A stretch of DNA of 64,000 bases from Phyllobates terribilis. Lineage: Eukaryota. Shown here in pieces: positions 1-64,000 of this stretch (positions are counted from its first letter, which is position 1; each line of letters begins with the position of its first letter). Both the position numbers and the translations under genes were made by a program. The DNA lies in contig NW_027362773.1 of NCBI RefSeq assembly GCF_046119375.1, positions 117,304,001-117,368,000 of the forward strand. The letters are read 5' to 3'. The notes beneath the pieces were generated by a model that did not search any database, was not told the origin of the DNA, and saw nothing but the letters and a program-made list of their open reading frames with translations.

Positions 1-665
1 TTGCTGTGAAGTAGCGAGTGGACCACAAACGGGAGTACAGTGACAACGAGCAGGAGTTAGGTAAGAGTTCAGACTCTGCAGAAAAAGGAAAGGTACGGAC
101 ATAGAGAAACACAGAAAACAGGCTAGAAGGGTATACAGACAAGAACAGACACAGTAGCAATATACAGGAGCGGGTCTAGGTATGCAGCCCCTAGAAGGCG
201 GGAGGAACAGGCTAGGAGCGTGTTCAGACAGGACAGACAAGATACAGGAGCGGGTCTAGGTATGCGGCCCCTAGAAGGCGAAACGAACAGGCAAGGAGCG
301 TGTTCAGACAGGCCTGGAAATACAGCCTCCAGGATAGGCAGACAAGCAAACACAGAAGGGGACCTGACACATTCAGAGTGAAAGAGCACACTGAATGAAA
401 CACAATGCTCAGGCATGGGTTAATTGGAGCAGCTGGGTTAAATACCAGGTGACAGACAGCAATAGGCTGAGGACGCACAAGGGGTGTGCCTGCAGCAGGT
501 ACAAAAAGCAGGAAGTGATCGGGCGCCGCCCTTAAGCAGCAGAAAGAGAAGCAAACAGACAGCATGGAGGGAAGCCAGAGAGACATTCTGGATTGGAGAT
601 CAAGTGCGCGCTCTTGCACAGTGGGAGATGGACCACTATGCAAAGACGCCGCCAGGTATGTTACA
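1..665 (-). mobile_element. Probable LTR (cut by the window edge) containing an ~80-bp tandem duplication (162-232 / 242-312)
   Basis: Minus strand begins TGTAACATACC at 665, an LTR-like TG start; the block ATACAGGAGCGGGTCTAGGTATGC...GTGTTCAGACAGG is duplicated. Confidence 0.45.
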
Positions 666-718
666 CCCACCCATTATCACCGGGTATTGTGCGTCTAGAG
701 ACTGTGTTCTATACTGAA

Positions 719-2181
719 TGTGGCGCCCACCCCAGAAGAACGGGCGCCATTATGTGCGTTATCAAGGACAACATAGAACCTCCCATCGTGGGCCGGGTCC
801 CAGAATGGCGCCAAAAGCGGAGCACGCCCCAAGCAGCAAGGACCATGTATGTAGATGTGTCCATCAAGGTGGGGGAGCTGCCCCCAGGTGTGGCCGACAG
901 CAAGCAGCCATGGGACCGCCCCAGAAAGTTGAGAGGAGGAGGAAAGAAGAAAACTGGGAGACAGGGTGTGGTCTCCAGGAGTCAAGACAGACCGCACCCG
1001 GCAGGCAAGATGGAGGGAGGTGAGCCTGGAACTCCAGCCTGCGGCCTGCAGCAGAGCGAGACACCTCTTACCCTGGGAAAGGTGATCTGTAAGCTGTCCC
1101 TGGAGGATGCGGAATTTCTCCACGCTGAGATGTGTGAGCTAAGTCAGCGGGTGGGAGAGGCCCAGCAAGCAGCCATCACCGGCTGGAAGAAGGAGGTGCT
1201 GGAGAAGATGAGGACCAGACGGCAGCAAGCACCGGACTCCACCGGCAGCGCCCCAGCCCCGGCGGAGCCTAACCAGGACCAGGAGGCAGAGAGCAGCACA
1301 GGAGCAGCCGCGGGAGCTGGTAGGAAGAGTTTCCCTGTCCCGGGCGCAGACAGCGCTGACCTGCTCCTAGGCCCCCTGGCGGAACCTCTGATCCTGGACG
1401 CCTGCTCAACCGACCTGCTCCTAGGCCCCCTGGCGAAGCCTCCAATCCCTGGCGCCGACTCCGCAGACCTGCTCCTAGGCCCCCGCAGTCTAAGGCTGAT
1501 CACCCGGCTGGGTCAGCCTGCAGAAATCAAGTGTTTCCCCGGAGGGAGCACCACTGTTGAACTGTTTAATTGAAAGAAAAAGTTTAAAGACTGTATATAG
1601 TTACCCGGAAGGGTACAGCAGAGACACTGCAAGTTTAAAAAGTTCTGTGTGTGTGCATAATTACCCGGTCAGGGTACCAAAAACTGACAGGCTGAGGACT
1701 GTGAGCAGCCAAAAACTTTACCTGTAAATAGTTGCACTTCTTAAAGTGCCCCTTATTGGTTTTATACAACAAGACAGACCTCAGAACAAAAACCCGTTTC
1801 GCTTGGCCGAAGACGTGGTCCAACACCTGGATCACCTATGCCCTGCAGCCACGCCCAGGGCCTACGTTGAGGGTTTTCGGACGGGTCCCTCATGATCATC
1901 AAAGTGCACCTTACCAGTGAAAAGGACATTCGGCTGTGAACTTCACTGTATTTGATTGGAAATGTTTTATGTGAGAAATGTTTTATGAGTATAAAGAAAA
2001 TGTTCTTTAAAGAGTTTTATATAGAAACCAGTAACGTTTAAGAAAATGTGCCTCCCATAAAGGGAAGAAAAGTTATGATTATTCTTATATGTGAATGCAT
2101 TCTAAAATTTTTGCAAGTCTGAAATACCTTGTTTATACTCTGTTCCAGCCTGCGGATGTGCTGTATTTTACCAGGGGGGTA
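719..2181 (+). mobile_element. Internal region of a probable non-autonomous LTR retroelement with an uncharacterised ORF (ATG 1010 to stop 1573) and a polypurine tract
   Basis: Open frame 593-1573 with three DLLLGP repeats at 57-nt period; AGGGGGGTA immediately precedes TGTGGCGCCCC at 2182; no pol motifs seen. Confidence 0.55.
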
Positions 2182-3404
2182 TGTGGCGCCCCTGAGGGTT
2201 CAGTCGCCACAGAGGTACTGCATCTCACCCAGAGGTGTGGTATCTCACTCTCAGGTAAGGATAGAGTACTGCCGGACCCAAACACCTGCATCCAAAACTA
2301 CACTACTCCAGACCAGCTGTAAGGGCAAGATGTGTCGCGCTTCCTGCTGAGCCCTGTCCCTGGCTGGAGTGGGGGGAACCAAAGTAGGGGTAACCATGTA
2401 GTGGGTGTGGGTGGAGGAAGTAAATCAGGGGAGCACTTGTTAGGAATAGTATAAAGAGAGAAGCCATCTTGGGTGTGTGTGTTCAGTCAGAGGAGGACAA
2501 TGAGAGGAGCAGGAGCTCTGTTGGAACTCTGCGCAGGAGGAGGGCCTGAGGAGAGGCCCAGTACAGACTGAGGGAGAGAGGAGCAGGAGAGGCTCCAGTA
2601 ACGTGGAAGGGACCCCAGGGGTACAGGAAGTGCTCGAGGCCACTCGTACGCCCGAATCTGCCAGGCGGTGGAGGGGTCAGGCCGCACAGAAGTGACCGGT
2701 CCCTAAACTAGCAGAGTTCTTCAAGTCTCAACTAGGAAACCGGAGGCTGTAGTATTTCAGGTACTGCAGCCACAATCCACATCTGTCTCACCAAGAAGGT
2801 AGCCATAGAGGGCCCAGGGGACAGAGAAGACGTCGCCCGACAAGGTCCGTGGTCACTGGATTGGGACACTAGGTGTGAGGTGCAGGGAGACGGCCAGAAG
2901 GAATACACAGAAGGGAGTCCTGCTATGTACTCTGGAGGTACCTGAGGGTTGGCTGAACTCCTGCCAGGTGAACGCAGCGCAACGTGGGAGGCTGTAAGCT
3001 CTACAGTGCAACCCGAGGAACTTGACAACTGTGAGTAAAACCCTGAAGACTGCACCCCACCGTCTCTGTCAGTTATTGCTGCTGCGCCATCACCCCCTGC
3101 ACTACACCGCAACATCCATAACAACTCAGCACTGCCCTGGATCTAAGCTCTACCTGTGGAGAGCTAAACCAACTCTGCTGCATTAACAACAGCTCCAGAG
3201 GACCTGCTCCGCAGCGGCGGCTCCACATAGCCACATACCACAGGTGGCGTCACGAACTGTATATAAAAACTATAAATCCCCTGTAAATATTCCCCTTTGG
3301 ATTGACCGCCCTGGGTCACGGACTGGATCACCGCCACTGTGACATCTCCCTTAGCAACGACCGGCCCGGCACCGAGTACCCACGGCCCAGGGGGCGCGTC
3401 ACCA
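2182..3404 (+). mobile_element. LTR (probable 3' LTR of the preceding element)
   Basis: TG start after the polypurine tract; imperfect inverted termini TGTGGCGCCCC / GGGGCGCGTCA; terminal blocks shared with 5469-5663. Confidence 0.6.
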
Positions 3405-3762
3405 GCACTGAGTGAGCGCTGCCTCAGCCTCAGATTGACAAGCAAGACAAAAAAGGGGGTGGGGTGGAAAAGCGCAGTGCTTGTGTGAACCTGTATGGAA
3501 GTAGAATATACGTGCAGATACAGTGGTCTGCTCACCTGAGTGGGTTGTGCAGACCGCACAACCCAGGTTAAACAGCTACTGGCGCTGATAGCGCTGCCAC
3601 GATGCCTTCAGTGTTTCCTCTGGATTAGCAGATGGAGCTTCCAATCATGTGATTCCGGGTGGGGTCACATGGGTGATGACATCATCGCAGGTCCTACAGG
3701 TCCTGCAGCTGAAATTGTATCCAGTTCTCTGCAGCCTCCAGCCACAACTCCCAAGGGAAAAG

Positions 3763-4218
3763 TGAACAGTGTGCAAATTGAAGTGGTCAGTGGGGCGCTA
3801 GAAACTGGATAAGGCGCTGGAAACATTTATATATGCATTTTTATATGTATGTATTTTTAAAGCATTGCCGTTAATGTCTGCATCTTGCATCTTCATAGTA
3901 AGTTTATAATGTGTAGTTATTGACCTGTAATGCTTTTTTAAGTCCCTTTGTTATTAAATTGTAATTGTCTTTTTAATGGTGATTAAGGGGTTAAGTACAA
4001 AATTCTCCCTTGGCACCTCCCATTGAGTTCCTTTGTTTTATGTATAAAAGTGCCTGTTTCTGCCATTTTCCCATAACTCCACCTGATGAAGGCAGCAGAC
4101 CGCTGCAGAAACGCGTTGTGGGCATTAATACTTCAATAAAGAGGTTTGTTTTATCCTTTTCCAGCGTCTTATCCAGTTTCTAGCGCCCCACTGACCACTT
4201 CAATTTGCACACTGTTCA
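3763..4218 (+). mobile_element. Penelope-like retroelement fragment: hammerhead, AATAAA and a 61-bp inverted terminal duplication
   Basis: 3763-3823 is the reverse complement of 4158-4218 (one mismatch seen); hammerhead core at 4083; AATAAA at 4135-4140. Confidence 0.65.
4077..4122 (+). ncRNA. Minimal type I hammerhead ribozyme motif
   Basis: TCCAC-CTGATGA-AG-GCAGC(agacc)GCTGC-A-GAAA-CGCGT-T-GTGGG: stem I, stem II, palindromic stem III, GUU cleavage triplet. Confidence 0.7.
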
Positions 4219-4441
4219 GATTGACAAGCAGGCACTGGCACTGGCCTTAAGGAAAATGCCCAAAGGAAGCCCAAGACCCCTTAAAACACTATGCAAGGTT
4301 AAAAAGAAACAAACAAGAGATAAATTATTTCCGAATCACAGGCAGGTTGAATCAGACGTTGGCTTTTGTTACTGCAGCCGTCTGATTGCAGAACTTCAGA
4401 AAAACATACTTTGAAAAGCCGGTCTGGGACCATGTGTTTCA

Positions 4442-4594
4442 GGTGACCAGTCCAAGGCAGATCCCCAACAGATCTCCCGGCCCTGCTCCCCTATACTGAA
4501 AGGTGTCTCCCCATGTGTGTATAGGGAGAGACCTGTCAGTCAAGGGGATCAGGGCAGGGAGAAGCTGTTGGGGACCAGCCTTGGACTAGTCATC
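4442..4594. mobile_element. Small palindromic MITE-like inverted repeat
   Basis: GGTGACCAGTCCAAGGC...CCCTG imperfectly complementary to CAGGG...GCCTTGGACTAGTCATC. Confidence 0.55.
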
Positions 4595-4649
4595 TGAGAA
4601 TCTCGGTATCTGGCCAACTTTTCAAAGTATGTTTTTACCTGAACTAAAT

Positions 4650-5663
4650 ATGTTTAGGAGTCCGGTTGCCACATTGGCATTGCCTCCCTCACAGGGGGTG
4701 ATGCCATGCCTGGAAGCAAGGAGGGGTCCCCTTATCAGGTAACACCAGCATCCAATACATTTCCTGGCTCCAGACCAGAAGGGGGAGCTCTAATCAGGTT
4801 TCAGTGGAACTTCCCCTTTAAATTGGAGCCCGGAGGTGGGGGTTAGAAAAGTCAGTTGGAGACTGGAGAGGAGAGACGAGGGAGAACCTGGGGAAGGGAG
4901 CTGTGACCTAGCTCGCCCCAGAGAAAAGCGCCAGAAACCGGGCACCGGAGTCCGTGGTTGTTCGGGTACTGAAGTACCGGCAGCTAAATCCGGAGGGCGG
5001 GAGACTGCAGGTCTCCTGGCCCCGCGAAACACCCGGCGACTCAACAGCGTACTAGAGCCCGGAGCCGCCACGAAGGAGCCACACCGGAAAAAGGCTCGAG
5101 CTGCCTGCCATACGGGCTAGGATTTAACGATCACTCAGGAAAGAGGGCCGTAGCATAGCTTTAGGCAGCAGGGCCAAAGAGGACAGCGCAGAAGGAAGGC
5201 CTACAACCCCACCTGGTGAGGTGGATCCCAAATTGCTTCTAGGCTGCCCGGATCTCCATTACCTTCTGTTACCAGTGCCCCGGTCTGCACCATCAAACCT
5301 CAAGTAAAGGTAGAGGAAACCGCCATTCTTGTGTCATCTAATCATTGTCTGCACCCTCAGTCCTGCACCCCAACATCCACAATCCCCTACATAAACCATA
5401 CCAGTAGCCATGGGGCCCCGCTCTACCAGTGGGGAGCAAATCCATCCCAGCTGCGTCACCAACATCCCCAGGGGTCTCTTTCAGTAGCGGCGGCGGCCAC
5501 CTATAGCTGCATACCACTGGTGGCGTCACAAAACTTGTCCCCTAAATAAACTGTCCTTTTTACTGACCGCCTAGGGCCCGGGACCAGGTCATGCCCCCGT
5601 GACTATCCCAAGGAACCAACCGATCCGGTGGCGAGTACCCCACGGTCCTAGGGGGCGTGTCAC
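4650..5663 (+). mobile_element. Solo LTR related to 2182-3404 (left end approximate)
   Basis: Shares GCGGCGGC...CATACCAC.GGTGGCGTCAC and the GAGTACCC.ACGG.CC.AGGGGGCG.GTCAC terminus with the first LTR. Confidence 0.55.
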
Positions 5664-5917
5664 TTGCTATGTTTTATGTTTTGTTCCTAAATAAAAAAAT
5701 AAATAAATAAGGTGTATCTAAGAAATGATTTTACTCAAACCAAGTGTATTATAGAGATGAATTTCTGCAGGTACAGGATACATTGATATCTCTTAAGACC
5801 ATACACACTCAGGCATCATTCAGATGTAAATTTTTCTCAAATATGAGAAAAACTGACCCATTATTTTGACCAGACTTTAATCAGAATATGGTCCAAGTGT
5901 CATCAGTTTTTCACGTA

Positions 5918-6127
5918 CAGTACAGACCAAAAGTTTAAAGATTTTTCTGTATTTTCATGACTTTGAAAATTGTACATTCACACTGAAGGCATCAAAACTA
6001 TGAATTAACACATGTGGAATTATATACTTAACAAAAAAGTGTGAAACAACTGAAAATATGTCTTATATTCTAGGTTCTTCAAAGTAGCCACCTTTAGCTT
6101 TAATGACTGCTTTGCACACTCTTGGCA
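5918..6127. mobile_element. Tc1-like terminal fragment
   Basis: TA followed by CAGTACAGACCAAAAGTTT, a Tc1-type TIR; no transposase attached. Confidence 0.55.
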
Positions 6128-7481
6128 ATCAAAGAATTTGATTTCTGAGGGAACAACCAACCATCCAAGGCTGCACCCAGACGTCTGTGTTGTACGCACA
6201 TATTTTATCTGCTTTTTTTCATGAGAAGAACACGTTGCCATTTTAATCGATGGCGCTATTAACATATCCATCTTTTTTCACAGACTGTGCTTCCAGCGCT
6301 CAACAGAAGTGTTCAACTCCATGCACAGTTCACACTGAACAAGCTGCCGCTTCCACACGGTTCTCTGCAGCTCCAACACACAGACTGCTCAGCTTTGTTA
6401 GCTGACCCGTGCAGTCTCCATTCAGAGACAGACCCTTGCTTGTCTCTCACCCAGCTACAGCTCACATTTTGGCTGCTCACTCATCAGCTTCAACACACTG
6501 CACTTTGCTCAACATCCTCTAGCAGACTGACTCAGGGTGAACCCATTTCCTGGTTCTTAGTCAAAGCTAGTCATATGCAATTAATCAAGATCTGTAGTGC
6601 TAAAATTTAACCCAGTCCTACCTGGCTTTGCTACAACATGGACGTGTGAATGAGGCCTCATGTGTACAGGGACTCGCTTACTCTGAAAGGAGGGTTAGGT
6701 TTATTATCTTCCAACATCAGATCCTTCCATTATCCCATGAGATAAGCTGCCACCAGAGATAGCTGTCTCATTAGACACATGATAAAACTGAAATAACTGC
6801 TAAGCCACCCATGACTTCTGACGAGCCTTTATAGCTTTTGATCCCTCTAACAATTCAGGCATTTTCCTGTCTGTCGCTCTCAAAACGAAACTGTTTGGAG
6901 CTTGATTTTCTGACCTTGCTCTGTTGACACAGGGGAATAAATGATTCTTCAATCATATGGTCTAGAAAAGCCAACAATCTGAGAAATTTAAGATAATAAA
7001 TGGAGGCTTCTTGGTGGTGACTAGTGAGTGTGCTCGTTTAATCCTTTAACTGAGCATGCTCGGGTGCTTACCGAGTATCTTTGGCGTGCTCATTTATTAT
7101 GTTCAAGTCCCTGCGTCTGCATGATTTATGGCTGTTAGGCAGCCTCAACATATGTAAGGATTCCCTAACAAACAGGCAATCCCTGCGTGTGTTGAGGCTG
7201 TCTAACAGCTATAAATCATGCAGAGCAGGGACTCGTACACCTTGCTCATCACTAGTTGTTACTACCGTCAGGAGCAGGAAGTGGCTCCATCATGCATGAG
7301 TAGACCCACCATAGAGATGGTCAGAACCCCACAAATTAAAGTTGAATGCTGGGTTTTCCAGGGTCATGCCCTGCTGGCAGCTTTCAGAACCTCTTTACAG
7401 GATGGACCTGTGCTGCACACTGCTGGTTCTGGGAAAATTTCTGTAGACGGAGAGAAACAACTTGCATATCACAAGAACATA

Positions 7482-7650
7482 CACGCGTGGTCAAAATTGT
7501 TGGTATCCCTCCACAGAATGTTTAAAAAAAATTAAACTCATGAAATAGGACTGGACAGAAATGATGAATTTCATTTTTTTTTTTTAATTCTGTGGAAGCA
7601 GGGTTGAAAAGCAATGTCTGACTTTCATTTGTTCATTTTCATAGATTTTT
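7482..7650. mobile_element. Tc1-like remnant with large internal deletion
   Basis: TA followed by CACGCGTGGTCAAAATTGTTGGTA, a Tc1-type TIR. Confidence 0.45.
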
Positions 7651-8727
7651 AAACTACATTGCATGCGAGTTGGAAGAACGCTACATAATTACCTTTATTT
7701 GACATGGTTTACATGACTTTTTACCGTTTTGTGGCTCACAATTACAAATAATGGATTTTACTGAAAATGTTTATGCGCTCACATGACCCATTACATAGAA
7801 ATGTCCCTCAATTCATCGCAACCATCACGTTTGTAAATTATTATCTACTGAGTTATGGAACTTTTTGTTTTTGTAAGAAGCCACAACTTCTGTAAAAAAA
7901 TTGTTTTATTATAGAGACGTTTGCGGAACGGATACTGAACTAGGGGAATAGGGAAAATGGTTTGCTTCTGCCTATATGCTCCATTAATTTACAATATGAG
8001 GAAATATTACCTGATCGTCACAGGTGCTATAGCCCTTGGTTCAACAATTATAAGGGCTACAAAATTTCTAAAGAAAAAAGTAGAAAGTAACAGTGGCATT
8101 GTTAGCAGCAAAAATCCGGTGACGACTCACATGCCCCGGACTTCTGATTGGTTGACCTTGTTCTTCGGTGAGGGCCACTTCGGTGAGGGCCACTTTGAAC
8201 TGTATCGGAAACAACATGACTCCGATACAATTGGATCACGTAGTAGACCACCACTTCTTGCATTGCATAGGGTGCTGGCAACCCATGCTACGTCGCTGCT
8301 CTCACTGACTATAGATTCTAAGTTTTATTGGATACAATTGCCAAGACTTTGTAGAGTCTAGAAGATGACATAATTCTGCTCAAGCTTTCCAAGTGCAGAG
8401 TCTCAATCCTGAGTGCAAATACTCCACTAGTAAAGCTGCATTAACCATACTCAAGACACATTTCTAAACGATCTTTGGGGACATTTACTGCGTGACTGAC
8501 CATCATCAATACTGGCAGCCAACGCAGAGCCCATAAGGAGTGATGCCAGCTTTCCAAAAACTCCACATCATGCCCTTTCACCAGTGCAGAAGGCTTTGCA
8601 GAGGGGCGTCATCAATATGGTTTGTAAAGGTGAAAATAGACGGCTCCACATAGGCCGGTACTCAGGGCTCAAAATCTCACCACTGGCCTGGTGCAAAAGA
8701 AAGAATAGTCTGGCTCAACTAATTTTT

Positions 8728-9232
8728 CTTTAACGGTCTTCGGCTCAGTCTCGAGCCATGGCGACTTAATTGATGAACAATCTATAGGAAGATCAATCTT
8801 GTGCAAGCCTAGATAGGACCACCAGGGTCTTCTCCACCGTTATCTTGATTGTATCAAGCCATCGGGTTGCTGGTCTTCCTCTTCGCCTTGTTCCTTCTAT
8901 TCTTCCCACCATGATGTCCTTCTCCAGTGATTGCTCTCTTTGTATGATGTGTCCAAGGTAGACAAGTCGTAGCTTGGTGATCCTTGTTTCCAGTGACATG
9001 TCTGGCTTGATTTGTTCCACAATTGATTTGTTTGTTCTTCTTGCCATCCATTGCGTTGATAACATCCTTCTCCAGCATCACATTTCGAAAGCGTTGATTC
9101 TTCTATCTTGCTTCTTTATAGTCCAGGATTCGCATCCGTATGTTACCACAGAGAAGACTAAACTATGTACGGAGCCGTGTCTTCGCCGCCAGTGAAATGT
9201 CCATCAATTTGAAGATCTTGTCCAGTAACTTT
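8728..9232 (-). mobile_element. RTE-clade LINE, 5'-truncated 3' end
   Basis: ORF 8793-9065 reads LVYLGHIIQREQSLEKDIMVGRIEGTRRRGRPATRWLD, the characteristic RTE ORF C-terminus. Confidence 0.85.
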
Positions 9233-9289
9233 AATGGCTCAATGAATGTATATTAAAATTTCTTCAATTCTTTATTCTAATGTGTTTAA

Positions 9290-10190
9290 CCCCTTTAAAG
9301 CCCATGACGTATTAATACGCGTCTGTGCCCTGGGCTTTAAGAGCCTGACCCGTATTAATATGTCATGGCGATCGCGCGCGCACACAAATTTTACAATCAA
9401 AAAGTCAAATGGTGCTCCTTCCCTTCCGAACCCTGCCGTGCGCCCAATCAGTGTTTTTTCCCCACATATGGGGTATCTGCGTGCCCAGGGGAAATTGCAA
9501 AACAAATGTTGGGGTCAATTTTTTCCTGTTACCCCTGCGAAAATAAAAAAAATTGGGTCTAAAGTAACATTTTTGTGAAAAAAGTTAAATGTTAATTTTT
9601 TTCTTCCACATTCCAAAAATTCCTGAAGGGTTAATAAAGTTCTTGAATGTGGTTTGGAGCACCTTGAGGGGTGCAGTTTTTAGAATGGTGTCACTTTTGG
9701 GTATTTTCTGTCATAAAGACCCCTCAAAGTGACTTCAAATGTGATGTGGTCCCTAAAAAAATGGTTTTGTAAATTTTGTTGGAAAAATGAGAAATCGCTA
9801 GTCAACTTTTAACCCTTATAGCTCCCCAATAAAAAAAAAAAATTGGTTCCAAAATTGTGCTGATGTAAAGTAGACATGTGGGAAATGTTATTTATTAACT
9901 ATTTTGTGTGACATATCTCTCTGATTTAAGGGCATAAAAATTAAAATTTTGAAAATTGCAAAATTTTCAAAATTTTTGCCAAATTTCCGTTTTTTTCACA
10001 AATAAACGCAAGTGATATCGAAGAAATTTTACCACTATCATGAAGTACAATATGTCATGAAAAAACAGTCTCAGAATCAGGGGGATCCATTGAAGCGTTC
10101 CAGAGTAATTACCTCATAAAGTGACAGTGGTCAGAATTGTAAAAATTGGCCTGGTCATTAACGTGCAAACCACCCTGGGGGGTAAAGGGG
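9290..10190. mobile_element. piggyBac-like non-autonomous element (TTAA target site)
   Basis: TTAA|CCCCTTTA at 9286 and TAAAGGGG|TTAA at 10191. Confidence 0.75.
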
Positions 10191-11606
10191 TTAAAGCAGG
10201 TACAGCAAATTCATAAAAAATCCATACTAGCAACGCGTTTCTGGTCAAGTGCCTTACTCATGGTGTCCTCGATATGATCTTTTGGTTTGCACAAAAGACC
10301 ATCGTTCTCGGCAGCTCATCGTTCTATGTAAACAGGTCTTGTGCTGCTGAGAACAATGGCAGCCTATGATATTAGATCAGTGCGCATCTGATGCCAGGTC
10401 CGCTGGTGTGAACACGCTATTCAGTGACCGTCAGTCAGTAAATATTTACGAAATGGAGATCATTTGACTCTGAAAATTTGTCAAATGTGAAGGCACCCAA
10501 ACTTGTGGTGATTGTGCACAGATGACTGCATTAGTCACATTGTTGATAATTCGCTTCTGGTGACACAAAGACAAAATGAGGAAGGGACACAGATGGACAT
10601 ATAATCCGATGTTGCAACCTGCTTTTAACTGCAGTGTGACCACTTGTCCTGACTTAAAGTCACCGTCCTTTGTTACCGCGTTTCACAACAATGTATGATC
10701 TTTGGAAGTAACCAAAAGTTTTACTATCTTAGTGCAATATCCTTAATATGTTTATACATATAGTTATATTGATTCATTATTTATCCACTTGGATTTATTT
10801 ATTATAAATATGATGATAATTATATTTATATTTATTTATTTATATATTTACCCTTTATGCAATAGCACAGTGCACTTTTTTGTGGATGTATACACGTAAG
10901 ATACATTTGATTTTTTCGCATGTGATACCTGTCCAATTAATAGGTTAACATATTTTACCCTAAGTGTTCTCTGTATGTGAGTGTCTTTATCACCTTTCCC
11001 TTTTGTTACTATTTTTGTGTGTTTTTACTATGTTTTTATTATCAAGTATTGAATAAAAGTGATAAATTGTATTATTATTTTTGGTGGATGTGTCTATCTT
11101 TTGGTTATTTGTTTGGTATTGACACAATCATCGTATTTACTTATATGTATTTGTTGTGAATGTATGATCTTTGTCTAGTATAATGGGCAAAAAGGAGAGG
11201 CGCTGAGCTCCTTGTAAGCCCCTCTTATAGAGTAACTTAAAGGGATATTACCATTTATTTTAATTAATGTACAGTATATATTTAGGTAGCCATAGTAAAA
11301 AATAAGCTATTTTGCTTTTATCAAGCCCCTAGTCCAAAAGGGTATGGAAACAAAAAGGCAAAGATATTTCTTAAATTCCTGCATAAAATACATTCATGTT
11401 TCAAATGCTGCCCAAAACTGGAAGATTCCTTTAAATAGGATCAGTCATCCCTTTTGACATATCTCTATTAGTAAATACTGGTATTTCCTATGAAATAACA
11501 ATTTTGGAGCAACTTTTTCTCAAAAGTCAGCTTTGTACCATTCCTTTGTTATTCCCCTTGGAATGGATTTCTAATTTAGTAACTGGGTATTTTCTTTCCT
11601 CCCGGG

Positions 11607-12175
11607 TGTCACGGGTGTGTCAGGTTTGACAGACAGTCATTCTGGATCCGTCTGTAGAAGGTCTCTGTGCTTGGCCTTGCAGACACCTCCCTCTCTAGGA
11701 CCCAGCGGTGATCTATACCTTCTGCTGCTAATTAACACACCCTTGCTGGATCTTTAAATACACTCAGTTGCTCCAGAGAATCGCTGGTGATAGAGTAAAG
11801 TCCTCTGTTCAGGTCTGGAGTTTTGGAGTCGGCAAGATTCTTCTTGGAGTTCCTTTGTGGATTGTAGCCGTAATCCTTCTGGTGTCTTCTTAAAGCTAAG
11901 TGTATCCCCTTGTCTGTTTCCCTTGTTTGTCTTCAGTTGCAGTGGTGCTGACTAGTGCTCACCCCTCCCCCTCCCTACCTAGGGCCTAGCTCTAGGGACA
12001 GCCAGGGCTAAGGTATCCTGCTCGGTGATAGGTGCGGAACCTATTTAGGGACGTTAGGGGCGTCAGGGTGTTGTTAGATTTACCTAGGGGTCTCCACTCT
12101 CCCTTTCCCTAGTTGCTTGGCTTTCCCCCTTTTCCCATCATCGTACGCTGGGTCCTTCCCATACCTAGCATAACA
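11607..12175 (+). mobile_element. Solo LTR
   Basis: TGTCA...TAACA termini; flanks CCGGG / CCGAG (4 of 5 TSD match); same family as 20241-20803. Confidence 0.7.
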
Positions 12176-12939
12176 CCGAGTCTCTCCACAGTCTCACACT
12201 ATCAGCACTGATTGAACAGTGAAGGAGCAAAACATCACAGTGAAAAAAAAATGGTAATGTCCAATTGTTAATGTAACCACGCATTTCCAGGTAGAAAAAT
12301 GGAGGATTGGGCACAGCTCAGAGCAAAACTTGCATTTTCTATTATGTGTATTATATGAAAAATTCAAGTAATTACTAAAACAAGATGTATTAATAAGACT
12401 GAAGGGTCATTGAATGAAAACACCAGTGCTTCAGGATCTGCACTAATAATTCACATTTAAAGAAATGTGCAGCACCCTTACTCATGGCTTTCATCCAGAG
12501 ATTGTCCATGAGAAACCACCAACACGTTTCTGGTGTGTATAGCACCCATATTCGTGGTGTATATCCAGGGATTAAGAGAATTATTCACTGCACACTCGAT
12601 GGGTCAAGCAGAAGTGAAGATGTTTATTTATAGTGGTACAAGTGAAACATTCACATAAAAGAAAATTGCTTCTTGATTGTGACTATAAATAAATTACATT
12701 TCAATTTGGTGAATTTTTTTCAAAATGTCACAGTAGAGGAGTAAGGAGAAGCCAGAAGCATGAAGGTATTCTTATAGGATGCAACGCTGCACCACTTGTA
12801 ACACTGTAAATAAACATCTTCACTTCTGCTTGACCCATTGAGTGTACAGTGAATAATTCTCTTGATGTATATTGGGATCCCACTCCCATTTCACGTGCAC
12901 CTCCAAGAAACCTCATGTGTGCACTCCGAATATATACTA

Positions 12940-13840
12940 TATCCAGAGATTGTCCACTAACGCGTTTTGGGTGTGTGTAGCACCCTAGCACCCTTACTCA
13001 TAGCGTATATCTACAGATTGTCCATGAGCAACCAACAATGTGTTTAGGGTGTGTGTAATACCCTTACTCATAGCGTACATCTAGAGAGATTTCATGAAAA
13101 ACATCAACGCGTTTCTGGTGTGTGTAGCACCATTACTCATAAAAACATTTAAAGATTGTCCATGAGAAACCACCAATGTGTTTGGGGTCTGTGTAGCCCC
13201 CTTACATATAGTGTACATTCAGAGATTATCCATGAGAAACCATCAATGTGTTTTGGGTGTGTGAAACCATATACGTGATTCTGGTGTTTTTAGCCCTCTT
13301 ACTCATGGTGTACATCTACAGATTGTCCATGAGAAACCACCAACGCGTTTCTGGTGTGTGTAGCAACCTTACTCATGGTGTATATCCAGAGATTACCCAT
13401 GAAAAACCACCAACGCGTTTTGGGTGTGTGTAGCAACCATACTCAGGGGGTACATCTACAGATTGTTCATGAGAAACCACCAATGCATTTCTGGTGTGTT
13501 TAGCAACCTTACCCATGGTGTACACCTACAGATTGTTCATGAGAAACCTCCAACGCGTTTTGGGGGTGTGTGCAGAAACCATACTCATGGTGTACATCTA
13601 CAGATTGTCCATGAGAAACCACCAAGGCGTTTCTGGTGTGTGTAGCAACCTTACTCATGGTGGATATCCAGAGATTATCCATGAGAAACGACCAACGCGT
13701 TTTGGGTGTGTGTAGCAACCATACTCAGGGGGTACATCCAGAGATTGTCCATGAGAAGCCACCAACACTTTTTAGGTGTGTGTAGCAACCTTACTCATGG
13801 TGGATATCCAGAGATTGTCCATGAGCAGCCGCCATGCGTA
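12940..13840 (-). repeat. ~70-bp tandem array (about 12-13 units) whose minus strand is a minimal hammerhead-like motif; outlying ~1.5 units at 12470-12570
   Basis: The CAACGCGTTT motif and its variants recur at 13341, 13411, 13481, 13551 and onward; unit CCTTACTCATGGTGTACATCTACAGATTGTCCATGAGAAACCACCAACGCGTTTCTGGTGTGTGTAGCA. Confidence 0.9.
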
Positions 13841-15935
13841 AGAGTGCTACATGCACCAGAAATGCATTGCTTGTTTCCCATGGACAATCTGTGGAAGTAC
13901 AGAAACTACTGATTAAATGATTCTTAAATAATCATTGCAGATTTTACCAACGTCTGAGCTGGATACATTGTTATTAATATTTTATGCAGAAAGAATCAGC
14001 ATATCTGTCATACTCGCATGATCAAGAGGAGGAGTGGTAACGTGCAGAGTTTATCATTAGTGCGCGCCAGTTTTCTTTTGCAAATTAATGGTCTAAACCA
14101 GTAAGAGTTGGCATAAGTTTTCTTATTTAGCAATATGTGGCGTATCGGTCACACAGTCTGCACCACTGTGATAATTTTGCCGCATCTACAGACGACCTGG
14201 ACTACATTTCCACTGTCTTAGTAATGTCCTCTAGTGTTTTTTTTTCCCTTCCTTGTCTATTCCACGTACACAATGGGGTACACACAGATGGAGCAAAGCT
14301 GTCGTGTCGCTGTTTGTTTTGTGTATTTGTATAACTCCTAACCTTTAGTAGTTTGACCTATATTCCTATGCAAATCCACAAATAAGATATTGTGATATTT
14401 GTTGTACTATATGACAAGCTCAGCTCCGCTATATCTGGGGACAAATAAAACAGCAAATCTTCAGCAAATAATAAATGGCAGTAAAGTCGTCCGAAACGCG
14501 TTGAGATCTGCATGATTAGCATCTGGATGTACGGAGGGCTGATGAGCCTGGAGGGGGAGTGGAGGCGACAGAAAACGTCTGAAAATGATGAAATGGATTT
14601 GCTCAACATACAATTTCCTCAACACTTGCTGCACTAATGATACATAGAGATATGTGAAAAGTATGATATGCAATAATATACCACATTTCAGGGGGAATAT
14701 ATATGGACGCATTATTTCTAGAGAAAATAAAAAGTAGCAGTGGTGCCAACGCTAAAGATCTGGTGCTTGTGCCGGATTCCTCCGATCTCCAGGTGAGCGT
14801 CACTTTGAGCTGTATCGGCATCAACATTAAGGTAGAGAAAGGGGCCACAGTGCTGCCCGTCCTGTATGCCGCTGTAGGCCTACAAGATGTCAGCGCCCTG
14901 GCACAAGCGGCACAATGATGTCACCTGTGCCCGTCCTTGTTGTGCAGGGGCAGAAAAGAGGATTCGATTACTGGAGTATAAACTTTTTCGTGGCGGATGG
15001 CATTATTACTTTTCGAGTGGGCAAAAAATGGACATCATTACTTTTAAGGAGGAATTAATACTTTAAAAAAGGGGCATTATTTGCTCTACTTGGGCGCTGA
15101 TGGGACATTTTTATTGGGATAGTTTGCAGAGATTGCAACCCATGTTTCGCCGTTGCATTGTGCACCCCCAGGTGGCATTGTACTGACACCTCTGATGATG
15201 TGTGTTTCTATACATCACACTAAATTAATCCATCTATGATTTTTGCATAAAGACAAAAATGCAAGACAAGGCTTTCTTACCCATGTGACCAGAGCTCCAT
15301 CCATTAGGTGGTCAATGGTTGGACCCTGTTGGCCATCCATGTCTTCCAGTTGCTGTGTAAGTAATCAGGTCTCCTCTGCTATCTCCCTGGTACTTTATGA
15401 GACATTTTATCCTTGTCTTGTTGCTCAGTCGTCACCGTCTCCCCTATGTCCTCTGTACATTATACTTCTCAGCGTCACTGTGGTTTCTGCAGATAGATCA
15501 GTTCCTCTCTCTTAAGTCCTGTATCCTCCCTCTTCTTACCACAGTCACCGGAAGTTTTCCATTGCGCAGTCGCAGAGTTTGGCCCAAGATAGGACGACTT
15601 TAATGACAGTAGGTGTATACCCGTAACCACTCGTATAGTATATGGGACGCAGAGTATTTCAGAGATCACTGTTCCCTTTGTGCAGTTTCTACAGGACAAT
15701 GCCCATCAGGCCTCATTCAAGGCTCAGTTCACAGGTTACATATTTGATGTGGATTTTATGCATATATTTTTAGTAATTATTCAATCATTTATTTGCATTT
15801 TTTTTAGAAAATACACAGAAAAAAAAATGCAACAAAAAAATGCAGGTCAACAGTTAAACCTGAATAGATCCTATAGAAGAAGGAAATACCACAGGTTTCA
15901 ACAAGTATATAACAAAATACCTCAAACTATACAAA

Positions 15936-16914
15936 GTAGACCAACAAAGAGGTATAAAGAACTACAATTTAGACAATTATTAATACATAATTTTTATTGA
16001 ATACATGAAAAAAATAAAAACAGACAACAAGACCAAAATTAAAAATAAATGTAAAACATAATTAAAATAAGAGTCAAGAGGGGGAAGGGGGATGCTCACA
16101 AAAAATGTAGTCCGATGGGTCCATCACATAGATTTAATTGCTATGTAAATTATTCATAGTCACCATTTCAACAAACATACTCAGCTAGATATGGCGGTAT
16201 AGTGTCAATATATACCAAGAATGTAAAAAATATATAAAGTGCCAGTGCAAAGAATATATTGATTATCAATAGTTATTATCCAAACTTAGAAAGATTAAGT
16301 AAAAATAATATAATAATAACAGAACAATAAGTGTTGAATTATTGCTATAAATACCGCCATATATAGAGAAGCACATTAATTAGCCCAAAGGAATCCCACA
16401 CTATTATAAATTAGGCATATATAGTCACTTAAAAAGTAGAAATGTGATGGCAATAATATATATACTATACATATTTCATTAAACATAAAGTGCTTGTGCA
16501 ATAAATATAGGAAAAAACTAATTTAATTCACCACAGAATATCCATTCAGGAAAGATTAGCTGCCATACATTTTCTTAAATTCCTGCCATATGCAGGCTCT
16601 CACTAATGGGGAGGTCCTGAGCAATTCATGTAATGCATCCAAATATGGGAGACCACATCAATATAAAGGGAGTACTCAGTGAACATACCCTGGCCCCCTC
16701 ACACCACTAGTGAGAAATCTATGTGATGGACCCATCGGACTACATTTTTTGTGAGCATCCCCCTTCCCCCTCTTGACTCTTATTTTAATTATGTTTTACA
16801 TTTATTTTTAATTTTGGTCTTGTTGTCTGTTTTTATTTTTTTCATGTATTCAATAAAAATTATGTATTAATAATTGTCTAAATTGTAGTTCTTTATACCT
16901 CTTTGTTGGTCTAC
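15936..16914. repeat. 200-bp apparently perfect inverted repeat (15936-16135 / 16715-16914) with a ~580-bp AT-rich spacer
   Basis: Direct reverse-complement comparison of the arms; the right arm carries AATAAA. Confidence 0.9.
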
Positions 16915-17794
16915 AACGGTTAAACCTGCCCCAAATAAACAAGTGAAAACTGCACCTAAAAAGTGTTTCCAAAACGCACCAAAAAACTAAATTTTTGCAC
17001 AGAAGCTGCAAAAAAAAATAAATAGTGCAAATATGTGATTGAAATAAAGTGCACTTGACTGTTAATGTAAAAAAAAAGCTACGGATTTTATTTGCGGAAA
17101 ATCAGCACCATAAAAAAGTGTGAACCCAGCGGCAATCTGTAAAAGTCTACACTCGTATGTCTACTACTTGGATTTATGCGGGGCATTAAATTATTGCTGA
17201 TGGCAGCACATTTCCCAGGGCAAATAGGGAATATGCTGCCGACAAAATGCATACAGCCTAGGGACCGATCGGAGTAACAGGGCCACTAACGAGTGCTGAT
17301 CAATTTGTATATAGTCAATTAAAGCTCTTTTTTTTCTGATATATTAAACAAAAATTCAGAAACTTCTCTGGAGAAAGTGAAAATTTTTCAGCAACAAATC
17401 TGAGGTCGCCCTACCAGCAGCAGATATCAGGTGTATACACAGTGCTGCATCGGGCGCTATTGACCAGAGCATCTCGGCCGGGATTGATCTGGCACAGATC
17501 GTGGCATTCAACCCCCTGGATGCTATGGTCAATAGCAACCACAGCATCCAGGTGGTTGATAGAGGGAATGGAATCCATTTGTACCCAATTAGGCATTGCA
17601 GCCAGAGGCCAAGAAAAGGCCTCAGGGTCTGCCGGCTACGGAAGCCTATTAGGTCCTACTAGAAGCAGAGTCTAATAGGCTGTATATCAGTGGACAACTG
17701 ATCTTTATTGTAATGTATTATAAATAAGTAAAAGAAATATCAGATCAAATTATGTTCAAGTCCCATAGTGGGACTAGGTAAAAAAAAAAAAAAA

Positions 17795-17797
<3 letters not shown>

Positions 17798-17863
<66 letters not shown>
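17798..17863. repeat. (TA)n(CA)n microsatellite
   Basis: Visible run abutting the Tc1 TIR; (TA)n continues after 19176. Confidence 0.95.
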
Positions 17864-17866
<3 letters not shown>

Positions 17867-19176
17867 TGCTCAAAAAAATAAAGGGAACGCTCAAATAACC
17901 CATCCTAGATCTGAATGAATGAAATATTCTCATTGAATACTTTGTTCTGTACAAAGTTGAATGTGCTGACAACAAAATCACACAAAAATCATCAATGGAA
18001 ATCAAATTTATTAACCAATGGAGGCCTGGATTTGGAGTCACCCCCAAAATTAAAGTGGAAAAACACACTACAGGCTGATCCAACTGTGATGTAATGTCCT
18101 TAAAACAAGTCAAAATGAGGCTCAGTATTGTGTGTGGCCTCCACGTGCCTGTATGACCTCCCTACAATGCCTGGGCATGCTCCTGATGAGGTTGCGGATG
18201 GTCTCCTGTGGGATCTCCTCCCAGACCTGGACTAAAGCATCCGCCAACTCCTGGACAGTCTGTGGTGCAACGTGACGTTGGTGGATGGAGCGAGACATGA
18301 TGTCCCAGATGTGCTCAATCGGATTCAGGTCTGGGGAACGGGCGGGCCAGTCCATAGCTTCAATCCCTTCATCTTGCAGGAACTGCTGACACTCCAGCCA
18401 CATGAGGTCTGGCATTGTCCTGCATTAGGAGGAACCCAGGGCCAACCGCACCAGCATATGGTCTCACAAGGGGTCTGAGGATCTCATCTCGGTACCTAAT
18501 GGCAGTCAGGCTACCTCTGGCGAGCACATGGAGGGCTGTGCGGCCCTGCAAAGAAATGCCACCCCACATCATTACTGACCCACTGCCAAACCGGTCATGC
18601 TGAAGGATGTTGCAGGAGCAGATCGCTCTCCTGGAGGTCATTTTCCAGGGCTCTGGCAGTGCTCCTTCTGTTCCTCCTTGCACAAAGGCAGAGGTATGGG
18701 TCCTGCTGCTGGGTTGTTGCCCTCCTATGGCCCCCTCCATGTCTTCTGGTAGCGCCTCCGGCCTATGGACACTACGCTGACAGACACAGCAAACCTTCTT
18801 GCCACAGCTCGCATTGATGTGCCATCCTGGATGAGCTGAACTACCTGAGCAACTTCTGTGGGTTGTAGAGTCGGTCTCATGCTACCACGAGTGTGAAAGC
18901 ACAACCAACATTCAAAAGCGACTAAAACATCAGCCAGAAAGCTTTGGTACTGAGATGTGGTCTGTGGTCCCCACCTGCAGAACCACTCCTTTATTGAGTG
19001 TGTCTTGATAATTGCCAATAATTTCCATCTATTGTCTATTCCATTTGCACAACAGCATGTGAAATTGATTGGCAATCAGTGTTGCTTCCTAAGTGGACAG
19101 TTTGATTTCACAGAAGTTTGATTTACTTGGAGTTATATTCTGTTGTTTAAGTGTTCCCTTTATTTTTTGAGCAGTG
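17864..19176 (-). mobile_element. Tc1 transposon, internally deleted and frameshifted
   Basis: TIRs CACTGCTCAAAAAAATAAAGGGAAC at both ends; ORFs with WPARSPDLNPIEHIW and LMQDNARPH. Confidence 0.95.
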
Positions 19177-19816
19177 TATATATATATATTATATATAAAA
19201 CATTTTCTCCATCTGCAATGACAGTTTTTCAATTAAAAATAACTGTAGTGTAGTGTACTGCAATGCCAAATAAATCACAAGCCCATACCTTCATTTTAGT
19301 ATTCTAAAGTTATTCCCATATAAAATGATATGTCAGATTTGAAATAAGGGGCTGTGCCTACAAGGCAAAAACTGTCTGCATTATTAAAGAGAATGGGTCA
19401 TCAGAAAATGCCCGATAGTTTAAATCAGGTTTTTGTGTTAAATAAAAAAAAAATGTTGGAAATGGTTTTTTTTTTGTACATCACAATCTTTATTAAAAAT
19501 AAAAAGTAGAAATCTTGCAATTCTCACACTGGTCACTGGGGTAATTTTAGATTCTAATTTTCTGTTTCGGGAAAACGTGCGCATTAGCCACAATGACCCT
19601 ATCTTTTGTATAGAAACATCTAATGAGCATGTGCAAATGTCATTGTGAAGAGAGGAGGAGGAGGGTCAGATGTGACATCGCCTATTGTCATCAGCTGTTT
19701 ATAGAGGTGTTACCTGTCATTGTAATCTGCCTTTGACGATAAGGAAACTATAAACAGGAAGATCTGTCCTGACGTGATGTTAATAATGACAGCACATTTC
19801 AGGTAGAAGTATTGTG

Positions 19817-19822
19817 TTTATT
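19817..19822 (-). promoter_or_regulatory. PRDX5: Probable PRDX5 polyadenylation signal
   Basis: AATAAA on the minus strand ~110 nt after the stop codon. Confidence 0.6.
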
Positions 19823-19930
19823 AAGGATTATGTTCTATTACACCATTGATGAAGATACTGGTAATTCTGTAGTGCTACGCAGTATTACTCCAAGCAGCTA
19901 AACACATGAAAGCTCGTGTAGGATTCCACC

Positions 19931-20036
19931 TTACAGCTGAGACATTATATTTCCAGCCAGACTGCAAGTCAGCCCCGTCCCGTCTTCTTCTACGTTAATA
20001 GCTTTCACCTTCCCACCTTCAACGATCAGAGAAAAC
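19931..20036 (-). CDS. PRDX5: PRDX5 exon 6 (R/FSLIVEGGKVKAINVEEDGTGLTCSLAGNIMSQL*)
   Basis: TTAG acceptor, phase 2, TAA stop. Confidence 0.95.
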
Positions 20037-23000
20037 CTAAAGAAGAAGGATAAGGAACATCAGTGGTTCTTGAAGAACAACTCAGTTAAAGGGTGCAGTT
20101 AGACGGCCATACAGATCAGACAGAGATTGGAGCGCAGTGCACAGACTGGCCGGCGGCTCTCCCGACCAGAGTATGACAGCTGCATATAAATATATGAAGC
20201 GGTCACCCTCAGGTCAGAATAGCCAAAGGCCAGTCATTGCTGTCACGCAAGGTGTGGGAAAGACTAAGAGCAACACAAAGGGAAGATGGAAAGGGAGCCC
20301 AGACTCTAGGGAAAGGGGGAGTGGAGACCTCGTAGGTTGATCTAACGTCACCCTGTCTCCACTAACGTCCATATATTGGTTCTTCACCAATCGCAGCAAG
20401 TGTACCTCGCCCTGTCTTTCCCTGGCATTAAGCTCAGGCTAGGGAAGGGAGGGGTTAAGCACTAGTCGATCCCCACTGAACACTAAAGACAACAAGGGGG
20501 AACAAACAAGGAAAAATCGCTTAGCTTTAGTCGACTCCAGACAAATGCGCACACGTCCTCTAGCACAAGAGAGGATCAAGTACTGCTCTTGCTCAAGCCT
20601 TCACAAGGAGTAATGAATATCGCTGGCACCTCCCTCTGGCACACAGCAAGTATTTATAGACCCAGGTCAGGGTGTTTATTAGCCACAGGAAGGTAGCTGC
20701 TGGGTCCTAGAGATACGGCTTCTAAGAAGATGTTTGTAATGCCAAACAAAGATCTCCTGCAACCAACTCCAGGGTGACTGTCACTTCTGACATACCCGTG
20801 ACACTTGCACTGCGTTCCCGATCTCAATCCGACTTACACGGCCGTCTGACTGCACTCAAAGAAGCATTCCTATCCAACATTACTAGCAAGCTCACAGGAT
20901 ATGCCATAGAAATTAGACATCTCTCCATTCATTCTGTGCCTGGTTGCATAAATTGGTCAATGAACACTCAAGTCTGCAGATCGTTGTGGAACCTGCACCA
21001 ATCAGATCTCCATGGTGTATATTACACGATGCAGATTTGGTGAGTATTTTCAGTACAGACATGCAAGCAGGTAATCAGCAGCATAATACAATAATGGTTA
21101 AGTTAATTAATCTACAAATTACAAAAATTGAGATTTTAAAATCCGCAGTATGTCCTTTCTACGTGCAGAATACAGGCTATGATTGCTTCAACCAACTAAT
21201 GGTACGGTGCACAGTAAGCAGCGCCCTCAGGAACACCAAAGTAGTAATGACTGCTCCATAAGTGCAATATTTGAAGTGAGGAAGGCAAGAGGTTAAAATC
21301 TAATTAAAGGGGTTGTCCGATGAAAACAGGTTATGACCTATCTATAGGATAAATGATAACTGATACCATTTGAGGGGTCAATAAGTTAAAATGTCAGCTC
21401 TGGGCGCAAAAAAACCCCACACTGAACAATATCCTGAAAATTTAAAACGACAAGCAAAAATAATTTATCTTTTTTAAACAAATTTCCGATTTTGTTTTTT
21501 TACCACTTAAAAAAAAAAACCTGGACATGTTTGATATCTGCATACTCGTACTGACCTGGAGAATCACGATGCCAGGTTACTTTACCATATAGTAAAACAT
21601 TGTAGCTAGAAAAAAACCCAAAACAATTGTGGAATCGCACTTTTTTTTTGCAATTTCAACACACTTGGAATCTACCCCCCACTTTCCAGTGAATGAAGTG
21701 ATGAAATGAATGATGTTAATAAAAAGTATAACTCGTCCTGCAAAAGAAAAAAAAACAAAAAAAAAAATGTGGTTATGTGGACGGGAAAAAAAATATTATG
21801 GCTTTTGGAAAAAGGCAAGGAAAAAATGGATACGATAAAAAAAATGGAAAATAGCCCAGACATGAGGAGGTTAGTATTCATAGATGGAATTAATGAATGG
21901 TGCATTGCTGGATAGTAATGTAGCAATACCATTGACTATAACGGGGGGGGGGGGGTCAGTCTGCTTTCCGGCATTTAACCGGACACAATAGCTCTGCATG
22001 CTGCACTCTTTTGCCCGGTATTTTTGGTTAACCGGAGCCTCTAACAATGCTCATGTAGTTCCCCGGCTCCAGGAAGTTTCACCTTTTGCAACGTTTATTT
22101 CCAAAAAGATCTTCCAGCTCCTTTTTCTCCAGCAGTAATCCAGCAGCCTGCGAGCAAAATGTGAGAAGTCAGCGAGCGCACATAACATAACCCTGTGTGC
22201 ACTGGTTTGCAATGTAAAACTATCGCACAAAAGATGTATACCTCTACTTAAAGGGGTATTCAAAAGATTTATATTTTAAAGGGGGTGTCCTGGGACATTA
22301 ATAATTCTGACCTATCCTTACAATAGGTAATTAATATCAGATTCCACTGCCCTTGACTGACTACTGAAGCAAGCAATTAGCTGCAGCAGGCATGTGAATC
22401 AACGATGGACCATTATCACTGTAGGAATGGCTGGGACTGCCGAGCCACGGCATTTTTTTATTTATTTATTTTTTTTTATAACAAACCCCACTCAAATCCA
22501 ACTTTCAGAAACTGATGAAAAATACATTTGAATATCTCCTTAAAAGGGTTATTTTCATCTTCATAGATGGATACTGTTGGATAGTGCTGGTAAATACAAG
22601 CAATTTTGCAGTTTACTGCTTATTAAAATTTGCAGCCGTTTTTGAGATATTAACATTTTTCTCTTGTTTATAGCTAGCTGCCTAGGAGACCGACCACTGC
22701 TGCTGTCTAGATTGTAAGCCTTGCACTGAAGCTGTCCCGGATTAGGAGGTAACAATGCGTTCCAGCAATCCTGGCCAGATTCATAACAATGCTTACAAGC
22801 TCAACAGAAAACAGCTTGTAAGTACTGCGCATCTTCTGCTCTCTAGCAGCGGTGGTCGGTCTCCAAGACAATAATTTTTAATATCTCAGGAACACATTAA
22901 TATTTTAATAAGCAGTAAATTGCAAAAATTGGTTTTATTTCCAAGCACTATCCGACAAGATCCATTTACAGTGCCTTGAAAAAGTATTCATACCACGTGA

Positions 23001-26000
23001 ACTTTTACACATTTTTTTCACATTGCACCCACAAACTTAAAGGTGTATTCCCATCTCCAAGATCCTATCCCAATATGTAGTAGGTGTAATAATAATAATA
23101 ATAATAATATTAGCAAATATCTCCAATTAGAAATGTAGTATAGTATTTTTGATTCGCCATCTCTCTTACCTCATGTGCAGGCATTACAGGACCTTAGGTA
23201 TCGATGGTTACGACAACTAGCAACTAGCTAACTGACTTTATCAGTGGACGTAACCATGGATACCTAAGGTCCTGCGATGCCTGCACATGAGGAAAGAGAT
23301 AGCGAATCAGAAAAACTATACAACATTTCTAATTGGAGGTATTAGCTAATATTATTATTATTACACCTACTACATATTGGGATAGGATCTTGGAGATGGG
23401 AATACCCCTTTAAATGCATATTATTGGGATTTTATGTGATATACCAACACAAAGTAGCAAGTATTTGTGAAGTGTTAAGGAAATTATTTTTTCTAATTAT
23501 TTTAAAAATATAAATCTGAAAATTGTCACGTGCATTTGTATTCAGCCCCCTGTAGTCTGATACCCCTAAATAAAATCCTCAGTGACCAATTGCCTCCAGA
23601 AGTCACATAATTAGTAAATTGAGTCCACCTGTGTGTAATTTATTCTCAGTATAACTACAGCTGTTCTGTGAAGGCCTCAGAGGTTTGTTAGAGAACATTA
23701 GGTATCAAACAGCATCAGGAAAACCAAGGAACACACCAGACAGGTCAGGGATAAAGTTGTAGAGAAGAATAAAACAGGGTTAGGTTATAAAAAAATAGCC
23801 CAAGTTCTGAACATCTCACAGATCACTATTCAATTCATCATCCAAAAATGGAAGGAGTATGGTACAACTGCAAACCTATCAAGACATGGCCGTCCACCTA
23901 ACCGGACATCCCAAGCAAGGGGAGCTCTAATTAGAGAAGTAACCAAGAGATCCATGGTCACTCTGGAGAAGCTGCAGAGATCCACAGCTCAGGTGGAAGA
24001 ATCTGTCCACAGGACAACTATTAGTTGTATACTCCACAAATCTGGCCTTTGTGGAAGAATGGCAAGAAGCAAGCCATAAGAAGTCCCGCTGGAAGTTTGG
24101 GCTAAATGCAAAATGCTGTGAGTGGCGGAAAACTTACACTGTACATCACTTAAAAACACCATCCTCACCATTAAACATGATGGTATCAGCATCATGCTGT
24201 GGGGAACATTTTCTTCAGCAGGTATAGGGAAGCTGATCAGAGTTCATAGGAAGATGGATGGATCTACGTAAAGGGCAATCCTGGAGGAAAACCTGTTGGA
24301 GGCTGCAAAAGACTTGAGACTGAGGTGTAGGTTCACCTTCCAGCATCACAGCGACCCTAAACATCCAAGCAGAGCAAAAAAAATCGATGGTTTAGATCAA
24401 AGCATATTCATGTGTGTGAACGACCCAGTCACAGTCCGGACCTAAATCCCATTGAGAATCTGTGGCAAGACTGGAAAATTACTGTTCACAGAATCCTCCA
24501 TCCAGTCTCACTGAGCGACAGCGAGTGTGCAAAGAAGAATGGGCAACAATTTCAGCCTTTAGCTGTGCAAAGCTGGTAGAGACTGACCTCCAAAAAAGTT
24601 TCAGCAGTAATTGCAGCAAAAAGTTGGTCCTACAAAGTACTGACTCAGGGGGGCTGAATACAAATGCACATCATAATTTTCAGATTTATATTTTTAAAAT
24701 ATTTAGAAAACCATGTATCATTTCCTTTACACTTCACAAGTACTTGCTATATCACAATCCCAATAAAATACATCTCAGTTTGTGGGTGTAATGTGAAAAA
24801 ATGTGGATAAGTTCATGGGTATGAACACTTTTTTAAGGCACAGTATAACCTGTACAGTCAGATATAGTTAGATAGCAGTCACGGTGCTAGTTATTTATAG
24901 GTCGTAATTCAGGAGTCATCGTAATTACCTTGGCAAAGTCTCCGCATGGATCAGCCAACATGTGGACCTACAAGAGAAATACAGGATTGATTAGCGGATC
25001 AAGCATTCGATACAAATATGTACAAATCGCTTCTTTCTGATCTTTTGTGATCTAGTTGCAAAGGATCGGAGAAAAGATTGCAGTAACGAAACATGGCATC
25101 ATTTTCTTGAAGTTCACTTTTTTTTTTTTTTTGCAGTATATGTGCTTTAAAAGGAAACAGTCATCAGGTTTTTAGACCCCAAAATAATGTCATCACAGTG
25201 CAGTGCCCATGATGATGATTACTTCCATAACTTTACATTATCAGTCTGTGTCTTCGTCGTCTCATAATCCAGCACTTACAGTTCTCCGGCCTCTCTACCT
25301 CTTTTTCTCCTGCCAGTGATTGACAGGTGGTCACTCTTCTCAATGAAGTGCTCTCCCTGCCGACATCTCCCCCTGGGGTTGGCGCATGTGCAGTAAGTTT
25401 CTGATGACATAGTGAGAGCCGGACTATCCATCTGTGCATGTGTCACCCATAGGAATAACAGTGCCTGCGCGATATGTCAGTGTCTGTGACCTGCTCCACC
25501 ACCTGAGATCTTGCGCATGTGCCATCTTTCCTGACGTGGGCCCATGTGCCGATGGATAGTCCGGCTCTCAGTTCGTCATCAGAACCTTACTGTACACGTG
25601 TCACCCCCGAGAATGACGGCACCTGCACAAGATGTTGGTGTCTGTGACCTGCTCACCCACCTAAGATCTTGCACATGTTCCATCATTAATGATGGGGGCC
25701 CATGCACCAATTGATAGTCCGGCTCTCAGTACGTCATCAGAACCTTACTGCGCATGGGTCTCCCCCCCCGCGAATGACGGCACCTGCGCAAGATGTTAGT
25801 GTCTGTGACCTGCTTCCTCACCTGAGATCTTGTGCATGTGCCATCAAAAGAGATTTTTTTTTTTGAGATGATCAAAAATGATGCGTTTTCTAATTAGAAC
25901 GGCTCCTTCTTTGCTGAGTTTTTGGAGAAGTTCCCCCCCCCCCCTTTATATTTCAGAATTTTTGTGTATGTTTGGTTGGGACCCAGACGGCACGGATCTG

Positions 26001-29000
26001 CTTTTTTTTCCTCAGTTGGCAAGCAGAGGAATGTATGAACTCCAAATGGGAGGGGGGGCGAGGGGCCGGAGATTAAAAGTCTAAAGCCAGAATTTATCTA
26101 AGGCTATATTCACACATGTTGGGTTTCGCAGCTTTTTTTGCTGCAGCTTTTTATGCAAATTTTCAGCTGTGTTTTGCAGTACCAGCAAAGTCTACGAGAA
26201 ACCAGAATTCTCTGTTCGCACATGTTGTTTTTTTGCTGCATATTTTGTGCCTTGGTTGTGTTTTTGAAAAACAGAACATGTCACTTCTTTCAGCGTTTTT
26301 TGCACCATAGCAAGTAATGGGTGGTCAAAAAAACGCAGCAAAAATGCATCAAAAAATGCACCAAAACCTGTATTTTTAACGCAGCTGTTTTCCTACCAGA
26401 GAAAAGTTAGTAGCAGATTTGCAGCAGAAAAAAAACACATGTGTGAACATAGCCTAGCAGCATTTCCCCCCTTTATTCCACGGATTAGTAAGAGTCTCAG
26501 CATCCAGAAACTGCACAATAAAAAACTTCTGATGTCTCATTATGACATACCAGAAGTTTTGTCAATTGTCTAATGTCAGCACCCAATAGTCCAGAAATTC
26601 TGATAATCCAACACTTTCATCCAACTTTAAAATTGCAAGTTAATTACAAACAAATGCATTTTGAGACTCCTGTTTTAACCATGAAGACAGCATATTTTTT
26701 ATAATCTTTTGTATAAGTTCTAGATACAAAAACAGTCCTATGTCTGAGTGAAATAACAAAAAAAAAAAAAAAAAATTAGATTCATCAGGGTTCAACATTT
26801 TACTTAAGATTTAAATAGTGAGAAGATACAAAATAGTCTTCAACATTTTAGAATTCTTAATAGTTTAGATGTGAAGAATCTGTATTTTCTTCTATATGCT
26901 TCAGTGCTGCCCTGCTATGCAGAGAATTCCCCGTACACTGGTATTATACAACCAGAAAAGTGGACGGCGGCCAACTCTGAGGGTTACACAACACACTACC
27001 TGACGGAACATTAATTAACCCTTGGAGTGACAACTCCACCCAACTCTTCACCAGCTTCAGATAGCAGGGACATGATATCCAGACAGATGCACTGCAAACA
27101 CATATATACCATATTTTTCGGACAATAAGACGCACTTTTTTCCCCCCAAATTTGGGAGGAAAATGGGGGGTGCGTCTTCTGGTCCGAATGTTGGGTACCT
27201 GCGGTGGTGGTGGAGCGGGATCTCCCTCCTTGGCGGTGGCGGCAGCAAAGGAGGAGGAGGTGAGATGCTGCGTGTGTCTGGCTGAGGGCTGCGGGTGTTT
27301 GGCTGGGGGCCAGCGCGGGTTGAACTGAATGCGGGCAGTGTCTGGCTGCGGGCCGGGGCGGTGAGCGGCGCAGGTTTCCGGTGTGCGCGGTCACTTCCTG
27401 AAGCTGTGAGCCACAGGAAAATGGCCGCCCGAGCCGGCGCATGCGCTGACTTGTAGCTCGGGCGGCCATTTTCCTGTGGCTCACAACTTCAGGAAGATGG
27501 CTGCGCACACCGGAAACCTGCGCCGCTCACCGCCCCGGCCCGCAGCCAGAGCCCTGCAAAATGACCTCCAGCAGGCCACAAATGTGCATGTGTCTGCACA
27601 AACGGTTAGAAACCGACTCCGTGAGGGTGGTATGAGGGCCCGACGTCCACAGATGGGGGTTGTGCTCACAGCCCAACACCGTGCAGAACACTTGGCATTT
27701 GCCACAGAACACCAGGATTGGCAAAGTTGCCACTGGCGCCCTGTGCTCTTCACAGATGAAAGCAGGTTCACACTGAGCACATGTGACAGACGTGACAGAG
27801 TCTGGAGACGCCGTGGAGAGCGATCTGCTGCCGCAACATTCTTCAGCATGACCGGTTTGGCAGTGAGTCAGTAATGGTGTGGGGTGGCATTTCTTTGGAG
27901 GGCCGCACAGCCCTCCACGTGCTCGCCAGAGGTAGCCTGACTGCCATTAAGTACGGAGATGAGATCCTCAGACCCCTTGTGAGACCATATGCTGGTGCGG
28001 TTGGCCCTGGGTTCCTCCTAATGCAGGACAATGCCAGACCTCATGTGGCTGGAGTGTGTCAGCAGTTCCTGCAAGATGAAGGCATTGAAGCTATGGACTG
28101 GCCCGCCCGTTCCCAAGACCTGAATCCGATTGATCACATCTGGGACATCATGTCTCGCTCCATCCACCAACGTCACGTTGCACCACAGACTGTCCAGGAG
28201 TTGGCGGATGCTTTAGTCCAGGTCTGGGAGGAGATCCCACAGGAGACCATCCGCAACCTCATCAGGAGCATGCTCAGGCGTTGTAGGGAGGTCATACAGG
28301 CACGTGGAGGCCACACACAATACTGAGCCTCATTTTGACTTGTTTTAAGGACATTACATCAAAGTTGGATCAGCCTGTAGTGTGTTTTTCCACTTTAATT
28401 TTGGGGGTGACTCCAAATCCAGGCCTCCATTGGTCAATAAATTTGATTTCCATTGATGATTTTTGTGTGATTTTGTTGTCAGCACATTCAACTTTGTACA
28501 GAACAAAGTATTCAATGAGAATATTTCATTCATTCAGATCTAGGATGTGTTATTTGAGCGTTCCCTTTATTTTTTTGAGCAGTGTATGTGTTTGACACAA
28601 TACACCCCATTGCAGATTTAGAGAATGGGGTGAGCACAATTTAATGGAATTGTCCTAATTCATAAACAAGTTTCCCCGATAGTCAGAGCATTCCACACAA
28701 AGTATCATGGAGCTGGTCCTTGTAGCACTATCCCTGCTCCACCAAACTGTACAGTCGGCACAATGCAGTCAGGCGGGTAACGTTCTCCTGGCATTCATCC
28801 ATCAGAGGCCAGATAAATAAGTGTGATCACAATGCAGAAATGCTCCGGGTTTTTCATGAGCGTTTCTGCATCTCCCTGGCAGAAAAAACACATGCGGATT
28901 GTACATGCGGATTGTACATGCTTTTTTCCTGCCAGGGACATGCGGATGTGAAGCGTTTTGCATATGTGATTTTGCATGCGGGTTGACAAGCGCTTTCAAA

Positions 29001-32000
29001 GCGATTTTTTAGCATCACTTGGAAAGTGCTTGTCAACTTGGTCACACTATATAAATCCATGTAAAAGGCATGGATTTTATATAGTGTGACCAAGTTAGTT
29101 AAAAAAAAAAAAAAGAATAAAAATGGTAAAAAATAAAAAAAAAACCATTATACTCACCTTCCGATGGCCCCCAGTCTCCTTATCCGATGCGTCCGGTTTT
29201 CCCGATGTCTCGCAGTGGTGTAAAAGGACCTTCCATGACGTCATTTAGTCATGTGATGGGTCACGCGACCGACGACGTCAGCAGTCGCCTGACCCGTCAC
29301 ATGACTAAATGACGTCATGGCAGGTCCTTTTAGACCATCGTAAGCTGCCGGGAAGCCAGGACGCCCAATAGAGGAGACCGGGGGCCATCGGTAGGTAAGT
29401 ATAATGTATATTTTTTATTTTAATTCTTTTTTTTTATTACAGGTTCTATGGTACCAGAGTCTCCTCTTCTCCAGACCCGGGTACCATCCGCACATTGAAT
29501 CGCTTAATATCTGCATGTGCACATGTAGTCATGCGGATATTAAGTGATTCAATGCAAGTCAATGGCGGTGAAAACGCCACAATTACGCAAAATAATTGGT
29601 GGTGGTGCAGATTTTTCCACAATGATAATCCGCAGCGGAAATTACCACAGCATGTGCACAGCACATGCGGATTATCATTGGGGAACATGGCAGGCCTTCT
29701 ACCAAGCATTTTTTAAGAGTTTCTGCAGCGGAATTGCCGCTGCGGAAACGCTTAAAAAACGCATAGTGGGCACACAGCCTTACACTACTCCAGAGTCTAG
29801 TGATAATGGCTTTACACCACTCCATCCAAAGCTCGGCATTGTGCTTGGTGATGTACGGCTGCATGCAGCTACTCGGCCATGAAGCTCCTGGTGGTAGCGC
29901 AGTATTTGTGCTGATGTTAATACTAGAGGAAGTCTGCTATTATGGAGTCAGCAGAGCAGAGTGCTGGTGACTTTCCTGCCCTCTGCTCCTCAGCACTCGG
30001 CCCCCTGCTCTGTAATGTTACGGGGTCTCCACTTCGTGGCTGAGTTGCTGCGGTTCCTTCCACTTCTCATTAATATCACTCACAGGTGATAGTAGTAGTA
30101 AAGGCAGACGGCATGGCAGGGGGGGGGGGGGGGGCACATGTTATACACTGAGGGAAAAAAGAGGGGCCAGATGTTATACACGAGGGGCCCGGATGTTATG
30201 CGCTAGGGGAGGAACGAGGGGCCCGGATGTTATGCGCTAGGGGAGGAACGAGGGGCCCGGATGTTATGCGCTAGGGGAGGAACGAGGGGCCCGGATGTTA
30301 TGCGCTAGGGGAGGAACGAGGGGCCCGGATGTTATGCGCTAGGGGAGGAACGAGGGGCCCGGATGTTATGCGCTAGGGGAGGAACGAGGGGCCCGGATGT
30401 TATGCGCTAGGGGAGGAACGAGGGGCCCGGATGTTATACGCTAGGGGAGGAACGAGGGGCCCGGATGTTATACGCTAGGGGAGGAACGAGGGGCCCGGAT
30501 GTTATACGCTAGGGGAGGAACAAGGTTATACACTGGTTGGTGATGGGGCCGGTGAAAAACGTGAATTCGATGCTTAGGCGGGTTCCAATATTTTTCTCCT
30601 AATAGCTCATATCTGAGCGCAGGCTGTCTACTATACTATGCACACTACCATTTTAATAAAGACTTGCTTCAGAAGTGGAGACGTTTCGCCTGCTGCACGC
30701 CGCAGTATAACATGCAGCACAGTGACTCATTCTGGACACATAGCTGGCACGCAGGGCACACATTGGCACAGCATTTTTCCTTTACCTTCCCATCGGCTCC
30801 ATGCACTTTTCCCCACTCGCTCACAACAAAGGCATCATTGACTGAGATGCAGGCGAGGACTTCCACCCCACGGGATTTCAGGTCGTCCGCCTGAGTCACG
30901 TATCCAGGCAGGTGTGTCTGGGAAAACACAAAGGATGACAACTAAACATACCAGAATGAACGCTATCGACCTGGAGGGGGCACCACTACATTCATGTTTC
31001 AACACAACAACTCTTAAATGTGGCAAAAAAAAAGTGGGCATGTTTTAAGAGGGAGAGAGTAGTCAACAGGGGCCGCCAAACTTATTAAAGGGTTAGTCTC
31101 ATGTTCTGAACAGAAGAGCACCCCTTTAACTTGATTGACAGTTCGGACCAGTGGCATCGTCGTGCTGCTAGGCCAAAAATTGCACAAAATTATTCAAAGG
31201 ATTAAAGGGAATCAGTCACCGGGTTTTTGCCATCTAATCTGAGAGCAGCATCATGTAAGGGCAGAGACCCCGATTCCTGCAATGTGTCACTTACTGAGCT
31301 ATTTGCTGTAGTTTTGATAAAATCACAGTTTTATCAGCAAGAGATTAACACTAGAGGACTACTAAACCTGCTGCCATGTAGTCCAACCCCGCCCCCACCC
31401 AAGGTTTGCAGCTTTCTGCCTATGCACAGTGTACAGAGAAAGCTGCCAATCAGTGGTGTGACCGGGGTTATACAGGGCTCAGCATTCAGAGAACTTCTAG
31501 ATCTGCAGCAAAGAAAACAGTGATTTTATCAAAACTACAGCAAGCAGCCTAGTAAGTGACATATCACTGGAATCAGGGACTCTGACCCTACATCATGCTG
31601 CTCTTAGATGGGGTAGCAAAAACCTGGTGACAGATTCCCTTTATTAATTTGGGTGCAAAGAAAATGTGTCCCACTGGGTTTCTCTGAAACAAGCCGTTTT
31701 TCATCAAGTTTTTTTAATGGCTTTTTGTGGTACACAAAAAAACACAGCATTTTTCCAGTGCACAAAGAAATTACAGGAAAAACATATGTAAAAAATGATA
31801 ATAAATAATAATACTAAAAACGCTCTAAAAAAAAAAACCTTGTCTTTTAAAATGCTCTAAATGAAGAACGACTCACATGAAACGGAAGTGATGCAACTAA
31901 AAATGTGGTAACCAATAAACACTGTCAGTTTGATGCCCCCTGCGCTGCCCGTTACTCCACTGGTTACGAAAGTTTCTTTAAGTGTCATGTTGGGCAATAA

Positions 32001-33713
32001 GAAACCAGTCAGAGCCGAGAGTCATTTCCACACCGGCCCCATAGCTGTAATTACTGCTACAGAAGTGTTGGAAAATCCCATCACAAATTATTCTCAAGAG
32101 AAATGACGGCTCTCAGGGATGTCTACGACCAATCCACAAGATAAACTGGACTGGGGTATCTGGTAACCCGAGTGCCTACGATCCTGAAATATATACAGTC
32201 GTAGGACGACCCGCCACCAGAGACCTGGACGAGACGACCCGCCACCAGAGACCCGGAGGGGACGACCCGCCACCAGAGACCTGGAGGGGAGGACTACCGA
32301 ATGAGCACCCAGGTGCACTTTTATCCATTGCATTGCTAGATCTGTGTCAGGTACTTCTCCTCTTGGAACAGACAGAACTTACCTTGGAGCACCCTGGAGT
32401 AAAAGCCCCTGGAACGCCAAACAGCACCCCTTTCTTGTTGCCGAACACATCCCTGACGCTTTTCTTGTTTGCTGGACCTCCATCAAAGATCGGCACATCC
32501 GGTAGAGCATCTCCAACCTTGAAGAGAAATCACCTATCAGACATGTCGGCTTCTTGTTCGCCTCGTTCAGCTTCTTATAGGAAAAATGGTCGGACCCCTG
32601 ACTATAATGGGCCAGGCATACCTCCACATTTGGCATTGACCCTAACATTAGAGCCCAGCATTGACCACCTGACAAAACGACAGCTTCTCGGCTGCTAACA
32701 AATTAGCAGAAGTGATTTGGAGCGGTAAAAAACAGACCTCAGTGAAGGCACGGATCGGATTTTTTAAACTGTAGAATACAAGAAAGTCATGTAGGGAATG
32801 TGGAAAAACCGGGGCGGTAATTGTGGAGCAGTGTTGTCACCAAGCCCACCCATAGATACAGAAGCCACACGTTTTGTGACCCTTAAAATCAGTGTCACAA
32901 CTGAATGTGTCTCAGACCCCTTCCACCTTATGCGTTTCGGACCCATACGATCCTACGCATTTCAGACCCCCTACGACCTAACACGTTTCAGACCCCTACG
33001 CGTTTTAGACCCCATACAACCTTACATGTTTCGGACCCCTACGACCATACTTATAGTTAAAAAAAAATAAATTTACTTATATTTTTTCCTTTTTTTGGAG
33101 CAGGATTTTTTCCTATATTTGCTGCCGGGGCCCCGCTATATACCCTCATGACCCCGTGGACACATTTGCCCTGACATTTTTTGGGTGAGCCGATGTTTTT
33201 TTTTCTCTTCTTTCCTACTAAAACAGGCGCATGTCACATCCGTATGCTTATTTAGACCAGAATTAACCTCCTCCTAAACTTTCCGCGCCGTTTTATAAAA
33301 CCTTTTCACATTTTTTAGGTAGAGATGCAATCGTACAGACGTCGCACTTCACGCCAAAGGGTCATCCGCACCCCGTCCTCTGCAAATTTACATTTTGGTG
33401 CAGAAACTAAAAATTGATGTAATAAATCGAGGAAACCATGAGCGATAAAAGCCATGGGGGGATTTCCGTGTCTTGTGGCTGAATCACTGGCACTACAGCC
33501 ATTATTACACACCAGCACTGATATATGAGCTATTATTAGCACAGCACGATATTATCAGCCCTGATAATGCGCCGCACAGACCGCATGTGCCCTAGGGTCC
33601 AATGTACACGGCGCGGTTACCTTGATAGACATGGCTCTGCTCCACACTCCGCTCCTGGCGCCTGAACGCGGCGGTGACAGGAGGAGGAATGATACGGGCA
33701 ACCGAAGAGCCAT
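19931..33713 (-). CDS. PRDX5: Peroxiredoxin-5, spliced CDS, 189 aa: join(33621-33713, 32383-32517, 30786-30917, 24929-24967, 22083-22147, 19931-20036)
   Basis: All six exons have GT-AG boundaries and join in frame; PGAFTPGCSKTHLPG peroxidatic motif, GLTCSLA resolving Cys, C-terminal SQL; head-to-head with TRMT112 as in other vertebrates. Confidence 0.97.
20241..20803 (-). mobile_element. Solo LTR in PRDX5 intron 5
   Basis: TGTCA...TGACA termini; TTGC on both flanks; reverse complement begins TGTCACGGGT.TGTCAG like 11607. Confidence 0.7.
22083..22147 (-). CDS. PRDX5: PRDX5 exon 5 (AAGLLLEKKELEDLFGNKRCK)
   Basis: CAG acceptor, GTGAAA donor, matches the PRDX5 FGN-R--R segment. Confidence 0.93.
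22969..24843 (+). mobile_element. Degenerate Tc1 transposon in PRDX5 intron 4
   Basis: TA|CAGTGCCTTGAAAAAGTATTCAT...GGCACAG|TA; decayed transposase including the AGTCCGGACCTAAATCCCATTGAGAATCTGTGG (SPDLNPIENLW) block. Confidence 0.9.
23041..23409. mobile_element. T2/Kolobok-type MITE nested in the Tc1
   Basis: TTAA|AGG...CCT|TTAA ends; long internal inverted arms. Confidence 0.85.
24929..24967 (-). CDS. PRDX5: PRDX5 exon 4 (VHMLADPCGDFAK)
   Basis: 39-nt exon, TAG acceptor, GTAATT donor. Confidence 0.95.
25388..25845. repeat. 158-bp tandem repeat (~2.6 copies) preceded by an inverted partial copy
   Basis: Unit starts at 25441, 25599 and ~25757; 25388-25440 is complementary to ~25545-25598. 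Confidence 0.75.
26102..26454. mobile_element. PIF/Harbinger-like MITE
   Basis: TAA|GGCTATATTCACACATG...CATGTGTGAACATAGCC|TAG. Confidence 0.7.
27109..27550. mobile_element. Left part of a TA-target Tc1/mariner/pogo-type MITE with a GC-rich 94-bp-arm palindrome
   Basis: TA|CCATATTTTTCGGAC.ATAAGACGCAC TIR as at 39434 and 47124; arms 27341-27434 and 27456-27550. Confidence 0.75.
27545..28584 (+). mobile_element. 5'-truncated Tc1 (same family as 17864-19176), frameshifted transposase
   Basis: FTDES, QDNARPH, DLNPIDHIW motifs; right TIR GTTCCCTTTATTTTTTTGAGCAGTG|TA. Confidence 0.93.
28820..29779. mobile_element. Harbinger-like MITE, inverted copy of 34411-35265 (left terminus degenerate)
   Basis: Ends GTGGGCACACAGCC|TTA; long reverse-complement similarity to 34411-35265. 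Confidence 0.8.
30181..30520 (+). repeat. 34-bp minisatellite, 10 copies
   Basis: CGAGGGGCCCGGATGTTATGCGCTAGGGGAGGAA; last three units read TATACG. Confidence 0.95.
30786..30917 (-). CDS. PRDX5: PRDX5 exon 3 (THLPGYVTQADDLKSRGVEVLACISVNDAFVVSEWGKVHGADGK)
   Basis: ORF track 30669-30941; CAG acceptor, GTAAAG donor. Confidence 0.97.
31206..31640. mobile_element. T2/Kolobok-type MITE in PRDX5 intron 2
   Basis: TTAA|AGGGAATCAGTCACC...GGTGACAGATTCCCT|TTAT. Confidence 0.75.
32383..32517 (-). CDS. PRDX5: PRDX5 exon 2 (VGDALPDVPIFDGGPANKKSVRDVFGNKKGVLFGVPGAFTPGCSK)
   Basis: AAG acceptor, GTAAGT donor, contains the peroxidatic Cys. Confidence 0.97.
33621..33713 (-). CDS. PRDX5: PRDX5 exon 1 coding part (MALRLPVSFLLLSPPRSGARSGVWSRAMSIK): mitochondrial leader plus second in-frame ATG at 33632
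   Basis: Arg/Ser/Leu-rich leader with no acidic residues; MSIK|GTAACC corresponds to human MAPIK|V. Confidence 0.88.
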
Positions 33714-33959
33714 GACAACTGTGGGCCGGGCCACAAAGGGGCGGCCTCATGACTCTGCTGGAGGACACGCCCACCAGACCCAAAGCGGATAGAGCGCATG
33801 CGCGTGCCTCTCACCCCCAATGCGCTTGCGCTTAGAACAGGGACGTCTACCTGCACAGTCGCTTAGCGACACGAATTGGAGGCGGAGCTACAGACGTGCG
33901 GTGACCTACGTGCCCGGAAGTAATTGAAGTGTGAAGCACGTGGGTGCCGGTACCGGAGG
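33714..33959. promoter_or_regulatory. PRDX5/TRMT112 bidirectional CpG-island promoter
   Basis: 246 bp between the ATGs; NRF1 GCGCATGCGC 33794-33803, ETS/GABP CCGGAAGT 33914-33921, GC boxes, E-box CACGTG 33937-33942. Confidence 0.85.
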
Positions 33960-47625
<13,666 letters not shown>

Positions 47626-47687
47626 CAAGCCATCGTCTTTCCCGGCCTGTAAATATCACCCCACCACCCTTTGTTCTGTCTGTTCTT

Positions 47688-47693
47688 ATTAAA
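47688..47693 (+). promoter_or_regulatory. TRMT112: Probable TRMT112 polyadenylation signal (ATTAAA)
   Basis: ~60 nt after the stop codon, followed by T/G-rich sequence. Confidence 0.55.
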
Positions 47694-49086
47694 CGCTGTT
47701 ACCTGTTGGACATCTTGCGTCTTTTCTGCCCCAAAGCCTTTTGTATTTGTCTTGAGGACTGTTAAATATACAAAATAAGTATATTTATTTATTCAGGACT
47801 TCTTACAAGATGCGATACTTACAAATACAGACTGCAACACTTGGGATTGTGTGGGGGTCTCCTAAACGGATTTTGACAGTCTCATACATGCCTACGAGGC
47901 TACCAAGTTAAGGTCAATAGACCCACGGCTAGTCTTTGCATTGTGGTCCGTACTTAGACCATGTTTCATGGACGTCTGAATGAGGCTTAAATTGTATACC
48001 CAAATGATCGGCACAAAACATGAAATCTCCCTGATGTTTATTGCAGTTCAGGCCCATAAGAGCCTTAATAAGTCTTTTTATATTTATATAAGCCATGAGG
48101 TATATTACATATGCACATTATTCTATAGGCTATGTACAGTAGAGAGCACCCACAAGTACTAGGGTAACCAGCCAAAATACAGAGGTGTGACCACATGGAG
48201 GACAAAATGTACTAACCATCGAGACAGAAATAGCAGTACTCCAGGGACTGTAGCAAGAACACTAGAAGCGCAGGACAGCAGAATGTAGTGTAGCTGCAAG
48301 GGAAGGCAATACAACACTAGACCAAAAGACTAGGTCCCCTCCAATACTGCAGGATGTAGGTACCTCGCCGGCATATATTCTGTCTTCTAGCTGTGGAAAA
48401 AATGTCCCTTATATAGTAAATGAAGTAAAAGGCTGAGTTTATGTACCAAGATACCAGAACTGCCCAATATATTCCCTAAGCATGTGGGTAACCTAGTATC
48501 TGACATAAGACATAGCTCATCGTTTTGTCTGCATATATCACTTCCTATATATTGAACGGTAATTGACACTTTGCCCTAATATCATCGGAAAAATTCATAG
48601 AACACATTGACTAATACTGGTGCAGTCTGGAGAGGAGTAGGTAGTAAAAGTAATGTGGACTAAGTAAAAATGCACGTAAGGGAAAGATCGGTGATCCTTT
48701 GGTTAATGAACAGTTATGATACTGACAGACATACCTTTTGCTCTGCTTTTCATACGTGTGATCTGAAGATATAACATGGCGAAGGTAATCAAGAAAATGC
48801 TCCACAAATTAACATGGGTCTGACTTGGGCTTTTCTTTTTCCCCAAAAGATCAAAAGCCAAGCCAAGCATGGTTTCACTCGAGAACTCATTCATACTATT
48901 GGACCATGTTTATACACCAAGGGTTTTAAAGGCTATTAGGGGCTCATTCAGAAATCAATTTTTCTCATACAGGTACTATTTGTGATTTTCATGGATAGCA
49001 CTCGTACCTATGATAGTCTATGGGGTGGTCCATATGTCTGATATTTTCTTTTTTTTCCCCCGGACTGAGTGGTCTGCACAAAAACG

Positions 49087-49242
49087 CAGAAACTTGTCCA
49101 ATATTGATCTGAGTGTCAGATCAAAGTCACCAGTGCAACAGAAACTTGTCCAATATTGATCTGAGTGTCAGATCAAAGTCACCAGTGCAACAGAAACTTG
49201 TCCAATATTGATCTGAGTGTCAGATCAAAGTCACCAGTGCAA
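49087..49242 (+). repeat. 52-bp unit, three identical copies
   Basis: CAGAAACTTGTCCAATATTGATCTGAGTGTCAGATCAAAGTCACCAGTGCAA at 49087, 49139 and 49191. Confidence 0.95.
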
Positions 49243-51286
49243 GTCCTATATATCTATGAAAAATCGGAAAGCAGTTGGATGGAGAAGCTGGAGAAAAATC
49301 ACCTTTTTTAGCTTTGATCACACACTTGTGTGAATCACTAATGTCCTTTCATACACCCGCTTCCTCTTGTAGGTTTTTTAACACTTATATGGCCTTGCAG
49401 AAGTCAGCAATGAGGACTGTAAGCGGCTCAACACAACAGATCGTAAATGTGAACGTGACAATGCTCGTGTAAATTTACCTATTTATATTACGGCATCTAT
49501 TGCTCTGGGCTAAATGAAAGATCTGATGCATACAGCCATATATATGGTTGGAGTTTGGTTTGCATATATTTTGCCATAAATACCAATTCATCTGTGAAAT
49601 GGCAGGATACACTGTCTACCAACCATTTTATTCTTAACAGGATTTGTCAGTCTGTGGCAGATTACTCATGACTTCAGTTAAGGTAAAGTTATCACCGAGT
49701 TGAACTGAGGGCAGAGGAGTAAATCGGCTTGGTAAGACTTAATGGGATTCTCGGAGTTAGATTTTATATGCCTGTGGAGGGGCGATATTGGCCACAGCAG
49801 GAAGAAACAGGCAATTTAATGTAGAAACCCTAATAGTCCTCTGCAACATTGCTGGGAAAATTAACAATGCGCGCTTCTCTTTGCAATAACCAATAAAAAG
49901 ACGGTACTGCAAGTGTATGGGAGTCCAAACCCTCGCTGACATAATGGCATTATAGCTTTACCATTAGGAAAATGTGGCTGCATCTCATCCACATCTGGTT
50001 TATGATCATCACAGCAGAGGGATCTAGCTGGGACTTGCAAAACAAAAAAAAAAAGTATAAAGGGAAGACGAGCCTTGTACTTTATCCATGATTTGGACCA
50101 ATTCCTGGTTTTGGCTTACAATAGCTGAGGCCAAACACACCTGTAGCTGCACTTGCATGACCGATTCTAATCTGTCTCCATATACTTGTAGTCAGTATGG
50201 ACATCCCGGGAGAGGACAGCTTTCTGCTGCTGGGCTCTGTTTGCAATGTTATAGCAAGGAAAGATTAGAGGAATAGTCAGCTATCTCATAAACAAAATGA
50301 AAATAAGGGACAGACGTGCAATTGGTGCAGCTGCAAAGGGGCCCGAGAGGTGAGGGGGCCACTACTACCTCCCATATACTGTTCTTGTACAGGGGCCTCT
50401 TCTGTCTGTGTCCGCTCCTGCTGAAAATCCAGTCTTTCTCTAGGAGATATGTTGCATGAATATTAGGTTTTTTTTGCAGCTAACCTGATCCCTGCTAATT
50501 TGCTGTAAATCGGAGCCAATATTCTGCCCAATTTCCATGTGAAGAGACCAGAGCAGCTAATGTGACTGTTATATAGGACCTGATGCAGTAACACATGTTG
50601 CATGCTGGATGGATTAAAGAAGAGGTTTCCGAATCTTGTGTCACAACGAGATTGCCAATAACTATGATGCATTGGTTTGAGTACAACACAATGTAATGTT
50701 CTAATGTGTCAAAGGGATATGTCCAGGAACATTCAATGGTGGTCTGTTCTTAGATGGGGCCTAACGAGACATTCAGCCCTATCTCTATTTTTTCCTTTCA
50801 TTTGAAGACGATTGACAGCAGATCTTGGTAGGAGCACATGGATGGTTAGGGCTTTACGGTGACATTTGTCTGCCCCTGCCTGGCGGTAAAATTGTGCAGG
50901 ACTTTAATGTTGGAAAAAGTTGCATGCATTTCTGCAGAGTTGATAATTTTGATATCTGTGCAAGACAAGGCTTTTGCCCTAACAGGGAAACTCAGACGTT
51001 ATGATAATGCCCTGGCAACTCTTAAGCGAGTATTAATATGTTGGGCATCCATGCGGCTGTAAGGCCCTTCATCAGTCATACAAAAGTTTTAAAGCTACAA
51101 ATTGATACTATCAGTATCAATGATTAAAGGGGTTGTTTGGGCATAAAATATTATTAGATTTAATGTGAATAAATTTGCATGACCCGGTCCATTGGCCACG
51201 ACAGCAATCTGTGACTGCTGTATGACAACCTTGAGCACCACCTCTTTCCTGACTGCATTGGTAGCTCTTCTTTTTATTATTATAAA

Positions 51287-51483
51287 ATACATCCATGGTT
51301 AGACGGACTGAGTAGCACGGCACAATGGTGTGGATGAACCTACGTGTTTCAAACAAACTTGTTAATCATGCTATAAGTATCACAAGACCTAGATATCATG
51401 ATTAAGAACAAGCTTGTTTGAAATCCGTAGGTTCATTCACACCATTGTGCCGTACTACTCAGTTCCTCTAATCCTGGATGTAT
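51287..51483. mobile_element. Palindromic MITE-like hairpin
   Basis: ~85-bp imperfect inverted arms. Confidence 0.7.
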
Positions 51484-52066
51484 GGTACACTTGTCGAATA
51501 AGGAAGGATTTTACATTTAGAAGTGCGGAATCGTGTGGATCTCAAGGAACTAATAAGCAGGGCTGTGGAGTCAGTAAGCCAAACTTCCAAATCCTCAATT
51601 TCCATGCCTCCGACTCCACGACTCCCTCATACATGGCTCATGTTTAAGTGATAAATTTACTGTAGCACAGATTCATCAACTAAAAGTCTAGACCCTTAGA
51701 TCAGGAATAGGACAGACATTTATAGGACATTTCATAACTTTCCCAAATTCTTATGAAAAAATATTCCCCACAAACTGCATTGAACTACTGTACCCAATGT
51801 ATTATATATTTTAGGAGTCTGAATGGGTCCATTTTATACCGACTCCACCAAAATGGGCTCTGACTCAGACTCCACAGCCCTGCTAATAAGTAGCATTACC
51901 AAGCCTGACGGCCACCAGCTAACGCTCTACCAGTGCTGCCTGGTGGCCGGAAGACTCCTTGCACATCAACTATGGAGTAGTGAGATATACTTCTTTTTTT
52001 CCTTCTTTTGATTGCCTGGCCTGGCTTGATGTCTCCCCAAGTTGCCTAATCAAAAGAGGAGCCATT

Positions 52067-52462
52067 GCTGCAGTCAGGGAAGGGGCGGTTCTCGTGGCTT
52101 TAGTCCTACGACCATAAATCAGCATGGATGCAGTCAGAGAATCGGTGGTTCTCATGGCTCCAGTCCTACGACCATGGATGCAGTCAGGGAACCAGCAGTT
52201 CTCATGGCTCCAGTCCTACGACCGCAAATTAGCATGGATGCAGTCAGGGAAGGGGTGGTTCTCATGGCTCCAGCCCTAAGATTGCAAATGAGCATGGATG
52301 CAGTCCGGGAAGGGGCAGTTCTCATGGCTCCAGTCCTAAGATTACAAATGAGCATGGATGCAGTCAGAAAATCGGCAGTTATTGTGGCTCCAGTCCTTCG
52401 ACCACAAATGAGCATGGATGCAGTCAGGGAAGGGGCGGTTCATGTAGCTCCAGTCCTACGCG
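52067..52462 (+). repeat. 60-bp minisatellite, ~7 copies (one shortened by 10 nt)
   Basis: GCATGGATGCAGTCAGGGAAGGGGCGGTTCTCATGGCTCCAGTCCTACGACC...; periodic translation MDAVRE..VLMAPVLR. Confidence 0.9.
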
Positions 52463-53830
52463 CACAGATTACCAGGTCATGGGAATCTTTTCCCATCAAC
52501 TGTAAATATATAATATTGGGGTTGAGGGACAACATTTTCCTGCCCACTCCCGTTTTATTAGCTCTGGAGGCCGTGGGATTTATATATTGGACGGAGTGGA
52601 ATGGCACAGCTCTGCACAATGTGTAGCAGCTGCGGCCAAGAACTGCAGATCGGTGCGGTCAGCGCTTACATCCAACCACTACACTACCAAAGTAAGTAAC
52701 GTGATTGGTACGAGTGCTCTGTGTCGGACCACCACCGATTTGATATTGATGATCATCAATATTACAGTATCCATCTGGACAACCCCTTTTAATATAATGG
52801 GGGGGGGGGGGGGCAGAGAAATATCAAGCATGCGGTATTTCTTCAATTAGATAAAATCATGTTTCTTGACCGCTCTGCAACCTGCCCTTATACTTATAGA
52901 GTAGTAATATTCTTTACCCTAATGACCATTGGATCTTGTAGATTAGGAAAACCAGTAATATACATGTGACACAAACCATAATCCACGCCTTTACATGTGA
53001 TCAGCGTAGACATAACCTTACAGAAATCCACCATCCCGACTCGTTTTCTCCTTACATTAGATATAGATTCAGCAAGTAACGCACCAGAACGTCGCCAAAT
53101 GTGTAGCATCTTCATATTAAGTATTACACATGAGCAAACCTGGGTTTGCAAAATAAAAGTGCACCTTTAAATGACAACGGCCCCCTTCCCTTCCCCCTGG
53201 ACAGCACCTGCAATTATCCATAGTGTTTTAAAACTAAATTATTGAACAAAATGTTTTCTCCTAATAAAAGGGAAAAAAAAAACAGTGGCTTCCCAAAAAT
53301 GGACTGCAAATCCCACATTTTCAGGGGAAATCGTCACTTGGGCAGATTCTTAAAAAACAAATTGACCGCTGTAAAGTTCTACATCAAGATGAACAGAAAG
53401 AGAAAGTCATCATCCAGTAACGGAGTGATGTGCCCTATTGCTTACTTATGGGAGCAAGGTTATGGCTCTAGAGTATGTCTGAAGGATGGAAGGACTCCCA
53501 GCGATTCTTCCTATGGCTTATCCTACCATAGGATATCAGAACTTTGCTAAATTAAATAAAAATAACTAAAAAGGCTTTGATGCCACATAGCCGATACATA
53601 TATCTTCTTGCTATGTTTGCCAGTGTCCATGTATATCCACTTCATATTGCATACATGCCTGCACCGATTCTGCAGTATCTTCCTTAACAGTCTATAATGC
53701 ATTACAGGAAGAATGTGTGCATGGAAAATAAACATTGCTTGGTTTGCTTGTCCTATACATTCATTATATGAAGTCCCAGCTTGCATCCTCTGGGTCTTTA
53801 CAAGGAAAGTATATGGGGATTTCATCCATC

Positions 53831-60200
<6,370 letters not shown>

Positions 60201-63200
60201 TATATAGAAGTGATCTATGAAAAGAAAGGAATATTTGTTAATATCCTGAAATAAAATGCCCTATGTAAATTCTGTCCACTCTAAAATAATAGTTTTGCTT
60301 GTACACATATATGGGGAACACGAGCTTGCAAAAATTTGCCAGTAGCATTATGACTAATTTTTGGTTTATGGATGATGGAAGAATTCACATTGGCCTGTGC
60401 CCACATAGCAGCTTAATATAGTACTAAGGTTTACACTTAATAGGTAGCAGGTGAACCCAAGAACCTTTTTTTGTCCCGGAATTGAAAAATTATGCCTGCC
60501 GTGTTAAAAAAAACAGTGCAACGCCTGTCCGCAAGTTGTGTGGTGTAGAGGGCTTGGCACTATTGCAAAACATGTGGATGAGAGTAAATAGCCTAACAGC
60601 CTACTAATTGCAATGTAAGGCCATATTCACACATGTATCCCTATGCATTTCCTTGAATAATCTGCATGTATTTACACAGGATTCTCCAGTAACAAAACAA
60701 TGGGTGAAATTTATAGCAAAATCCCCCCCAAAAAATCCAAGACAGTGCATACAGTAGATTTACATTTCTGCAGATTGTTGAAGATTTTCGGGGTAGATTT
60801 CTTCGTTGAATTTAGTATTTAGTGCAGATTTTTCCGCAGCAAAATTAGCGAGTTTTTTTTCATGCTGAATTTGTTGAAGATTAGATGCATTTTTTTCACC
60901 CTTTCCATTACAAAGGATGAAATCCGCAATGATTCAGAACTAAGAATTCCCACGCTGTATATTTTAAAATCTACAACGTAGTACAATGTCAATGCAGAAA
61001 TTTCTGCAATGTGTAAATGACATTTGTTGCGATCTGATATACTTCGCTCATCCTGTATTACGCTGCAAGCAAATCTGCACCAAATACACAAAGTGTGATC
61101 CTACCCTTAGTGCAAAACCTGTACCAAAAATCTACAACAACCTGCAAAATAACATGTTGCAGAAATGTAAATCTACAGCAAAGGCAAAAGCAGCAGAAAA
61201 TGACTTATTTCCCCTGCGCAAGAAAGATGAACAGTCGTCTGTTTTTCTTGGAACTATTAACAGATCGTAGGGTCTCTGGAGCAGAACTCCCCTTGATCTT
61301 TGCCACTCATCAGGGGGTCATGGCGCAGACACGTTCATTTAAAGAGAACCCGTCACCAAGTCAAAAGTGTCCAGTTTTTGCTCTGATTTTATTCCTGCTG
61401 TTCCCGAGTATTCTGTATTTTTCTTTTTTAAAAATCTATCATATGGTCCCAGAGATATGGCCCTTTATATTTAGTGCACCCAATATGATAATTTTCATGG
61501 TCTTTTCTGATAAGGTGTGACTCCCAGGATCCTCAGGGGTGTGTCTTTAGGCTGCTCAGCACTATTACCCTGAGTCACGCCCCTTTGGTAAAGACCATAA
61601 AAATTAGCATACTAGGATAAAAGGCCTATATCACTGGAACTGTATAGCAGGGTTTAAAAGAAAGAAAAATTGAATGCTCAGATGAGCAGCAGGAATAAAA
61701 TAAGAGCAAAAAAATGCACATTTCTGAGCTGGCGAAAGGTCTTCTTTAGGACAGTGTCTTGCTGTTAATGAAATAATAAATGCAGAAAATATCACTCTGT
61801 GATAAATTAGTTTATATGGGCAGATTTCTGTCCATAATAAAGCGCTGATTAAAGATCTAATCGGCAATGCAAACTGTATGGTAACCAAATAATCATTAAG
61901 TGCCCAAAAAGTTAGACAGGAGATGTGCAGCTGACAATGATGAATTTTAGGTCCCCATACACTATTGAATCAGCTGCTGAATGCAAATTTTGCTCATTCA
62001 CCAGCTGCACACTTTTAATGAACTAATAATTGCAAGTAAGCGTTTTTATGGACAGGGGTCTGAAGTCCATGCAGATTACATGTGTCCCAAGGTCTCCTGG
62101 TCAGGCAACCCTTACCTCGTGCACATGACCAACCACCTGCTGAGGATAGGTAACTCTTGTGTTGGATTTTGGAAACAGAAGCAAAGACTGAAAATAATTC
62201 AACTTTAAAGGGTTGCTCCAACTATTTTTATATTGATAACTTATCGTAAGGATAGGTCGAATGAATAAGAGCGGATTTGCAGTACCCGACAGCAGCAGCT
62301 ACAGTTGTCGGGAGTTTTGCACTTCAGCTCCGCCACAGCTAACATCCAGCACAGAGAACAGCAATCGGTGACAGTGACGGGAGACGGACCCTCACCGATC
62401 CGATATTAATGACCTGGACAAAATAGTGGAGCAACCCTTTCAGGATCATCTTTTTTTCCTCTTAAATCAGTCGAAACGACTTTTTTCTAACTTTTATAAA
62501 GTATATAGCAAGTAACCCAATATCTTTGGATACCTGTACACACGGAAACAAGCCACAGGTAAAGGTACAATAGACAGAATGTACTGTAAAAGTAAACTTG
62601 TGACTATGGAAACTCAGAAAAAAAAGTCAGATTCAGGTAGCAGCCGGTTGTGGAGGAATGTCAGGACTCCTATTGTACATTGTTTGGGGCAGGCAGAACA
62701 GCCACTAACTATATACTGCAGGAGCAAATCACTAAGACGACTGTAGACAAAGCACCAGGATCAATCAAGGAATAAAAAGAAAATATCCTAAGATTATATC
62801 ATACAAGTTTCGTCTTCGAGGAGAAAAAAAAAAATCAGGGGAGATCGTGACCTTTGCACTGGTAAAGCCTACTACACCAGTGTTTAGTTCGACTGGTTTA
62901 GCAATAACCTCAGGGTGTAAAGGACAGAAACAGTAGCACAGTTGTAGCAACACAACTATGTTGATGCTTTACACAGGAGATAAATCGAGCAAGAACTGTA
63001 AATTGCCGGGATTTGTTTTTAGGAAACAAGTGGTAAAATGTTGGAGTGGAGAACAACAAGGACTGGACGAGACATAAGTGTCAGGGAAATCCTGGCATTG
63101 CTATATAGTAGGGTTACAATATTACAAAATTTGTAAATATGTAAGAAAAGCAACAAATATTTGTTTACAGAAAGAAACTAAAAAAGCAATGGAACTGGGA

Positions 63201-64000
63201 ACACAGGAAGAATCGAAATTAGGAAACTGGTCAGTTTAACCTTTGACCTGTACCCCCTCCCCACTTTTACAATATATCGGCTCACTGAGCATAGTTCCTG
63301 AGTACATAAACTTTACGATGTATTTAGCCTCAATGCGTGCACTTTATTATATACTAATAATGAACAAAAAGAACATAGCCTGGTGGGAACTCACAAGAAG
63401 ATACACATGAAGGCAACACTACTACTCCCGCTGTTTTGGGTCACACACCCTATGTCGACAGGTGGTCGGCTGGGCTTGGCTGACAGTCGTTATAAGAGAT
63501 GTAACATCTGTAGATAGAAAATCACAAAGAGATATATTATATATACACATATATACTTTATTATTATGCTTAGTGCCGACTTATTCTGCAACGCTTTACA
63601 GATATTGTCACTCACTTTAAGAAAGGTCTGCTCAAATTCTGGTCGCGACCATAGTAAAGTTAGTCCTTGAGTTGTCCTTTTTTTTCCTTCTATTAAGCAA
63701 TTTCTTAGTTACAGCTCATTTTGGTAAAGTTAATTCATACAAATGTGTCTGCCGTTACTACTCTTTCAAGGCTTGGCCACCCAGCTTTCTTAGACATCTG
63801 CATGGCACTTCCTACATAAGTAGGAAGGTTCCCATATAGCTAAATCACTAATGTGAGAGCTGTAATAGTAGTAGTCACCCAACTTTCCCCAAGTACGGAA
63901 ATAAATAGTTAATAGGAAAATAGGTTTAACAACTTGACTAAGGTGGACAAAGACTTAGAATTACCATGATTTGAGATTTTAGAGGTTAATGCATAAAAGC

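What the first reader, a model, noticed from the sequence alone, without database searches (positions are those of the whole stretch)
12940..13840. Tandem array of minimal hammerhead ribozymes with an A3-U8 swap of the conserved C3-G8 pair
Seen: on the minus strand the best unit (13380 to 13338) reads CACC-AUGAGUA-A-GGU...ACC-A-GAAA-CGCGU-U-GGUG. That gives a 4-bp stem I (CACC/GGUG), a core in which C3 and G8 have both changed to A3 and U8 so the 3-8 pair is kept, a short stem II, the palindromic stem III ACGCGU and a GUU triplet. About 12 units recur every 70-71 nt. Variants CCAGAAAC and CCCAAAAC suggest CpG decay from an ancestral GGGUG/CACCC-GAAA stem II, and some units have C3. Known: C3-G8 is a Watson-Crick pair in the active hammerhead fold; palindromic stem III hammerheads cleave as dimers; tandem hammerhead satellites occur in newts and schistosomes. 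Inference: a frog ribozyme satellite or retrozyme-like multimer whose transcript could self-process into ~70-nt monomers or circles. Most units look decayed.
Basis: partly seen in the sequence, partly recalled or inferred. Interest (0 to 1): 0.85.

Follow-up and report, generated by a model that had tools for sequence, protein, structure and literature searches.

The report
Decayed hammerhead-type repeat array in frog
A 70-bp tandem repeat in a frog genome is built from a small self-cleaving-RNA (hammerhead) module of the kind carried by Penelope-like jumping genes, with an unusual but structure-preserving swap in its core; nearly all copies are now broken and no RNA from the array was seen.

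Summary
About 12 units of 70 bp lie at 12959-13825 on the minus strand. A further unit lies at 12488-12560 and an inverted one at 13829-13901.

The hammerhead likeness is more than chance. A descriptor wide enough to accept Penelope-type minimal hammerheads hits the window twice and hits 300 shuffles never. The two hits are this unit and a canonical-core copy at 4079-4121. They share length, spacing, the unpaired A after A9, the extra A before G12, the palindromic CGCG and an identical 12-mer. The helices and the 3-8 pair differ by compensated changes.

The array is nevertheless a relic:
- One unit of 15 is complete, and its neighbours are broken.
- Core positions are no better kept than the rest.
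- Units with a C3/U8 mismatch and no G12 were copied along in 140/282-bp blocks.
- The hammerhead fold is energetically poor.
- Three RNA runs show no transcript of the array.

The proposed CpG-decay history is not supported: A3 and CAGAAA are ancestral.

Two unchecked notes of this scan report A3-U8 hammerheads elsewhere in this genome.

The parts
12959..13825 (-). Tandem array of 12 units of about 70 bp. Two unit types alternate in the younger half (13332-13823). The older half (12959-13263) is more diverged.
13338..13380 (-). The only complete hammerhead-type module: helix I CACC/GGUG, core A3 U4 G5 A6 G7 U8 A9, unpaired A, helix II GGU/ACC, extra A, G12 A13 A14, A15.1-CGCG-U16.1, U17. The predicted cut is after 13342.
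13614..13683 (-). Second-best unit. The core and GAAA are intact, but the palindrome is broken (CGCC).
13402..13471 (-). Example of the second unit type: C3 opposite U8 (a mismatch) and A in place of G12. It was copied together with the first type in 140/282-bp blocks. Units 13753 and 13613 are the same type.
13829..13901 (+). One unit in inverted orientation, abutting the array head to head. Its module has A6 changed to C and helix I broken.
12466..12560 (-). Outlying unit plus a partial unit. The array continues here, on the far side of the nested hairpin element. The module has U4 changed to C.
12867..12958 (-). Degenerate unit between the nested element and the array.
12571..12866 (.). Unrelated palindromic element (74-nt arms, 93% complementary) inserted into the array. 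It is not part of the repeat family.
10222..10266 (-). Dispersed single copy of the same A3-U8 module. It shares two exact 15-mers with the array unit. Its helix II tip, loop and flanks differ, and helix I is broken.
4079..4121 (+). Canonical-core (CUGAUGA) minimal hammerhead of the same architecture, used as the comparison.

Best explanation
The 70-bp unit is a 43-nt hammerhead-type module plus a 27-nt spacer. The module belongs to the dimer-dependent minimal hammerheads found with Penelope-like retroelements and their non-autonomous derivatives (retrozymes). It differs in having A3-U8 where the consensus has C3-G8.

Elsewhere in this genome the same sequence occurs as a short head-to-head inverted pair of units. 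At this locus one arm was multiplied at the DNA level. First it formed a two-unit block in which one unit was already dead. Then blocks of 140 and 282 bp were copied.

Since then the copies have drifted, mostly by CpG decay. One complete module is left, with broken neighbours. Today the array is most likely an inert relic that does not process itself.

Shown here: the array, the shared architecture, the decay, the block-wise copying, and the absence of transcripts in the runs examined. Inferred: descent from a mobile hammerhead-bearing element, and past cleavage as dimers.
For: - Architecture. The widened descriptor hits only 4079-4121 (+) and 13380-13338 (-), against 0 hits in 300 shuffles. 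Both are 43 nt, with 18 nt between A9 and G12 and an identical AGAAACGCGTTG.
- Pairing. On the alignment of the canonical copy with 7 family copies, 79.5% of cells pair, against 22-49% when partners are slid. Five pairs change on both sides, including 3-8.
- Family traits. The published traits match: an unpaired nucleotide between 9 and 10.1, helix I of 4-5 bp, palindromic 15.2-16.2, action as dimers, pairs of motifs on opposite strands, and a natural U3-A8 variant.
- Module conservation. The dispersed copy near 10.24 kb keeps only the two core-bearing 15-mers.
- Decay. Only 1 of 15 copies is complete. Core columns diverge by 11.7% and the rest by 9.7%, p=0.54.
- DNA-level copying. Periods 140 and 282 fit better than 70, and the dead units recur in register.
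- Fold. The hammerhead fold scores -1.7 against an MFE of -7.2 kcal/mol for the array unit, and -10.7 against -11.9 for the canonical copy.
- Expression. No array transcript appears in three RNA runs. DNA contigs from other loci join a unit directly to an inverted unit.
Against: - No Rfam hammerhead model matches at E up to 10. The canonical-core copy is missed as well, so this counts for little.
- Helix II is 3-4 bp, where the published family has 6-8.
- An extra A sits between helix II and G12, unlike the published G10.1-C11.1 next to G12.
- No Penelope reverse transcriptase lies in the window, and no target-site duplication was found.
- Descent from a Penelope-like element is inferred from architecture alone.
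- The RNA runs are small (about 200 million letters each), are kept only as contigs, and would miss 70-nt RNAs.
- The pair counts use a structure derived from these same sequences, and most rows are related copies.
Confidence: 0.65

Rival explanations
1. The array is a working retrozyme-like element. Its transcripts fold adjacent units into double hammerheads through the ACGCGU palindrome. The A3-U8 cores then cut after GUU and release 70-nt or 140-nt RNAs that may circularise.
For: The tandem layout supplies the two copies that a dimer-type motif needs. Swapped 3-8 pairs are reported active in vitro, and U3-A8 occurs in nature. Vertebrate retrozyme units of 51-972 bp are reported. An intact core could in principle cut the intact site of a neighbouring dead unit (inference from the double-hammerhead topology).
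Against: Only one complete module exists, and neither neighbour is complete, so the published criterion of two consecutive complete motifs fails. The hammerhead fold is 5.5 kcal/mol above the MFE. Two local hairpins compete with it: CUCAUGG/CCAUGAG and CACCAG/UUGGUG. The core is not preferentially conserved. No transcripts were seen. Even canonical Penelope-type motifs cleave poorly in vitro.
Confidence: 0.08
2. The likeness to a hammerhead is coincidence. The unit is simply the arm of a fold-back DNA transposon (MITE-like), one arm of which grew into a satellite, with no ribozyme ancestry.
For: An inverted unit sits at the array's end, and short inverted pairs occur at other loci. Satellites grown from transposon arms are a known theme (paper titles listed, not read; an unchecked scan note s1-215406 describes a similar case 1.9 Mb away). 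No Rfam hit was found. Helix II is weak and there is an extra A before G12.
Against: The full descriptor is not expected by chance (0 in 300 shuffles), and its only other hit is a canonical-core hammerhead with the same spacing and the same oddities. All differences in paired positions between the two are compensated, while U4 G5 A6 A9 G12 A13 A14 A15.1 U16.1 U17 are the same. The dispersed copy keeps only the core halves. No target-site duplication was found for the supposed transposon.
Confidence: 0.17
3. The array serves another purpose, such as a protein-binding or regulatory repeat of the host locus, and the module is incidental.
For: None directly. This reading is kept only because function was not tested.
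Against: Units diverge by 10-25% with CpG decay. The array is interrupted by an inserted element. It sits at single-copy depth, and no transcripts were seen.
Confidence: 0.05

Closest known systems
Minimal hammerheads of Penelope-like elements (Cervera & de la Pena 2014, PMC4209133; also Lunse et al., cited in PMC6765202, not read)
   Same: Short helix I (4 bp), an unpaired nucleotide after A9, GAAA, one A15.1-U16.1 pair around a palindromic CGCG so that two copies must pair, a GUU site, occurrence as dispersed single copies and as inverted pairs, and very high numbers in frog genomes.
   Different: A3-U8 instead of C3-G8. Helix II has 3-4 bp instead of 6-8. An extra A lies between helix II and G12, a feature shared with the canonical-core copy in this window. 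No Penelope coding sequence is nearby.
U3-A8 core variant of the Schistosoma mansoni Cercyon element and of other hammerheads (PMC4209133, PMC3088659)
   Same: A Watson-Crick-preserving exchange of the 3-8 pair in a natural hammerhead family.
   Different: The pair here is A-U, not U-A. No paper in the searchable library pairs the term 'A3-U8' with hammerhead. Activity is untested here.
Non-LTR retrozymes of animals (Li, Clavereau & Pollet 2026 preprint, doi 10.64898/2026.07.22.740005)
   Same: Tandem repeats carrying one hammerhead per unit and thought to derive from Penelope-like elements. The 70-bp unit lies within the reported 51-972 bp range.
   Different: The published 'active' criterion of two consecutive complete motifs is not met. 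The array grew in 140/282-bp DNA blocks that include dead units. No RNA was seen.
Newt satellite 2 and schistosome Sm-alpha hammerhead repeats (own knowledge; general description in PMC4209133)
   Same: A tandem genomic repeat with a type I hammerhead whose weak helix III favours action as a dimer.
   Different: Those have the canonical core, helix I of about 6 bp and helix II of 4 bp with loop-loop contacts, and units of about 330 nt. This genome has its own 332-bp family of that kind according to unchecked scan notes.
Satellites grown from the arms of fold-back or MITE-like transposons, such as Xenopus Xstir (own knowledge; paper titles, not read)
   Same: A tandem array whose unit equals one arm of a short inverted-repeat element, with an inverted unit at one end.
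   Different: Here the arm itself is a hammerhead-type module. No target-site duplication or transposase-type terminus was found.

Membership tests
Hammerhead ribozyme (core consensus) | U4 G5 A6 and A9 present | tested here: met
   Present in the best unit and in 11 of 15 family copies. Lost in 13541 (A6G), 13234, the inverted copy (A6C) and the left copy (U4C).
Hammerhead ribozyme (core consensus) | C3 and G8, which pair in the active fold | tested here: inconclusive
   The identity is not met: U8 is found in all 15 copies, and A3 in 12. The pair is kept as A-U. Three units have a C3/U8 mismatch. The literature reports swapped pairs as active in vitro, but nothing was assayed here.
Hammerhead ribozyme (core consensus) | G12 A13 A14, A15.1-U16.1, and H17 that is not G | tested here: met
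   Met in the best unit. GAAA is present in 7 of 15 copies; the others read AAAA or AAA.
Hammerhead ribozyme (core consensus) | Three helices around the core, with the hammerhead fold competitive | tested here: not met
   Helix I has 4 bp and helix II 3 bp, and helix III can form only between two copies. The hammerhead fold scores -1.7 against an MFE of -7.2 kcal/mol, and competing hairpins take up the core and G12.
Hammerhead ribozyme (core consensus) | Match to Rfam hammerhead covariance models | tested here: inconclusive
   No match at E up to 10. The canonical-core copy at 4079 is also missed.
Hammerhead ribozyme (core consensus) | Site-specific self-cleavage | not testable with these tools
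   Needs in vitro transcription. No read ends at the predicted site were seen, but no transcript was seen at all.
Penelope-type minimal hammerhead | [quoted passage not shown] | tested here: met
   An A follows A9 in the best unit, and A or U in all copies. The trait is stated in PMC4209133.
Penelope-type minimal hammerhead | G10.1-C11.1 directly next to G12, and a long helix II (6-8 bp) | tested here: not met
   A G-C pair opens helix II, but an extra A separates it from G12. Helix II has only 3-4 bp. The canonical-core copy at 4079 has the same extra A and a 5-bp helix.
Penelope-type minimal hammerhead | Helix I of 4-5 bp and palindromic 15.2-16.2 | tested here: met
   CACC/GGUG and CGCG. 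The palindrome is kept as UGCA in two copies and lost as CACA, CGCC or GUGU in others.
Penelope-type minimal hammerhead | Lies in a terminal repeat of a Penelope-like element | tested here: inconclusive
   No reverse transcriptase or GIY-YIG ORF was found in the 64-kb window. The paper says most such motifs are solitary.
Non-LTR retrozyme | Tandem units with at least two consecutive complete hammerheads | tested here: not met
   The single complete unit (13401-13332) lies between a unit lacking G12 and a rearranged unit. The criterion is given.
Non-LTR retrozyme | Transcribed, giving unit-length linear or circular RNA | tested here: inconclusive
   None of three same-species RNA runs holds the array. 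One 42-nt, 88% match lies in an unrelated contig. The runs are small, and contigs cannot show small RNAs.
Fold-back / MITE-derived satellite | Inverted terminal copies, the same element present at other loci, and a target-site duplication | tested here: inconclusive
   An inverted unit is present, and other loci join a unit to an inverted unit. No duplication longer than a 6-mer was found at the ends.

The most novel reading that the evidence does not exclude
The A3-U8 module is a catalytically competent, naturally selected hammerhead core variant that spread through this frog's genome on a small mobile element. Tandem copies like this one can then be cut by double hammerheads into 70- or 140-nt RNAs. 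These would be among the smallest self-processing retrozyme units, and the first natural A-U form of the 3-8 pair.
Probability: 0.08. Interest if true: 0.7.

Novelty: new variant of a known kind. Interest (0 to 1): 0.36.

Why it matters
The 3-8 pair is the one Watson-Crick pair inside the hammerhead core. Natural families that swap it test how far the catalytic core depends on base identity as opposed to pairing. U3-A8 families are documented. An A3-U8 family that spread in a vertebrate genome would add the other transition-type pair, and it would give a natural series (the canonical copy and the variant copy in one window) for kinetic comparison. The locus also shows, in small format, how a ribozyme-bearing mobile module can turn into an ordinary satellite by DNA-level copying once the ribozyme no longer matters. 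As it stands, this array is a relic, and the claim of catalysis is untested.

Tried and rejected
- Rfam scans of the array, the whole window and a 201-nt slice found no hammerhead model match. This was rejected as evidence because the canonical-core copy is missed too.
- My first reading was a plain MITE-derived satellite with a chance hammerhead likeness. I dropped it as the main reading after finding the canonical-core twin at 4079 and running the shuffle test.
- A search for more copies in the window with a covariance model, filters off, found none beyond those known. The marginal hit at 4888-4938 is not a hammerhead.
- A search for a Penelope reverse transcriptase found none.
- A search for target-site duplications found none.
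- The papers on 3-8 exchanges (PMC1986816) and on dimer-cleaving Penelope hammerheads (PMC5785218) are not held.
- No supplements are held for PMC4209133, so the frog consensus families could not be compared.
- A look-up of scan notes by sequence came back blank.

Full report
**1. What is there**

On the minus strand, twelve units of about 70 bp run from 13823 down to 12959. One is irregular at 97 nt, and a degenerate unit follows down to 12867. Tandem Repeats Finder gives 83% matches at period 70, 86% at 140 and 90% at 282 for the younger half (13279-13825). The older half (12986-13263) gives 75%.

A 296-bp palindromic element (arms 12571-12644 and 12793-12866, 93% complementary) is inserted into it. 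Beyond that element lie another unit and a partial unit (12466-12560). At the other end, one unit lies in inverted orientation (13829-13901), head to head with the array.

**2.

It is the only complete copy.

- Of 15 family copies, 11 keep U4 G5 A6 A9 and 7 keep GAAA. Several have lost the CGCG palindrome.
- The second unit type (13753, 13613, 13471) has C3 opposite U8 and A instead of G12.
- U8 never varies, so the array holds no 3-8 covariation.
- A3 is found in all older and outlying copies. C3 is therefore a later change that breaks the pair.
- CAGAAA is found in both outlying copies, in the dispersed copy and in the canonical copy. The A before G12 is therefore ancestral, and the proposed CpG-decay history from CCCGAAA is not supported.

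**3. Is it more than chance?**

At first I read the locus as a transposon-arm satellite with a chance likeness. That changed on finding, in the same window, a canonical-core minimal hammerhead at 4079-4121 (+): CCAC-CUGAUGA-AG-GCAGC(AGACC)GCUGC-A-GAAA-CGCG-U-U-GUGG (following the scan note s1-196890).

- It and the array unit are both 43 nt, with 18 nt between A9 and G12.
- Both have an unpaired A after A9 and an extra A before G12.
- Both contain AGAAACGCGTTG.
- A descriptor wide enough to take both hits the window exactly twice and hits 300 dinucleotide shuffles never.
- Between the two copies, every unpaired core position except the free N7 is identical. Helix I, helix II and the 3-8 pair differ by compensated changes.
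- On the alignment of the canonical copy with seven family copies, 79.5% of cells pair, against 22-49% when partners are slid. Five pairs change on both sides. This count leans on a structure taken from these sequences and on related rows.

A dispersed copy at 10222-10266 (-) shares only two exact 15-mers with the array unit, and these are the two core-bearing halves. Its helix II tip, loop and both flanks differ. That is how a conserved RNA module behaves.

**4. What the literature says**

Cervera & de la Pena 2014 (PMC4209133) define the minimal hammerheads of Penelope-like elements as follows:

- helix I of 4-5 bp
- an unpaired nucleotide between 9 and 10.1
- G10.1-C11.1
- a long helix II
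- palindromic 15.2-16.2
- action as dimers
- low activity in vitro

They count about 9,000 such motifs in Xenopus tropicalis. They note pairs of motifs on opposite strands 100-700 bp apart. They also describe a natural U3-A8 core variant with about 1,300 copies in Schistosoma.

Perreault et al. 2011 (PMC3088659) also report natural U3-A8. They state that swapped 3-8 pairs were shown to be active in vitro. They add that helix II can be as short as two pairs, or can start with a mismatch.

A 2026 preprint derives animal non-LTR retrozymes from Penelope-like elements. It reports unit lengths of 51-972 bp, and it calls an array active only if two consecutive units have complete motifs.

No paper in the searchable library pairs 'A3-U8' with hammerhead.

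**5. Why the array is a relic**

- The single complete unit has broken neighbours.
- Core columns diverge by 11.7% and the other columns by 9.7% (Fisher p=0.54).
- Dead units recur in register in the 140- and 282-bp blocks. Recent growth was therefore by DNA-level copying of blocks, not by amplification of working 70-nt monomers.
- The hammerhead fold of the best unit scores -1.7 kcal/mol against an MFE of -7.2. In context, the hairpins CUCAUGG/CCAUGAG and CACCAG/UUGGUG tie up U4-A6, G12, U17 and the 3' strand of helix I. For the canonical copy, the hammerhead fold (-10.7) is close to the MFE (-11.9).
- The CpG-rich palindrome has decayed to UGCA or CACA in many units.

**6. RNA and DNA reads**

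No RNA run is listed as holding the stretch. Three same-species RNA runs gave only two things. One was a 42-nt, 88% match to 13338-13379 inside an otherwise unrelated 151-nt contig. The others were short matches to the nested palindromic element. These runs are small and held as contigs, so absence is weak evidence.

A DNA run covers the array at single-copy depth (about 8-10). It also holds contigs from other loci that join a unit directly to an inverted unit (joints 13378 to 13839 and 12535 to 13839). The basic form of the element elsewhere is thus a short head-to-head pair, and this locus has one arm expanded.

**7. Surroundings**

No Penelope reverse transcriptase is in the window. The only solid protein-family match is a LAP2alpha-like exon at 42991-43926 (-). 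Model R1 with filters off finds no further copies in the window. No target-site duplication was found at 12466/13901.

**8. Verdict**

The hammerhead reading is right as to kind and ancestry (about 0.8). It is probably wrong as to present activity (about 0.1).

The locus is a decayed, DNA-amplified array of a Penelope-type minimal hammerhead module with an A3-U8 core. That makes it a new variant of a known kind, of moderate interest. Two other unchecked first-reader notes in this genome (s1-196815, s1-204952) report A3-U8 hammerhead variants on other pieces, one of them in a fold-back. This fits a dispersed family, but I did not test it.

Noticed in passing
window 12571-12866: A 296-bp palindromic element with 74-nt arms at 93% complementarity, inserted into the array. 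Its Rfam matches to the plant miRNA families MIR2646 and MIR6217 are far below their gathering scores and simply reflect the long hairpin. DNA contig depth reaches 50-64 against about 8.7 in the flanks, so it is a multi-copy family. Short pieces of one arm (12820-12853) occur in RNA contigs of two runs.
   Followed up: partly
window 3763-4218, motif at 4079-4121 (+): A canonical-core minimal hammerhead (CUGAUGA ... GAAA-CGCG-U-U) inside a roughly 456-bp element with inverted ends of about 55 nt. The hammerhead fold (-10.7) is close to the MFE (-11.9 kcal/mol). Rfam hammerhead models do not detect it even in an 801-nt search at E up to 10.
   Followed up: partly
window 14474-14504 (+): A relic resembling the 3' half of the same module (GUCGUCC-GAAA-CGCGU-U-GA), about 570 bp beyond the inverted unit. 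No recognisable 5' core lies upstream. Model R1 scores it at only 8.3 bits.
   Followed up: partly
window 42991-43926 (-): An ORF with a LAP2alpha domain match (Pfam PF11560, E 1.9e-12), probably an exon of a thymopoietin/LAP2-like host gene.
   Followed up: no
window 30180-30525, 49087-49242, 25474-25846, 52062-52460: Other tandem arrays: 34 bp x 10 at 99% matches, 52 bp x 3 at 100%, 158 bp x 2.3, and 60/110 bp x 3-7. None was examined.
   Followed up: no
window 32912-33043 (-): A short tandem repeat (periods 25 and 43) containing GGGGUCUGAAACGUGUUAGG. It was picked up by the GAAACGCGTT search with one mismatch. No hammerhead core is visible.
   Followed up: no
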